64,000 nt of DNA from contig JAUXIK010000003.1 in the NCBI GenBank assembly GCA_030620995.1, positions 21,822 to 85,821 of the forward strand, read 5' to 3'. The notes beneath the pieces were generated by a model, which was not told where the DNA came from, ran no database searches, and saw nothing but the letters and a program-made list of their open reading frames with translations. The first letter of the stretch is position 1. Each line of letters starts with the position of its first letter. Below are positions 1 through 64,000 of the stretch, in pieces. A program made the translations under genes and the position numbers. This stretch comes from Candidatus Aegiribacteria sp. GTDB lineage: Bacteria > Fermentibacterota > Fermentibacteria > Fermentibacterales > JCC-6.

Positions 1-504
1 TTTGATATCCTTTACCGGATGGATGGTATCCAGTCATGCGATGCTGTAAGAGGGGATTTCGATATAATTCTTCTTGTTCAGGCTTCTTCAACGGATGAAA
101 TCCAGGAGATATTCAGCAGAGTCAAAGAACTGGATGGCATTGAAGTACTGTCCATGTCTGAAATTGAGCGGCCAAAGCTCGACAGAGATGTAGACTCCTT
201 TATCGAAACATACCAGAAAGCCGTCAAGCGGGACGTTCAGGCAGAGGCCAGAAGACAGCCGGGAACGATGAGTTATATCATCGTTGATATAGATCCGGAT
301 GCGATTCAGCAGATATTTACAACCGTCTTCTTTATCGATGAAGTAGTCTTCTGCGATGTTATCGAGGATGGTGCTAAACTTGTCGGCATGATCACCGGTC
401 ATGGAGCCATGGGGAGAACTCCCAGAATTATTGAGAAACTGAGTCAGATCGATGGGGTTCTCAGAGTTCGTGAAGCTAAAGTAATCAATCTTATTGATGA
501 CTGA
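1..504 (+). CDS. 5'-truncated protein with tandem Lrp/AsnC ligand-binding (RAM)-like domains
   Basis: Frame is open from base 1 (FDILYRMDGIQSCDAVRGDFDIILLV); V.G.FD.I pattern of AsnC C-terminal domains, with a second similar unit (EVVFCDVIEDG). Confidence 0.55.
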   Translation, partial: FDILYRMDGIQSCDAVRGDFDIILLVQASSTDEIQEIFSRVKELDGIEVLSMSEIERPKLDRDVDSFIETYQKAVKRDVQAEARRQPGTMSYIIVDIDPDAIQQIFTTVFFIDEVVFCDVIEDGAKLVGMITGHGAMGRTPRIIEKLSQIDGVLRVREAKVINLIDD

Positions 505-613
505 TGGCCGCTCTGTCTTTCCAGGGCTGTCATCCGGATAATGAAATTAAACTGGTTTTTGATCTGAATCTGTTTTAGCGGACCGAAAACGGAATTCGGG
601 TTAATGAGAGGAA

Positions 614-1132
614 GTGGTGATCACGGCTACCATGAAGGAGAATTTCAGTTACAGGCTATGGAGATATGACGGAGCACCCGGGGAGCTGATCCCTCTTCTG
701 CAGTCTGCCCAGGAACACTTCGGCTACATTCCCATTCGTGCGATCAACTACATTTCCGGAGTGACCGGAATACCTGAGTCGGATATTTACGGAGTTATTA
801 CTTTTTACAGTCAGTTCAGACTTCGTCCAATGGGTAAGTACATTATTCGTGCATGTGCCGGAACTGCCTGTCATGTATCCGGGGCTAAAATGATCATAGA
901 GACTATCGAGGATGAACTCGGGATTGAGGTTGGCGATACATCCGAGGACGGAATGTACACTCTGAATACGGTAGCCTGCATCGGCTGCTGTTCTCTTGCG
1001 CCTGTTATAATGATTAATGACGAGACATTCGGTCGGCTTACACCTGCGTCGCTGCGGAAACTTCTTCGTGAACATATACGTAAGTCCGGCGAAAAAGCCG
1101 ATTCCGCTGCAGGGGTATCCTGCGGCGGGTAA
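614..1132 (+). CDS. NuoE/HydC-like [2Fe-2S] subunit
   Basis: LIPLLQ..QE.FGY, TFYSQF, CAGTAC...CIGCC motifs. Confidence 0.92.
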   Translation: MVITATMKENFSYRLWRYDGAPGELIPLLQSAQEHFGYIPIRAINYISGVTGIPESDIYGVITFYSQFRLRPMGKYIIRACAGTACHVSGAKMIIETIEDELGIEVGDTSEDGMYTLNTVACIGCCSLAPVIMINDETFGRLTPASLRKLLREHIRKSGEKADSAAGVSCGG

Positions 1133-1181
1133 ATGTTTCGATTTATGAAATCCATTTGTGAAAAACGTCTGGAGTGCTGAA

Positions 1182-2963
1182 ATGAAGACAATTGTAGTAG
1201 GTATGGGAACATGCGGTCTCTCTGCCGGGGCCAGGGTTGTGTTTGAAAAGCTGGAGGAGCTTACGGACGCGAATCCGGATATTTCCCATCTGACGATATC
1301 CGGATGCATCGGTATGTGCTATCGGGAACCTCTGGTTGAAATAAGGGATGATGGGAGCAGAGTTTTCTACGGAGGAGTCACTGCAGAATCCGCTGAAAAG
1401 ATCTTCGAGAGCCATGTGCTGAACAATGAGAGAATCGAAGACGACAACCTGGTTTACATTATTGAACGGGACGGATCGACTTCCGGTTCTGAAGCTGACT
1501 TTCTTGACCTTCAGGAGAGAATAGTCCTCCGCAATTGCGGCACAATCAATCCTGAGTCCATTTCAGATTACGTGGAATCAGGCGGTTACGAAAGCCTTAA
1601 AAAGATTCTTTTCAGGATGTCTCCGGAGGAAATAATTCAGGAGGTGAAGAATTCGGGACTTCGTGGGAGAGGAGGAGCCGGATTTCCCACAGGTCTGAAA
1701 TGGTCCTTTGCCGCCTCAAATGAAGCTGACAGAAAATATGTTGTATGTAATGCCGACGAGGGAGACCCCGGCGCGTTTATGGATCGTTCTGTTCTGGAGG
1801 GAGATCCTCACTCCGTTCTGGAAGGCATGATCATCTGCGCCAGAGCTATCGGTGCGAACTTCGGTTATATCTACTGCAGAGCAGAATATCCCCTGGCAAT
1901 TCACCGCCTTGAAATAGCCCTGTCTGAAGCCAGAGAGAACGGCTATCTAGGCAAAGACATACTGGGTTCCGGCTTTGATTTTGACGTTAAGATAAAGCAG
2001 GGAGCGGGAGCGTTTGTCTGCGGAGAAGAGACAGCGCTTTTTGCCTCGATTGAAGGCGAACGTGGAATGCCCCGTATCCGCCCGCCTTTTCCAGCGGAAA
2101 AAGGTCTCTGGCAGAAGCCCACCAATAACAATAACGTGGAGACCTACGCCAATATTCCATGGATAATTGCGAACGGTGCTGACGCATATGCTGCTTTCGG
2201 AACAGAGAAAAGTCCGGGCACAAAGGTTTTTGCACTTGCCGGTAAAGTTGTTCACGGAGGTCTTGCCGAGGTTTCAATGGGAACTACAATAGATGATCTC
2301 GTCTTCAGGATCGGTGGCGGCATCAAGGAAGGCAGGGAGTTCAAGGCAGTACAGATGGGCGGTCCATCCGGTGGCTGCATTCCAGCCAGTCTGAAGAATA
2401 CTCCAGTGGATTTTGAATCAATACCTGCCACCGGAGCCATCATGGGTTCAGGCGGAATGGTTGTAATGGACGATACGACCTGCATGGTCGAAATAGCCAG
2501 ATTCTTTCTGGACTTCACACAGAACGAGTCCTGCGGTAAATGTACTTTCTGCAGGATCGGTACACTCAGGATGCTTGAAATCCTTGAGAGATTGACCCGT
2601 GGTGAGGGTATTCCTGAAGACATAAAGAAACTTGAGCAGCTTTCAATTCAGATAAAGGAAGCAAGCCTTTGCGGTCTTGGGCAGACAGCTCCCAACCCTG
2701 TCCAGACAACGATACGTTATTACCTGGACGAATATCTGGCACATATCAACGATAAACATTGTCCGGCAGGAAGCTGCCTGGCTCTGGTCGAATTCAGTAT
2801 TGATGCTGATAAATGTGTCGGGTGTACGATCTGCGCGAAGAATTGTCCGGTTGACGCAATCTCCGGAAAAGTCAAAGAGCCACATGTTATTGATCAGGAA
2901 ATCTGCGTGAAATGCGGCAAGTGCATTACAAGCTGCAATTTCAACGCAGTAATTACAAGGTAG
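1182..2963 (+). CDS. NuoF/HydB-like FMN/NADH-binding subunit with N-terminal thioredoxin-like [2Fe-2S] and C-terminal 2x[4Fe-4S] domains
   Basis: GRGGAGFPTG, NADEGDPG, GAGAFVCGEETAL, ESCGKCTFCR, CVGCTIC/CVKCGKC; GGAG upstream of ATG 1182. Confidence 0.93.
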   Translation: MKTIVVGMGTCGLSAGARVVFEKLEELTDANPDISHLTISGCIGMCYREPLVEIRDDGSRVFYGGVTAESAEKIFESHVLNNERIEDDNLVYIIERDGSTSGSEADFLDLQERIVLRNCGTINPESISDYVESGGYESLKKILFRMSPEEIIQEVKNSGLRGRGGAGFPTGLKWSFAASNEADRKYVVCNADEGDPGAFMDRSVLEGDPHSVLEGMIICARAIGANFGYIYCRAEYPLAIHRLEIALSEARENGYLGKDILGSGFDFDVKIKQGAGAFVCGEETALFASIEGERGMPRIRPPFPAEKGLWQKPTNNNNVETYANIPWIIANGADAYAAFGTEKSPGTKVFALAGKVVHGGLAEVSMGTTIDDLVFRIGGGIKEGREFKAVQMGGPSGGCIPASLKNTPVDFESIPATGAIMGSGGMVVMDDTTCMVEIARFFLDFTQNESCGKCTFCRIGTLRMLEILERLTRGEGIPEDIKKLEQLSIQIKEASLCGLGQTAPNPVQTTIRYYLDEYLAHINDKHCPAGSCLALVEFSIDADKCVGCTICAKNCPVDAISGKVKEPHVIDQEICVKCGKCITSCNFNAVITR

Positions 2964-2972
2964 GAGCGGCCA

Positions 2973-5900
2973 ATGGAAAAAATCAGACTGAAGATCAACG
3001 GTCAGGAAATAGAGGCCACTCCAGGGAAAACAATTCTCGAAGTGGTTCAGGAGCAGGAACTCGATGACATACCCACTCTCTGTCACTCACCTGAACTCGA
3101 ACCCTACGGCTCCTGTTTCGTATGCGTGGTCGAGGTAGAGGGAAGAGCGAATCTTGTTCCTTCATGCGCGACTCGAATAGCTCCGGATATGGAAATTCTT
3201 ACGAGAAGCGACAGAGTTATGGCATCCAGAAAAACGGCGCTCGAATTACTGCTGTCCAACCACTACGCTGATTGTGTATCCCCCTGTATGGAGGGATGCC
3301 CCGCCGGCGTTGACGCCCAGGGATATATTGCGCTTTCGGCGATGGGACAGTACAGGAAAGCTGTCGACCTCATTCGCGAAAAGAATCCCTTTCCGGCGGC
3401 CTGTGGAAGAGTATGCGTCCGCAAGTGCGAGGATGTCTGCAGGAGAATGGATGTAGATGCCTCCGTTGCGATAAACAACATCAAGAGATTTGTCACTGAT
3501 TCCCCTGACGCTTACGCCACTGAACCGGTATGCGCTCCCTCAACCGGCAAAACAGCAGGCATCATCGGCGCGGGCCCGGCGGGTCTTACCGCTGCGTGGT
3601 TCCTTGGAAAAAACGGGATCAAATGCGAAGTCTACGAAGCCATGGATCGTACGGGAGGAATGCTGCGATACGGTATTCCCGAATACAGACTTCCGGACGC
3701 TGTTCTCGACAGGGAAGTGGAATACATCTGCAGAACAGGTACCGAGATTCACTGCGGTGTCCGGGTGGGAAAGGATATCACGCTGGATGAGATCAGGGAA
3801 AAGCATGACGCTGTCTTCATCGGAGCAGGCGCATGGACAGGCAAGCCAATGCGGGTTGAGGGTGAGTTTGATACCGAAGGCGTCGTAACCGGTGCGGACT
3901 TCCTGGTCGAGAAGGCAGATGATCCTGAGCCGCTGAAGGGTACTGTGGTCGTGGTCGGTGGTGGAAATACCGCCATGGATGCGGCGAGAACCGCATGGAG
4001 ACTGAATGCGGACAAGGTCATTGTTCTTTACAGACGGACTAAAGCGGAGATGCCGGCTGACGCAATGGAAATTCAGGATTGTCTTGAAGAGGGCATCGAG
4101 ATTATGGAACTGGCCGCACCTATCGGTATCGTCAGAAAGGATGACAGACTCAGCGCTCTTCGCTGCCAGCGCATGAAGCTTGGTGAGCCTGATGATTCCG
4201 GAAGACGAAGACCTGTTCCACTGGAAGGTTCGGAATTTGATCTTCCATGTGATCTTGCTATTTCAGCCATCGGGCAGAATACAGTTCTTGATGGACTTGT
4301 GGAAACCAGAGATGGCGACGTGGACCTGACAAGATGGAATACTTACATCGCGAATCTCAACACAATGGCCACGAATATTGAAGGAGTATTTGCGGGCGGT
4401 GATGCCGCAGATGATGGTCCTACCGTTGTTGTCGATGCTATCAGAGACGGTCAGAGAGCCGCCAGGGCAATAACAGCCTGGCTTGACGGCACCCAGCCGA
4501 AACCTTACCCGTTCGTGGTTGCAAAGGAATTCTGGTCAAAGCCGGGGAAAGCTGAACTCGGCGATGTAAAGGAATCACCCAGACATGAAGTTCACCAGAT
4601 AGATGTTGAAGACCGCAGAAACAGTTTTACAGAGGTATCGAATGGTTTTGAACCAGAAGATAACGAGCATGAATGCGATAGGTGCCTTTCCTGCGGCTGC
4701 GTCAGGTTCGACGATTGTGATCTCCGGCTGTACGCAGAAGAATACAGCGTGGATATGGAATACTTCAAAGGCCATGTGCGAAAACATAAGGTTGATGACA
4801 GACACCCTTACATATCCTACGATCCTAACAAATGTATACTCTGCGCAAGATGTATCCGAACCTGCGCGAAGGTTCTTCCGATTCCCGCCATCGGACTTGT
4901 GGGAAGAGGATTTAAAACCGAAATGCGCCCGGCTATGAACAATCCCCTTGTTGAAACAAGCTGCGTGAGCTGCGGAAACTGCGTAGATGCCTGTCCGACC
5001 GGAGCGCTTACGGTGAAATATCCATTTCCTGGAAGAGCATGTCTGAAGACGACCGATATATCCACACATTGCGGTTTCTGCTCTATCGGGTGCGAGATAT
5101 CTGTAAGGAAGTTCGGCGATGAAAGGTATTTCGTTACTTCCAACGGCATACCCGGGGATTATCTCTGCAGGTATGGAAGATTCGGCCATGAGCTTTTCAT
5201 TAAGCAGGACAGACTGGTGCAGCCGGTTATAAGAAGAGGCAGCTCCTATCGTGCTGTTGGTTTTGATGCTGCCTATGGCAGAATAGTCGAATCCCTGAAG
5301 GCTGCTGCTGAAAAGTACGGACCTGCAAGTGTTGCCGTATTTGTATCACCTGAACTGACAAACGAGGAACTGTACATTGCCGGCAGAATTGCCAGATCCG
5401 GGATTGGTACGAATAACATCGGTTCTCTTACTATTATTTCGGGCGGCTCCCGTTCAGGTGCTCTCGATAAGACTCTGGGTTTTACAGCATCCACAGCTGA
5501 CAGAAAATGCCTCGGGGAAGCCGATCTGATTATCTGCAACAATACATCAATGGAAGCAGATCATCTTGTACTGGCCGTCGAAGTGATACAGTCTGTAAAA
5601 GGTGGAGCCAGACTCATCGTATCAAACTCAATGCTTGATTCGACTGATCAGCATCTTGCCAGTCTTGCGGTGGACCCCATGAGAGGAAGGGCATCCATTT
5701 TCTGGAATGCAGTGATGCAGGTTCTGCTCGATAGTGGAGATATTAAAGGCACATCCTCCTTCCTTTTGAATAGAGATGTATCCGTAGAATTAGCTGCTGC
5801 CAGATCAGGTGTCGAGGAAGATAACATTCTCGAAGCTGCAGAGCTGTTGAGGAACTCAGGAAAAGTTGTCTTTATTCATAGCCCTGACCGCCCTCAGGAT

Positions 5901-6632
5901 GCCTCTCCGGATGATATAGAGATATTCGCTGATCTGGCAATCATGCTCACAGCTGCAGGAAAGAAGACGGACATACTTCTTCCGAGACTGATCGCGAACA
6001 GCGCCGGTCTTGAAGTTATGGGAGCTGATCCTGCATTTCTGCCGGGAAGAATTTCTACAGGGGGAGAACAGCCCGGCGCCTCTACGATTCAGGATCTGAG
6101 AAAGATCCTGGAGAGCGGTGACATCAGAGCTGCGCTCGTTATCGGTGAAAATCCGCTTGAGTACAACAGAACGGGTTCCTGGTTCCAGAATGTGGAATTT
6201 CTTGCAGCGGTCGACTGGGCAGATACCGAAACGACAAGGTTTGCCGATGTAACGCTTCCCGGAAGTACTTACCTTGAAACTCCGGGAACAAGGTGTAATT
6301 TCGAGGGTAATCTTACAGCCTTCACCAGGGCTGTTTCTCCGCCTTCCGGCATGACGGCAACTGAAGTGCTTACCTGCCTTGCAAAGTCATTCGGAATTGA
6401 TATCGCGGATGATCTGTCCGATGAAATAGACAGGGAAGTAAGGAAGAACCTTGGAGATCTTGCCCGTTTCTACTGGAATACCGGCGAGAAGAGGAACTGG
6501 GATGGTAAAGGAGAACTGGTAGCGGTTGAAGCAGATGTAAAAGCTACGTCTATCCTGCCTCCGATGACCCACAGTCAGGAATACAGGAAAGAGATCAGGG
6601 AAGTGGGAACGGAGCGCTTCCGTGTTCTTTAA
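2973..6632 (+). CDS. Multi-domain FAD/Fe-S oxidoreductase: [2Fe-2S] + GltD/Nfn-like NAD(P)H module + [4Fe-4S] + NuoG/molybdopterin-oxidoreductase-like C-terminal region
   Basis: IPTLC..CFVCVVE..SC; GAGPAG and GGGNTAMD Rossmann motifs; CILCARCIRTC, CVSCGNCVDACP; CGFCSIGC...LC..GRFG. Confidence 0.88.
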   Translation: MEKIRLKINGQEIEATPGKTILEVVQEQELDDIPTLCHSPELEPYGSCFVCVVEVEGRANLVPSCATRIAPDMEILTRSDRVMASRKTALELLLSNHYADCVSPCMEGCPAGVDAQGYIALSAMGQYRKAVDLIREKNPFPAACGRVCVRKCEDVCRRMDVDASVAINNIKRFVTDSPDAYATEPVCAPSTGKTAGIIGAGPAGLTAAWFLGKNGIKCEVYEAMDRTGGMLRYGIPEYRLPDAVLDREVEYICRTGTEIHCGVRVGKDITLDEIREKHDAVFIGAGAWTGKPMRVEGEFDTEGVVTGADFLVEKADDPEPLKGTVVVVGGGNTAMDAARTAWRLNADKVIVLYRRTKAEMPADAMEIQDCLEEGIEIMELAAPIGIVRKDDRLSALRCQRMKLGEPDDSGRRRPVPLEGSEFDLPCDLAISAIGQNTVLDGLVETRDGDVDLTRWNTYIANLNTMATNIEGVFAGGDAADDGPTVVVDAIRDGQRAARAITAWLDGTQPKPYPFVVAKEFWSKPGKAELGDVKESPRHEVHQIDVEDRRNSFTEVSNGFEPEDNEHECDRCLSCGCVRFDDCDLRLYAEEYSVDMEYFKGHVRKHKVDDRHPYISYDPNKCILCARCIRTCAKVLPIPAIGLVGRGFKTEMRPAMNNPLVETSCVSCGNCVDACPTGALTVKYPFPGRACLKTTDISTHCGFCSIGCEISVRKFGDERYFVTSNGIPGDYLCRYGRFGHELFIKQDRLVQPVIRRGSSYRAVGFDAAYGRIVESLKAAAEKYGPASVAVFVSPELTNEELYIAGRIARSGIGTNNIGSLTIISGGSRSGALDKTLGFTASTADRKCLGEADLIICNNTSMEADHLVLAVEVIQSVKGGARLIVSNSMLDSTDQHLASLAVDPMRGRASIFWNAVMQVLLDSGDIKGTSSFLLNRDVSVELAAARSGVEEDNILEAAELLRNSGKVVFIHSPDRPQDASPDDIEIFADLAIMLTAAGKKTDILLPRLIANSAGLEVMGADPAFLPGRISTGGEQPGASTIQDLRKILESGDIRAALVIGENPLEYNRTGSWFQNVEFLAAVDWADTETTRFADVTLPGSTYLETPGTRCNFEGNLTAFTRAVSPPSGMTATEVLTCLAKSFGIDIADDLSDEIDREVRKNLGDLARFYWNTGEKRNWDGKGELVAVEADVKATSILPPMTHSQEYRKEIREVGTERFRVL

Positions 6633-7192
6633 AGAATTGTCCTTACGCGGTTCCTCTCATCGAAAAGGATACCTTCCATTGAAAGCAGCCTTCTTTTCAT
6701 ATAGGTACCGTCCTGATAACCGCCCGGGGTTCCGTCAGACCGAATAGTCCTGTGACAGGGTATGATTATCGGGAAGGGGTTTCTGGAAAGAGCATTTCCC
6801 ACCGCGCGGCTGCTGTCCGGACAGCCAAGGTGTTCCGCAATTCGCTGATACGTACTGACATGTCCGCGGGGGATTGAGTGTTCTGTAACGAGAACTTTCT
6901 TCTGGAATTCTGAACAGAGATCCATTCGGACAGATGAAAGTGAGAAGCTGATATCCTCTCCGTTCAGGAATGTTTCTATATCTCCTGCAATCGAATCAAT
7001 CATGCAGCATGTACCGGGACTGCAATCATGGAAGAACTCTGACACGTATTCTTCGGCAGTTACATCCTGCCCTGAGAGAAGTACTCTGAATATTTCAGGC
7101 TTGCCACGGAACATTGACCACAGCAAAGCGGCTGACCCGAAAATGGGTGAGTGAGTGTACAGATAGAATCTTCCAGGATCATCATTTTTCAT
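6629..7192 (-). CDS. ogt: Methylated-DNA-protein-cysteine methyltransferase
   Basis: RAVGNAL..NP.PIIIPCHR active-site motif; start moved to ATG 7192 to avoid overlap with the upstream gene. Confidence 0.9.
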   Translation of the reverse strand: MKNDDPGRFYLYTHSPIFGSAALLWSMFRGKPEIFRVLLSGQDVTAEEYVSEFFHDCSPGTCCMIDSIAGDIETFLNGEDISFSLSSVRMDLCSEFQKKVLVTEHSIPRGHVSTYQRIAEHLGCPDSSRAVGNALSRNPFPIIIPCHRTIRSDGTPGGYQDGTYMKRRLLSMEGILFDERNRVRTIL

Positions 7193-7212
7193 TATCTGAT
7201 TGATTTGAATGG

Positions 7213-7851
7213 TTAATCTGAATCCGTTTTCTTTTCCGTGCTCTTCCCGGTCATTTTTCGGTGAATATCCGGATAGTGTATCTCCATACATTCAGGACAT
7301 ATAGAATGGGTAACCTGAGCATTCGTATGTGTGGCAATGTAATCGTCAACCTGTTGCCAGTAGTTCTTGTCATCCCTGACTTTCTTGCAGAATGAACAGA
7401 TCGGCAGGATACCCTGAAGGGTTTTTATATGATCGAGCGAGTTCTGTAGGTCTTTCGCATGACTCAACAATCTGTTCTGCATTTCAATGATCCGGCGGCC
7501 TGCGTTGATGCGGGCACGGAGTTCTTCGGGATAGAAGGGTTTTGTTATGTAATCATCTGTCCCTGTATCAAGACCTTCAACGATATCACTCTTGTTGTCC
7601 TTAACAGTGAGCATGATGATGTAAAACGGATTATCACCATCAATTGAACGAATTCTTTTGCATAGATCAAGGCCGTTCAGTCCGGGCATCAGCCAGTCAA
7701 GCAATATCAGCCTTGGTGCGTCCGGCTGCCTGATCACTGTCCAAGCCTCTTCACCACTTGATACCGCACTTACGTTATGACCACACTTTTGTAATATGCT
7801 CGACAGTGTGTTACGGGTGGAGAGATCATCCTCCACGACTAGAATTCTCAT
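7213..7851 (-). CDS. Response regulator (REC + C-terminal CxxC...CxxC domain)
   Basis: VVEDD, LLDWLMP, KPF; C-terminal LPICSFCKKVRDD...HSICPEC. Confidence 0.88.
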   Translation of the reverse strand: MRILVVEDDLSTRNTLSSILQKCGHNVSAVSSGEEAWTVIRQPDAPRLILLDWLMPGLNGLDLCKRIRSIDGDNPFYIIMLTVKDNKSDIVEGLDTGTDDYITKPFYPEELRARINAGRRIIEMQNRLLSHAKDLQNSLDHIKTLQGILPICSFCKKVRDDKNYWQQVDDYIATHTNAQVTHSICPECMEIHYPDIHRKMTGKSTEKKTDSD

Positions 7852-8204
7852 AGTATTGCCTGCCTGATTTCCTTTTCAACTTCCATGAACCTTTCCTCCA
7901 GTTCGGTTAACAAAGAAACCGCAGTAGTAAGATCGTTTACTCTGCAGGCTTTTTCAATTCTGGATGCGACCTTCTGGAACTTTATAGCAGCCATGTTGGA
8001 AGCAGAGCCATTTATGCTGTGAGCCTGAAGCTCAGCGCCATTTGTGTTTTTCTTATAGAGGCTTTCCTTCAGCATGTTGATACGATCAGGGATATTACTC
8101 AAAAAGATTTCCGCTATTGATCGTGCCAGGGCCTGATCGCCCATCATGCGTTCCATGAGGTCATCAGGATCGAAGATGGATCTGTCACACACTGATAAGG
8201 ACAC
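7848..8204 (-). CDS. Stand-alone Hpt phosphotransfer protein
   Basis: AHSINGSASNMAA resembles the AH.LKG.S Hpt motif; 4-bp overlap with the response regulator. Confidence 0.82.
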   Translation of the reverse strand: MSLSVCDRSIFDPDDLMERMMGDQALARSIAEIFLSNIPDRINMLKESLYKKNTNGAELQAHSINGSASNMAAIKFQKVASRIEKACRVNDLTTAVSLLTELEERFMEVEKEIRQAIL

Positions 8205-8537
8205 TGATTTACTCCAAATTATAATTGTTATTTAATTCTAATGAATTCGACAGAATAATCATAGTGAGCAGTTAATAATTCTGGAAAATGAATTGTATTT
8301 CACAGTTTGAAGGTAATGAAGTCAACAAACCTTTGTTAATAAGGATTTACTCTGGAGTTACTTTTCCCGGGAGATCGGTGACATCAGGATGTGCGTAATA
8401 GAACCTGTGCTTGACGGATCATGCAAAATCCTGCATCTAATAAGCTACTTATTTTTTTCAGGCATACTGAACCACAGCCGAAAAAAGCGTTTTGACAGAC
8501 TTATCACAGAAAAGAGAAGAAATAAGAGGTAGCGTTC

Positions 8538-10526
8538 ATGATTCGTCTTGAGAACCTCTATTCACTGATCGAAGGAAACTTTGATTTTCTCCTTGCAGTA
8601 GATGGCAATGAGAAGATTATCTATGTAAGTCCCCTTCTGAAGCACACCTGCTCACCAGATGATTCTGACGTTTCAGGAGCCCACCTGATAGATATTCTTG
8701 AAACTGATTCTCTCTCATCTTTGCGTAAAGCAATAGTCGAGATTCGAAAGGGAACCAGGGGAGTACATGCTCTGCTGTCCACCAGGTCTGAAAGATCAAC
8801 CCCGATTCCAATGAATGTCGGTTACATAGAGAGTGTTCAGGGTGGTATCTTCCTTTTCTTCGGTGCGCAGGTTGACTCGCTTCGCAGAATCAGTGACTGG
8901 GAAAAGGAAGAAAGGGTGAAGGAACTGTCCTGCCTTTACTCGGTTGCGGAATGGATAGAGGTATCCGAGTCCATCAGCGAATTTTTCAAAAGACTTCCTG
9001 AATATCTCTCAAGAGGTATGCGGTTTCCGGAAGAAGCGGTTGTCTGTTCCACATATCAGGGTTTGGAGTACGGTCAGGAAATGGTGGGAGAGGAATTCAT
9101 AACCGTCAACCTGATTGTTAACGGCAATCAGAAAGGCGAAATAAGAATTGGATACCTGAGCGAAACACGTAACATGCTGCCTGAAGAGCAGAAAATGCTG
9201 TTCGAAATAGGAAGAATGCTCAGTCTGGCGCTCGAAAGGAAAGAACTCTCCGAAAAAATCGTTCTCAAACAGGAAGAGGAAGAGGAGTTCAACAGGCATC
9301 TGAAAGAGCTTGAAAAAGAAATTGGCAAACGGGAAAAGGAACTCAAAGCACAGAAACAGAAACTGAGTACTGCTGATTCCTATCTGAACCGCGTCAACAA
9401 AAGCTGGGATGAAGCCAGCCGCCGACTTGAAACCATGTTCCAGGCTATCCCTGATGAAGTAATGCTCATTGATCTTAACCAGAACGTGGTTATGAGCAAC
9501 CGGGAGAATATTGTACCCGGTGACAAATGTTATAGAACCTATTTCAAAAGGGAAACTCCCTGTGAGGATTGTCGACTGGCAAAGATAAAGCGGGATAAGA
9601 CACCGATTACCATTACCATGAGGGATGATGACAGATATCTTCAGGTTCACGCTCTTCCGATATACAACCAGGAAGAGGAAGTTGATGGAATCCTTGAATT
9701 CTACAGGGATATCACACTTGAGAAGACCTACGAACAGCAGCTGCAGCAGGCCGACAAGCTGGCTTCCCTGGGTCAGCTTGTGAGCGGTATAGGCCATGAG
9801 ATCAACAATCCAAACCAGTTCATCAGGGGAAACATCAAGATCATCAATCAGGCAATAACGGACATGCTGCCGATTGTAGATGATTACTACAAAGAACATC
9901 CCGATCTGAAAATTGCCAGGCTTAAATACGATTTCTTCAGAGAGCATATCATGACCCTGGTAGATGACATGTCTCACGGTTCGGAACGGATAAAGGGTAT
10001 TGTGGAAGGGCTTCGCGGTTTTGCCAGAAAGGACGAGGGGCTTCTTCTGGATACAGTGGATGTCAACACTCTCATAGAAGCTACAACCAGGCTTGTTCAG
10101 AACGAAGTGCACAAGCATGCTGAGATCGAACTGGGGCTGAGCAAGGGTGTAAAGACATTCACAGGTAATTCACAGAAGATCGAGCAGGTGCTTGTAAACC
10201 TCATAGTGAACGCAGCTCAGGCTATCCCGGATGATAAAAAGGGATTGATTACCGTCAGAACCAGGATGGAAAAAGATACGGTTATCATAGAGATTGAAGA
10301 CAACGGCAAAGGAATGGATGAGAAAACCCTTAAACTGATCTTCGATCCGTTCTTCACGACAAAACGCACAAAGGGTGGAACAGGTCTTGGTCTCGCAATT
10401 GCCTTCAGAATTATCGAGGAGCATGGCGGAAGCATTTCGGTAAGCAGCAAACCCGGCACCGGAACACTGTTCACAATCAGGATTCCACTGCCGGATCATG
10501 AAGGAGACAGGAAGGCGAAGAAGTGA
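8538..10526 (+). CDS. Cytoplasmic PAS-domain sensor histidine kinase (NtrB-like core)
   Basis: GIGHEINNP H-box, NLIVNAAQA, DNGKG, FDPFFTTK, GTGLGL; no hydrophobic TM stretch; coiled-coil middle region. Confidence 0.92.
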   Translation: MIRLENLYSLIEGNFDFLLAVDGNEKIIYVSPLLKHTCSPDDSDVSGAHLIDILETDSLSSLRKAIVEIRKGTRGVHALLSTRSERSTPIPMNVGYIESVQGGIFLFFGAQVDSLRRISDWEKEERVKELSCLYSVAEWIEVSESISEFFKRLPEYLSRGMRFPEEAVVCSTYQGLEYGQEMVGEEFITVNLIVNGNQKGEIRIGYLSETRNMLPEEQKMLFEIGRMLSLALERKELSEKIVLKQEEEEEFNRHLKELEKEIGKREKELKAQKQKLSTADSYLNRVNKSWDEASRRLETMFQAIPDEVMLIDLNQNVVMSNRENIVPGDKCYRTYFKRETPCEDCRLAKIKRDKTPITITMRDDDRYLQVHALPIYNQEEEVDGILEFYRDITLEKTYEQQLQQADKLASLGQLVSGIGHEINNPNQFIRGNIKIINQAITDMLPIVDDYYKEHPDLKIARLKYDFFREHIMTLVDDMSHGSERIKGIVEGLRGFARKDEGLLLDTVDVNTLIEATTRLVQNEVHKHAEIELGLSKGVKTFTGNSQKIEQVLVNLIVNAAQAIPDDKKGLITVRTRMEKDTVIIEIEDNGKGMDEKTLKLIFDPFFTTKRTKGGTGLGLAIAFRIIEEHGGSISVSSKPGTGTLFTIRIPLPDHEGDRKAKK

Positions 10527-11887
10527 ATAAGATTTTGATAGTCGATGACGATGTTGCCGTAACCAACTACTTCATGGTTTTTCTGATGCAGACCGAAGTG
10601 TTTGAACCCGCAGTTGTCAACGATTCAAGAGAAGTTGAGACCATTCTTGATAGCGAGCGGTTTGATGTAATCATGCTTGATCTTGATATGCCGAACGTAA
10701 GCGGGATGGATATCCTCAGAATAATGCAGGAAAAAAGCATAAATATCCCTGTAGTAATCCTTACAGGTGTCAACGATATTGAGCTTGCAGTTAAGTCGAT
10801 GAAGCTGGGAGCCTTTGATTACCTGACAAAACCTGTTGACGATGAGTACCTTCTTGAAGTTCTGGATAGAGCCATAGAATATGGCGCAATGCATGATACC
10901 ATTGATAAATTGCCCGAGATGCTTTCCAGAGAGGATCTGGATAACAAGGCAGCCTTCGAAAGACTGCCTACACAGGATCCTGGCGTGATACGGCTTTTTC
11001 ATCAGGCTGAGAAAATGGCTAAAGGAGATCTAAGCGTATTCATCTGGGGGGAAAGGGGTACGGGAAAAGAATCACTTGCAAGGGCGATTCACAACGCTTC
11101 TCCAAGGGTCGACAGACCCTTTATCGCTCTTGACAGCGCTTCTCATTCACCTGAAGAATTCTCTGAGGAGCTTTTTGGCAGAGCGAGGGACTGGAGCGGA
11201 AGAAGCGAGGAGATGCCCGGTTTTCTTGAAACGGCATCCGGTGGAACACTGTTCATCGATAACATCGAACATATGAGCCTGCCGGTTCAGGTAAGACTCA
11301 AAAGAGTAATCCAGACAAACGAGTATTACAGGGATAACTCGACAGAGATATTAGGCTGTGATGTTCGTTTCATAGTGGCTTCCACTCATGATCTTACCAG
11401 TTCAAAGTATCGCGATTCCTTTTCGCGGGATCTGCTGTACCATCTTATGGTAAATTCCATCCGGATTCCACCACTGAGGGACAGACCTGACGATATTCCG
11501 CTGCTGGCGGAATACTTCCTGAAAATGGAGAACGAACGAACAGGAAAAGAACTTGTCGGTATTTCCGACGATCTCATGGACCTTTTGCAGAAGTATAGTT
11601 TTCCTGACAATATGCAGGAGCTTAGAAATATAATTGCAGGCGCAATTGTGAGCGCTGAAGGAGAATCGATTACTCCTGATTTACTCTCCCCATATATCCG
11701 CGAACGAATAACACCGGGTTCCATGACAGGTGGATTTACTCCGATAAAGCTTCAGGAAGCAATAATTGATTTCGTGACAAAAACGATGGAGTATTGCGGT
11801 GGCGATATGAAGGATGCTGCCAGACTTCTTGGCATTTCACAGGACGAACTGGATCAGTATATCGAGCAGGGTAATTCTTCTGAATAA
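10523..11887 (+). CDS. NtrC-family response regulator with degenerate AAA+ domain
   Basis: REC (VDDD, LDLDMP, KP), Walker A GERGTGKE, PPLRDRPDDIPLL; GAFTGA absent. Confidence 0.88.
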   Translation: MNKILIVDDDVAVTNYFMVFLMQTEVFEPAVVNDSREVETILDSERFDVIMLDLDMPNVSGMDILRIMQEKSINIPVVILTGVNDIELAVKSMKLGAFDYLTKPVDDEYLLEVLDRAIEYGAMHDTIDKLPEMLSREDLDNKAAFERLPTQDPGVIRLFHQAEKMAKGDLSVFIWGERGTGKESLARAIHNASPRVDRPFIALDSASHSPEEFSEELFGRARDWSGRSEEMPGFLETASGGTLFIDNIEHMSLPVQVRLKRVIQTNEYYRDNSTEILGCDVRFIVASTHDLTSSKYRDSFSRDLLYHLMVNSIRIPPLRDRPDDIPLLAEYFLKMENERTGKELVGISDDLMDLLQKYSFPDNMQELRNIIAGAIVSAEGESITPDLLSPYIRERITPGSMTGGFTPIKLQEAIIDFVTKTMEYCGGDMKDAARLLGISQDELDQYIEQGNSSE

Positions 11888-12051
11888 TTTCAGGACAGAA
11901 GAATGAAATCGATAAGATTTATGACTTCCGATATTCGAGATTGATCATTGTTTTTGCGGTCCTGTTGAAGCGTGAATTCCTGAATATCCATGATCTGGAA
12001 GGTTTGCAGGAAGAAAAGTTAGAGAAAATACGCGGAATATCCGACTTGTAG
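11884..12051 (+). pseudogene. Probable 5'-truncated gene remnant
   Basis: Open frame between TGA 11881 and TAG 12049, with no start codon at its 5' end, reads EIDKIYDFRYSRLIIVFAVLLKREFLNIHDLEGLQEEKLEKIR (protein-like). Confidence 0.4.
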
Positions 12052-12126
12052 AAATTCGTCATGTAAGACCGGAGGATGAAGTAGTGACATACGCGGTTGA
12101 TACCGAGTCTGTGAGGGGAGGATTTT

Positions 12127-12537
12127 ATGGGTTATACAGGCTGGATACTGATTCTTTTTGTTCTGGGAATAATCAACCTGATTACAGGAGTTAAAGGGAT
12201 AAGAAGTTTTCTTTCTCAGAACTCATCTATCAGAACGTACCAGAATCTTCAGAGCTTTAAAAGTATGGTGCGGAAGCAGATGTATCAGACTCTTCTACAA
12301 TTGGTAATTCTGGGAACTATGACAGTGATAGGGATAATAGGTATTTCTACCGGGAAATTGAATTTTAACGGAACTTTGCTGTTCCTGCTGCTCAACGTGA
12401 TAAATATCTTTGCCGGCAAGTGGGGAAAAGTATTTGAGAAGAAGGTGAAATTACTTAAAGTGGAAGATCCGAATCTTCTTGCCGAGTACAAATCGGTATG
12501 CAGTACCTGGGGCAGGAAACCGTTCCCCGACTTCTAG
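12127..12537 (+). CDS. Hypothetical membrane protein (about 3 TM segments)
   Basis: GGGGAGGA RBS, hydrophobic segments, C-terminal KPFPDF. Confidence 0.7.
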   Translation: MGYTGWILILFVLGIINLITGVKGIRSFLSQNSSIRTYQNLQSFKSMVRKQMYQTLLQLVILGTMTVIGIIGISTGKLNFNGTLLFLLLNVINIFAGKWGKVFEKKVKLLKVEDPNLLAEYKSVCSTWGRKPFPDF

Positions 12538-12615
12538 CAACTTCTAGTGCCACCCACCGTTAAATGTGACATATAGTACTTTCCACTATTAAAGTGAGTG
12601 TTCTGTACAGCAATG

Positions 12616-13947
12616 TTAGTATCTGTCCAGATACCTTTCTATTTCCCAGTGATGAATCACCCTGATGTACTCTTCCCATTCCCTTCTCTTGTTGTACATG
12701 AAATGTTCGTATATGTGCTCTCCCAGTGCCTCAATTATCACATTATCCTTTTCCAGATAGTTGAGGGCTTCAAAAAGGCTGGAAGGCAGATGATATATCT
12801 TCAGTCTTCCTTTCTCACGCTTGCTCATTTTGAAGATATTCCTGTTAACCGGCCTGCCGCAGTCCATTCCCTTTTCTATTCCGTCCAGACCCGCAGCGAG
12901 AAGTACCGTGAGTGCCAGGTAGGGATTGCATGAAGGGTCCGGTACTCTTACCTCACATCTGGTCTCGTTCCCCTTTCTTGCAGGTACGCGAATGAGAGGA
13001 GAACGGTTCTTCTCCGACCAGGCAACGTTTATCGGAGCTTCATAGCCGGGGACAAGTCTTTTATACGAATTCACAAGTGGATTGGTTACAGCCACAAATG
13101 CTCTTGCATGATGAAGAAGACCGGCAATGAAACCTCTAGCAGAAGACGAAAGACCGTTCTCACCCTCCGGGTTATCGAAAGCGTTAACTCCTCCAAGTGT
13201 GAACAGGGACATATTCATATGCATCCCCGATCCGTTAACATCGGAAAGCGGTTTAGGCATGAATGTCGCATGAAGCCCGTGTGAAAGGGCTACTTTCTTA
13301 ACTACGAATCTGAAGGTAACGATATTGTCGGCTGTCTTCACCGCATCGGTATACCTGAAATCGATTTCATGCTGTCCGGGAGCAACCTCGTGATGAGCAG
13401 CTTCCACTTCGTACCCCATAGACTCAAGTACCAGAGCTATATCTCGTCTGGCCTCTTCTCCTCTGTCTACAGGTGAAAGATCAAAATAGCTTCCCCTGTC
13501 GTGCGTTTTAGTGACAGGATTACCGGAAGCATCCATCTGAAAGAGGAAGAATTCCGCTTCAGGACCAGCCATTACCCTGTATCCCATTTCCCTTGCCAGT
13601 TGAATCTGATTTTTCAGCAGTGTTCTGGGGCATCCCGGAAAAGGATTGCCGTCAGGGTCCGCTACGTCACATATCAGGCGACCGACCTTTCCATGCTCAG
13701 TTCTCCACGGAAACACTCCGAATGTTTCAAGATCGGGTATGAGGACCATGTCCGACTCCTCAATTCTTGTAAATCCTTCGATCGAGGAACCGTCGAACAT
13801 AACCTGTCCATCAAGAGCTTTACCGAACTGGCTTTCAGGTACTTCAACATTCTTGATAATGCCGTCTATATCTGTAAATTGAAGCCGCAGAAAGTGTACG
13901 TTATGTTTCTTGCATTCGGATAAAATTGATTCAATTGAAACTGTCAT
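12616..13947 (-). CDS. glnA: Glutamine synthetase type I
   Basis: FDGSSIEGF, HHEVAPGQHEI, ATFMPKP..NGSGMH, NSYKRLVPGYEAP. Confidence 0.97.
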   Translation of the reverse strand: MTVSIESILSECKKHNVHFLRLQFTDIDGIIKNVEVPESQFGKALDGQVMFDGSSIEGFTRIEESDMVLIPDLETFGVFPWRTEHGKVGRLICDVADPDGNPFPGCPRTLLKNQIQLAREMGYRVMAGPEAEFFLFQMDASGNPVTKTHDRGSYFDLSPVDRGEEARRDIALVLESMGYEVEAAHHEVAPGQHEIDFRYTDAVKTADNIVTFRFVVKKVALSHGLHATFMPKPLSDVNGSGMHMNMSLFTLGGVNAFDNPEGENGLSSSARGFIAGLLHHARAFVAVTNPLVNSYKRLVPGYEAPINVAWSEKNRSPLIRVPARKGNETRCEVRVPDPSCNPYLALTVLLAAGLDGIEKGMDCGRPVNRNIFKMSKREKGRLKIYHLPSSLFEALNYLEKDNVIIEALGEHIYEHFMYNKRREWEEYIRVIHHWEIERYLDRY

Positions 13948-14102
13948 ATGCGACCTTCTTTCATATCAATCTACACAATTTAGGGCTAAAACTTAAGCAT
14001 ATTATCCATAAGTCTGCATTTCGACTCCAAAATATATTCAATTCTGCATTATCTGCAACCAGGGTTGAATACGAGTGAACAGTCTGTTGGTAAAAGTGCT
14101 GA

Positions 14103-14213
14103 CTACTTGAGTTCGGGTTCCTCCCAGGCAACTACGATTGCCAGGTCGTCTTTTTTAAGAATGTTTCCGCTATCGCGTCTGGGATTGATACGGATATCGC
14201 CTGTTGAGTTAAT
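14103..14213 (-). pseudogene. Short C-terminal gene fragment (RCK-C/ion-channel-tail-like)
   Basis: Minus frame after TGA 14216 reads INSTGDIRINPRRDSGNILKKDDLAIVVAWEEPELK*; INP...L..DD..IV pattern; no canonical start. Confidence 0.3.
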
Positions 14214-14288
14214 TCAAAGGCGTGTTCAGACAAGACCGTATGAAAGCGAATCCGTGACAGCGCCTTTTTTCTCTGGTATCTTTACTCA

Positions 14289-15941
14289 ATGTTAAATGTA
14301 TCCACCAAAAGAATCAGGAAGAACGAATCCAGAATTCTCCTTGTGCTGTTTATGTTGGCTCTGGTTCTGCGACTCATTGTTATCTTTCATAATCCGATCC
14401 CGGCAGGGGATGGCATAGCATCCAATCTTGAGATTGCTGAAAATCTCAGATATGGGAACGGATTCTCAACCATGAGAAAATGGACCCTGTTCGATCAGTC
14501 ACTCGATCCTATCAGGCCTGAATGCAACAGACAGCCAATCATGTCTCTGCTCCTTCTATTACTTTTCACGATTACCGGACCCGGATTTCTCCCCGCACAG
14601 CTGCTGTCACTGTTAATCGGGCTTGTATGCCTTGCCGTGTGCTGGCTCTGGGCAAGAAAGATTTTCGGAGTAATTCCAGCATTGATGTCAACAGCTGTTC
14701 TTGCAATACATCCGTTGTTTATCTACTATTCGACGCAGCCTGACAGCCTTCTTTTATTCACGGCATTATTCTTTGCAGCCCTGCTGGCTGCGAACAGGGA
14801 GAAAATCACTTTCAGACAGGTAGTTCTTCTGGGCGCTCTATCCGCTCTGGCGTATCTTGCACGGACTCAGGGAATGCTCCTTGCGTTTTCAATGGGTATC
14901 TGGGTTCTTGTAAGGGGCGGCAGCCGGAAGATCTTGAAAATTCTGCTGTTTCTGCTTGTATTCCTGCTTGCCTGTATGCCCTGGTTCATAAGGAACTCGG
15001 AGCAGTTCGGCTCGATGACTTACTCACAGAACAAACTGTTTCTTCTCAACGAGAATCACTGGGCCGCATGGGAAGTTCGTGAAAGCGCGCCGGGCCCCAC
15101 GGATATGATCAGATTTCAGGGACCTGCTGCTGTAATAATGTATACCGCAAAAGGGTTTCTGAGAATATTTGAACCGATTACAACCGGCACATTGCATAGA
15201 GGTGAAATTTACGCACAGCCGCCTCTCATCGGTTTCGCGATTCTCGCGTTGCTTGCTTTGAAGAACCGGAAGCTTCGAAAAAAGATGCTGCTTCCTCTGA
15301 TAGCAGCTCTTCCGATCATGGCTGTTCTTGTACTGCATGAGCACAGCGGAAGATATCTTGCTTTTCTGAATGTTATCGTCATCGCTCTGGGTGTCGCAGG
15401 GCTGGGAAGGCTGCTTCAGATGACCGGGAAGCGAACTGCGGCCATCGCAGGTATTCTTCTGATTATTCCATTTGCGTTACCCCTTGGTTCCTTATTGATT
15501 GCGGATTCATCAGAGAAAGCAGCCGAAGCTGAAGAAGTCGCTGAATGGATTATTGAAAACAGCTCTTCCGATGACTGGGTGGTAACATTTCCCGCCGCGG
15601 AAATGTACATCTGGAAATACAGACGTCCTACGCTTACAATGCCAAATGATTATGAGATGCTTCTGTGGCCCTGTCTTGAAGAACATAATGTGCGATTCAT
15701 TGTTATAGACGGGGATATCAGCTATTTAAGACCCAGATTGTCAACAAGATGGAGAAGAACGCCTGATGGTCGTGAATGGGAAATCATCGATCCTCCGGAT
15801 TTCCTTGAAGAGGTTTACAGAACTCGCTCGGGCTTCACCATTGTCTACGAGATGATCGGTGAGGTGCCTGATGGATTCATGTATGTGGACAGTCTTCCCC
15901 GCGACAACATGCGCGCATTGGTGCCGGGTGGGTCGAACTGA
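14289..15941 (+). CDS. GT-C fold membrane glycosyltransferase (ArnT/PMT_2-like)
   Basis: Multiple TM segments, D..Y/N..IA.NL..G.G, LAYLAR..G, PWFIRN...FG motifs. Confidence 0.75.
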   Translation: MLNVSTKRIRKNESRILLVLFMLALVLRLIVIFHNPIPAGDGIASNLEIAENLRYGNGFSTMRKWTLFDQSLDPIRPECNRQPIMSLLLLLLFTITGPGFLPAQLLSLLIGLVCLAVCWLWARKIFGVIPALMSTAVLAIHPLFIYYSTQPDSLLLFTALFFAALLAANREKITFRQVVLLGALSALAYLARTQGMLLAFSMGIWVLVRGGSRKILKILLFLLVFLLACMPWFIRNSEQFGSMTYSQNKLFLLNENHWAAWEVRESAPGPTDMIRFQGPAAVIMYTAKGFLRIFEPITTGTLHRGEIYAQPPLIGFAILALLALKNRKLRKKMLLPLIAALPIMAVLVLHEHSGRYLAFLNVIVIALGVAGLGRLLQMTGKRTAAIAGILLIIPFALPLGSLLIADSSEKAAEAEEVAEWIIENSSSDDWVVTFPAAEMYIWKYRRPTLTMPNDYEMLLWPCLEEHNVRFIVIDGDISYLRPRLSTRWRRTPDGREWEIIDPPDFLEEVYRTRSGFTIVYEMIGEVPDGFMYVDSLPRDNMRALVPGGSN

Positions 15942-15968
15942 CTTATCAGGATTTCCTTCAGCGTATTT

Positions 15969-17057
15969 CTATAATTTCGGCGTAATATCTTCGATGTCCT
16001 GCCTGTTATTTTTGTCCAGAGGTATATGAAGATAGTCGTTACCGAGGATTGAAAAATCCAGTTCCTTCATATACAAAGCCCGGACACGCCGATTATGCTG
16101 AGTATGATAGTAAAGCACGCATTCGGAAAGATCCCAGGCTGTAGTCCATTGTGTAGAACTGCGCATACCTTCCGTACTGCAGTTGCCATCAGAGCCTTCA
16201 GCTGCGCCAAGAGGCACATTGAAATTGTCCAGAATTCTGAATACTTCATATACGGTTTCAGAAGATGTTTCTGTAGGGCGAGCTGTCTGCGTCCATGCTA
16301 CAGCACGTACGAACCGTGAAGGTGGCGTAAAGTCACCTGGCAATCCGATCATGCCGCTGCCGGCACCCAGCGGTGCGAAATCAAGGTTGTCAATTATTCT
16401 GTCAGGCAGAGCAACAGGTGAAAGGTTCAGATAATTTCGTAAATTAGTCATGTGCCAATCGAAATTCGGTGCATTTGTAATGACTCCTAAAGGATTATCG
16501 AAAATTCTGATCTCACCATCGATATATTCAATGACAACGGATTCTCCATCCGGATCTGTCACCATCCAGTGAGCAGCGACCGGAATTCCTATTTCTTCTT
16601 CCACTACAGGAACAACCCTGACTTTGCTCATGCCCTTGCGGACCTTATCTACAGTAGCAAACTGTGTAAGGATAAAGGCTATAACATCGATTGCTGTAAT
16701 TGAATTATCTGCCTTGTTCGTTTCGTATTCAGAGTAACAGGTAAATCCGGGAAGATAGAACAGGCCAGCCGCGAGACCTTCCTCGTTCATACCATCACTG
16801 AGATAATCTTTTCCATCAGCATCGATCCCGACAACGCCATATTTCGCTTTCCATTTTCTGCCGTTCAACCCATCCGGGGTTAAACCGGTGAAAGAATATC
16901 CGCGAGGAATAACAGCAACGCGGGAATGCATATCGAACGCTCCCCATTCGTTTGTGCGTCCGTAAACAACACTTCTATCAGTTGCTATTAATCTGATTCC
17001 GGTGCAGGCCTGGACGGAATTCACATTAGTGCCGGTCATGCTATTATTCTGTTTCAC
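15969..17057 (-). CDS. Choloylglycine hydrolase / penicillin V acylase family Ntn hydrolase
   Basis: A-CTGI nucleophile, GRTNEW, DGMNEEGL, TNAP.FDWH.TNL, LPGDFTPPSRFVR. Confidence 0.92.
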   Translation of the reverse strand: MKQNNSMTGTNVNSVQACTGIRLIATDRSVVYGRTNEWGAFDMHSRVAVIPRGYSFTGLTPDGLNGRKWKAKYGVVGIDADGKDYLSDGMNEEGLAAGLFYLPGFTCYSEYETNKADNSITAIDVIAFILTQFATVDKVRKGMSKVRVVPVVEEEIGIPVAAHWMVTDPDGESVVIEYIDGEIRIFDNPLGVITNAPNFDWHMTNLRNYLNLSPVALPDRIIDNLDFAPLGAGSGMIGLPGDFTPPSRFVRAVAWTQTARPTETSSETVYEVFRILDNFNVPLGAAEGSDGNCSTEGMRSSTQWTTAWDLSECVLYYHTQHNRRVRALYMKELDFSILGNDYLHIPLDKNNRQDIEDITPKL

Positions 17058-17338
17058 TTATTTCTCCATCTATTTTGATTTGTTGTGATATGCTTGGCTG
17101 TAATAATTTTAAAGCGTTTGGGCATCTCGCCTTCTACTTCTACAGGTTAAGACTAATTCCTCATGCAATGTGTTGTCAACCAAAATAATTTGAGATTCGT
17201 TAAACCTGGTTAAACATGAGGGTGTACCGAGTACCTATCATCAGAAGACGTGATCTCTTGTAGTGAAATCAGTAATCTATTCAGGAGTATTCTTACACAA
17301 AGTCCGTTAGAGTGTGAATTTATGAATAGCCTATTGCT

Positions 17339-17375
17339 ATTATGTAGCAGGTACATTATGTAACTACTGCATAAT
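17339..17375. promoter_or_regulatory. Imperfect 18-bp inverted repeat (putative operator) upstream of the ATPase gene
   Basis: attatgtagcaggtacat-t-atgtaactactgcataat, 15/18 complementary, ending 17 bp before ATG 17393. Confidence 0.4.
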
Positions 17376-17392
17376 AACAGGAAGGTTGCGTC

Positions 17393-18784
17393 ATGAGATT
17401 GAGTTTTCTGAACAGGCATAGTGAATTGAAAAGGCTTGAAAAAGCTTTCAGTGGAAAGGGATCTTCTTTTGTCTGCCTTTACGGCAGGAGAAGATGTGGT
17501 AAAACGCGTCTGTTGAGGGAATCTCTTGAAACAATCACACATGTCTACTATTCCGGTGCAAAGCGTGAGCGCAGTGTGCAGCTCGCCTTACTGGCAAGGG
17601 ATATATCCAGGCTTCTACCAGGATTCGACAGAGTAGAATATCCCGGCTGGGACGAACTGCTCCAGCGATGGTGTAAAGATGCTCCTCCGGGTGCGGTTCT
17701 TGTGCTTGATGAGTTTCCATGGATTGTCGAACAGGCACCGGAGTTGCCCGGAATACTTCAGGAGCACATTGACCATGATTATGATAGTATAAGGCATTTT
17801 GCCGTATGCGGATCATCTCAGAGAGTGATGATGGGACTGCTGCTTGATGCATCCGCACCGCTTTACGGTAGAGCTACCGAGCTTATCAGGCTCGCTCCGA
17901 TGGGAATAGAATATCTCGTGGATGCATTGAAGACATCTACTCCACGCCAATCCCTCGAAAACTGGGCCGTCTGGGGGGGGATACCAAGATACTGGGAGAT
18001 AGCATCAGACTTCGATGACCTGTGGCAGGCGGTATCAGAAGCAGTTCTCGATCCACTTGGAGTATTTCACAGGGAGCCTGAAAATCTTCTTCTGGATGAT
18101 ATGAGAGATCTTGTACAACCGTTATCCATACTGTCCCTGATTGGAAGAGGTTCACATAGATTATCAGAAATAGCCGGAGGACTTGGCAAGAAGGCCACAT
18201 CAATTTCAAGACCCATTTCAAGGCTTCAGGAACTGGATTATGTTGAACGTCGCATACCCTTCGGGCAGTCACCTCTTAAATCGAAGCTAAGCTATTACAA
18301 CCTCAAGGATTCGTTTCTCCGTTTCTGGTTCCGGTTTGTCGAACCGGAGATGTCCCTGCTCGAATCTGGTGGTAAAGATCTTGTGATGAAGTCTATAAGA
18401 ACCTCCTGGAATCAGTATCTCGGGTATGTGTGGGAGGATCTTGTAAGAATCAATCTGCCGCGGATGATAATCGATAATCGGCGCTGGGGGCCCGCTTCAA
18501 GCTGGTGGTCCGGAAGGAGAGAGCGCGGAATAGAACTGGATGTAGTATCAGCAAATCCTGAGAATGACAGGGAGCTTATTATTGGAGAGGTGAAACTCCG
18601 GGTATCCGGGAAAGATATAGAACCCCTGCTCGGAAACCTTCGAAGTAAAGTGAACCACACACCCTTTGCCTCAGGTGCAGAAACCATAAGATACCGGCTG
18701 TTTGTACTTGATAATGATATCAGTCATCCCGAAGTCATTTCAGGAGAACACATCATAACAGCATCCGCGGGGTCAGGTGGCTGA
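17393..18784 (+). CDS. Archaeal-type AAA+ ATPase (ATPase_2/DUF234-like) with winged helix and C-terminal PD-(D/E)XK-like domain
   Basis: F.NR..EL, YGRRRCGKT, LVLDEFP, GGIP.Y, D.FLRFWFRFV, ELDVV...IGEVK. Confidence 0.88.
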   Translation: MRLSFLNRHSELKRLEKAFSGKGSSFVCLYGRRRCGKTRLLRESLETITHVYYSGAKRERSVQLALLARDISRLLPGFDRVEYPGWDELLQRWCKDAPPGAVLVLDEFPWIVEQAPELPGILQEHIDHDYDSIRHFAVCGSSQRVMMGLLLDASAPLYGRATELIRLAPMGIEYLVDALKTSTPRQSLENWAVWGGIPRYWEIASDFDDLWQAVSEAVLDPLGVFHREPENLLLDDMRDLVQPLSILSLIGRGSHRLSEIAGGLGKKATSISRPISRLQELDYVERRIPFGQSPLKSKLSYYNLKDSFLRFWFRFVEPEMSLLESGGKDLVMKSIRTSWNQYLGYVWEDLVRINLPRMIIDNRRWGPASSWWSGRRERGIELDVVSANPENDRELIIGEVKLRVSGKDIEPLLGNLRSKVNHTPFASGAETIRYRLFVLDNDISHPEVISGEHIITASAGSGG

Positions 18785-18825
18785 AGGCGAATTGATCTAT
18801 CAAGTTTCCATTCAACGCATCCCTG

Positions 18826-20736
18826 TTATTTTGCTTCTCTTATAATCTGCTTGGCCTCCGAATAAAGCCTGGCTTTCTGCTGGGCAATGATGAGTTTAAC
18901 ATCAGCCCAGACCAGTCCCTGCGATTCGCCGAATTTCTGAAGAAGGTTCTTCTCACCGCTTGAGAGCCTTCCGTCCGCAAGAACTACCCTTGCCATTGCT
19001 GCGAGAATTTCTCTTGCTTCCTTCTGATTCTGCGGAACAGGGAGTGTTTCCTGTCCGGATGAAACAGTCCGGATTATGCTGGATAATTTGTCTTCCGGGA
19101 TATTTCTTGCTTTCGCGAAAGTCGATAGAGCTTCCATTTCCTTGGCATCTACTTCACCATCAGCGTACATGGCTGATACCATGGATGAAAGAAGAATTTC
19201 GGGTGAAACCAGAGCAGTTCTCTGAATGTCCGTTACGGCCTTTGTTGTTATTCTTGAGGCAGAGAAACGATGTACCGATTCCAGAACCCATGTCTGGCTT
19301 CCATCGTTCAGGGGTCTCCCGCAGTAGTCACATTTCCCCGTACTGCCGCCTTCGTACGGAGCTCCACAGCCCGGACAGTGCGAGGAGCGGAAGCAGTTAT
19401 CAACAGATGTTTTTCTTCCATGCTTTCGAACCAGTGTGTATATCTGTGGTCTGATTGTTTTATAGCCGGTTGATCGAATCCTGCCATCAGCATTACGCTT
19501 TGCGTTAATGCCGGACCATTTTATGAGAATCTCAATTTTGTCCATTCTATTCGGAGTACCTGGAATGATGCTTTGAACTTCCACCGTTCCAACAGCGGCG
19601 TCCTTGAAGAAGAGCCATCCCTCATCGGTCTTTGTATTAGAAAGTTGTTTGCTGAAACTTTCAATGAAAGAGGGAAGAGCAATTTTCCTTGAGGCGGAAA
19701 CGTCACCTGTGAACCAGGATTTTATCAGACGCCAGAAAATTACAGAGGTTCTGTCTTCGATGTGCTGGATGTTAAATCCTGGATCCAGCGACATCATGCT
19801 TTCCTGGCCCGGGATCATGGTTATATCGGATACTACGTTCCACTCGACGGATTGAGTTATTTCTGCCAGTACCCAGTCGTATTCTCCACTTGTCAGAATT
19901 GAGTCACAGTTTGCGCATTTGCCTGTATCGCTGAGTTCAAGCGCAGCTCCGCAGTTGGGACAGAATCCATCTACAAGCCCTTTACCTTTCAGAGTCTGAG
20001 CTCCCGGTTTTCGAAGGAAACTCCAGTATTCGGTGAATGAAGCAGATGAGTTTTTCCTGATTCTCTTTCCGGTTGAAAGATTTACATCAGAGTCATCAGC
20101 TCTGGCGTTTATTTCCACATGGATCGTGTCGAAATGCGAATCGCTGAAAACACCTACTATCTTCGAGCTCTGGACAACTATGTTTTCCATCAGGTTGCGA
20201 TAGCCTTCAGCTTTCTGCATTTCTATCTGCAGGCTGAATCTTTCATTTATTCCATCGGAAATGAACTGATTCACTTTTCCCAGATCCTGACAGGACCATG
20301 CCTCCTGAAGGGCAATGAAAGCTTTATTGGTTTTCTGGAGAAAAGCTTCCTTTGTAAATCCCCCATCGCGCTGTTTCAATGCACTCAGCGCTTCCTGCAT
20401 CTTCTGTTGTTCCTGCTGTTTGTTCAGTTTTCTCGCACGGGTAATTGTGTGAGTTTCTAATCCTCCCTTTGCTTTCTTTCCAAACTTAATCATTAGAACG
20501 ATCACTACAATCAGCAGTGGAATTCCAATAAGTGGTTTGTGAATAGCAAGGCGGATAAGAAGATAGAAAAGGTATCCTGAACCACCGGAGCCGCCGCTTC
20601 CTCCACCGCCTCCGCTGGAACCTCCATAGCTTCCTCCGCCTCCTGCTCTGGCGAAAGAAATTGAAGTAAGAATGAGCAGAACAGCAATGATAAAAAGCAG
20701 TAACAGTCCGTTTCTGTTTCGACCGGGAAGCAACAC
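18826..20736 (-). CDS. Membrane-anchored protein with two Tim44-like domains, Zn ribbons and a TerB-like C-terminus
   Basis: Signal peptide + RAGGGGS Gly-rich linker + TM; LQEAW, FTEYWSFLR, CPNCGA..CANC, CPGCGA..CDYC, ADGEVDAKE / ADGRLSSGE; AAGGAGG before GTG 20736. Confidence 0.78.
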   Translation of the reverse strand: MLLPGRNRNGLLLLFIIAVLLILTSISFARAGGGGSYGGSSGGGGGSGGSGGSGYLFYLLIRLAIHKPLIGIPLLIVVIVLMIKFGKKAKGGLETHTITRARKLNKQQEQQKMQEALSALKQRDGGFTKEAFLQKTNKAFIALQEAWSCQDLGKVNQFISDGINERFSLQIEMQKAEGYRNLMENIVVQSSKIVGVFSDSHFDTIHVEINARADDSDVNLSTGKRIRKNSSASFTEYWSFLRKPGAQTLKGKGLVDGFCPNCGAALELSDTGKCANCDSILTSGEYDWVLAEITQSVEWNVVSDITMIPGQESMMSLDPGFNIQHIEDRTSVIFWRLIKSWFTGDVSASRKIALPSFIESFSKQLSNTKTDEGWLFFKDAAVGTVEVQSIIPGTPNRMDKIEILIKWSGINAKRNADGRIRSTGYKTIRPQIYTLVRKHGRKTSVDNCFRSSHCPGCGAPYEGGSTGKCDYCGRPLNDGSQTWVLESVHRFSASRITTKAVTDIQRTALVSPEILLSSMVSAMYADGEVDAKEMEALSTFAKARNIPEDKLSSIIRTVSSGQETLPVPQNQKEAREILAAMARVVLADGRLSSGEKNLLQKFGESQGLVWADVKLIIAQQKARLYSEAKQIIREAK

Positions 20737-20902
20737 AATTACCCTCCTTGAAAAACCATGATATCTCTTGAATGCTATAGTGTATATTTTTATCATGTAT
20801 GTGTCCATAGAAGAATTTCAGTAGACTTCGTATTGTTGACGTACAGGTATACTTTATATTCTGTAGAATATGACCGGCAAAAACACAGAAAGGATTCTTC
20901 AT

Positions 20903-21346
20903 ATGCGCATTTTTCTAATTATTGCATCGGGTTTGACATTACTGATATCCTGCGGAGGATCACCGGCTCCGGGAGAATCTGATTCTCCTCCTGAGGAAGA
21001 GATCGTATCCGGTATTGCAGAGTTTACCGACACAGCTGCGTTGGAAGATACACTTATCATGGTTTCCGAAAATGAAGAGATTACTAATGCTGAAGGACCT
21101 GATGGGGCCTGGACAACAACAATGGGGGTAATGGAGTTCAGTACTGACAACCAAGGGTATGTGAATGGTGTTTATCCTCTTGGAACCATTGATGGTGAGC
21201 TTGATGGAACTGTCCTGGAATTTACATACTCAGAAGGTGCATTGGAAGGCACCGGATCTTTCATCTTCAATGAGGAATTCAGTTCTTTCCAGGGGATTCA
21301 GGATATCGCAGGTACTGAACTCATCTGGAACGGTCAGAGGATGTAG
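20903..21346 (+). CDS. Hypothetical lipoprotein
   Basis: MRIFLIIASGLTLLISC lipobox; acidic linker; small beta-rich domain. Confidence 0.65.
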   Translation: MRIFLIIASGLTLLISCGGSPAPGESDSPPEEEIVSGIAEFTDTAALEDTLIMVSENEEITNAEGPDGAWTTTMGVMEFSTDNQGYVNGVYPLGTIDGELDGTVLEFTYSEGALEGTGSFIFNEEFSSFQGIQDIAGTELIWNGQRM

Positions 21347-21349
21347 TAA

Positions 21350-22537
21350 ATGAATTTGCGATTGACAATTCCGGAAGAACTGCGGAAAAGAGCTGTTTCC
21401 ATCAGAGGTGACATCCCGCTTCCTCTCTCATCCTTGATGATAAGAACTGCATGGGATCCGGTCATATCCAGATTGGAGGAGTTCAGATCGGGGAAAACTG
21501 TTACTCTCGTGGTTAATGACTCAACCAGGCCGGCGTCATTTCGCATGCTGGCTCCGATTGAACAGGAACTCTGCGGTAATGTAAGAATCCTTTTCGCAAC
21601 CGGGACGCACCGCCCGGTTACACCCGAAGAGAAAAACCTGCTTCTGGGAGGATTATTTCCTGAAGCTCCATGGAAGAATTCTGATTGTGATTCAAGTGAA
21701 ATGATCTTCATCGGCAGGACATCAAGAGGTACACCGGTAAGTATTGATCCGTGGATTCTTGATGGAAACCCTGTGGTGTCCGTGAATTCCGTCGAGCCTC
21801 ATTATTTCGCAGGATACACCGGCGGCAGAAAATCATTCATTCCCGGGGTATCGGCGAGAGAGACAATAGTCTTGAATCATTTTCTGGCCTGTCTGCCAGG
21901 GGCCATGCCCGGAGAGCTCAATGATAATCCGGTCCATCTTGATATGATGGAAGCGCTTGAGTTGATTGAAAAACACGTTGAAATCGTGCAGGGAAACGGC
22001 GTAGTGCATGACGGTGAACTTGTGCATTTCGTAACGGGATCCTGTGAAGCATCATTCATGGCTGCTGTAGACGCCTGTTCCCGGTTATCTACTCTTGAAG
22101 AAACCGCTAAATCAGCTGTTGTCGTTCTTCATCCCGGCACTCCGCTGGATGTAAGTTTGTACCAGTCGGAAAAAGCGATATACAATTGTCATTCCCTCGT
22201 TGAGGATGGAGGCGTTCTTCTGCTTGTAAGTTCTTGCACGGAAGGACTTGGAGCAGATCACATGGAAAAGGCCTTCAAAGCCTCAATGGATTCCGGCTGG
22301 GTAGTACCGGAGATTGATCAGTACAACCTGGGAGATCACTCGATTGTTAGATTGACGGACATGAGAAAGAGAATCCGCTTTGCTCTGGCAAGCGGTCTTC
22401 CGGACGCGATTGTTTCCGGAATGGGTATTGAGCCGGTGCATGATATAGAGGATTGGCTGCGACAACAGGGATGTTTCAATCCTCTGTTTGTTCCGCGGGC
22501 AGGCTTTGTTGTACCTTTGCCTGAGAAAGATGCTTAA
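21350..22537 (+). CDS. Lactate racemase LarA-family protein
   Basis: NDSTRP, ATGTHRP, EPHYFAGYTGGRKS..PG, NH motifs. Confidence 0.82.
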   Translation: MNLRLTIPEELRKRAVSIRGDIPLPLSSLMIRTAWDPVISRLEEFRSGKTVTLVVNDSTRPASFRMLAPIEQELCGNVRILFATGTHRPVTPEEKNLLLGGLFPEAPWKNSDCDSSEMIFIGRTSRGTPVSIDPWILDGNPVVSVNSVEPHYFAGYTGGRKSFIPGVSARETIVLNHFLACLPGAMPGELNDNPVHLDMMEALELIEKHVEIVQGNGVVHDGELVHFVTGSCEASFMAAVDACSRLSTLEETAKSAVVVLHPGTPLDVSLYQSEKAIYNCHSLVEDGGVLLLVSSCTEGLGADHMEKAFKASMDSGWVVPEIDQYNLGDHSIVRLTDMRKRIRFALASGLPDAIVSGMGIEPVHDIEDWLRQQGCFNPLFVPRAGFVVPLPEKDA

Positions 22538-23909
22538 CATGTGGAATTTCAGAACAAGAATCTTACCTATGCTTGCTTCAGGTATTCTGATCTGGGTTTT
22601 CTTTCTGTACAGCCACAATCTCGTATCAAGGCTTGAAGAGACAAGAGCAAGCGCGAATGAAACAATAGCCTGGTTCTGGGCAGGTACTCAGGTTCCCATG
22701 AGCAGATTATCAGAACTGGGGTCATTGATTGTATGTTCCCGATGCGGATCCTCCGAACCATTGGAAACAGTTCTGCATGATACGACTATTTCTCGTTTCT
22801 GCCGGAAATGCGGCGAAGAAACGGAATGGTACGTAGTTTCTATTGTTGATCTCGAAGAGAGACAGATGATCTCCAGGAAAACAAGTGCTTTGTTTCAGGA
22901 ACTGGTGAACAGGCTGGAATACTATACAATCCTTTCCGATCAATTCATGGTACCCCAGGTAGTTAACGGAATTGCCGTTCCTGATACGATTAATGAGGAT
23001 GATATGAAATTGTATCAGGAAATGATAAAAGCACTCGATGAGTTTAATCCACCAGTTCCTATTGAAGGGGCTTCTGGAGAAATCATTGGATATCTTCATT
23101 ATGGATCGGATGATCTTTCCAGGGAATTGACACTGGTGCCGTACGTCGAACTTGGAATGCTTATTCTTCTGGCCTTTCTTTTCATGTATGTGATCAGGTT
23201 TGAGATGAAAAGAGAAAAGGAGTTATCCTGGGTGGGATTCGCCAAGGAAACAGCTCACCAGATAAGTACTCCGCTAACCTCTCTGATGGGATGGCTGGAA
23301 CTTCTTCATGAGAGACCTGAATCAAAAACGGACAATGAGTTTTCCGAGGCTCTTGAATACATTGAAAACGATGTTGACAGATTGAAGCAGATTGCCAACA
23401 GATATGGTCAGATGGGAAAAAAGCCCAAACTTGAGAATAATCTTGTTAATCCGATAATACTTGATACCGTTCATTACTTCTATGGGCGCCCCGGATTGAT
23501 AAATGAAGGGATCAGACTGGAGACAGATCTTCGCTCGGAGCAGACAGTGTATCTCAACAGTGTATTGTTTGGCTGGGTTATGGAAAACCTGCTCAAGAAT
23601 TCGCTTGCATCACTCGGTTCGATGAAATCAGGAGTAATAATGATAACTTCCATAGATATCGAGGAAGGCTCCGGACTGGTCGAAATTGAAATCGCGGATG
23701 ACGGAAAAGGCATTCCCTTCCGTGATCAGAAAAAAATATTCAACGCCGGTTTCAGTACAAGACGCGGTGGGTGGGGCCTTGGACTCACTCTCAGTAAGAG
23801 AATTATTGACGAATATCACGATGGGAGCATTCGTCTCAGGGCAAGTTCACCGGGAAAGGGAACAACCTTTACAATAGTGCTTCCAGCTGTGCCAAAAGGT
23901 GAAGAATGA
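22530..23909 (+). CDS. Membrane sensor histidine kinase
   Basis: Two TM segments, AKETAHQISTPL H-box, ENLLKNS, DDGKG, GWGLGL. Confidence 0.9.
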   Translation: MLNMWNFRTRILPMLASGILIWVFFLYSHNLVSRLEETRASANETIAWFWAGTQVPMSRLSELGSLIVCSRCGSSEPLETVLHDTTISRFCRKCGEETEWYVVSIVDLEERQMISRKTSALFQELVNRLEYYTILSDQFMVPQVVNGIAVPDTINEDDMKLYQEMIKALDEFNPPVPIEGASGEIIGYLHYGSDDLSRELTLVPYVELGMLILLAFLFMYVIRFEMKREKELSWVGFAKETAHQISTPLTSLMGWLELLHERPESKTDNEFSEALEYIENDVDRLKQIANRYGQMGKKPKLENNLVNPIILDTVHYFYGRPGLINEGIRLETDLRSEQTVYLNSVLFGWVMENLLKNSLASLGSMKSGVIMITSIDIEEGSGLVEIEIADDGKGIPFRDQKKIFNAGFSTRRGGWGLGLTLSKRIIDEYHDGSIRLRASSPGKGTTFTIVLPAVPKGEE

Positions 23910-25462
23910 TAACTGTACTATGGGTGGATGATGAAATAGCGCACCTCCAGAGTCATATACGATTCCTCGAGAAGCATGGATATAAAGTCCTGACTGCAAG
24001 CAGCGGGAATACAGCACTTGATTTATTGAGAAAAAATCGGGTTGATATAGTTCTGATGGATCAGATGATGGTGGGAATGGACGGACTGGAAACTGTTTCT
24101 ATCCTGCGAAAAAATTACCATGCACTTCCCGTTGTTATGGTTACTCAGAGCGAAGAAGAAGAACTGATGGATCTTGCTATCGGTGGTGAGATAGATGATT
24201 ACCTGACCAAACCTGTCAATCCCAGTCAGATACTCCTTGTGATAAAAAGACTGGTAATGGGAACAAGGTTGAAAACTCAGAGAGCCACAAGAGAGATTGT
24301 CGACCATACCGCCAGGATCATGGACATACGAAGTCATGAGATGGACTGGCGGGAATGGGTGAGTATCTACAGATCATGGGTGGAGATGGATGTCGCATCC
24401 AAAGGTTCTCTTGCCGATGAAATGAAGACAGTTCAGAAAAGCAGGTTCGATGATCTTGCAATGGACTTCTCAAAACATGTTGAGCACAGCTTTCCTGACT
24501 GGATTGCCGGTACAGGTTCTGATTCACCATTAATGTCTCATAATTATCTTGAAAGAGTAGTTACTCCTCAACTGGAATCATCAAGTGAACTCGTTATGAT
24601 CATTATTGACTGCATGCGGTATGACCAGTGGCTGACGATGGCGCCTGTACTGGAAAAATGGTTTCATATTGAGACTGAGTTCATGTTGACAGTACTTCCC
24701 TCAGCCACGCCTTACAGCCGAAATTCTATTTTTGCAGGTCTGCTTCCACGTGATATATGGAGATTTCATCGTCACAGATGGGTTGAGCATTACGGTGTTC
24801 CAGGATTGAACAGGCACGAACATGAATTCCTGTCTGAAGCATTGAAACGGCTTGGATGCAAAAGACATTCTAATCCGGATTACGTAAAGGTCAGTAACAG
24901 GAGAGAGGGAGAAGTTCTTCTACATTCACTTTCCCGGCATTTGCAGAATGGATTTCTTGCGATTGTTGTCAATTATATTGATCATCTTACTCACGGAAGG
25001 TCTGAACTTGATCTAATACGTGATCTTGCTCCGGACGTAGCCAGTTTTCGAAGTCTTGCCGGAACGTGGTTTAAATCTTCATTTCTCAAGATTCTGTTTC
25101 AGACACTTGCCGCACGGGGAGCCACCGTACTTGTTACCAGCGATCATGGTTCTGTTTTTACAACCAGAGATACCAGGATCAGGGGCAGGGGAGTATCAGG
25201 CAGTATAAGATACAGATATGGAAGCAACATGTCTGTGGATTCCAGAACGGCAATAACTATCAGAAAACCCGCGGAATGGGGTTTGCCGGATGATACTCCG
25301 GCAAAAAATTATCTGTTTGCGAGGTCTGACTATTTCATGATGTTTCAGAATGTACCCCGTAGTGAATTACAGAAATTCAGAAGCACTTTCCAGCATGGCG
25401 GTGTATCTCTTGAAGAAATGATAGTTCCAAGCATCGTTCTGAAGCCAAAGAATATGAAATGA
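23906..25462 (+). CDS. porX: PorX-like response regulator with PglZ/alkaline-phosphatase domain
   Basis: WVDDE REC; IIDCMRYDQW, LPSATPYSRNSIF, IDHLTH, TSDHG, FQHGG; followed by tsaE. Confidence 0.85.
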   Translation: MITVLWVDDEIAHLQSHIRFLEKHGYKVLTASSGNTALDLLRKNRVDIVLMDQMMVGMDGLETVSILRKNYHALPVVMVTQSEEEELMDLAIGGEIDDYLTKPVNPSQILLVIKRLVMGTRLKTQRATREIVDHTARIMDIRSHEMDWREWVSIYRSWVEMDVASKGSLADEMKTVQKSRFDDLAMDFSKHVEHSFPDWIAGTGSDSPLMSHNYLERVVTPQLESSSELVMIIIDCMRYDQWLTMAPVLEKWFHIETEFMLTVLPSATPYSRNSIFAGLLPRDIWRFHRHRWVEHYGVPGLNRHEHEFLSEALKRLGCKRHSNPDYVKVSNRREGEVLLHSLSRHLQNGFLAIVVNYIDHLTHGRSELDLIRDLAPDVASFRSLAGTWFKSSFLKILFQTLAARGATVLVTSDHGSVFTTRDTRIRGRGVSGSIRYRYGSNMSVDSRTAITIRKPAEWGLPDDTPAKNYLFARSDYFMMFQNVPRSELQKFRSTFQHGGVSLEEMIVPSIVLKPKNMK

Positions 25463-25884
25463 TGAACCAAATTGACCTTGAACATCTTGCAGAGGAAATT
25501 GCTCTTAGCATGTGCCCCGGAGACAATATTTTCCTTGCAGGTGATCTTGGAGCCGGCAAATCGGTATTCGCGAGAGCTGTGCTCAGAACACTCGGAGTAA
25601 CAGGTAGTATTCCAAGCCCCAGTTTCATAGTTGACGCGGTTTACTTCGCCGGAAACAATGAAATCCATCATATTGACCTTTACCGACTTGAGGGAGCCCA
25701 TCGCGAGTTACAATCCTTTGGCATCCTGGAAGCGCTTGATTCAAGTTCACTGGCAGTTGTAGAATGGGCGGATCGGCTTGAAGAAGAGATTCTGGACAAT
25801 GGAGTACTGATAAACATCGGTTTTACAGATGATCCGAATCTGAGAGAGGTGGTCGTAGATGACCGGCGTCTGGCTCGGAATTGA
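25459..25884 (+). CDS. tsaE: t6A biosynthesis ATPase
   Basis: GDLGAGKS, SPSF, HIDLYRL, VEWAD. Confidence 0.93.
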   Translation: MMNQIDLEHLAEEIALSMCPGDNIFLAGDLGAGKSVFARAVLRTLGVTGSIPSPSFIVDAVYFAGNNEIHHIDLYRLEGAHRELQSFGILEALDSSSLAVVEWADRLEEEILDNGVLINIGFTDDPNLREVVVDDRRLARN

Positions 25885-26530
25885 AACAACAACCTCCACG
25901 GGAGGTGTTGCGCTTGTCAGGGATGGGAAACTTGTTGCCGAGGAATATCTGCCTGTTATTGCTGTTCATTCTGAAAAAGTTCTGCCGTGCATATCAAACC
26001 TCCTGGAAAGAACAGAGATTTCCCCCGAGGAGATCTCAGGAATCGCGGTTTCTTCCGGTCCGGGGTCCTACACCGGTTTAAGAATCGGTATTGCTACAGC
26101 CATCGGTCTGTCTGCAGGCTGGGAGATCGGTCTGAAAGGTGTTGAGACTCTCAGGGTTCTGGCTTCATCAGTTACTTCTGAGCGTCCTGTTCTGGCGTGT
26201 ATCAGAGCCAGACAATCTGAAGTTTATGCCGCGCTGTATGAAAGCAGTTCTCCCGATGCCGGGGTTCTTATCCCCCCGGGGGTTTATATGGTTTCAGCAC
26301 TTTTGAAGGAATTATCAACAGGAGATGAATTGACTGCTGTCGGAAGTGGAAGAAGTGAGATCTCGCTTTCTGATTCAGTACTGTGGGCGCCCGAACTATG
26401 GGATATTCCCAGGCCATCTCTTGTTGCTCTGATTGGCAGTATCAGGACTGGAGCCGAGGGATTCGACAGGACCATAACTCCAGTCTATCTGCGGGGTTTC
26501 AACGAGAAGGCGAAGAGCAGTGTGCGCTGA
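25859..26530 (+). CDS. tsaB: t6A biosynthesis protein
   Basis: LGIETTT, HSE, GPGSYTGLRIG, P.YLR. Confidence 0.93.
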   Translation: MTGVWLGIETTTSTGGVALVRDGKLVAEEYLPVIAVHSEKVLPCISNLLERTEISPEEISGIAVSSGPGSYTGLRIGIATAIGLSAGWEIGLKGVETLRVLASSVTSERPVLACIRARQSEVYAALYESSSPDAGVLIPPGVYMVSALLKELSTGDELTAVGSGRSEISLSDSVLWAPELWDIPRPSLVALIGSIRTGAEGFDRTITPVYLRGFNEKAKSSVR

Positions 26531-27752
26531 ATTGCGTATTGCTTCGAGCAGAGATATTCCTGAAATCCTGGAGATCGAGAATGAGTGTTTTCCGTGCCCA
26601 TGGAACGCTGAGCAGATTTCGACCTGTGTGGAAACGTCCTTTTTTCGAACCTGGACAGCTAGAAGTGATGGAAGAATTGCGGGATATGTAACTGCGAATC
26701 TGGTGCTGGATGAACTTCATGTTATCAACCTTGCAGTTCGTGCTGAATTCCGGCAACAGGGAATAGGCACATTACTTTTAAAAACAGCTGAATGCTGGGG
26801 AGGGCGGCTCGGAGTCGCAGCTTCAAGACTTGAAGTAAGGGAATCATCAAAACCTGCGATTGCGCTCTATTTGCGGAACGGATACCGACAGACAGAACGA
26901 TTGAGCTGTTACTATCCTGATGGGGAGGATGGACTGGAGTTTCAGGCGATCCTGGTCCCTGATAAAACAGCTGCCGGTATCGCACGGTCAATTGTTCGTC
27001 TCTGTGAAAGTATTCCGCGTGTTGGTATCGTGCTCGGATCAGGCCTTTCATGGCTTGCCGATTCATTCGGGAATGGAATTGAGATTACCTATCCTGAAAT
27101 AGCAGGGTTTTCCCATGACATGTTGCCGGGTCATCCGGGGAAGCTTGTACTCAGCGGGTGCGGTAATTTTGTATTCCTGCTGGGCAGGCGTCACTATTAC
27201 CAGGGTTACAGCGGTGATCAGGTATCTCTTCTTCCGGGTGTGCTGGGTGATCTGGGTGTTCTGTCATGGGTATTGATGTCTTCTTCAGGAGCGGTGGATC
27301 CAACCCTTGATTGCGGTGACATTATTGTCTTCAGCGATCACGTAAACTTTTCGGGTTGCATTCCCGAATCCACAACAGGACGAGTTGGGCGATACGTTTA
27401 TTCGGAAGAACTCCGGGAACTGGCGCTTTCGATTGCTTCCGATACAGGCGCGCCAGTCGATAAAGGGGTTTTTGCCTGTGTATCCGGCCCGGCTTATGAA
27501 ACATCTTCAGAAATTCAGTTTCTGCGCAGGAGCGGAATTTCATCCGTTTCCATGTCAACGGTGCCGGAGGCTCTGCTGCTTTCTTCCCGGGGACATAGTG
27601 TTGCGGCTCTTTCTCTGATCACAAATGCTGTATCACCCGGCGAAAAGGTGACTCATGATGAAGTACTGGCTTCACAGACAGTAATTCGAATGAAGCAGGA
27701 AGAATTTCTTATTACTTTTCTCAGGGAGATTGCCGCTCGTGAATTACGCTGA
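26520..27752 (+). CDS. Fusion of RimI-like N-acetyltransferase and purine nucleoside phosphorylase
   Basis: N-terminal IE...F..PW, NLAV...RQQGIG, LEVRES, YYPDGED; C-terminal GIVLGSGL, GHPG, GRRHYYQG, GPAYET, MSTVPE, TN, HDEV. Confidence 0.85.
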   Translation: MCAELRIASSRDIPEILEIENECFPCPWNAEQISTCVETSFFRTWTARSDGRIAGYVTANLVLDELHVINLAVRAEFRQQGIGTLLLKTAECWGGRLGVAASRLEVRESSKPAIALYLRNGYRQTERLSCYYPDGEDGLEFQAILVPDKTAAGIARSIVRLCESIPRVGIVLGSGLSWLADSFGNGIEITYPEIAGFSHDMLPGHPGKLVLSGCGNFVFLLGRRHYYQGYSGDQVSLLPGVLGDLGVLSWVLMSSSGAVDPTLDCGDIIVFSDHVNFSGCIPESTTGRVGRYVYSEELRELALSIASDTGAPVDKGVFACVSGPAYETSSEIQFLRRSGISSVSMSTVPEALLLSSRGHSVAALSLITNAVSPGEKVTHDEVLASQTVIRMKQEEFLITFLREIAARELR

Positions 27753-28977
27753 AGTGGAAAAATACCTGTTCGGCAAAAGGCGAATGGGCATGAAATTCGG
27801 TCTGGACCGCGTTCGCTGTCTTATGAATGATGCCGGTAATCCGCAGAAAAGCTTCAGGACAATCCACGTTGTCGGAACGAATGGGAAAGGCAGCACAACT
27901 GCCCTGCTTGCAGAGATTCTGCACCACCTCGGCTACAAAGCCGGCCGAATAACGTCGCCTCATCTCCTTCATTATCGGGAAAGAACGGCAATCAATAATG
28001 TCTGGATACCTGAAGAAGCTGTAATCGAGTTTGTGGATCTTTTCAGAGAAAGGATAGAGAAACACAGCGCGACTTTCTTTGAAATAACAACGGTGATGTC
28101 GGCCTGGTTCTTTGAGAAGGAAGGTGTTGATTTCGTTGTCGCAGAGGCCGGTCTTGGCGGAAGACTTGACGCTACGAGACTCCTGGATGGCGAATGCACA
28201 CTTTTTACAGGCATTGAACTCGAACACAGGCGTATTCTGGGATCTACAGAACCCCTTATTGCCGCTGAGAAAGTTGCAATCACGCGGAGGGGCTCAACTC
28301 TTATTGCCTTCAGACAGAAGCCTGAAGTGGAGAATGTGATAACCCTCGCGGTAAAGACGGAAAACCTTGTTCGCATAGTACCTGAACCGGCTGATATGGC
28401 GCCTTCTCCCGGAGAGCATCAGAAGCGCAATGCAGGCCTGGCTCTGTCCGCGGCCCTGATGTTTTCCGGCTGTACGAAAGAAGATGTGCAATCGGCATTC
28501 AAGAAATCATGTAAAACTCTCAGCTGGCCGGGACGACTTGATCTCCGTTCGGGATCGCCTTCCATACTTTTTGATGTGGCTCACAGCCCGGGTTCGGTTG
28601 AGTATCTGGTTTTCCATCTGAAGAAAAACTGGAAACTTCCTGTACCGGCCGTAGTGGGATTTCTGGAAGACAAATTCTGGAAGAAAATGACAGAGCAGCT
28701 TTGCGAAGTTCTGAATCCTGTCATAACAACTACGCCTCTTAATGAGAGATCTCTTCCTGCCAGTTCTCTGGCGGAGCAGTTTCAGAAAGTCGGAGTTGAA
28801 GCGCTCTGGATAGATGATATCGGTGAAGCGATGAAACTGGCGCGGTCTATCCCGTCTGAATTGACTGTTGTAACCGGTTCTTTCTTCGTTGTGGGATACG
28901 CGATGCATCATGCCTGGCGGAATAAGTGGATAGCTCTGCCGGAAAAAGGGGTTGAGCAGAATCAGCTGTTCCAATAA
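27739..28977 (+). CDS. folC: Folylpolyglutamate synthase / dihydrofolate synthase
   Basis: IHVVGTNGKGST, TSPHL, TFFE, EAGLGGRLDAT, WPGR, DVAH. Confidence 0.93.
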   Translation: MNYAEVEKYLFGKRRMGMKFGLDRVRCLMNDAGNPQKSFRTIHVVGTNGKGSTTALLAEILHHLGYKAGRITSPHLLHYRERTAINNVWIPEEAVIEFVDLFRERIEKHSATFFEITTVMSAWFFEKEGVDFVVAEAGLGGRLDATRLLDGECTLFTGIELEHRRILGSTEPLIAAEKVAITRRGSTLIAFRQKPEVENVITLAVKTENLVRIVPEPADMAPSPGEHQKRNAGLALSAALMFSGCTKEDVQSAFKKSCKTLSWPGRLDLRSGSPSILFDVAHSPGSVEYLVFHLKKNWKLPVPAVVGFLEDKFWKKMTEQLCEVLNPVITTTPLNERSLPASSLAEQFQKVGVEALWIDDIGEAMKLARSIPSELTVVTGSFFVVGYAMHHAWRNKWIALPEKGVEQNQLFQ

Positions 28978-29058
28978 GTTGACAGTTATCATCAGACTGG
29001 TGTATAGGTACTGCTTATGAAATGGAAATTCAGTTCTGAAAACTGGAGGTTGAGTTAA

Positions 29059-29301
29059 ATGACCGATAAGAAAACCGCTGTCTCCGAGCAGCCGGATTCG
29101 CTGAAAGAAGATAACAGGGCAGCGCCTTTTACGCTGATAAATTATCTTCTGTTCGCAATCGGATTGCTGGACATAGTAATCGGATGGTTCCTGCTCCGAG
29201 GGGGACATATTACAATCGCTCCCATCATGCTTATCGTGGGTTACTGCGTAATAATACCTCTCGCGATCATGTTCAGAAAGAAAATAGCGGAAAACGCCTG
29301 A
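29059..29301 (+). CDS. Small 2-TM membrane protein (DUF3098-like)
   Basis: NY.LF.IGL..I..G......ITIAPIML..GY..IIP.AI; GGAGG RBS. Confidence 0.65.
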   Translation: MTDKKTAVSEQPDSLKEDNRAAPFTLINYLLFAIGLLDIVIGWFLLRGGHITIAPIMLIVGYCVIIPLAIMFRKKIAENA

Positions 29302-29302
29302 G

Positions 29303-30049
29303 GTGAAATACTTTCCCGCTGTATTTCTTGCGATTTTTCTTTTATCATGCGATAGTAATGATGAAATATTCTTTCTTCCTGAACCGCTTCCACTGATAGA
29401 ACAGGACACCGCTTTCATGACTGTTCCAGGCGGAACATTCATAACGGACGAAGATGATACTCTTTCGATAAACGGTTTTCGCCTGGGAAGATACGAGGTT
29501 ACGAACAGGCTGTTCTACAGCCTTGCTGATGATGTCGGAATAGGACTGCCGCCAGATCCGGTCTTTCCGGGAATGGAAAAGTATCTCTTTAATTATCCTG
29601 ATTATCCAGTTGTGAATGTCAGTATGAACGAGGCCATTGCCGCGGCGGCTGAAATGGGGGGCAGGCTGCCCTCCCGCATAGAATGGGAGTATGCCGCTTC
29701 ACTCGGGATATCAGGGGATATTTCCGGGCAGTATCCATGGGGACAGCTGGATCCTGACGACGCTGAATACCCGGCCAACTACCTTGCGGGAGATGAATGG
29801 GAAACAAGAGGATTGGACGGATACCTCTGGACGGCTCCGGTGGATTCCTTCCCGCTTACGGATGCCGGTTTCGCCTGCCAGGCGGGAAATGTCGCTGAAT
29901 GGACCATGTCTGCGGATTCACTTGTGCCGGTCTGCGGCGGTGCGTGGCTTTCACCTGCGGAGGGTATTACGATTAATAGCGTTAAATACCTGGCGCCGGG
30001 TGACCGTGCCCGCCATGTCGGCTTCCGCATCCTCCTCCCGGGGACGTAG
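29303..30049 (+). CDS. Formylglycine-generating-enzyme (FGE-sulfatase) domain lipoprotein
   Basis: LLSC lipobox; YEVTN, PVVNVS, RLPS..EWEYAA, GNVAEW, GFR. Confidence 0.85.
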   Translation: MKYFPAVFLAIFLLSCDSNDEIFFLPEPLPLIEQDTAFMTVPGGTFITDEDDTLSINGFRLGRYEVTNRLFYSLADDVGIGLPPDPVFPGMEKYLFNYPDYPVVNVSMNEAIAAAAEMGGRLPSRIEWEYAASLGISGDISGQYPWGQLDPDDAEYPANYLAGDEWETRGLDGYLWTAPVDSFPLTDAGFACQAGNVAEWTMSADSLVPVCGGAWLSPAEGITINSVKYLAPGDRARHVGFRILLPGT

Positions 30050-30163
30050 AATAATCAACACAACACAACCATTAACAACATAACTTCTATTGAGAGCTAC
30101 ACTACAAGGGTCAGGAATCATTCCAATAGGCGGCAGGTCTTCCTTCAGGTACTATCACCAATT

Positions 30164-30349
30164 TTATTTTCTTCTATCACGTACAAGGCATTCAAACGAT
30201 CTGTCCCATGTCTTTTCAGCTTCGGGAGAGAACATACATCCGGTGAATTCCCCTCTCCGTCTGTGATAGGCGATACATTCACGGCATATGCCGTGTCTGG
30301 GACAACCGGGGTATGTACAGGGGCAATTTTCCGTTTTACATTCATTCAT
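30164..30349 (-). CDS. Small Cys-rich protein (DUF6485-like)
   Basis: CPCTYPGCPRHGICRECIAYH...C.F...EKTWDRS. Confidence 0.72.
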   Translation of the reverse strand: MNECKTENCPCTYPGCPRHGICRECIAYHRRRGEFTGCMFSPEAEKTWDRSFECLVRDRRK

Positions 30350-30451
30350 TAGTATACTTATGCTCCCTTCAGATCAGATTACATATTCACTGATTGAAGA
30401 AACATCGTGGATTAAAGAGTGCCTGTCACTATTTATTGGAAATGGATTAAA

Positions 30452-31111
30452 ATGGTTAAAGGTGTGATATTCGATCTTGATGGAACGCTTCTCGATACGC
30501 TTGATGATATTCACAATGTAGTGAACAGAGTCCTTCAGTTGAACGGTCTTCCATCAAGAACTGTCCTTGAAGTGAAAGCTGCTGTCGGCAGGGGAGTGAC
30601 AGAGCTTGTACAAAGACTGTTTCCCTCAGGCGAGCTTTCCGGGCAGAGGGTGGAGAAGGTAGCTTCCGACATCAGAGAAATCTTTCTTGAGCATGGAACA
30701 GTGCTGACAAAGCCATACACTGGTGTTGAGGAGATGCTTGATACTCTTGCCGGCAGAGGTATCCCTATGGCTGTTCTCACAAACAAACCTCAGGCATCAG
30801 CGGAGAAAGCGGTTTCCGTTTATCTCCCGGATGTTCCTTTCAGGATTGTTCAGGGAGCTATGCCGGGCTTTCCCATAAAACCCGAATCGGAAATTGCTCT
30901 GAAAGTCGTCCTGAAGCTTGGAACGCTTCCGGAAGAAACTCTTATGGTGGGAGACAGCGATGTTGATATGGATACAGCAAAAAACGCTGGTTTGATCGCT
31001 GTCGGCGTATCCTGGGGATTCAGACCCGTAGAGTTGTTGCTCGATCATGGAGCGGATGTGATTGTAAATGATCCAATGGAGATTTACGGGTTAACACGGA
31101 CTCATCGTTAG
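30452..31111 (+). CDS. HAD-family hydrolase (phosphoglycolate phosphatase-like)
   Basis: FDLDGTLLDT, LTNK, KP, VGDSDVD, WGFR. Confidence 0.9.
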   Translation: MVKGVIFDLDGTLLDTLDDIHNVVNRVLQLNGLPSRTVLEVKAAVGRGVTELVQRLFPSGELSGQRVEKVASDIREIFLEHGTVLTKPYTGVEEMLDTLAGRGIPMAVLTNKPQASAEKAVSVYLPDVPFRIVQGAMPGFPIKPESEIALKVVLKLGTLPEETLMVGDSDVDMDTAKNAGLIAVGVSWGFRPVELLLDHGADVIVNDPMEIYGLTRTHR

Positions 31112-32076
31112 TATTCCGGTCCGACCACAGCGCGAATTGAGGCGGGAAGAGATTTCAGTATCGCAACCGCGTTATCCGGGATGTCACCTATCGATTCACC
31201 GTCCAGTTCGACCTCCAGTTTTCCGCGGGCCTCGAGCCTGAATTCGTTCCCGCTCCACGAAGAAACTGAAGGATTGTTCAGAAGAGTTCCCCTGTAGATC
31301 ATGGGCATACTGCGAATCAGATTTGTTCTTGAGATCGGCCTGACAACTGCGGTATCAAGTTTCCCGTCATCGGGAACTGAAGAAGGTGACAATATCATTC
31401 CTCCGCCGACAAAAGGACATACACCCGCTGTGATACTAAGATATTTCCCGGTAAACACATTTTGTTCATCCATTGTCAGTGTTCCCTCCCACGAGGGCAT
31501 TTCAATCAGAGAGGATACAAGAGCTGCCAGGTACCCCAATCTGCCAAAGGACCTTTTCCGCCTGATCCGGATTGATTTCTCGAGAACATGCGCGTCAAGG
31601 CCAATTCCAGCGGAGTTGATAAATATCTGATCAGCCGGTGAGGTTGGATTCGATTCTATAGAGCATAAGCCTGTATCCATTAAAGCGGTCTTACCACTTC
31701 CGATACCCCTGACTGTCTTCTCGATTGAGTTAGTTCTCAGGGTTTTCACCCAGTCGTTTCCGTTGCCCGCCGGAAACACCGCAAGCGGAAGAGGATTTGA
31801 GCTTCTTATTAGACCGGATGCAGCGTAACTCGCCGTTCCGTCTCCGCCGAGAATCGCCACACCGGACCAGCGGTCCGGATGTGCGGTTGATGCAAGTTCT
31901 ACAACGTGCTCAGCGCTTTTCGTAAAGACGATTTCGTTCGTGATAGAAATATTCGAAAGAAGCCTGGAAGTTCTTTCGGCAAGAGAAGCAGAAACGCCTT
32001 TGCCGGCTTCCGGGTTGACCAGAACGAGCCATGGCCTGTTCCCTAAAGCCGACTGATCAGTAAGTACTGTTCTTAT
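31108..32076 (-). CDS. Diacylglycerol/lipid kinase family protein
   Basis: VNPEAG (upstream of the ORF-track start), GGDGT, PAGNGND, GIGLDA, DDGKLD, DGE; start placed at ATA 32076, 8 nt after GAGGAG. Confidence 0.85.
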   Translation of the reverse strand: MRTVLTDQSALGNRPWLVLVNPEAGKGVSASLAERTSRLLSNISITNEIVFTKSAEHVVELASTAHPDRWSGVAILGGDGTASYAASGLIRSSNPLPLAVFPAGNGNDWVKTLRTNSIEKTVRGIGSGKTALMDTGLCSIESNPTSPADQIFINSAGIGLDAHVLEKSIRIRRKRSFGRLGYLAALVSSLIEMPSWEGTLTMDEQNVFTGKYLSITAGVCPFVGGGMILSPSSVPDDGKLDTAVVRPISRTNLIRSMPMIYRGTLLNNPSVSSWSGNEFRLEARGKLEVELDGESIGDIPDNAVAILKSLPASIRAVVGPEY

Positions 32077-32150
32077 TACGATATCTCCTCAAGTGTCTGG
32101 ATTCAATTCTTACATCAAAGTACTATATTAGAAAGGTAAGGTGGTAAACA

Positions 32151-32690
32151 ATGCAATCCTGTGCTGACTGGATAACAGATAATTTCGAGGATGCTGTGAA
32201 TCCGGATACGGATGATCTGAACAGAGCCGGTGAGAAACCTCCGGATTCCGTTTATACTCGCATGAAGGGCGTGAATTCTCTGATTATCCATCACTCGGCA
32301 ACAGCAACAGGTTCTGCAAGGGTATTCAGGGCATTCCACAGAGCGATCAATGGATGGGTGGATATCGGGTATCATTTCGTGATAGGGAACGGTAGCCTTT
32401 CAGAAGATGGAGAAGTGGAAGAAGGAAGACCTCCGTGGGCAGTTGGTGCGCATGCCAGGAAACATAACGGGGATACAATTGGAATCTGCCTTGTGGGTAA
32501 TTTCAGTGATACTTATCCGACTGAAGAACAGATGAAATCCCTGGGAATGCTTTTGAAAAGCCTGCTTTCGGAATACGATCTTTCTTCATCCAGTATCATT
32601 CTGCACCGGGACCTGTCCGGATGCAAAACCGTGTGCCCCGGAAAAAATCTCACAAGAGAGATTATAATCAACTCCATTTCTTATCCGTAA
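32151..32690 (+). CDS. N-acetylmuramoyl-L-alanine amidase (Amidase_2 / T7-lysozyme-like)
   Basis: IIHHSAT, GWVDIGYHFVI, GAHA..HN..IGICLVGNF, HRD...CPG. Confidence 0.9.
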   Translation: MQSCADWITDNFEDAVNPDTDDLNRAGEKPPDSVYTRMKGVNSLIIHHSATATGSARVFRAFHRAINGWVDIGYHFVIGNGSLSEDGEVEEGRPPWAVGAHARKHNGDTIGICLVGNFSDTYPTEEQMKSLGMLLKSLLSEYDLSSSSIILHRDLSGCKTVCPGKNLTREIIINSISYP

Positions 32691-32758
32691 CTGCTTTCAG
32701 GACTTGTCAGTTTTCCTCTTGTTTTGTATATCTGCGTACTCTGGAAAGGATATTAGTA

Positions 32759-32983
32759 ATGATAATAGTGCTGACGATAATGCATTTTATAATTTGTATA
32801 CTGCTTGTGGCTGTTGTGCTGCTTCAGAAATCCAAGGGCGATGGCCTTTCCGGCGCATTTGGCGGCGGAGGAGCCCTCACAGCGTCCTTCGGTAACCGTG
32901 GCGCTGCGACTATGCTCTCCAAGGCTACATCAATACTTGCTGTGCTGTTCATGGTTACTTCATTTTTACTCGCGATTTTCTAG
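32759..32983 (+). CDS. secG: Preprotein translocase subunit SecG
   Basis: VLLQKSKGDGLSGAFGG...LSKATSILAVLF. Confidence 0.93.
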   Translation: MIIVLTIMHFIICILLVAVVLLQKSKGDGLSGAFGGGGALTASFGNRGAATMLSKATSILAVLFMVTSFLLAIF

Positions 32984-33000
32984 CACGCAACATATTCAGA

Positions 33001-33087
33001 ACCGGGGTGGTGGAATTGGCAGACACGCTAGGTTAAGGACCTAGTGGGCAATAGCCTGTACGGGTTCAAGTCCCGTCCCCGGTACCA
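33001..33087 (+). tRNA. tRNA-Leu, anticodon AAG
   Basis: Acceptor ACCGGGG/CCCCGGT + A + CCA; Leu-type D arm GTGGAATTGGCAGACAC; anticodon stem CTAGG/CCTAG with loop TT-AAG-GA; long variable arm; GGTTCAAGTCC. Confidence 0.93.
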
Positions 33088-33095
33088 CGTCAGAA

Positions 33096-33127
33096 AAAGG
33101 TCGCAGGACGAAAGTCCGGCGGCCTTT
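33096..33127. terminator. Stem-loop after tRNA (likely terminator)
   Basis: aaaggtcgc-a-ggac-gaaa-gtcc-g-gcggccttt, GNRA-capped hairpin. Confidence 0.55.
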
Positions 33128-33150
33128 ACCTAATGGAGAAAAAGGGGAGA

Positions 33151-33285
33151 AAAAGGGGTCAAATCTTTACTCTTGACAATATCTTGATACCAAATGTAAG
33201 ACATTAGACGTATCATTAAAATCTTTTTAATAAGACAAGATAATGATGAAAGCAGAATGTCAAGAGTAAAGATTTGACCCCTTTT
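33151..33285. repeat. Perfect 28-bp inverted repeat with 79-bp AT-rich spacer (REPIN/MITE-like)
   Basis: aaaaggggtcaaatctttactcttgaca (33151-33178) and its exact reverse complement (33258-33285); short tandem duplications at both outer ends. Confidence 0.8.
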
Positions 33286-33369
33286 CTCCTTTTCTCAACG
33301 CTCTATTTGGAACAGATAAGTATCTTTGTATGTATATCCTGTATATGTTAATTCCAGAAAGGAGCCTGA

Positions 33370-33762
33370 ATGACGCGAAAGACCGTTCAGACAGCTGACT
33401 CTCCCCTCCCTGTCGGACCTTACAGCCAGGCTGTGATTTCAAAGGGATTTATATTCACCGCGGGACAGATCGGCATTGATCCTGAAAACGGGAAACTGGA
33501 AGAGGGTATTGAGGCTCAGACGGTTCAGGCATTGAATAATCTTGAAGCGATTCTGCTGGATGCCGGTTCAAATATGGACAGCGTCGTGAAGATTAATCTG
33601 TATCTTGCAGACATATCGGATTCAGCAATTGTAAATGATATATATTCCAGGAGATTTATCGCACCCTTTCCCGCGAGATCTGTTATCGAGGTTTCGAAGC
33701 TCCCATTGGGTGCTCTTGTTGAAATTGAAGCTGTTACAGAGCTGAAGGAGGAACAGTATTGA
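33370..33762 (+). CDS. ridA: RidA/YjgF family enamine deaminase
   Basis: GPYSQA, AGQI, FPARS, LP.GALVEIEA. Confidence 0.92.
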   Translation: MTRKTVQTADSPLPVGPYSQAVISKGFIFTAGQIGIDPENGKLEEGIEAQTVQALNNLEAILLDAGSNMDSVVKINLYLADISDSAIVNDIYSRRFIAPFPARSVIEVSKLPLGALVEIEAVTELKEEQY

Positions 33763-34427
33763 TAGGGCAAGTTTTTGAGATAGTCCGTCAGGCTGATATC
33801 GTCACAAAACTCATTCTTGTGATTATTGCTGTCCTTTCGGTTGGTTCATGGGCAGTAGCTATTGCAAAGATACGGGAATTCAGAGCGATTCTCAGCTCAT
33901 CAAAGATTTTTATGGATGCGCTCAGGACAACAGGCAGACCGCCTGGCGGGGAATTCTGGAACAGGAGCAATGAGATAGGACCGCTTGCGCGAATGTACGC
34001 TGAGGCAGGCCGTTTTCTTCAGAGAAGGACAGACAGGGGAATTACAGAATCTCTTTCCCCCGAGGAAGCATCCAGCCTCTCCAGCGCTCTTGAGCGGGAG
34101 GCAGGAGAGGATCTTGCCCAGCGAGAACGGAATATCGGACTGCTTGCGACTGTAACAAGCGTAGCTCCTCTGCTTGGATTGCTTGGTACGGTATGGGGAA
34201 TTCTGTCGAGTTTCATAGGAATGAGGGAACTTGGCATTGCTGATCTCAGCGCAGTGGGAGCCGGTATTGCGGCAGCGCTGACCACAACTGTAGCAGGATT
34301 GCTGGCCGCCATACCCGCGAATATTTTCCATAACTTCGTTGTCGGCAGGATAAATTCACTTGCCGGAGATATGGATCGGTTCCTTTCTGAACTTGTGGAT
34401 GTATGCAGAAGAGGCAGTCTTGAATGA
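33759..34427 (+). CDS. tolQ: TolQ/ExbB proton channel
   Basis: APLLGLLGTVWGI, GIAAALTTT.AGL..AIPA. Confidence 0.88.
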   Translation: MIGQVFEIVRQADIVTKLILVIIAVLSVGSWAVAIAKIREFRAILSSSKIFMDALRTTGRPPGGEFWNRSNEIGPLARMYAEAGRFLQRRTDRGITESLSPEEASSLSSALEREAGEDLAQRERNIGLLATVTSVAPLLGLLGTVWGILSSFIGMRELGIADLSAVGAGIAAALTTTVAGLLAAIPANIFHNFVVGRINSLAGDMDRFLSELVDVCRRGSLE

Positions 34428-34846
34428 TACGAACCCGGTATAAGCAGTTCTCCGGAATTAATGTTACGAATCTGGTGGATGTCACCCTTGTTCTACTGGT
34501 GATCTTCATGCTGACATCTCCGGTGATGCAGCGAAGCGCGGATGTCACTCCCCCGTCTTCTGATGAGGGAAGGATTCTGAGCAGCCTTGATCCCGGCGAG
34601 TCGCTGGTTGTCGAGATTGACGCCTATGGCAACATTGCCATTTCCGGTGAGCAGGTTCTGCTTGAAGATCTCTCGGATATTGCTGAAGCAGCCCATAATT
34701 CCGGCCGTTCCGAAGCCTTTGTCAGGGCGGACAGGGATGTGAGATACGAAGTGGTCGCGAATGCGCTCACCGAACTTGGCAGCGGTGGTTATCTTAGTGT
34801 GGGGCTTATACAGGAATCCAGATTGGAACCTGATGAAATTCACTGA
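34424..34846 (+). CDS. tolR: TolR/ExbD protein
   Basis: INVTNLVDVTLVLLVIFM, RADRDVRY. Confidence 0.88.
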   Translation: MIRTRYKQFSGINVTNLVDVTLVLLVIFMLTSPVMQRSADVTPPSSDEGRILSSLDPGESLVVEIDAYGNIAISGEQVLLEDLSDIAEAAHNSGRSEAFVRADRDVRYEVVANALTELGSGGYLSVGLIQESRLEPDEIH

Positions 34847-35519
34847 TTCCAGACCTTTTGAAAGGAAAAGTTACTTCCTCCGCCGCAGAGATGTCATCTT
34901 TGTCATAGCAGGACATGTGCTTATTCTCGTGGTTGGGCTGATTACGTCTTCGAGCAGTGTAATGGCACTTCCCGGCGGCGGTGACGCAATTATGGTAAAC
35001 ATGGTCACGTTGACTTCAAATGAAATGACACCTTCACCTCCGGATATAGAGCATCCTGCTGAAAACCCTGTTGAAATTGCGATCGAGGTATCGGTACCCG
35101 AAGTTACCGAAGAACAGATAATTGATCCGCAGGAGACAGAGGATCAGGTTCCGGATCCGGTGGAAGAGCTTGTTGAGGAATTACCTGTTCAGGATCCTGT
35201 AGAAGCATCAGAATTCGTATCTGTCAGCGGAGAAGGGGCAGCGGGGTCAGGAGCTCCAGGACCCGGAACGTACGAGTCAAGAGTTTTCAACGCCATAAGA
35301 AGAGGATACAGAACATCGGTGGAACCTGAAAGATCCTACAGGGTAGTTTTCACAGTCAATCCGGATGATACATCTGAGATTGAGGTTGTCAGGAAGAGTG
35401 GAACATCAGCGTTTGACAGAGCTGTGGAAAGCGCGCTGTCAAGAGCGCAGATTCCGCCGATGCCGCCGGGAAGAAATACTCCGGCAATCATTAATATTGA
35501 ATTTCTGGGACCGGAGTGA
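34833..35519 (+). CDS. TolA/TonB-like energy transducer
   Basis: N-terminal TM with His, Pro/Glu-rich linker, SG.SAFDRA C-terminal domain; lies between tolR and tolB. Confidence 0.75.
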   Translation: MKFTDSRPFERKSYFLRRRDVIFVIAGHVLILVVGLITSSSSVMALPGGGDAIMVNMVTLTSNEMTPSPPDIEHPAENPVEIAIEVSVPEVTEEQIIDPQETEDQVPDPVEELVEELPVQDPVEASEFVSVSGEGAAGSGAPGPGTYESRVFNAIRRGYRTSVEPERSYRVVFTVNPDDTSEIEVVRKSGTSAFDRAVESALSRAQIPPMPPGRNTPAIINIEFLGPE

Positions 35520-35523
35520 ACGG

Positions 35524-36711
35524 ATGAGGACTTCAGGCATGCTAATGTCCTTATTGATCAGTGCGGGAACTTTACTGGCGGGTGATTTTATTCCCATGAC
35601 ACCGGTAGGTGCCGAGTGTATTCCCGTTTCCATCAGTGTTAGCGGTGACAGAGATATTGCAGATGTAGCGAGAGAACAGCTTCAGGAGGATATCGATTTT
35701 TCCGGTCTCCTGATAACGAAGGATGACGGCTACGCCGAAGTAACTGTTGAGGTCAGGAATACCACCGATGGAATTGAGCTCAGAGCGGAAGTCTTTTCGG
35801 GCGGGGAACCCCTTTTAGCCAGGAATTACTCCGGGAATACAATCTACTCGCTTGTACATGCATTTGCTGATGATCTCGTATATGACCTTACCGGTGAAAA
35901 TGGAATCGCTTCCACATTGATTTCCTATATAACCAAAACAGGGTCCGGCTACTCTCTGGCGGTCAAATCAATGGATCCCAGATCAGAAAGACATATCATG
36001 ACGGATGATGAAGTTATCACAACTCCTGCGTGGTCGCCCGATGGTGACAGAATAGCTTTTACATCTTTTCAGTCCGGTAACGGTGATCTGTGGTGTTACA
36101 GTTTTTCGGATGCTTCGGCAAGGAATATTCTTTCAAGTCCGGGGCTCAATTCCTCACCCGCATGGAGTTCTGATGGCGAGTCGATTGCGCTGACACTTTC
36201 CAGGGGCGGGAATGTGGATATATATGTACTTGATCCTGCATCCGGCGAGACTGACCGTCTCACTCTCAGAGGATCCATTGAAACCTCGGCAAGTTTTTCA
36301 CCCAACGGAAGACAGATTGTCTTTACCAGTGACAGAATTGGATATCCCCAGCTTTATATCATGGACAGTTCAGGCGGAACGGCTATGAGAGCAACTCGAT
36401 CCCACTCATATTGTGACAGTCCGTCATGGTCGCCCGATGGTGACAGAATAGCCTATACTGCCCGGGTCGGGAACAATTTTCACATATTCGTCATGGACGC
36501 TGACGGCTCCAACATCCGTCAGGTTACATTCGAAGGATCTCTTAATGAAGATCCTGTGTGGGGACCTACCGGAAGGCATATCGCCTTCAGCAGCGATATG
36601 GATGGACAACGTGCTGTTTTTGTGCTGGAACTTAACGGGCTTACAGTGAGAAAGCTATCCATGAGTGGTGAGAGTTACTGTCCGACATGGTCACCGCTTG
36701 GATTCAGATAA
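35524..36711 (+). CDS. tolB: Tol-Pal beta-propeller protein
   Basis: H.FAD.....LTG..G; repeated PAWSPDG..IAF (PD40) motifs. Confidence 0.9.
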   Translation: MRTSGMLMSLLISAGTLLAGDFIPMTPVGAECIPVSISVSGDRDIADVAREQLQEDIDFSGLLITKDDGYAEVTVEVRNTTDGIELRAEVFSGGEPLLARNYSGNTIYSLVHAFADDLVYDLTGENGIASTLISYITKTGSGYSLAVKSMDPRSERHIMTDDEVITTPAWSPDGDRIAFTSFQSGNGDLWCYSFSDASARNILSSPGLNSSPAWSSDGESIALTLSRGGNVDIYVLDPASGETDRLTLRGSIETSASFSPNGRQIVFTSDRIGYPQLYIMDSSGGTAMRATRSHSYCDSPSWSPDGDRIAYTARVGNNFHIFVMDADGSNIRQVTFEGSLNEDPVWGPTGRHIAFSSDMDGQRAVFVLELNGLTVRKLSMSGESYCPTWSPLGFR

Positions 36712-36745
36712 TTTGATCATTTCTCCCATGAAAGGAAGGATGATT

Positions 36746-37291
36746 ATGATGAGAGTTCGATTGACAGCGGTGCTGGCCGTATCCGTCATGCTTGTGCTTG
36801 CAATGTTCATCTCCGGATGCAGACCGGATGATACTATTCCGGACGGAGATGACACAACCACTGTTATTGTAGAGGAATTCGCGGATACTCTTACCGGGGT
36901 ATGGGAAACAGATACACTGTCCTCCGGTATGGAAATGCTTCTTGTTCACCAGGAACAACTGAACGATATCTTCTTCAACTACGACAGTGATGAATTGTCA
37001 CCTGAAGCTCTTAATATTCTGATGGAAAACTCGTCCTATATTCTGGAAACACCAGGATTCAGAGTTCTTATAGAAGGTCATTGTGACGAAAGAGGCACAA
37101 TTGATTACAACCTTGCTCTTGGAGAGAACAGAGCTCTTTCCGTCTATAACTATCTTGTTAATTACGGCGTAGCTTCCACCCGACTTCAGTTTGTCAGTTA
37201 CGGCAAGGAACGTCCTTTTGATCCGGCTCATACCGAACAGGCCTGGGCATTGAACAGGAAAGCTCACTTCAGAGTTCTTCCGGGAAACTGA
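36746..37291 (+). CDS. pal: Peptidoglycan-associated lipoprotein
   Basis: ISGC lipobox; IEGHCDERGT..YNLALG..RA, SYGKERP. Confidence 0.92.
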   Translation: MMRVRLTAVLAVSVMLVLAMFISGCRPDDTIPDGDDTTTVIVEEFADTLTGVWETDTLSSGMEMLLVHQEQLNDIFFNYDSDELSPEALNILMENSSYILETPGFRVLIEGHCDERGTIDYNLALGENRALSVYNYLVNYGVASTRLQFVSYGKERPFDPAHTEQAWALNRKAHFRVLPGN

Positions 37292-37292
37292 T

Positions 37293-37979
37293 ATGACTCG
37301 AGGAATTATTACTGTGGTTTTCCTGTCACTTACATTTACAGGATGCTTTGGTTACTGGTTTCACACTCCGGAGGAGATCGTCGATATTGAAACCGGTCAG
37401 CAGGAAATGCGGTATGAGATTGATTCTCTAAAGCTGGCTCTGGAAGAGAATGAGAGTCTTCTGAGAGGGCTTCAGGCTCAATCAAGCTCACGTACATATG
37501 ATATGATTGCCAGGCTGACAGAACTTGCTGAAGAGCTTGACCTCACCCTGAGCAGGCTTGCCGGTACAGTTGGAATCACCGAACAGGATACTGTTTCGGG
37601 ACCCGATGCCCATCTTCTTTATGAGGAAGCTTACAGGCAGTTCCAGCAGGGGAGTTTCGAGATATCAGCACATGGGTTCATGGAACTTCAAGAGAAATAC
37701 CCGACCTCTTCTCTTGCTGATGACGCTTTGTACTACATGGCTATCTGCTGGGAAGCAGCCGGACAATCACATCGCGCCATAGAGGATCTTGTTGCCCTGT
37801 ATTACATGTATCCAGGTTCCGAATGGGCTGCAGGAGCATTATTCAGAGCGGCTGATATCTACGGTGCTCACAGCGCTCCTTTCGAGAGAGACCGTCTCTT
37901 TGATCTGCTGCTCAACAGGTATCCTGAGAGTGATGAGGCTGCTCTTGTCAGGGAACAATACCGTCCTGAACAGGATTAA
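37293..37979 (+). CDS. CpoB/YbgF-like TPR lipoprotein
   Basis: TGC lipobox, coiled coil, YP.S.LADDALY TPR; follows pal. Confidence 0.8.
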   Translation: MTRGIITVVFLSLTFTGCFGYWFHTPEEIVDIETGQQEMRYEIDSLKLALEENESLLRGLQAQSSSRTYDMIARLTELAEELDLTLSRLAGTVGITEQDTVSGPDAHLLYEEAYRQFQQGSFEISAHGFMELQEKYPTSSLADDALYYMAICWEAAGQSHRAIEDLVALYYMYPGSEWAAGALFRAADIYGAHSAPFERDRLFDLLLNRYPESDEAALVREQYRPEQD

Positions 37980-38054
37980 CGATAACCTGATTGCATGTTC
38001 CGCCAGATCGTGGTGAAGAAGTTTCCTGCTTATAGGACAGCAGTGTTATGATCT

Positions 38055-38083
38055 TTGACGGATACATTGTATCCGTGCATATT
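38055..38083 (+). promoter_or_regulatory. Sigma70-like promoter for tRNA-Leu/tig with a palindromic spacer
   Basis: TTGACG-17 bp-CATATT; contains acggataca-t-tgtatccgt. Confidence 0.5.
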
Positions 38084-38113
38084 TAGCGGTTGCACACTTA
38101 CTGATCATTGATT

Positions 38114-38199
38114 GCGAGAGTGGCGGAATTGGCAGACGCGCCAGATTTAGGATCTGGTAAGCTGGGCTTGTGGGGGTTCAAGTCCCCTCTCTCGCACCA
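38114..38199 (+). tRNA. tRNA-Leu, anticodon TAG
   Basis: GCGAGAG/CTCTCGC + A + CCA; stem CCAGA/TCTGG with loop TT-TAG-GA; long variable arm; upstream of tig. Confidence 0.95.
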
Positions 38200-38220
38200 C
38201 TTCAAAGGGAAGAACAACTG

Positions 38221-39501
38221 ATGTATGACATTGTGAAGTCAGAAGAAAACAGAAAAACCGTATGTTTCACGGAATCATCCGACAGGATATCATCACATTT
38301 CCGTGATATTCGCAAGCAGATTACAAAAAATCTTGAAATACCGGGATTCAGACCGGGCAAGGTTCCCAGGTCTATTATTGAAAAGCAGTATGGAAATATT
38401 ATAAAGGCGGAAGTTGCTGATATCGTCAGACGGGAACTTACTTCAGAAATGCTTGAAAAGGAAGACTGGATACTTGATGATAACGATCCTGAGGGGAAGA
38501 TAGAACTTCCCGCGGAGGAGAAAGCGTACACTTTCGAATTGACTTTCTCACTGTATGAAACCCCCGAACCCGAAAGTATTGACGGTATTAGAATAGAACT
38601 GCCTTCACTTGATATTGAAACCGCAGTAGAGGATACGATAGAATCGTTCCGTGAGAAAATGGTTAGCTTCGAAACAGTTGACAGGCCGTCTGAAGAAGGT
38701 GACCTTGTGCTGCTTGAAGCCGTGCCAACAGGGGATTCGGGAGAACCGCAGAAGTTCAGTATAAGAATCGGAGAATCACAGATTGGAACCGGTTTTGATG
38801 AGCTGGTTCTGGGAGCTGCAGCCGGGACACAGTTTATGGCCAGGATGGATAGTGATACAGGGAACGATAACCCGCATCCTGTTCATAAGTTCAGGATAAC
38901 GGATATCAGACATCCTGTTCTTCCTGAGCTTAACGACGAATTCGCAAAGAAAGCAGCTGACGTAGACAGTGTGAAAGATTTCCGGAAAAAAGTGGAGGAA
39001 AGCGTCAGAAACCGCTACGATCAGGAGATGGTCTATATTAAAGAAAGAGAAGCCATCGACAGTCTTCTCGAAAGCAACCCGTTCACCCCCCCTGTGTACA
39101 TGGTCGATAACCTGACGCAGGACTACCTTGAAAGGCTTGGGGAAGAAGAACCCGGCCAGGAAACCATAGAAGCTACAAAAGAACTTGCTCTGAAGAAGGT
39201 TCGGGAATTTCTTGTGCTCAGAGCTGTCGCTCTAAAGGAGAATATCGAAATTACTGAAGAGGATATTAATACTGATAAAAATCCTGAGGAGTCAGCCGCA
39301 TCCGTTCTTGACAGACTCAGAAACAGGAAAGCCGTGGAACTTATCCTTGATCGTGCAGATATCATTGAAAAAGAGTACCGAAAGGGAAAAGACAAGGATA
39401 CTTCCGGGGAGGAACCGGAGTCATCCTGGCACTGGATAAGTGTTCAGGATAACGGAACAGAACCGAATGAGGAAATAGCAAAGAAAGAGGAGCAATCCTG
39501 A
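38221..39501 (+). CDS. tig: Trigger factor
   Basis: [20 protein letters not shown]; tig-clpP-clpX synteny. Confidence 0.9.
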
Positions 39502-40088
39502 TGCCATCTATCATACCGTTTGTTGTAGAGCGAGAAGGAAACAGGGAAAGATCCTACGATATCTATTCACGCCTTCTGAAGGAGCGGATCATATTTGTAG
39601 GTGATACCATGAACGGTCAGACCGCCAGTCTGATCGTTGCCCAGTTATTGTTTCTTGAAGGAGAAGATTCCAAAAAGGACATCAACATGTATATCAGCAG
39701 CCCGGGAGGAATGGTTTCATCAGGGCTTGCGATTTACGATACGATGCAATTCATCAAACCCCAGATAGCTACATTCTGCATGGGTACTGCCGCAAGTATG
39801 GCAGCAGTCCTTCTGGCTGCCGGCGCAAAGGGCAAACGCAATATTCTTCCTAATGCCAGAGTTATGATTCATCAGCCAATGGGAGGAGCCCAGGGCCAGG
39901 CCTCAGATATAGAGATACAGGCGAAGGAGATAGTCAAACTCAGAGAAACACTGAATGTAATTATTGCTGAACATACCGGGCAGTCGCTTGAAAGAATAAC
40001 CGCCGATACTGACAGGAATTTCTGGATGGATGCACAGGAAGCGGTCGATTACGGTATCGTAGATAACATGCTTTCATTCAGGATTTGA
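39501..40088 (+). CDS. clpP: Clp protease proteolytic subunit
   Basis: [27 protein letters not shown]. Confidence 0.97.
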
Positions 40089-40099
40089 CGGGAAATATT

Positions 40100-41347
40100 A
40101 TGGGTAAGGAAAAAAAGTGTTCATTCTGTGGAAGATCAATTGCTGAGGTCAAGCAGCTGATACAGGGCCCCGGTGTTCATATCTGCGATGAGTGTATAAG
40201 GTACTGCAGCGAACTGGTTGATATTGAAAAGGATATCAAGCTTGAGGTTCCGGAACTCGTAAAGGAAATTCTGCCTGTTCCTTCCGAGATAAAGGCGCAG
40301 CTGGATGAATATGTGATCGGTCAGGAGCAGGCCAAAAAAGTTCTTTCGGTTGCCGTTTACAACCATTACAAAAGATTGCGATCCAGAAACAATTCCGGGG
40401 AGGTTGAACTCGAGAAAAGCAACATTCTCCTGATGGGACCCACAGGTGTCGGAAAGACGCTGCTGGCACAGACTCTGGCCAGGATACTGGACGTGCCTTT
40501 TGCAATAGCGGATGCGACCACACTCACAGAGGCGGGGTATGTCGGCGAGGATGTCGAGAACATCCTGCTCAGACTGCTTCAGGTTACGGACATGGACGTT
40601 CTTGCCGCTCAACAGGGTATCATCTATATAGACGAACTTGACAAGATTTCGAGAAAGTCGGAAAACCCGTCCATTACAAGGGATGTTTCCGGTGAGGGAG
40701 TACAGCAGGCTCTTCTGAAGATCATCGAAGGAACTGTTGCCAGCGTACCTCCTCAGGGTGGCAGAAAACACCCTTATCAGGATAATATTCTCGTAGATAC
40801 CAGCAATATCCTATTCATCTGCGGAGGCGCATTCAATGACCTGGATAAGATCATAGAGAAACGCCTTAAAAAAAGCTCCATGGGATTTAGTGCAAGTATT
40901 AACACTGTTACTGACAGTAACACCAATATTTTGACTAATGTTCAGCCACACGATCTGGTCAGATATGGACTGGTTCCCGAACTTGTTGGCAGACTTCCAG
41001 TTCATGTGGCACTTGATGATCTGGATATTGATGATCTTGTCGACGTCCTTACAAAGCCCAGGAATGCCCTTGTACGACAGTACGAATACCTTTTCGAACT
41101 CGAGGATGTAAAACTTGAGTTTACAAAAAGCGCTCTCAGAGAGGTCGCGCAGAAAGCAAAGAAGATTGGCACCGGAGCCAGGGGATTGCGTTCCGTAATC
41201 GAGAATATACTTCTGGAGCCCATGTACTATCTGCCTGATCTTGATGATGTGAGCAAACTCGTGGTTTCTCCTTCTGTAATCAGAGGGGAATCAGAACCGA
41301 GGATTGTCAGATCCCGTAAAAAGAAGGAAACCGGAAAAGCCGGCTGA
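40100..41347 (+). CDS. clpX: Clp protease ATP-binding subunit
   Basis: CSFCG Zn finger, [25 protein letters not shown]. Confidence 0.97.
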
Positions 41348-41364
41348 AACGACTTTATTGAGTA

Positions 41365-41931
41365 ATGTCTTCACTGAATGTTAAATTTCTTCGAAGTTGT
41401 CCCGGTTCCGGGAGTCTTCCCCATGACGGGTTGCCTGAAGTATCTTTTGCCGGTCGATCCAATGTAGGAAAATCATCACTTCTTAACAGACTGAACGGGG
41501 GCACAACCGTAGCCCGGACAAGTTCAAGACCGGGCTGTACACAGTTCCTTAATCTCTACTCAGTTTCAGGCAGTTACTACATTGTAGATCTTCCGGGATA
41601 TGGATATGCCCGGGCACCGTCAAAGAATCGTGCGGAGTGGGCCGGATGGATCATGACCTATCTGATGGAAAGATTGCCTCTAAGGGGAGTTGTGCTGCTG
41701 GTTGACGCCAGGCATCCATGTCTCCCTATTGATATGAAGATGGTTGAATTTCTGAAGAACCGCGGGAGACCATATGTGATCGCGCTCACTAAATCGGATA
41801 AACTGAAAAGCGGAAAACTTGCATCAGCTGTCAGAGAAGCTCAGGACATGGGACCGGTAATTCCAGTATCTTCAATTACCGGATTCGGGATAAAGGAACT
41901 GAAAAAATGGCTTTTCCAGGTTGTCTCATAA
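41365..41931 (+). CDS. engB: GTP-binding protein EngB/YihA
   Basis: GRSNVGKSS, DLPGYG, TKSDK. Confidence 0.93.
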   Translation: MSSLNVKFLRSCPGSGSLPHDGLPEVSFAGRSNVGKSSLLNRLNGGTTVARTSSRPGCTQFLNLYSVSGSYYIVDLPGYGYARAPSKNRAEWAGWIMTYLMERLPLRGVVLLVDARHPCLPIDMKMVEFLKNRGRPYVIALTKSDKLKSGKLASAVREAQDMGPVIPVSSITGFGIKELKKWLFQVVS

Positions 41932-41944
41932 TGAAAGGACTATC

Positions 41945-43219
41945 ATGCCGGCGACCATATTAACAGGGTTGCAATGGGGAGATGAAGGCAAGGGAAAAAT
42001 GGTCGATCATCTTTCGGGAACCGCCGATGCAGTGGCGAGGTTTTCAGGGGGTGCGAACGCCGGACATACCGTTGAAACAGGAGGACGCAGGATTGCTCTC
42101 CACCAGCTTCCGAGCGGATTGATTCACCCTGATCCCCTTGGAATCATTGGCGCCGGCTGCGTGCTGGATCCTGCAGCACTGATGGATGAAATCAAGACAC
42201 TGGAAACAAACGGAATTTCGATCTCGGACAGACTTGCCATTTCCGGAAAAGTACATCTTGTACATCCCGCAGGTAAATATTTCGAGAGAAAATATGAGGA
42301 TGAAAGAGGCGTTTCATCGATAGGAACCACCTGTAGAGGAATCGGCCCGACCTATGTCCGGAAATTCATGCGGAAGGGTATCCGGCTGGAGGATGCTGCT
42401 ATGCCGAACATATTTCTGGAGAAATCAGCGCTGATTACCGAAGACTGTCTGAAAACACTTGATCTTTCTGAAGATGAAATCAGTTCTCTCCATAGTGAAG
42501 TTGAGATTTTCAACAGTATATCTCTAAAACTTGTTGAATATGCTAAAGATGTATCTCTCCTCCTGGCAAGAATACTTGACAACGATGGTACAGTTATCGC
42601 TGAAGGAGCACAGGGAACTCTTCTTGATCCTGATCATGGCACATACCCCTTTGTTACATGCGGTTCATGCGTTGCGGGAGCGGCATGCTCCAGTCTGGGG
42701 ATAGGACCGGTAAGGATTGATGAAGTTGTCGGAGTCATGAAAGCCTATTCCACCAGGGTGGGGAACGGACCTTTTCCTACGGAGCTTACCTGCGCGCTTG
42801 GTGATCAAATCAGAGAGCAGGGAAACGAATATGGAGCGACTACAGGAAGACCCAGAAGGTGCGGGTGGTTTGATGCCGTTCTGACGAATTACACTGCCAG
42901 GATAAATGGATGCACCTGGACTGCCCTGACACTTCTGGATGTGCTGAGCGGTATACCGGCAATTAAAGTCTGCAAGAAATATGAGCTTGACCCGGAAACA
43001 GATCTCACACTGTTCGAAACAGGCGCAAGACTGGGGAATCATATTCCAATATACGAGACTATGCCCGGCTGGGAGGAAAATATTTCTGGAGAACGGAACT
43101 GGGAAGCCCTGCCTGAAAACGCGAAACAGTACGTGCTGTTCATTGAGCAGCTTATCGAAGTACCCATCAGAGCAATTTCCACAGGACCCGCCAGGGAGGA
43201 TCTGATCTGGAGAATGTAG
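41945..43219 (+). CDS. purA: Adenylosuccinate synthetase
   Basis: QWGDEGKGK, GGANAGHT, EGAQG, GATTGRPRRCGW. Confidence 0.97.
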   Translation: MPATILTGLQWGDEGKGKMVDHLSGTADAVARFSGGANAGHTVETGGRRIALHQLPSGLIHPDPLGIIGAGCVLDPAALMDEIKTLETNGISISDRLAISGKVHLVHPAGKYFERKYEDERGVSSIGTTCRGIGPTYVRKFMRKGIRLEDAAMPNIFLEKSALITEDCLKTLDLSEDEISSLHSEVEIFNSISLKLVEYAKDVSLLLARILDNDGTVIAEGAQGTLLDPDHGTYPFVTCGSCVAGAACSSLGIGPVRIDEVVGVMKAYSTRVGNGPFPTELTCALGDQIREQGNEYGATTGRPRRCGWFDAVLTNYTARINGCTWTALTLLDVLSGIPAIKVCKKYELDPETDLTLFETGARLGNHIPIYETMPGWEENISGERNWEALPENAKQYVLFIEQLIEVPIRAISTGPAREDLIWRM

Positions 43220-44565
43220 GTTTTTTCGACACACACTGCCATCTCTGCGATGAGCGATACAATGATGATCTTGAGCGTGTTCTTTCAAATGCAGACAAGT
43301 TCAATGTTACCCGGATAATGGTTCCGGGAATATCACCGGACAGCAGTCGGAAGGCTGCAGAATTATCCGGGAAATATCAGGGGATATTCGCCGCTGCCGG
43401 AACCCATCCGAATGAAGCAGATCTCTATTCTGCTGATATGTTCACTGACATTGCAAGAACAGTACTATGTCCCGGAGTTATCGCTGTGGGAGAAACAGGA
43501 CTGGATTTCTTTCATAAGAGAGTTTCCCCTTTGCTTCAGGTTGAGCTTTTCGAGAAACATATTCACCTGGCAGAAGTTTTCGGATTGACACTGATAGTGC
43601 ATTCCAGAGATGCGGAGGAAAATGTCCTGACGGTTCTGGGCGAAAATCCCGGAGTGCCGGTAATAATGCATTGCTATACCGGACCGGATAAGGTTGCTCA
43701 AGAGGCAGCTGATAGAGGTTTTTTCATCGGGTTCGCAGGTCCGCTCACATACAGGCGGAATGACAGACTCAGAAAATTGGCAGGTTTGCTGCCGAAAGAA
43801 CAGGTTCTTGTTGAAACAGATGCTCCTTACCTGACGCCTGAGCCCGTTCGTGGGGAAAGAAATGAACCTTGCTATGTTATACATACAGCCGGGGTTCTGG
43901 CAAATTTGTGGAATATGGATATACCTTCTGCTTCAAAGATACTTCTTGATAATTCGCTTCGTGCTTTTCAGCTCGCGCCTGTGCCCAGAACGGATCTTGT
44001 ATACATGCTCTATAACAGGATATATATGAATATCACAGGCAGATGCACAAATCACTGCCGTTTCTGTATCAGAGACAGAACCGACGGCATAGGAGGGTAC
44101 TATCTGAAGCACCATGAAGAGCCTTCTTCCAGGAGACTCAAGGACATTGTCGATACGCTTCAGCCGGAATGGGCTGAAGAAATCGTTTTCTGTGGATACG
44201 GCGAACCAACCATGAGACCGGAGCTTCTGCTCGCTCTCGCGAAAACAGCCTCTGAAAAAGGTTTCTCCGTTCGGCTTAATACGAATGGTCTCTGTCTGGA
44301 GAGATTGTCTTCTGAAGAAATACTCAGGCTTCTCGAACCTTTTGATGATGTCAGTGTAAGCCTCAACGCGTCTGATATGGATGAATACAACGCCATATGT
44401 ATTCCAGAGAATGATTCAGCGTGGGACAATCTGCAGAAATTCATTCAGATTTCAAGGAAAATATGCAGAACCAGGCTTACAGCTGTTCGTTATCCGGGAG
44501 CAGATATGAAATCAGTTGCTGCTTATGCTTTGAAGATCAATCTTCCACTAAGGATCAGAGGGTAA
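43207..44565 (+). CDS. TatD-family hydrolase fused to a TatD-associated radical SAM domain
   Basis: FFDTHCHL (upstream of the ORF-track start), GETGLDF, HSR, HC, ETDAPYL; then Y.NIT..CTNHCRFC, VFCGYGEP; start placed at CTG 43207 after GGAGGA. Confidence 0.88.
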   Translation: MENVGFFDTHCHLCDERYNDDLERVLSNADKFNVTRIMVPGISPDSSRKAAELSGKYQGIFAAAGTHPNEADLYSADMFTDIARTVLCPGVIAVGETGLDFFHKRVSPLLQVELFEKHIHLAEVFGLTLIVHSRDAEENVLTVLGENPGVPVIMHCYTGPDKVAQEAADRGFFIGFAGPLTYRRNDRLRKLAGLLPKEQVLVETDAPYLTPEPVRGERNEPCYVIHTAGVLANLWNMDIPSASKILLDNSLRAFQLAPVPRTDLVYMLYNRIYMNITGRCTNHCRFCIRDRTDGIGGYYLKHHEEPSSRRLKDIVDTLQPEWAEEIVFCGYGEPTMRPELLLALAKTASEKGFSVRLNTNGLCLERLSSEEILRLLEPFDDVSVSLNASDMDEYNAICIPENDSAWDNLQKFIQISRKICRTRLTAVRYPGADMKSVAAYALKINLPLRIRG

Positions 44566-45380
44566 TGTTTATCACCGAACTCCGCCGATTTCTGAAGGAA
44601 GCAGGGATTACTCCGAATCGGCAACTCGGGCAGAGTTTTCTTTTGAACAGTTATATCGCGTGCAGAATCGCTGAGGAAGTCTCAACGTCTGGAAGCGTTC
44701 TTGAAATAGGTCCCGGTTTAGGCGCTCTTACTGAAAAACTGCTTGGCCGCTGTGGATCTCTTTCCGTTGTGGAAATTTCTCCGGAAATGGTGGATGTTCT
44801 GCGGAAAAGGTTCAAAGGTGAAGCCCTTTCAGTGACAAGAGGCGATATACTCAGCGTGAATCCTGAGGCTTTACCTGGATTTCCGTTTCATACGGTTGCG
44901 GGTAATCTTCCTTATTCAATATCCTCTCCAATACTCTTCAGAATGCTTGAGGAGGGCTTTGATCAGGTGCAGAAGGCTGTCCTGATGCTTCAAAGGGAAG
45001 TTGCCATAAGGCTGTCTACGTTAGACGGGGGAAAGCAGTACGGAAAACTGGCCTTGAAGATATGGCCGTATTATACTGTACGTACACTTCTTGATGCTGA
45101 ACCGGAGGATTTCTACCCGACTCCGGCGGTGTACTCAAGGGTTGTGGTTCTTGAGAGACGAACCGAGCCGATGGTTTCTCGCGAGTTGTTCAGTAAATTC
45201 AGAAGAATTGTAAGTATTTCCTTTTCTTCCAGGAGGAAAATCATTCTCAACAATCTGACGCCGGTTTTAGGTCGTGATCAGTCATTGGAAATTCTGGCCA
45301 GGGCAGGAATCGACCCGGGTCTGAGGGCAGAGCAGTTAAAGCCCGAGATGTTTGTCAGACTCGCAGAAATTCTGCAATGA
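44565..45380 (+). CDS. rsmA: 16S rRNA adenine dimethyltransferase
   Basis: LGQSFL, LEIGPGLGALT, NLPY.IS, QREVA.RL, RAEQL. Confidence 0.93.
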   Translation: MFITELRRFLKEAGITPNRQLGQSFLLNSYIACRIAEEVSTSGSVLEIGPGLGALTEKLLGRCGSLSVVEISPEMVDVLRKRFKGEALSVTRGDILSVNPEALPGFPFHTVAGNLPYSISSPILFRMLEEGFDQVQKAVLMLQREVAIRLSTLDGGKQYGKLALKIWPYYTVRTLLDAEPEDFYPTPAVYSRVVVLERRTEPMVSRELFSKFRRIVSISFSSRRKIILNNLTPVLGRDQSLEILARAGIDPGLRAEQLKPEMFVRLAEILQ

Positions 45381-47203
45381 AGAAATCCGCGGTATTACTG
45401 CTTATTCTGTTTGTTTCAGTACTCAACGCTATTTCTGTGGGATATGACATCGGTCTTGAGCAATTCAAGGAAAGCAGTCAACTAACTAATTCGATATCCC
45501 TGATGCACCAGCTCACATCCAGGATCACAATGAATGCCAGCGCTTCATTTTCGGCCAATAAGAATCTGGACCTTCATAGATTTCTTGAAGGTCGCGTCGG
45601 ATCCGCGAGTCTGACCTTTCGTCCCAGATCCGGATTGGAGTTCGGGATAAATCTCTCCAGAAACATCAGCACTGAAGAGAGATATGGCTCAATAATCCGG
45701 GATCAACTGAATAACACCACTTCCGGTCAGATACGTTATTCCCCGACATCGTGGCTCTCGATCGATATGAAACTTGGAGCCCATTTTGTGGATTACATGA
45801 ACCCATCCGGAGACAGCACAGTGACAGGTCATGATCATGGAGGGGTGAGCAGTGTCGACATCTCCTTGAGCAAAAATATTTTCAGTACTCTTAACGGGAG
45901 CCTTGAATTTGGAGAGCATAGAACGCTTGGACATCAGACGGATACGGGAAGGGATCAGCTTACCGCCAGATTGAGTTACGGATTTCCGCACGTTTTCAAC
46001 GGCGGCAATCTTACCGCTCAGGCTGGAGCATCAAGGCAGTCTACCGCATATCATGATTCTGCCCAGTGTCTCTGGCAGGATGACTGGTACAGTGACCTGT
46101 CCTTTGTGATACCGACTCCATTTGAGTATCTGAGTATGGAACTTGTTACAGGATGGGATTACATGGATCGTTTCTGGGAAGAGGATGATCCTGATACCAG
46201 CAGTTCAGAGGGAGATGTGCGTGACAGGCTGGAGAGAAGGCGAAATATCTCTTCCTCTTTGCGATATCAGATAATTGATAATCTTTCTCTAACCATGTCT
46301 CTCTCACGTTCCATCAGTCGTAACGATAGAAAACGCACAGCTACCGGAGTTTCAACACTTTTCGATATATACGATATCAGCGATGACAGAGTCTTTTCAT
46401 CAAGCCTTCAGTATACACCGGGGGACAGCCGGATTACATTTCAGCGGCTTATTCAGCTCTACAGGTTTGATACATTCGGAGAATGGACTGATTTTGCTGG
46501 GAATAAATACAGAGATAACAATGATCGTGATGAACTGAGGGAAGTTCTCTCACTTTCCGCGGAGATTCCGCTGAGCAGTAGAGTAACTCTGGACGCGAGT
46601 ATCCAGGGACAGAGCAGGAAGACTGTTTATCTGATGGCGGAGCAATCCGCGAACAGCAAGATTTCATCTACGTACAGTTTCAACCCCGGATTCAGGTATT
46701 TTCCGGGGGGCAACTGGACGCTGCAGGAATCAATCAAGATCAGCGCTGATTACACGACATTTCTCTTTCCGGAGATTGGTACTTCAGGATCAGACCTGCT
46801 GTTCAGAAGACTTGTTTCAACAACATCATTTCTGAGAGTATCAGAAGACAGTACTACCCTGGGTGTCTCCAACACATTCAGATTCCAGGATCAGGGAAGT
46901 TTTGACAACTCGGTTTTCAGCAGATCCGAGGAAATAATCAACAATACCATTACCTTGAATATGGGTTTTCACGTCGGCGGAAAAATCGGGCTCACTCCAA
47001 ACTATGCCTGGGAGTACTCTCAGAGAAACTATATAGCTTCCGGTAATCCTTCGCTGATCGAACACATGCACCATGTCGGGCTGCGGACGAGAATGAACCT
47101 GAATAATGGAATTCTGTCTCTCCGCGTGACAAAAACTTTTTATTCAAGGGATGACAGACCAAGTTACTGGAGGGCTGCTGTCGGGCTTAATTACCAGTTC
47201 TGA
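45377..47203 (+). CDS. Putative outer-membrane beta-barrel protein
   Basis: Signal peptide, alternating beta-strand pattern, C-terminal GLNYQF. Confidence 0.7.
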   Translation: MKKSAVLLLILFVSVLNAISVGYDIGLEQFKESSQLTNSISLMHQLTSRITMNASASFSANKNLDLHRFLEGRVGSASLTFRPRSGLEFGINLSRNISTEERYGSIIRDQLNNTTSGQIRYSPTSWLSIDMKLGAHFVDYMNPSGDSTVTGHDHGGVSSVDISLSKNIFSTLNGSLEFGEHRTLGHQTDTGRDQLTARLSYGFPHVFNGGNLTAQAGASRQSTAYHDSAQCLWQDDWYSDLSFVIPTPFEYLSMELVTGWDYMDRFWEEDDPDTSSSEGDVRDRLERRRNISSSLRYQIIDNLSLTMSLSRSISRNDRKRTATGVSTLFDIYDISDDRVFSSSLQYTPGDSRITFQRLIQLYRFDTFGEWTDFAGNKYRDNNDRDELREVLSLSAEIPLSSRVTLDASIQGQSRKTVYLMAEQSANSKISSTYSFNPGFRYFPGGNWTLQESIKISADYTTFLFPEIGTSGSDLLFRRLVSTTSFLRVSEDSTTLGVSNTFRFQDQGSFDNSVFSRSEEIINNTITLNMGFHVGGKIGLTPNYAWEYSQRNYIASGNPSLIEHMHHVGLRTRMNLNNGILSLRVTKTFYSRDDRPSYWRAAVGLNYQF

Positions 47204-47218
47204 ACTGAAGGTGAATAA

Positions 47219-47830
47219 ATGAAAATTCTGCTCATTCTGTCAACCGTTTCCGCCATGCTTCTTATCGCTTCATGTTCATTTTTTGATCCCAGAAACCCGC
47301 AGTATCCAAATCCCGATGATGACATTCCCTGGTATCAGCCATACGCCCCTTCCACAGTGGTATTGAACCTCTCGAACTCCTTTAAGGGCAGATCCATCTC
47401 GATGTTCATGGCATGCTGTGATTCCTCCTATATGTTTCTGGCTGATGATGTCGACATAGCAGAGTTTGGAGCATCATGGGATTTCAGTAACTGGGACTAT
47501 GAAGTTGAGCAGAACACAGTACTGAATATTTTTGCCGCGGTCGAAGGGTCAGGATTCCCGGATTCCACCAAGGCGTCCTTCATCATGAACACTGTTGCCG
47601 AGCATCCGGATCCAGCGGCTCCATCCGATTCAGCCGAGATATATCGGGACTATGAAATTGTAGCCGCAGGCAGTGAGTATTGCGGATGGGACAACCCGGC
47701 CAGAGGACGTGTGATATTTCTCATGATTGAGGACAATTACGGATTATGGTCGATAAAGAAGTGGTTCGATTACAGGCCGGAGGATTACACCGAATACACA
47801 TGGGGTGTAGCCAAGGCTACTTACAGGTAG
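47219..47830 (+). CDS. Hypothetical lipoprotein
   Basis: LLIASC lipobox, F.PR.P..P, terminal W.I..W.D pattern. Confidence 0.7.
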   Translation: MKILLILSTVSAMLLIASCSFFDPRNPQYPNPDDDIPWYQPYAPSTVVLNLSNSFKGRSISMFMACCDSSYMFLADDVDIAEFGASWDFSNWDYEVEQNTVLNIFAAVEGSGFPDSTKASFIMNTVAEHPDPAAPSDSAEIYRDYEIVAAGSEYCGWDNPARGRVIFLMIEDNYGLWSIKKWFDYRPEDYTEYTWGVAKATYR

Positions 47831-47875
47831 CTGGAATTTCGTATTGAGAACACCCGCCTTCCCTGCGATATCAGA

Positions 47876-48535
47876 ATGTATCAGGATCAGATGACATCTG
47901 TGACAACGGATACTCTGCTTCTCGCATGTTCTCTTGATGTTTCTCCCGGTTCAGTCGTGATCGAACTCGGTTGCGGAAGCGGTGGCGCGATGCTGGCATC
48001 CTCCACCCTGAATACGGATTGCAGATGGATCGGAATTGACGTTCAGATAGAATTGCTTCGAATGATGACCGGTTCTATTGAAATCCGGAGAAAACAGCTT
48101 GATCTGGCAGGTATATGCTGCAGTGTTGAAGCAGTTCCACGTACTCTTACCGGCGCGATAGCCGATGCGGTAATTATGAATCCTCCATTCGGACGGAACA
48201 CATCCGGCAGGAGCAGCCCTGTCAGAACGCGACGCATCTCCAGGTCAGGTTCAGATCTGCTCCTTTACTATTTTATCAGAGCCTCCGCACATCTGCTGAT
48301 TTCAGGGGGGGTGTTAATCATGATCAACAGACCTGCTCTTCTGCCGAAAATGATCCTTGGGTGTCAGTCAGCAGGAATTGCTCCTGAGATACTTCAACCG
48401 GTGGGTTCTGAAGGAAAGCCGGCAGGTCATATTATCCTGCACGGGAGGAAAGATTCATCAGCTGTTCTTAAGATTCTTCCTCAGATAGAATCGGAGCAAT
48501 TGATCAGGAAAATCACTCAGAGTCAAAGTACTTGA
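47876..48535 (+). CDS. Class I SAM-dependent methyltransferase (TrmN6/YfiC-like)
   Basis: DTLLLA, ELGCGSG, MNPPF; start could lie up to 45 nt upstream. Confidence 0.75.
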   Translation: MYQDQMTSVTTDTLLLACSLDVSPGSVVIELGCGSGGAMLASSTLNTDCRWIGIDVQIELLRMMTGSIEIRRKQLDLAGICCSVEAVPRTLTGAIADAVIMNPPFGRNTSGRSSPVRTRRISRSGSDLLLYYFIRASAHLLISGGVLIMINRPALLPKMILGCQSAGIAPEILQPVGSEGKPAGHIILHGRKDSSAVLKILPQIESEQLIRKITQSQST

Positions 48536-48965
48536 TATATCGAGGCGCTCTGAAAACAGCAGCTGCATATGATGCCGAATCCGAAAACGCTCCTTCATGG
48601 AGAAGTATTTTGAGTATCCATCTTCCCGTTGAGTCAGGGAAAACAGCAAGAGTTGCGTTACCCCCATCAGCTATGCTGTGAATATCACCTGAAGGATTTT
48701 CTAACCAGAACTCCATGATGTTGAAATATGAATCTGACCAGATGTAGAGAAAGTACATATACTCCCGGGTGAATATCAGTTCGCGAGAGACCGTGTCTCC
48801 CAGGAACATGCTTCCCGTAACAGGTTCGCCGATCATTTCATCTCCCAGTTCCTCAAGACCTGATACAACATCTATCAGGCGTTCAAGAGCTTGGGTCTCA
48901 TTCGCCTGCGCTGCGGGAACAAGAATCAGGATAAAAAGAATGACGGATATTACAATACTCATCAC
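48513..48965 (-). CDS. Hypothetical secreted protein
   Basis: Signal peptide ending AQA; GGAGGGG upstream. Confidence 0.6.
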   Translation of the reverse strand: MMSIVISVILFILILVPAAQANETQALERLIDVVSGLEELGDEMIGEPVTGSMFLGDTVSRELIFTREYMYFLYIWSDSYFNIMEFWLENPSGDIHSIADGGNATLAVFPDSTGRWILKILLHEGAFSDSASYAAAVFRAPRYIKYFDSE

Positions 48966-49020
48966 CGTTGCTATATTCCCCTCCAACAGTATTCAGTCAT
49001 CCACCCGGTCAGGAGGCATC

Positions 49021-49764
49021 ATTCAACAGTTAATAGACCTTCACTGTCATATTGTTCCTGGTGTTGATGATGGCCCTGCAACCTGGGAAGAATCCACTCA
49101 GCTTCTCCGTCAGATGAAAGAACAGATGACCCGTCCCGCTGTTTTAGTAGCAACCCCTCATTTTCGTCTTTCGACCAGCGGAAGAGTATTCAGTTCTCAG
49201 TCAAAAAGAATACTTGAATTTCTTTCCTTTGCCAACAGATTGAGAATAGAGGATGAATTCTCTGTCCTTGCCGCAAGAGAGGTCATGCTTGACAGGTGGA
49301 GACCATCAGCGAACGCTCTTGATGTTCTTTGCCTTCCGGGAACATCCTGGGTTCTGGTTGAACATTCATTCAGTATGCCATGGATATTTGCTCTATTGAG
49401 AATCAGAGCTGTTTTGAAACAGGGATACAGGCCGCTGCTTGCCCATCCTGAGAGATACTCATGGTGCCGGACTCGTCCGGAAAGAATAGGCAGGCTTTCA
49501 GAACTGGGAGTGGGTATTCAGGTCTGCGCTAAAAGCCTTTCAGGAACAGGAGTGACAGCTGAAACAGCCTGGAGACTTATTGAAACCGGGATGGTTCACG
49601 TTCTTTCTTCGGATGCCCATCACCCCGGTGACAAACTGCTTTCAGAAGAATTAAAACATGAGGTAGACAGAGTGGCTCCAGGTGCTTACAATCTGCTTGC
49701 GGGAAAAATACCTGAGATGGTTTTGAACAACTGTGAATTACCGAAGCTTCCGTTGACGACCTGA
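49021..49764 (+). CDS. CpsB/CapC-like PHP tyrosine phosphatase
   Basis: IDLHCHIVPGVDDG, ATPH, AHPERY, SSDAH; start placed at ATT 49021 after AGGAGG. Confidence 0.82.
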   Translation: MQQLIDLHCHIVPGVDDGPATWEESTQLLRQMKEQMTRPAVLVATPHFRLSTSGRVFSSQSKRILEFLSFANRLRIEDEFSVLAAREVMLDRWRPSANALDVLCLPGTSWVLVEHSFSMPWIFALLRIRAVLKQGYRPLLAHPERYSWCRTRPERIGRLSELGVGIQVCAKSLSGTGVTAETAWRLIETGMVHVLSSDAHHPGDKLLSEELKHEVDRVAPGAYNLLAGKIPEMVLNNCELPKLPLTT

Positions 49765-49782
49765 TTTGAATCAAGAGGGAAA

Positions 49783-50589
49783 GTGAAGAAGAAATTTCTG
49801 ATAACCGGTGTAAATGGGCAGCTGGGTTCCGTATTTCTGGATCTGCTGGGAAATGAAGCGGAAGGAATTGATCTTCCTGAAGTTGATATCGCTGAACCGG
49901 AATCGGTTCAGAGAGCAGTTGACAGAGCCGATCCGGAGTGGATCATCAACTGTTCCGCTGTTACGGATGTTGATCTTTGTCAGAGAAGACCCGAACTGGC
50001 CTACAGGGTACACAGAGACGGAGTCAGCAATCTTGCCCGCACCGGCAGGAAACTGGTGACCTTCTCAACCGATCATGTCTTCAATGGCAGTTTTGACCGC
50101 AGGAAACCGTTTTTTGAGGGTGATACTCCCTCACCAGCTAATGTTTATGGAGAGAGTAAACTTCAGGGAGAATCTGAAGCTCTGAGCGCACATGCCGATA
50201 ACATTGTCATAAGAACTTCCTGGCTGTTCTCCGAATCGAAGGGAATGGTTCCGCATTTCTGGAGAATGCTGTCGGAAAACGTCCTGATCACAGCTGTCAC
50301 GGATCAGATTGCCTGCCTGACCTACGCGCCTGATCTTGCCGGGGCAGTTCTGAAGATTATCATTGGTGGAAGGTCGGGTCTTTTTCATCTTGCCAGCAAT
50401 CCGGGGGTGACTCCTTTCGAACTGGCAACCAGGCTTGCGGAATATATAGACGGCACAATTCAGAAAATAACCTGGGCACAGCTTGATCTTGACGCTCCAA
50501 GACCTGCCTGTTCAGTACTGGCCACATCCAGAGGCCTGGAATTGCCGACAGTGTGGGACGCGGTTGAAAGATGGAGGATAAGGAAATGA
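49783..50589 (+). CDS. rfbD: dTDP-4-dehydrorhamnose reductase
   Basis: TGVNGQLG, STDHVFNG, YGESK, IRTSWLF, DQ...TY..DLA, APRP. Confidence 0.88.
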   Translation: MKKKFLITGVNGQLGSVFLDLLGNEAEGIDLPEVDIAEPESVQRAVDRADPEWIINCSAVTDVDLCQRRPELAYRVHRDGVSNLARTGRKLVTFSTDHVFNGSFDRRKPFFEGDTPSPANVYGESKLQGESEALSAHADNIVIRTSWLFSESKGMVPHFWRMLSENVLITAVTDQIACLTYAPDLAGAVLKIIIGGRSGLFHLASNPGVTPFELATRLAEYIDGTIQKITWAQLDLDAPRPACSVLATSRGLELPTVWDAVERWRIRK

Positions 50590-51161
50590 CTGAAATAGAG
50601 AAATACATCAAAGCCGCGAAGGCTTCGATTGCCTTGCTTGACAGCGAAATGATAGAAAGGGCATCTGATCTATGCGTGAAATCAGTTCTTTCCGGAGGAA
50701 CGATTTTCTTCTGCGGAAATGGCGGAAGTGCTGCTGATGCCCAGCACCTGGCAGGTGAACTAATCGGCCGTTTCCGTCTTGATCGGGATGCTATTCCAGC
50801 AATAGCGATTACTGCCAATGCTGCTATTATTACATCCATAGCTAATGATTACGATTTTTCAGAGATATTTGCCAGGCAGCTGCAGGCATTGGGGAAACCC
50901 GGAGATGTTCTGATTGCCATATCGACGAGCGGACGTTCGCGAAACGTAATAAAAGCTGTTGAGGAAGCACGAAGAAAGTCCATGAAGATCGTAGGTTTCA
51001 CTGGCAGTGATGGAGGAGCCATCGCGCGAAGGGCCGATGTTGCCGTAAAAGCAACTTCCACAGAGACCAGTCACATACAGGAAGAGCTTCTTATAGCAGG
51101 ACATGCCATATGCTCGGCAGTTGAAAGAAAATGCGCAGATTACATCAGGAGCAGGCACTGA
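50571..51161 (+). CDS. gmhA: Phosphoheptose isomerase
   Basis: CGNGGSAADAQH, ISTSG.S.NV, IQE.....GH. Confidence 0.93.
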   Translation: MEDKEMTEIEKYIKAAKASIALLDSEMIERASDLCVKSVLSGGTIFFCGNGGSAADAQHLAGELIGRFRLDRDAIPAIAITANAAIITSIANDYDFSEIFARQLQALGKPGDVLIAISTSGRSRNVIKAVEEARRKSMKIVGFTGSDGGAIARRADVAVKATSTETSHIQEELLIAGHAICSAVERKCADYIRSRH

Positions 51162-51162
51162 T

Positions 51163-52179
51163 TTGAAGAAACATGCTGTCTGGAAACACCTGATACCAGG
51201 AATAATAATAGCCGGAATCGCTCTATTTCTCACTTACCGAAAAATGGACATGGCTCAGCTTATGTCCGCTCTCGGGGAGATGTCCTGGCCTGTACTCCTT
51301 CTTATTCTCCCTCCGCTCGCCATGAGCTATTTCTTCAGAATCATAAGATGGCGCCTGCTTCTATCCCCGATGGAAAAAGTCTCAATGAAAGATGCGTCAG
51401 GACCTCTTCTTACAGGTTTCATGGTGAATGCCCTTCTTCCCGGAAGAGTTGGCGAAATCCTCAGAGCTCTTCTCCTTTCAAGGCGGACTTCAGTACCCGG
51501 AGCATCCTCATTTGCCACCGTGGTACTCGCACGGATATTCGATGGGCTTACTCTGGCCACCATGACTCTTATTGTTCTGGCTGTACTGTGGACGGAACTT
51601 GATACTGCTATCAGGCTTGGATTGATTGGCGCCGCGTTACTCTATTTCGTCGTTCTCCTGATGCTTATTTCTCTTCGGAAGTGGAAGGAGCAGGCAGCAG
51701 GAGCGATCTCCGCTCCTTTCAGATGGGTCAGACTAAAATCATTTTCAGAAATAATCGAGCGTCTGCTTGTTTCCTTTTCTCACGGCCTTGAAGTATTGAA
51801 GAACTGGAGAGAGATCATTAAGGTGGTATTCTATTCACTCCTTATCTGGGGAATGCTTGCTCTTTCGGTTTTGCCGGTATTCAGGGCAATGCATCTCGAG
51901 GTACTCTGGTATTATCCTCTGCTTGTACTGATTCTGGCCGGCCTTGGAATGCTCATCCCAACCCCTGCCGGAACCGGAACGGTACACGGAGCCCTTGTGC
52001 TTGTACTGCCTGGTCTTGTGGGAATAACAGTTGAAAACACCAGAATATTCGCATTACTCTTCCACACTACGCAGTTCATTCCGATAATCCTTGTCGGACT
52101 GATAGCAGCTGTTCGTGAGGGTGTAACAACATCTCAGGTCAGTGAGCTTGCCGATAAAGAACCACCGGAGATTGAATAG
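51163..52179 (+). CDS. Lysylphosphatidylglycerol-synthase TM / flippase-like membrane protein
   Basis: R..RW..LL, N.LLPGRVGE..R, R.FD, PTPAG.G. Confidence 0.82.
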   Translation: MKKHAVWKHLIPGIIIAGIALFLTYRKMDMAQLMSALGEMSWPVLLLILPPLAMSYFFRIIRWRLLLSPMEKVSMKDASGPLLTGFMVNALLPGRVGEILRALLLSRRTSVPGASSFATVVLARIFDGLTLATMTLIVLAVLWTELDTAIRLGLIGAALLYFVVLLMLISLRKWKEQAAGAISAPFRWVRLKSFSEIIERLLVSFSHGLEVLKNWREIIKVVFYSLLIWGMLALSVLPVFRAMHLEVLWYYPLLVLILAGLGMLIPTPAGTGTVHGALVLVLPGLVGITVENTRIFALLFHTTQFIPIILVGLIAAVREGVTTSQVSELADKEPPEIE

Positions 52180-52600
52180 CGTTATTTCCGACGTTCCTGC
52201 CAATATTGCTGATTCACCCGGTTATTACATCGCTCGCGGCTCTGTAACAGTTATTTCAGATCATCTGACTGATATCAGATGTTCTTATAAATATGATATA
52301 GCTACAATTTCAAACATCATACACCAATCAGAATCATTTAACTGATTTAATATATATCAGTTGTCGATAATTGGCTAGCGAATATCCCGGAATAAGCGGT
52401 AATGAGCCTTCCTGTTATGTGAGTAGAAATCAGTTCGATGAAGGAGCTTGCGGGAGAACACTTTCTTTATTAAGTTTTTAGCATTGAAGTCTTAATAGTG
52501 TTTTACTTAATTCAGTAAATCTGAATAAGGAGTCAGCACGATCATACAACGCGGATAAACAGATCAATGTTAATCCGCAGATTCATCTGTTATGTCAAAT

Positions 52601-52616
52601 TGGCACCATTCGTGCT
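52601..52616 (+). promoter_or_regulatory. Putative sigma54 -24/-12 promoter
   Basis: TGGCAC-cattc-GTGCT versus consensus TGGCAC-N5-TTGCW, about 100 bp upstream of the ferredoxin gene. Confidence 0.45.
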
Positions 52617-52719
52617 TTCTGTAAATGACTGGGATTGTAAGTTGTTGACAATAAGTTAATAATAGGTGCATATTAACTGGAATGATTTTTGCCTGTATAA
52701 GTTCTGAAAGGAAAGGAAG

Positions 52720-52983
52720 ATGGGTTTTCTGGACATCCTTTTCAAGCGGGACACAGCTGACGGTTATCCCGGAAAAGGAATCTGGAAGAAACCTCATCCT
52801 TTGCGCAGGGCTTTCGTCAAACAGGAACTGTGTCAGGGATGCGGTGAATGTGAATCCATCTGTTATTATGGAAGAATCAGAGTTCGAAGGAATCGGGCAG
52901 CCGCTGTTTCGAAGGGATGTGCGGGGTGTGGTGCATGCGCCGGAATATGTCCTGCAGGGGCGATTATCATGATAGATAATTAG
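52720..52983 (+). CDS. 2x[4Fe-4S] ferredoxin-like protein
   Basis: CQGCGECESIC and CAGCGACAGICPAGAI. Confidence 0.8.
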   Translation: MGFLDILFKRDTADGYPGKGIWKKPHPLRRAFVKQELCQGCGECESICYYGRIRVRRNRAAAVSKGCAGCGACAGICPAGAIIMIDN

Positions 52984-53009
52984 AGAAGAAAACCGAGAAG
53001 GATTAAAAA

Positions 53010-53264
53010 ATGCCAACATATGAATACAAATGCAAAAAGTGCGGACACAAATTTGATAAGTTCCATAAGATGAGTGATGATTCAATCAAAACCTGTCCTG
53101 AATGCGGCTGCGAAGTAGAGCGACTTATCGGAGCCGGATCCGGTATTATCTTCAAAGGAGCGGGATTTCACGCAACTGACTATGCTAATTCCAGATCGAG
53201 CTGCTGCGGATCTGACAGCAAACCGGACAGTTGCGCCTCAGGGAAGTGCTGCCAGAAAGACTAA
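53010..53264 (+). CDS. FmdB-family zinc-ribbon protein
   Basis: MPTYEYKCKKCG..F...CPECG..V.RLI....FKG.GF..TDY. Confidence 0.9.
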   Translation: MPTYEYKCKKCGHKFDKFHKMSDDSIKTCPECGCEVERLIGAGSGIIFKGAGFHATDYANSRSSCCGSDSKPDSCASGKCCQKD

Positions 53265-53356
53265 CCTGGTTTTACTGTAAATACTGTCTGGTAGGAGAGT
53301 CATTCAGGTATTATACTCCATGAGTTTCAATTGGATATTTCAGGGGGGTTAATCTT

Positions 53357-54670
53357 ATCAGACACCATATTCTTTTACTTTTCCTTTTCCTGATTCTGCT
53401 CGCATGTGGTAATAACGAACATGCCGATGACAATGTTGTTCAGGTTCTATTCTGGCATGCAATGGGTGGACCTCTGGGTGAATTCATGGAAGATTCACTT
53501 GTAACCGAGTTCAATGCAACACATCCGTATATCGAAGTTATTCCTGTCAGTATGGGGAATTACAGAGCTCTCTGCCAGAAGATACTGGCAAGCGTCATGG
53601 CTGGTGATACCCCTGTTGTTGCGCAGGCCTACGAAACCTGGACATCTCAGCTGATAAGAGGTAATGCCCTTGTACCTCTGGATTCCCTCATGGAACTTGA
53701 TACACCGGACATCACTGACAGATGGAATAACGATTTCTTTCCTGTTTTCAGGCTGAATAATACGTTTGACGGACGAATCTACAGTTTTCCTTTCAACAAA
53801 AGCGCGCAGGCTGTTTATTACAATGTTGAACTGATGGACAGCTTGAATCTTGAGCCCGCAGAAACAAGAGATGAATACCGCAAACTGCTGATCTCTCTTA
53901 CCAATGATGGTAACAATGATGGTGATCTGCTTGACGATGTAGATCGATGGGGAACAGCCTTTACTCCGAGTGTGGGTATGTTCGAAAACCTTCTGCTTCA
54001 GGGTGGCGGATCCCTGCTGTCAGAAGACGGATCACGAACTGCATTTGCGTCGCAGGCTGGAATAGAAGCTCTTCAATTCCTGATAGATCTGATACATACC
54101 GATGGTTCCGCCAGGATTTCTTCCGGTTATACACATCAGAACGATTTTGCGGAGGGTCTCGTTGGCATCGTACAGGGATCTACGGTTTCGCTGGCATTTA
54201 TGGAAAAGACCTTTCAGCGTCGGGAGGAAAACGGAGAATATGTTTTTACACTGGGGATAGCTCCACTTCCGGCTTACAGAGAACAGGCTGTAATAATAGC
54301 AGGAACGAATGTTATTCTCTTCAAATCAGATTCTGCTGAAGTCGAAGCAGGATGGGAATTCATCAAATGGTTCACAGAATCCCGTCAGCAGGCCAGATGG
54401 AGTGCTGCCACCGGATATATTCCCGCCACACGGAGTTCTATCGAGGAACCTGAAATACAGGAGCGTTTTGAGGAGTATCCCGGTCTTGAGGACGTGATGC
54501 TTCAGATTGAATACGCGCAGTTCGAACCACAGCAGACATTCTGGTATGATGGCAGGCTTTTTCTTTCAGAGGCGGTGGAGATCGCTCTCTATGGAAGAAT
54601 GAGTGCTGAGGAAGCTCTATCCAGAGCTGCCACCCTTGCAGATGCTGAACTTGGTTCCGAACTTGACTGA
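53357..54670 (+). CDS. ABC transporter substrate-binding lipoprotein (UgpB/sugar-phosphate class)
   Basis: In-frame signal IRHHILLLFLFLILLAC upstream of the ORF-track start; FWHAMGG, PFNKS...YYN, W.F.KWF, TGYIP. Confidence 0.85.
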   Translation: MRHHILLLFLFLILLACGNNEHADDNVVQVLFWHAMGGPLGEFMEDSLVTEFNATHPYIEVIPVSMGNYRALCQKILASVMAGDTPVVAQAYETWTSQLIRGNALVPLDSLMELDTPDITDRWNNDFFPVFRLNNTFDGRIYSFPFNKSAQAVYYNVELMDSLNLEPAETRDEYRKLLISLTNDGNNDGDLLDDVDRWGTAFTPSVGMFENLLLQGGGSLLSEDGSRTAFASQAGIEALQFLIDLIHTDGSARISSGYTHQNDFAEGLVGIVQGSTVSLAFMEKTFQRREENGEYVFTLGIAPLPAYREQAVIIAGTNVILFKSDSAEVEAGWEFIKWFTESRQQARWSAATGYIPATRSSIEEPEIQERFEEYPGLEDVMLQIEYAQFEPQQTFWYDGRLFLSEAVEIALYGRMSAEEALSRAATLADAELGSELD

Positions 54671-54699
54671 CAGATAATTCACTCGTGAAAGGGGAGACG

Positions 54700-55719
54700 A
54701 TGATAAGAAGTTTCCCGGTTCTGATGTTAATCCTGTTTGCCGGATTAGCTGGTGCCCAGACGGTTTCGATTGCCGAGGCCAGAGAAGATCTGGACGGTGA
54801 TGGAATTCCCGATCACCTTGGTGAAATCCTCACCATAGAGGGGGTCGCGACATGTGAGGGAACACTGTTCTCCACGACGGGGCTTAGTTTCTATGTTCAG
54901 GATGAAACAGCTGGAATCAATGTATACGCGTACAGTTCCGCGAGCCCCGGAGCAATCGAAGCAGGGGATGAATGGAGAATAACCGGAGAGATCAAGCAGT
55001 ACAACGGTCTTACCGAGATATCCCCCGATTCGCCTTCGGATTTTGTATATATCGATCATCCCGGTGTACCTCAGCCACTTCAGCTGGCTTTGAATCAGGG
55101 AGTTTCAGAAAGCATCGAAGGTCAGCTTCTCGCTCTGGGAAACAGTTCGCTTTCCCAATGGGTCACAGTAGCCAATGATCCTGAGTCTGCGGGGGGCGGA
55201 TACAACTTCAACGTCTGGAACGGACAGAATTCCGTTGCCATCCGTGTAAACGAATCTACCGGCATCAGTGTTTCCAATATCGGTGCCGGTACCCGTCTGT
55301 TCATGCTTGGCATCGGCGGGCAATACGATTCAGAACCTCCTTACGATAGCGGGTACCAGCTACTTCCAAGGTATCAGACCGATCTTGAAATATACCAGCC
55401 ATCGATCTATGATGGTTTCCATCTTACTGTTCTTACCGATAATCCATTCGCTCCGGTACTTGGGGAAACCGTTAATATTGAATACGGCGGTCCTGCCGGA
55501 ATGCGATTTACTCTTACTGTTTTTGACAGATCCGGAAGAGCCGTGACTCATCTCGCGGAATCCCGTCCAGCCGGTGATGTTGTTCAGTGGAATGGAAAAG
55601 ACGATTACAGCAAGATTCTTCCACTCGGACCCTATCTGGTTCTCCTTGAGGGCATGGACACTGACGGAAAACGCTACACAACGACTGAAACAATCGTCGT
55701 AGCAGCTCCCCTGAATTGA
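54700..55719 (+). CDS. Secreted protein with two OB-fold-like domains and a FlgD/CTD-like C-terminus
   Basis: Signal peptide; FYVQDETAGI, G.I.QYNGLTEI, GYQLLPR..TDL; NPF.P, FD.SGR.V, WNGKD....LP.G.Y. Confidence 0.7.
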   Translation: MIRSFPVLMLILFAGLAGAQTVSIAEAREDLDGDGIPDHLGEILTIEGVATCEGTLFSTTGLSFYVQDETAGINVYAYSSASPGAIEAGDEWRITGEIKQYNGLTEISPDSPSDFVYIDHPGVPQPLQLALNQGVSESIEGQLLALGNSSLSQWVTVANDPESAGGGYNFNVWNGQNSVAIRVNESTGISVSNIGAGTRLFMLGIGGQYDSEPPYDSGYQLLPRYQTDLEIYQPSIYDGFHLTVLTDNPFAPVLGETVNIEYGGPAGMRFTLTVFDRSGRAVTHLAESRPAGDVVQWNGKDDYSKILPLGPYLVLLEGMDTDGKRYTTTETIVVAAPLN

Positions 55720-55729
55720 GGTGGCAATA

Positions 55730-56551
55730 ATGTATTTGAAAACGATTACGGTTCTGTTTGCCCTTCTGATAATTGCGGGGCAGTCGTGGGCGGCGTTTGA
55801 GGAAATGGAAATAGGGATCACTTCGCAGGGCATGGGCGGAACGGGAGTTGTACTGTATGGAACCGGAGCGCTTCTTTTCAACCCCGCATCCATAGCGGGA
55901 AGCACATCACCATCCATAACCATATCGGGCAGGCTCCCTTTTACGAACATGGATTTTGGAACATACGGAATCGATGGAGCATTTCCGATTAGTGAATCCT
56001 GGGTATGCGGAGCAAGTCTTCGCTATTTCGGAGGTGATCTCTACAATGAACAGATGGCAGCGATAACCTTTGCCGGAATGCTCACCGATGATATGTCTTT
56101 CGGTCTCCAGCCTGTTTTTTGCAGAGCTGTTATTGCTGATGGTGTTTCCGAGTACGGGAGCGCGAGCACTTTTGCGGTCAATGCGGGATTTCAGGTTAGA
56201 ATGTACAGAAGATGGATGCTGGCCGCTTCTATCAGAAATCCTTTCCAGGCAAGACTTGGTGAGAGCGGAGAATATCTCCGGAGAAGAATAGACGCAGGTC
56301 TCAGATACGAACCGGTCACCGGAATGATTTCAGCGTTGACTTTCTCCAGGGATTTCAATGGTCTACGCATACATGTAGGCCAGGCTCTTCCCCTTGGCTC
56401 CATAAATATCCTGGCAGGGGTTCAGAGTAATCCGGTCTCAATATCCGGAGGGCTGAATACAACAATTAGAGGTATTACAGTGGAATACGCCGTAATAACG
56501 CATCCTCAGCTCGACCTGACTCACCAGGCCGGGGTGACTTATGGTTTCTAG
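55730..56551 (+). CDS. PorV/PorQ-like small outer-membrane barrel
   Basis: AFE......GMGG, FNPA, terminal YA...HPQL..TH..G.TYGF. Confidence 0.68.
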   Translation: MYLKTITVLFALLIIAGQSWAAFEEMEIGITSQGMGGTGVVLYGTGALLFNPASIAGSTSPSITISGRLPFTNMDFGTYGIDGAFPISESWVCGASLRYFGGDLYNEQMAAITFAGMLTDDMSFGLQPVFCRAVIADGVSEYGSASTFAVNAGFQVRMYRRWMLAASIRNPFQARLGESGEYLRRRIDAGLRYEPVTGMISALTFSRDFNGLRIHVGQALPLGSINILAGVQSNPVSISGGLNTTIRGITVEYAVITHPQLDLTHQAGVTYGF

Positions 56552-58973
56552 TTTAATACTGGCTGTTGCTGTCGGACTGTCTGTCCCGAATGGGTTTGAT
56601 CTGAATACCGCATCTCTTCAGGAACTGCAGGCGCTTGAGGGATTGAATTCTCAGCAGGCCTCTGACCTCTATGATTTCATTTACGAAACAGGGGGACTTC
56701 TCAGTATTTACGATGTTATGGAAATAAGCAGTTTCACAGCCGTTGAACTGGAATGGCTTCGCGGTAACTGCGTGATTGTCCCACCCTCTGAAGGGAGAAT
56801 TTCCAGCGATATACTGGAAATAATGGAAAGACTTGCCACCGAGGACGGCCCTGGTGATGCTGCTGTAGATCTTTGGGAGCATTACCTTCTGCACCCTCTG
56901 CCGATTAATTCAGCAACCTCGTGGCAGCTGAGAAGTCTGGACAGGGTAAGTCTGATCGATGCGGTAGCTGCTGAGCGAAGACTGAAAACCCTTGGCTCTG
57001 TTTCGAGCGTTACTTCACTCCGAAACGCGGATTACCTGAGTTACTATGGCTACAGGAATATGCGAGATTACGTTTCAACCCGCGAACTTGACCTGAGTTC
57101 TATGGATTTCTTCGGCGGCTACAGGGTCGTCGTAGATGGTGGTGACGGAAGATCGTCTGATGAGGATGGACTATATGAAATGCTCAACAGTCTCAGATCT
57201 GCGAAATACGACATAGACACAGGTGACAGAGGATATTCTGACGCAGACAGCGTTGCCTGGGCTGAAAGACTTGACAGCGAGTACGAAGAGCTTCTCGGAG
57301 CACAGAACGTGACCGGCTGGGAGCACAGGGTTCGTGTCGGATTCGGAGACAGATTCCGGGGTGGAACCAGATTCTCCAGGGGAAGTAATTCCACAGCCGG
57401 ATTTGATCTGTTCTCGGATATGGATCTCGGTGATCTTAACAAAAGGTTCGATGTCGCCAAAGTCTTTGTATCGATAGAGAACATAGGTATTGTGAACCAG
57501 GTCGTACTTGGAAATTACAATCTGTCACTGGGTCAGGGACTGATGGTGAACAATTCCGATGAGCTCTGGTACCGCTCTACGTACGGTACATGGGGACTTT
57601 ATCCCGATCTCACCTCAACACGTCAGTTTGCCCTGGTCGGTGGAGCCGTGGAAATGCATGAAGGACCTTTTCTTGGATACGGATTCTATTCAGCGGCATC
57701 AAGAGATGCCATAAGGGATATCGATGGAACGCCGAATATTCTGATAATGTCTTCCTCGCGTACTTCTCCGTATGCTGACGTGCTAAAGGAAACAACTTAT
57801 GGAGGATACGGTTTCTTTGACCTTGGAGGGATCCTTCCATGCGGGACCGCGATCGGTGCAGGCGCCATGAACATTTCCTACAGTGATTCTCTCATTCCGG
57901 ACTCAGAAGCCCTGGATATTCCCGGTGACGCGCAGCTCTGGGACTGCCCGGAATACGACATTCTTACAGCAGGGAATTCATCCTCTTATCTTGCATTCTC
58001 GGCTCAGACGATTCTGGATAATTTCAGCCTTGAAGGAGAATTCGTCCGGCAGGATAACGAGTCGATTGCCACGCTCGCAAGGGCCAGGTGGCAGAATGAC
58101 TATTTCTATCTGCTGGGTATATGGAGACATTACGATATCGGCTTTACTAATCCATACAACCGTGGATTTGCGGAACAGCTCCGATACGATGATACCGTTT
58201 TTGAGAAACCGTATTATCTCAACGACCCGCTTACTTCGCAGCTTGCGGAATGGCCGACCCCAAAACCCGAAGAGGGTGTCTACATTGAGAGCCGCTTCCA
58301 GATCAGCAGGCACATAACATTTACAAAAGTGTATCTTGATATATGGCGCTCTCTGCCATGGGGATTTGATAATTACAGATTCCAGGGGGAGATAGAGTAT
58401 CGACCTGATTTCCCTGTCAGGTTCAGATTGAAATGCAAATATCAGGAGAAAACCAAAAAGCATGACGTGATTCCAACCACATCGCGTACACAGGAATTCA
58501 CCTTCAGAACCTTTTTCCTTCCCACCGGACATGACTATTTTGATGTCAGGCTCCGGTACGGGATGGTTGAACTTACTCCGAATCCAAGATACGGTGATGA
58601 CCGGCTACTGTCCGGTGGTTACCTCTCCGCGAGATGGGAGCACAACTTCAGTGAGAATCTGTCTGTTCTTGGAGGAACAACTCTATGGTCCACGGACGGT
58701 ATGAGTCAGTGGGAGTTCGAAGATACTGGAATAGATTTTCTTGATGGAGATGGAACCAAATTCTATGTAACCATCAAGAATATTTTGTCTGATAACCTGC
58801 AGCTCAGGCTCAGGATACTCAGAAAGGACACTTTCTATCCCCGCACCGGTCTCTACAGGCCTGATCCTGATGACAGCTTTTATTACGAAGGTGATCCGAG
58901 CAGTCCGGTGAGGGATTTCAACGATCATGTAACAGATTATGGCATCCGATGTCAGCTTGATTTCCGCTGGTAG
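56541..58973 (+). CDS. Outer-membrane barrel protein with ComEA-type helix-hairpin-helix domains
   Basis: DLNTASLQELQALEGL and P.PINSATSWQLRSL HhH-like units; GNY.LS.GQGL; C-terminal QLDFRW. Confidence 0.75.
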   Translation: MVSSLILAVAVGLSVPNGFDLNTASLQELQALEGLNSQQASDLYDFIYETGGLLSIYDVMEISSFTAVELEWLRGNCVIVPPSEGRISSDILEIMERLATEDGPGDAAVDLWEHYLLHPLPINSATSWQLRSLDRVSLIDAVAAERRLKTLGSVSSVTSLRNADYLSYYGYRNMRDYVSTRELDLSSMDFFGGYRVVVDGGDGRSSDEDGLYEMLNSLRSAKYDIDTGDRGYSDADSVAWAERLDSEYEELLGAQNVTGWEHRVRVGFGDRFRGGTRFSRGSNSTAGFDLFSDMDLGDLNKRFDVAKVFVSIENIGIVNQVVLGNYNLSLGQGLMVNNSDELWYRSTYGTWGLYPDLTSTRQFALVGGAVEMHEGPFLGYGFYSAASRDAIRDIDGTPNILIMSSSRTSPYADVLKETTYGGYGFFDLGGILPCGTAIGAGAMNISYSDSLIPDSEALDIPGDAQLWDCPEYDILTAGNSSSYLAFSAQTILDNFSLEGEFVRQDNESIATLARARWQNDYFYLLGIWRHYDIGFTNPYNRGFAEQLRYDDTVFEKPYYLNDPLTSQLAEWPTPKPEEGVYIESRFQISRHITFTKVYLDIWRSLPWGFDNYRFQGEIEYRPDFPVRFRLKCKYQEKTKKHDVIPTTSRTQEFTFRTFFLPTGHDYFDVRLRYGMVELTPNPRYGDDRLLSGGYLSARWEHNFSENLSVLGGTTLWSTDGMSQWEFEDTGIDFLDGDGTKFYVTIKNILSDNLQLRLRILRKDTFYPRTGLYRPDPDDSFYYEGDPSSPVRDFNDHVTDYGIRCQLDFRW

Positions 58974-58985
58974 GGTGGAGGAACT

Positions 58986-60218
58986 ATGAATATCATTGCA
59001 GCAGGAATAATATCATTACTGGCGATAACTGCCGGGCTTCCAGAAGTTATGTGGCTTGGTGAAATAGGTACGCCCGGTTCAGCCAGTGCGCTCGGTATGG
59101 GAAATTGCGGTTTTCTTGATGTATCCGCTCTCGGGGTTCTTGAGAACCCCGCGCTTCTGGCAATTGCCGAAGAAGGTCTTCAGGTGGAAATCGCGGCGGG
59201 TCTGGATTACTTTGTTGAGAAAAGAACGAGAAGGGTCTATGACATTTTCGGCAGTTCAATCGGTGAATCCGAATATGCTTTCAACAAGAATCTATCTTTT
59301 GTTCCAGGCGGTGCCGCAGTTGCTTTTCGGAATATTGCAGGACTTCCTGAGGCGTTTTCGTTTGCCGCCGGATGGAGGGTTCCAGGCACTTTCACTTACA
59401 GTTATGGAAGAACTGTGCGGGACGATTCCTATGTGAAAACAGGCGAGGAAAGCCTGGAGATATCCGGCATCAAGAACGAGTTTGACCTGGCAGTCGCTTT
59501 TTCACCATCCGAGGTTTTCTCATTCGGATTTGCGGGAGGATACATCACAGGATCAAGGAATGTAACATGGGAAGTAACGCATGTTGATCCCTCGCAGGAA
59601 GGAATTCTTTCCCAACGCGAGGAGACTGTTTCGGGTATTGTAACCAGGGGTTCCATCCTTTTTTTGCCGGACAGGAGAGTTTTCATAAGTGCAGCGATTG
59701 AATATCCGATGCCGCTTTCTTTCTCTCCAGAAGAAACCGGTGATCCTGTATACTGGAACACCTTCTCGGATACCGATTATGATATGGACATTCCCATGAC
59801 TGTAAGGTTTGGTTCCATTTACATTCCCGGAAACAGCCTGAGGTCAAAATTTACAGGTGAATTCTACTGGAGCCCTGACGGCTCAATGGAGTACGAGGAC
59901 GAAAATCTTGGTCTTTTCAACTCCTGGGGAGTGCATGCCGGTGTTGAGAACACTCTTCCCGGCGGCCCTGTTGCCAGATTTGGATTTGGGTACGATCGCT
60001 CTCCCATAAACAGTTCGCTGGATAGAATGAGCTTCACTGCCGGGATGGGTTTTCACATAGGTGATTGGAATCTGGATATGGGAGCCAGTTTCTCCCCTGA
60101 CAGGTGGAAACAGACAGAGATAACCGGCTTACCTTCCTTTACCTCCGGTGACAGCCTGACAATAGAGGAAACAGACACAAGGCTCATGTTCTCCATCAGC
60201 CGTGTGTTTGATATCTAG
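58986..60218 (+). CDS. FadL/PorV-like outer-membrane barrel
   Basis: A.ALGMG.....NPALL N-terminal motif; beta-strand pattern. Confidence 0.65.
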   Translation: MNIIAAGIISLLAITAGLPEVMWLGEIGTPGSASALGMGNCGFLDVSALGVLENPALLAIAEEGLQVEIAAGLDYFVEKRTRRVYDIFGSSIGESEYAFNKNLSFVPGGAAVAFRNIAGLPEAFSFAAGWRVPGTFTYSYGRTVRDDSYVKTGEESLEISGIKNEFDLAVAFSPSEVFSFGFAGGYITGSRNVTWEVTHVDPSQEGILSQREETVSGIVTRGSILFLPDRRVFISAAIEYPMPLSFSPEETGDPVYWNTFSDTDYDMDIPMTVRFGSIYIPGNSLRSKFTGEFYWSPDGSMEYEDENLGLFNSWGVHAGVENTLPGGPVARFGFGYDRSPINSSLDRMSFTAGMGFHIGDWNLDMGASFSPDRWKQTEITGLPSFTSGDSLTIEETDTRLMFSISRVFDI

Positions 60219-60231
60219 GCGGGAGCAGATT

Positions 60232-61833
60232 GTGAAAAGACTGCTGCCAATTCTGCTGCTGGCATTCATTCTTCCGGTCAGCGCCGGGACAATATATCTC
60301 AATATATTGCATACCAATGATATACACGGAGGAATCGTTCCAAGGGAAGCCTCGTTCCTCAATCCTGATTTTCCGCCGATGATAGGAGGGGGCGCATATA
60401 TAAGCGCCTATGTCGATGGAGTCCGGGAAGAGTGCCTGGAAAACGGGGAGTACTGCCTTCTGATCGACGCCGGTGATATCTACCAGGGAACCCCCACCGG
60501 TAATTATGAAAGTGGAAAGCTTATCATCGAATGGATGAACGCCATCGGGTATGACATGATAACCCTTGGCAACCATGATTTTGATGATGGAGCCGATAAC
60601 GCTATTAAGCTATCCGAGCAGGCTGATTTTCCTGTGATCTGCTGCAACTTCGTGGATTCTACCACAGGGGAAATACCTGCGCCTGTCCTGCCTTATGTAA
60701 TTCTGGAATTCGAAGGTGTGAAAATCGCTTTCATAGGACTTAATACGACTGATACATACGGACTTGTTACTCCTGAACTTCTCGGGAATTACATATTTCT
60801 CAACGAAGTGGAGATTACCAGAAGGTACATTTCGGAAGTAGAGGAGCAGGGAGCTGATCTGATTATTCTCGTTTCACATCTTGGACAACCCAGAGATACT
60901 GACAAGTACCTGGAGAGAGTGTACGACGCATGGAATGCCGGAGAGGAATACACCAAAGATTTCTGCATGAACCATGTAGAACTGACTTGCCTGGTTTCGG
61001 GAATAGATCTTATCGTCTCAGGACATATTCATCTGGGTTTTGCTGAACCATGGGTAAGTCCGATGAACCATACTCTTGTGGTTCAGGGTTACGCCAATGG
61101 AACAGGTATCGGAAGAATAAGGCTGGCTATTGATACTGAATCAGGTTCACTCATAGGCTACGATCTTCCAGAAGGAGAGGAATACATAAGCCTTCTCCAT
61201 GATGAATTCTGGCCTGATCAGGAGATAGCGGATCTGATAGAAGATTTCAGAATAATAGCTGAAGCCGGGATGGATGAAGTTATAGGTGAGGCCAACGAGC
61301 AGATACCAAGGGGAAACGCCGAGCATCCTATGGGCAGGCTCATAGCTGATGCAATGCTCTGGAGTACTGAAGCGGATGTTGCTCTTATGAATCGGGGCGG
61401 CGTCAGAGCCGCGATACCCAGAGGGCTGATCACGCCCAGAATTGTATATCAGGCGATTCCATTTGAGGAGGATCTCTTCGTCTTTGAACTGACCGGAGCT
61501 GAACTCAAGGAAATCCTCGAGACTGGAATGCAGGGACGTCGTCGCGATATGGAGATCGGTGGTCTGACAGCATACAGAAATCAGGCGATGCCTGATGGAG
61601 AGAAGATAAAAGATATGCTGATAGGCGGCGAACCATTCGATCCCGAGAGGATTTACAGGTTTGTTACCACCGGTTACCTTGCCATTGGCAATATAGGTTA
61701 CGATATCATGCTGGAGCATGAGTCAGTACCTGTCGGCGTGACTCTGATGAACGCGGTTACGGAATATATATCTTTGCTTGGTGAGATCACTTCAGACAAC
61801 CAGACCAGGATTATCTGGATTGACGAACCTTAA
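60232..61833 (+). CDS. Secreted bifunctional metallophosphatase / 5'-nucleotidase
   Basis: ILHTNDIHG, DAGD..QG, GNHDFD, SHLG, SGH.H, N.GG.R, PF. Confidence 0.92.
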   Translation: MKRLLPILLLAFILPVSAGTIYLNILHTNDIHGGIVPREASFLNPDFPPMIGGGAYISAYVDGVREECLENGEYCLLIDAGDIYQGTPTGNYESGKLIIEWMNAIGYDMITLGNHDFDDGADNAIKLSEQADFPVICCNFVDSTTGEIPAPVLPYVILEFEGVKIAFIGLNTTDTYGLVTPELLGNYIFLNEVEITRRYISEVEEQGADLIILVSHLGQPRDTDKYLERVYDAWNAGEEYTKDFCMNHVELTCLVSGIDLIVSGHIHLGFAEPWVSPMNHTLVVQGYANGTGIGRIRLAIDTESGSLIGYDLPEGEEYISLLHDEFWPDQEIADLIEDFRIIAEAGMDEVIGEANEQIPRGNAEHPMGRLIADAMLWSTEADVALMNRGGVRAAIPRGLITPRIVYQAIPFEEDLFVFELTGAELKEILETGMQGRRRDMEIGGLTAYRNQAMPDGEKIKDMLIGGEPFDPERIYRFVTTGYLAIGNIGYDIMLEHESVPVGVTLMNAVTEYISLLGEITSDNQTRIIWIDEP

Positions 61834-61869
61834 CATTTGGGGGCCGGGCCTAACATCTAAACATTTTAT

Positions 61870-61901
61870 CGGGGACATCCACTTTATGGTGCGTGTCCCC
61901 G
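61870..61901. repeat. REP-like hairpin or terminator
   Basis: cggggaca...tgtccccg 8-bp inverted repeat, 36 bp after the nucleotidase stop. Confidence 0.45.
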
Positions 61902-61936
61902 TGTACTGATGATCAAGTTAGCGTGTTAGGACAACC

Positions 61937-62359
61937 ATGAAGGGAAGAACTATCCTTGCGCTCCTGCTCGGTGTTCCTGCCGCTATATTCTTCCTGCTGT
62001 CAGTTACTTTCCCTGTCCTGGGAAAAACCGGAGAGATCTTCGACCCGATTCTGTCCGCTACATGTCACAGATTACCTGAAAGATGCATACAAATGTCCTG
62101 GGGAACGAGCGGCCTTTGCGCGAGGTGTACCGCCTTCTGGTTCGGCCTCGCTGTCGGGATTTCTTTCATGTATCCCAAAATCATTCGGATACCGTTCTGG
62201 ACCGGTATACTGTTTCTCATTCCTCTGATTATAGATGGTATTGTTCAGAGCGTAACAGCATATGAAAGCACCAACATATTTCGCATTCTGACAGGGCTTA
62301 CCGCAGGAGCGGGGATATCAATACTTATATTCGGGAAGATGTTAAAAGATACTGCTTAA
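61937..62359 (+). CDS. DUF2085-like membrane protein
   Basis: CHRLPERC...CARC.., P..IDG..Q....ESTN..R..TG. Confidence 0.82.
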   Translation: MKGRTILALLLGVPAAIFFLLSVTFPVLGKTGEIFDPILSATCHRLPERCIQMSWGTSGLCARCTAFWFGLAVGISFMYPKIIRIPFWTGILFLIPLIIDGIVQSVTAYESTNIFRILTGLTAGAGISILIFGKMLKDTA

Positions 62360-62386
62360 TGCTAAGATTTAGAAAAGAAGGATTAA

Positions 62387-63832
62387 ATGCAATTAAAGAA
62401 AACAGGTCTTCTGCTGGGTTTAATTCTAGTTTCTGCCGGTTCAGCTTTGGCTGATTGGCAAAGCTTCCCATTGACCGATAATAGTTACGCAGAATCAATG
62501 CCATCCGTAGATTTAGATCCGTCTGACAATCCTCATTTTGCGTGGTGTTCTAATAACGATGGTGACTATGATATTTATTACTTATCTGAAGCCACTGGAA
62601 CACCGGCAAAAGTTACCAATAATAACACTAATGACCTGTATCCATGTTTAAGGATAGATCAGGCAGGTAATGCACATATTGCTTTCAAGGGATACGATGG
62701 TCATGATTATGAAGAATTCTATGTGAATAACATTGGCGGCAGTTTCTGCGACCCTATTCAGGTAAGTTTTACAGAAACAGATGTTGGAGTATTTGTTCCT
62801 GAACATTCATGCTTGAGTATTGATCCTGCCGGCGTTGCCCATATTGCTTACAAATATGGGTACTATGAATATGGTAACTGGGATATTTACTATGCAAACA
62901 ATGAGGGCGGAGCATTTGGATCATCGACCAGAATTACTGATGAAACCGGAGGGAAAAGCTACGTTAGACCTTCAATAGCTCTGGATAATGACAACTATGT
63001 TCATACTGTATTTGAAAACGGAGCTGATATCCTCTACACAAACAATGTTGCCGGAACCTTCGATAGTCTGACAACAGTAAGCGAAGGACTTTATCGGTGG
63101 CATGGTTCGGTAGGGATCGATTCCTCAAACAAGATTCATATTGCTTACGCCGGATACCATGGGGGTGCTTACTACATTAATAATGTAAGCGGAAGTTTTG
63201 ATTCCACATTTGTTTTGTCGAACGATAACAGTATGAATGGACCCGCATCTATAGCGCTGGATCATTTAGATAATATCCATATTGCCTTTATCGGCGGGGA
63301 CTTTGGAAGCCCTGATTCTCAAGAGCTGTATTATGTGAATAATTGTACTGGCAGTTTTGAGGATCCCGAACAGATAACCTGCAATAGTGAGCATACCACA
63401 GATATATCCCTGAGCGTTGACTCTTTGAGTGCTTGCTATATAGCATTTCTGGAGGGATTTTATGGAAGTAATGATTATGAAGTCTGGTATTGCACAAACA
63501 GCGGATTTGTCGGAATATCTTCTGACAACACAAGCAGCGCAGGTAACAACCCTTCTTCATTTTCGCTGCAAAACCATCCAAATCCGTTTAATCCGATAAC
63601 AAACATCAGTTATCAATTACCGGTTAATGCCGATGTAACCCTCAGCATCTACAACATACTGGGACAGAAGTTGCTGACACTGGTAAATGAAAATAAGCCC
63701 GCTGGTTATCATTCAGTGCTCTGGAACGGCACCGATGAAAACAACCAGCCTGTTCCTTCAGGAGTTTATTTCTATCAGTTAACAGCAGGGAGCGATTTGT
63801 CTGAAACAGAACGAATGATGATCTTGAGATAA
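62387..63832 (+). CDS. Secreted beta-propeller protein with T9SS/FlgD-type C-terminal domain
   Basis: Signal peptide; seven P.I..D.....HIA[FY] repeats; LQNHPNPFNP.T.I.Y, IYNILGQ, WNG.D....V.SGVYFY. Confidence 0.85.
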   Translation: MQLKKTGLLLGLILVSAGSALADWQSFPLTDNSYAESMPSVDLDPSDNPHFAWCSNNDGDYDIYYLSEATGTPAKVTNNNTNDLYPCLRIDQAGNAHIAFKGYDGHDYEEFYVNNIGGSFCDPIQVSFTETDVGVFVPEHSCLSIDPAGVAHIAYKYGYYEYGNWDIYYANNEGGAFGSSTRITDETGGKSYVRPSIALDNDNYVHTVFENGADILYTNNVAGTFDSLTTVSEGLYRWHGSVGIDSSNKIHIAYAGYHGGAYYINNVSGSFDSTFVLSNDNSMNGPASIALDHLDNIHIAFIGGDFGSPDSQELYYVNNCTGSFEDPEQITCNSEHTTDISLSVDSLSACYIAFLEGFYGSNDYEVWYCTNSGFVGISSDNTSSAGNNPSSFSLQNHPNPFNPITNISYQLPVNADVTLSIYNILGQKLLTLVNENKPAGYHSVLWNGTDENNQPVPSGVYFYQLTAGSDLSETERMMILR

Positions 63833-64000
63833 GCAGCGAAAAAGAGAAGATTGTTCTGAAAACTAACACTCCCTGTTTTGCGACTGAAAAATATGATTGA
63901 CACGAATTAGAGTGCGGATTATCAATGATGTATGATACAATGCCTTGTTGTCCTTTGAAGTTCAAATTCCATGATGAATGACGTGATTGCGGTGTTTTTG

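Follow-up and report, generated by a model that had tools for sequence, protein, structure and literature searches.

The secG locus of this Candidatus Aegiribacteria sp. genome encodes a tRNA-Leu with the anticodon AAG, which raises the question of how a tRNA with adenosine at the wobble position (A34) serves the leucine codons CUU and CUC and, in particular, whether that adenosine is deaminated to inosine (I34) by TadA. Outside tRNA-Arg, wobble inosine was previously regarded as all but restricted to lactic acid bacteria, in which recent work has linked it to genome-wide recoding of leucine codons. The preliminary description of this DNA had regarded bacterial Leu(AAG) as known mainly from some Firmicutes, and the accessible text of two papers bears this out, placing it nearly exclusively in Bacilli and touching only briefly on Mycoplasma and Prochlorococcus (PMC13249217; PMC8007984). 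The window referred to below is the whole 64,000-nucleotide stretch of DNA that was analyzed, and coordinates given without a contig name are positions within it.

Each element of the tRNA was first located at the locus. ARAGORN calls positions 33001-33087 on the forward strand as a type II tRNA-Leu with anticodon AAG, and the Rfam model RF00005 scores the same interval at 53.3 bits against a gathering score of 29. Inspection of the sequence reveals an anticodon stem, CTAGG (33028-33032) paired with CCTAG (33040-33044), that encloses the loop TTAAGGA, so that A34-A35-G36 occupy 33035-33037, G37 lies at 33038 and A38 at 33039. A34 at 33035 is the presumed site of deamination, and orthologues in the GAG clade carry G at this position. 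The acceptor stem, the 3-bp D stem, the long variable arm (TGGGCAATAGCCTGT), the T arm and the encoded CCA are all intact, with A73 at 33084 directly before the CCA, and the stems are conserved in orthologues. The preliminary account of an intact tRNA-Leu with anticodon AAG and G37 at the secG locus agrees in every detail with ARAGORN, Rfam and the sequence. A long variable arm and an A73 discriminator are identity elements for LeuRS, and since LeuRS does not read the anticodon, charging of tRNA-Leu(AAG) is expected to be unaffected by A34.

The tRNA gene lies 17 nt downstream of secG (32759-32983, forward strand), a 74-codon ORF that matches TIGR00810 with 82.1 bits against a cut-off of 30.85. 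In E. coli, secG is directly followed by leuU, a tRNA-Leu(GAG), in line with the statement of the preliminary description that the tRNA in this place is usually Leu(GAG). A promoter scan of the locus found no sigma-70-like promoter between secG and the tRNA, and the two genes are probably co-transcribed, judging from their spacing and from the E. coli secG-leuU arrangement. Just 3' of the tRNA, RNA folding places a G+C-rich hairpin followed by TTT (33096-33127, forward strand), with -22.3 kcal/mol for the fold of 33088-33135; a terminator consensus scan did not call this hairpin a terminator, and it might act as a weak terminator or as a signal for processing. The genes downstream include a RidA-family member and tolQ/tolR/tolB-like genes. 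Two further features flank the locus. A 179-aa ORF directly upstream of secG (32151-32690, forward strand) has no NCBIfam match at E <= 0.001, and a ~135-nt element just downstream of the tRNA (33151-33285) is bounded by perfect 28-nt terminal inverted repeats. Copies of this element of ~130 nt and 84-89% identity occur on contigs C90, C48, C7 and C46, with partial copies on contigs C108, C82, C85, C158 and C65, and together they look like a small MITE-like repeat family.

The complete tRNA set was then considered for the whole genome (G000), a 2.97-Mb draft of 192 contigs that is 94% complete. ARAGORN identifies 45 tRNAs, among which the leucine anticodons are AAG, CAG, UAG, CAA and UAA; no Leu(GAG) is present among the 45 called in this 94%-complete draft, and the sole other A34 tRNA is Arg(ACG). 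This answers two questions left by the preliminary description, namely whether Leu(GAG) is absent and whether other tRNAs with A34 are present. By standard wobble rules, tRNA-Leu(AAG) is, on this predicted gene set, the only gene product of the genome that pairs with CUU and CUC. The only other candidate reader of CUC is tRNA-Leu(UAG), the partner isoacceptor for CUA and CUG (38114-38199, forward strand; ARAGORN, Rfam 56.7 bits). ARAGORN also made two unusual calls outside the window. A tRNA-SeC(tca) at contig C185:4971-5067 suggests selenocysteine use in this genome. A 'tRNA-Pyl(cta)' at contig C46:20358-20439 (L324 8358-8439) is probably a false positive, as a search of the 800 nt around it with Rfam gave no tRNA at E <= 0.01.

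To place the anticodon in context, structure-aware patterns for Leu(AAG) and Leu(GAG) were run on 70 Fermentibacterota genomes divided among families f1 (n=60), f2 (n=1) and f3 (n=9). Leu(AAG) was recovered from 50 of the 60 f1 genomes (this genome counted) and from the single f2 genome, and from none of the nine f3 genomes; Leu(GAG) was recovered from seven of the nine f3 genomes and from no f1 (0/60) or f2 (0/1) genome. The two anticodons are mutually exclusive, as none of the 70 genomes carries both, and the 12 that carry neither comprise 11 genomes of 61-88% completeness and one of ~90%. A34 is common to 51 of the 70 genomes on identical or near-identical tRNA bodies. Identical tRNAs occur in records labelled Candidatus Aegiribacteria sp. 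(L059, L083), near-identical ones in records labelled Ca. Fermentibacteria, Fermentibacteraceae, Sabulitectum or Hyd24-12, and the GAG-type records include Ca. Fermentibacter daniensis (L040). The preliminary description had considered that its relatives might all carry GAG and that the genome might hold a second, intact Leu(GAG); what we find is AAG throughout most of the sampled phylum and no Leu(GAG) in this genome. One Sabulitectum-type genome (G049) yields two identical Leu(AAG) matches, on contigs C25 and C87 and in one case at a contig end, which may reflect duplication or assembly redundancy.

The bodies of the AAG and GAG orthologues match at 80-83 of 87-88 positions. Comparison of 24 distinct orthologues over 27 predicted pairs reveals compensatory double changes at three pairs and no broken stem pair. 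This pattern indicates that tRNA-Leu(AAG) is a working gene under purifying selection, neither an error nor a relic, since the stems are kept and AAG and GAG exclude one another across relatives.

The direction of the change was addressed with an RpoB tree built from 16 taxa over 1260 columns. It recovers a monophyletic phylum (100/100) within which the GAG family takes a nested position and not a basal one, although the deep nodes of this tree are weak and unsupported. A constraint that unites the AAG lineages in a single clade lowers the likelihood by 7.1 lnL units, and the AU test does not reject it (p 0.223). The sequences are consistent either with one gain of AAG/A38 or with a gain that was later undone, the high-GC family having returned to GAG/G38; under either direction, positions 34 and 38 changed together. 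The preliminary description had proposed an independent switch from G34 to A34. That part stands insofar as the AAG state is independent of the Lactobacillales case, because the phylum is Fermentibacterota, neither Firmicutes nor Cyanobacteria, and a sister family keeps GAG on a near-identical body; the RpoB tree and AU test are compatible both with gain of AAG and with reversion in f3. Across this single-order phylum, the GC content of sampled genomes ranges from ~44% to 68%, with 65-68% in the GAG family and 44-60% in the AAG family.

Alignment of the phylum orthologues shows that A38 always accompanies A34 and that G38 always accompanies G34. The anticodon loop is UUAAGGA in Leu(AAG), or CUAAGGA in several genera, and UUGAGGG in Leu(GAG). 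The loop of Arg(ACG), the other A34 tRNA, is CUACGGA in 60 of 60 matches from 59 genomes covering both clades of the phylum. UUAAGGA differs from this Arg loop only at positions 32 and 35, and CUAAGGA only at 35.

We next asked how far the coupling of positions 34 and 38 extends beyond the phylum. A pattern covering both anticodon states of this orthologue recovered 108 loci from a species-genome collection. Of these, 59 combine A34 with A38, 45 combine G34 with G38 and four combine A34 with G38; none combines G34 with A38. That is to say, A38 is present in 59 of 63 Leu(AAG) genes. A generic Leu(AAG) pattern that left position 38 free and demanded a bacterial-type D arm recovered at least 117 loci on metagenome contigs, which carry no taxonomy. 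Among the matches listed, ARAGORN called 106 Leu(AAG) genes and made no call at 13 loci. Clustering at 85% identity sorts the 90 distinct sequences into 49 clusters, and none of these sequences is more than 75% identical to the tRNA described here. The loops among the matches listed are CUAAGGA (80), UUAAGGA (10), UUAAGGG (9), CUAAGAA (5) and UUAAGGU (2), so that A38 is present in 95 of the 106 genes and in 43 of the 49 clusters. With G34 in place of A34, this pattern returned 91 Leu(GAG) genes from two phyla unrelated to each other, with G38 in 78, U38 in 13 and A38 in none. Taken with the 45 Leu(GAG) genes of the collection scan, A38 occurs in 0 of 136. These A38 counts include non-independent kin and are therefore given with no p-value. 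The recurrence of the coupling on unrelated tRNA bodies is nonetheless striking.

Taxonomic labels from the collection point the same way. AAG is found on bodies typical of other phyla, namely seven labelled Hydrogenedentota or Nitrospiraceae (C32, A38), one labelled Verrucomicrobiota (A38), one Planctomycetales (A38) and four Patescibacteria or Kazan (G38); labels of metagenome-assembled genomes (MAGs) may be wrong, but in body these AAG tRNAs are similar to GAG tRNAs from the phyla that the labels name. On these scans the trait is polyphyletic. The records labelled Nitrospiraceae (L070, L123, L125) and Hydrogenedentota (L098, L100, L108, L116) share one Leu(AAG) body type with C32 and A38, so either the trait is common to both groups or some bins are mislabelled. 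The Patescibacteria/Kazan records (L036, L054, L117, L124) come from genomes of 0.6-0.8 Mb (G174-G177), and their Leu(AAG), which combines G38 with the loop UUAAGGG, forms a second class of A34 Leu tRNA. Neither the 34/38 coupling nor Leu(AAG) in Fermentibacteria was the subject of any paper found in the literature searched, which consisted mostly of abstracts.

The loop was compared with what is known of TadA substrates. According to the available text of PMC11472039, the editing consensus is YUACGAA for the E. coli enzyme and YUAMGRA for that of S. pyogenes, which edits both Arg(ACG) and Leu(AAG). UUAAGGA fits the S. pyogenes consensus YUAMGRA exactly, and CUAAGGA likewise. Position 35 is described in the literature as solvent-exposed in the TadA-RNA complex, and the C32-A38 pair is described as contacted by TadA (PMC3711424, in the portion available). 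With AAG and AUG test tRNAs, every tested mutation at 32, 37 and/or 38 blocked E. coli TadA (excerpts of PMC11066159), and the S. pyogenes Leu(AAG) is reported as not edited by the E. coli enzyme (PMC11472039). By analogy, some adaptation of TadA may be needed for editing of Leu(AAG).

A TadA candidate is present in the genome as a 143-aa ORF on contig C8, with 105 bits to PF14437 and both HAE and PCxxC motifs. Its best solved matches are all TadA, led by that of S. aureus (2b3j, E 2.9e-36), and it scores 115 bits on the TadA equivalog model NF008113 of NCBIfam, below the 150-bit cut-off. Orthologues were found in 14 of the 15 phylum genomes tested, the miss being the 80%-complete f2 genome. 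A second deaminase hit, on contig C160, is no TadA paralogue; it is ComEB/dCMP-deaminase-like, with 149 bits to TIGR02571, below the 219-bit cut-off. Comparison of nine TadA sequences from the AAG clade with five from the GAG clade (that of G046 being left out) reveals five columns fixed between clades. At four of these the AAG clade matches at least one solved TadA, which therefore points to change in f3 rather than adaptation in f1, and no TadA specificity signature was found in the AAG clade among these sequences and the solved TadAs compared. A prediction that lineages of the G38 type would be without TadA failed, as each of the four CPR genomes of this type yielded a full-length hit to the TadA family, at 110-118 bits. 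The A38-type genome G178 has no TadA-family hit above 51 bits. Because the four G38-type CPR genomes are positive and G178 is negative, the presence of TadA does not separate the A38 and G38 loop types.

The reading that best accounts for these observations, to which we assign a probability of about 0.68, is that tRNA-Leu(AAG) is a functional tRNA, the sole reader of CUU and CUC among the leucine tRNAs, and that its A34 is deaminated to I34 by TadA. The tRNA would be transcribed with A34, and the single TadA of the genome would then deaminate it, as for tRNA-Arg(ACG), to yield tRNA-Leu(IAG), which would read CUU and CUC (and CUA). The joint change of G34 to A34 and G38 to A38 would fit the anticodon loop to TadA by making it a near-copy of the Arg loop CUACGGA. 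We infer both the deamination of A34 and the role of A38 from sequence comparison; an alternative role for A38 would be to tune decoding by way of the 32-38 pair.

The foremost alternative is that A34 stays unmodified, so that the tRNA reads mainly CUU and reads CUC poorly, with Leu(UAG) covering CUC by four-way wobble and A38 acting as a decoding adjustment of the 32-38 pair. Codon usage bears on this directly. At 46.7% GC, this genome uses CTT for 35% of its leucine codons, CTG for 32%, CTC for 17%, TTG for 7%, TTA for 5% and CTA for 3%, and the CTT share is 40% in 28001-38000 and 37% in the window. CTT as the commonest leucine codon is what an unmodified A34 would favor. The preliminary description had likewise taken the high frequency of CTT in the flanking genes to fit AAG, and CTT is indeed the top leucine codon. 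Its excess is not specific to leucine. From 100-140 kb sampled from each of seven related genomes, the three GAG genomes (65-68% GC) use CTC for 46-48% and CTT for 9-11% of Leu, and the AAG genomes (44-60% GC) use CTT for 18-39% and CTC for 17-32%. Measured against six other four-fold boxes, the ratio CTT/(CTT+CTC) is shifted by +0.02 to +0.22 in genomes with AAG and by -0.04 to -0.06 in those with GAG. A similar excess is seen for the valine codon GTT, whose tRNA has G34; mirrored in this way and confounded by GC, the CTT excess is not specific evidence for a switch at leucine.

A persistent use of CTC argues against an unmodified A34. CTC makes up 17-32% of Leu codons in the five AAG genomes, and in the ribosomal/RNAP region of G002 (60% GC), a genome whose sole CUY tRNA gene is AAG, CTC outnumbers CTT by 34% to 17% of Leu. 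We therefore regard I34 made by TadA as the best reading, since TadA is present and CTC is still 17-32% of leucine codons. Expression level was also considered, as a contrast in codon shift is expected between an I34 box (Arg CGY) and G34 boxes. Leu CTY was compared with Arg CGY and with G34 boxes over the ~32-kb tuf-to-rpoA region. In AAG genomes most boxes show shifts close to zero (Leu from -0.18 to +0.07, with extremes of -0.50 and +0.22), and in GAG genomes every box, CGY included, shifts to C, so that the comparison has no power in either group.

Evidence from RNA was drawn from nine metatranscriptome runs that share a small part of the sequence words, four of which (X1-X4) were examined as assembled contigs. 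Two mismatch-free contigs (X2 record 5, X3 record 10) carry A at 33035, and G is not reported at that position in the contigs of the four runs. Because assembled contigs cannot show editing, this result is at most weak evidence for an unmodified A34 and is uninformative as to I34. Both of these contigs extend into the flanks of the tRNA, i.e. they derive from precursor or from DNA.

Three further observations lend weight to the unmodified state. Neither CmoA nor CmoB was found above cut-off in the genome, so U34 of Leu(UAG) may be without cmo5U and its wobble wider. Leu(AAG) with the ancestral G38 occurs in CPR lineages, so that A38 is not obligatory. Unmodified A34 can read C modestly, as in an orthogonal E. 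coli system where unmodified AAG read CUC about one-third as well as CUU (PMC11066159, Table 1, among the parts available). Set against these, the loop is an exact match to the TadA consensus that departs from the Arg loop only at 32 and 35, TadA is present in the genome, and surveys cited in the available text of PMC11066159 state that an encoded A34 nearly always becomes inosine. On balance we consider an unmodified A34 unlikely. The other alternative, that AAG is a sequencing or assembly error or belongs to a decaying, unused copy, might be prompted by the draft state of the genome (192 contigs, 94% complete), but is exceedingly improbable given the same A34 on near-identical bodies in 51 of 70 phylum genomes, the lack of an alternative Leu(GAG) in any of these 51, the stems kept by compensatory changes and an Rfam score well above gathering.

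Deamination of A34 by TadA remains the favored reading for this tRNA, and it invites a broader and more tentative one, whose chances we place somewhat short of even. Recruitment of TadA to a second tRNA may be a recurrent, convergent two-nucleotide step (G34 to A34 together with N38 to A38) taken in many uncultured lineages; the cases would include Fermentibacterota, a group of Hydrogenedentota type, tRNAs of the Verrucomicrobiota and Planctomycetota types and no fewer than 43 metagenome clusters with A38. If it is true, decoding by Leu-IAG would be far commoner than the Bacilli-centered literature suggests, A38 would predict editing of A34 tRNAs in bacteria, and the true class with unmodified A34 would be the CPR tRNAs of the G38 type. 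The Fermentibacterota state might then toggle with GC content, as the family at 65-68% GC carries GAG/G38.

Leu(AAG) is now seen across an entire family of an uncultured phylum from sediments and digesters, and a sister family keeps GAG, which makes Fermentibacterota a second natural AAG/GAG contrast, here in genomes of mid to high GC. The strict coupling of positions 34 and 38 offers a simple determinant by which a sequence-specific TadA could gain a substrate, and it bears on the origin of the multi-substrate eukaryotic ADAT. For annotators and modelers of codon usage, Leu(AAG) in MAGs is to be taken as real and, on the favored reading, as IAG.

Several known systems invite comparison. Eukaryotic tRNA-Leu(AAG) and ADAT2/3 share with the system proposed here a conversion of A34 to I34 in the CUN box, but ADAT2/3 is a heterodimer that recognizes the whole tRNA with lenient loop specificity, according to the accessible text of PMC11472039. 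In Patescibacteria/Kazan (CPR), as here, A34 replaces G34 in a bacterial-type Leu tRNA; in contrast, those tRNAs keep G38 in a loop, UUAAGGG, that misfits YUAMGRA, and their modification status may differ. E. coli leuU resembles the present gene in following secG within ~15 nt and in 83% sequence identity, whereas its G34 needs no deamination. tRNA-Arg(ACG), with the same enzyme presumed, provides the same loop frame, Y-U-A-N-G-G-A, on a G-C-closed stem, and differs at position 35, which is C in Arg and A in Leu.

The closest likeness is to the Leu(AAG) of Lactobacillales (S. pyogenes, S. mutans and Oenococcus oeni). There, too, AAG replaces GAG and the two never coexist in a genome, G37 and A38 are part of a loop that fits YUAMGRA, a single TadA is present, CUU and CUC are both used, and Leu(UAG) is present, so that the AAG/IAG tRNA is not required for CUA. 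The available text of PMC11472039 and PMC13249217 describes full editing of Leu(AAG) by TadA in S. pyogenes and S. mutans, and experimental demonstration that Leu(IAG) reads CUU and CUC in S. pyogenes, S. mutans and O. oeni. Editing has thus been shown experimentally in Lactobacillales, whereas in Fermentibacterota it is predicted from the genes. Between Arg and Leu, the loop changes at 35 (and 32) here, compared with 35 and 37 as reported for S. pyogenes. The genomic settings also contrast, with low-GC, UUA-dominated genomes in Lactobacillales and genomes of 44-60% GC here, in a phylum that carries tol-pal genes. At the level of predicted genes, the hallmarks of the Lactobacillales system are nevertheless all found in this lineage, namely AAG in place of GAG, a YUAMGRA loop and a TadA, and if Leu(AAG) is edited here, it would most likely extend known TadA tRNA editing to a new phylum.
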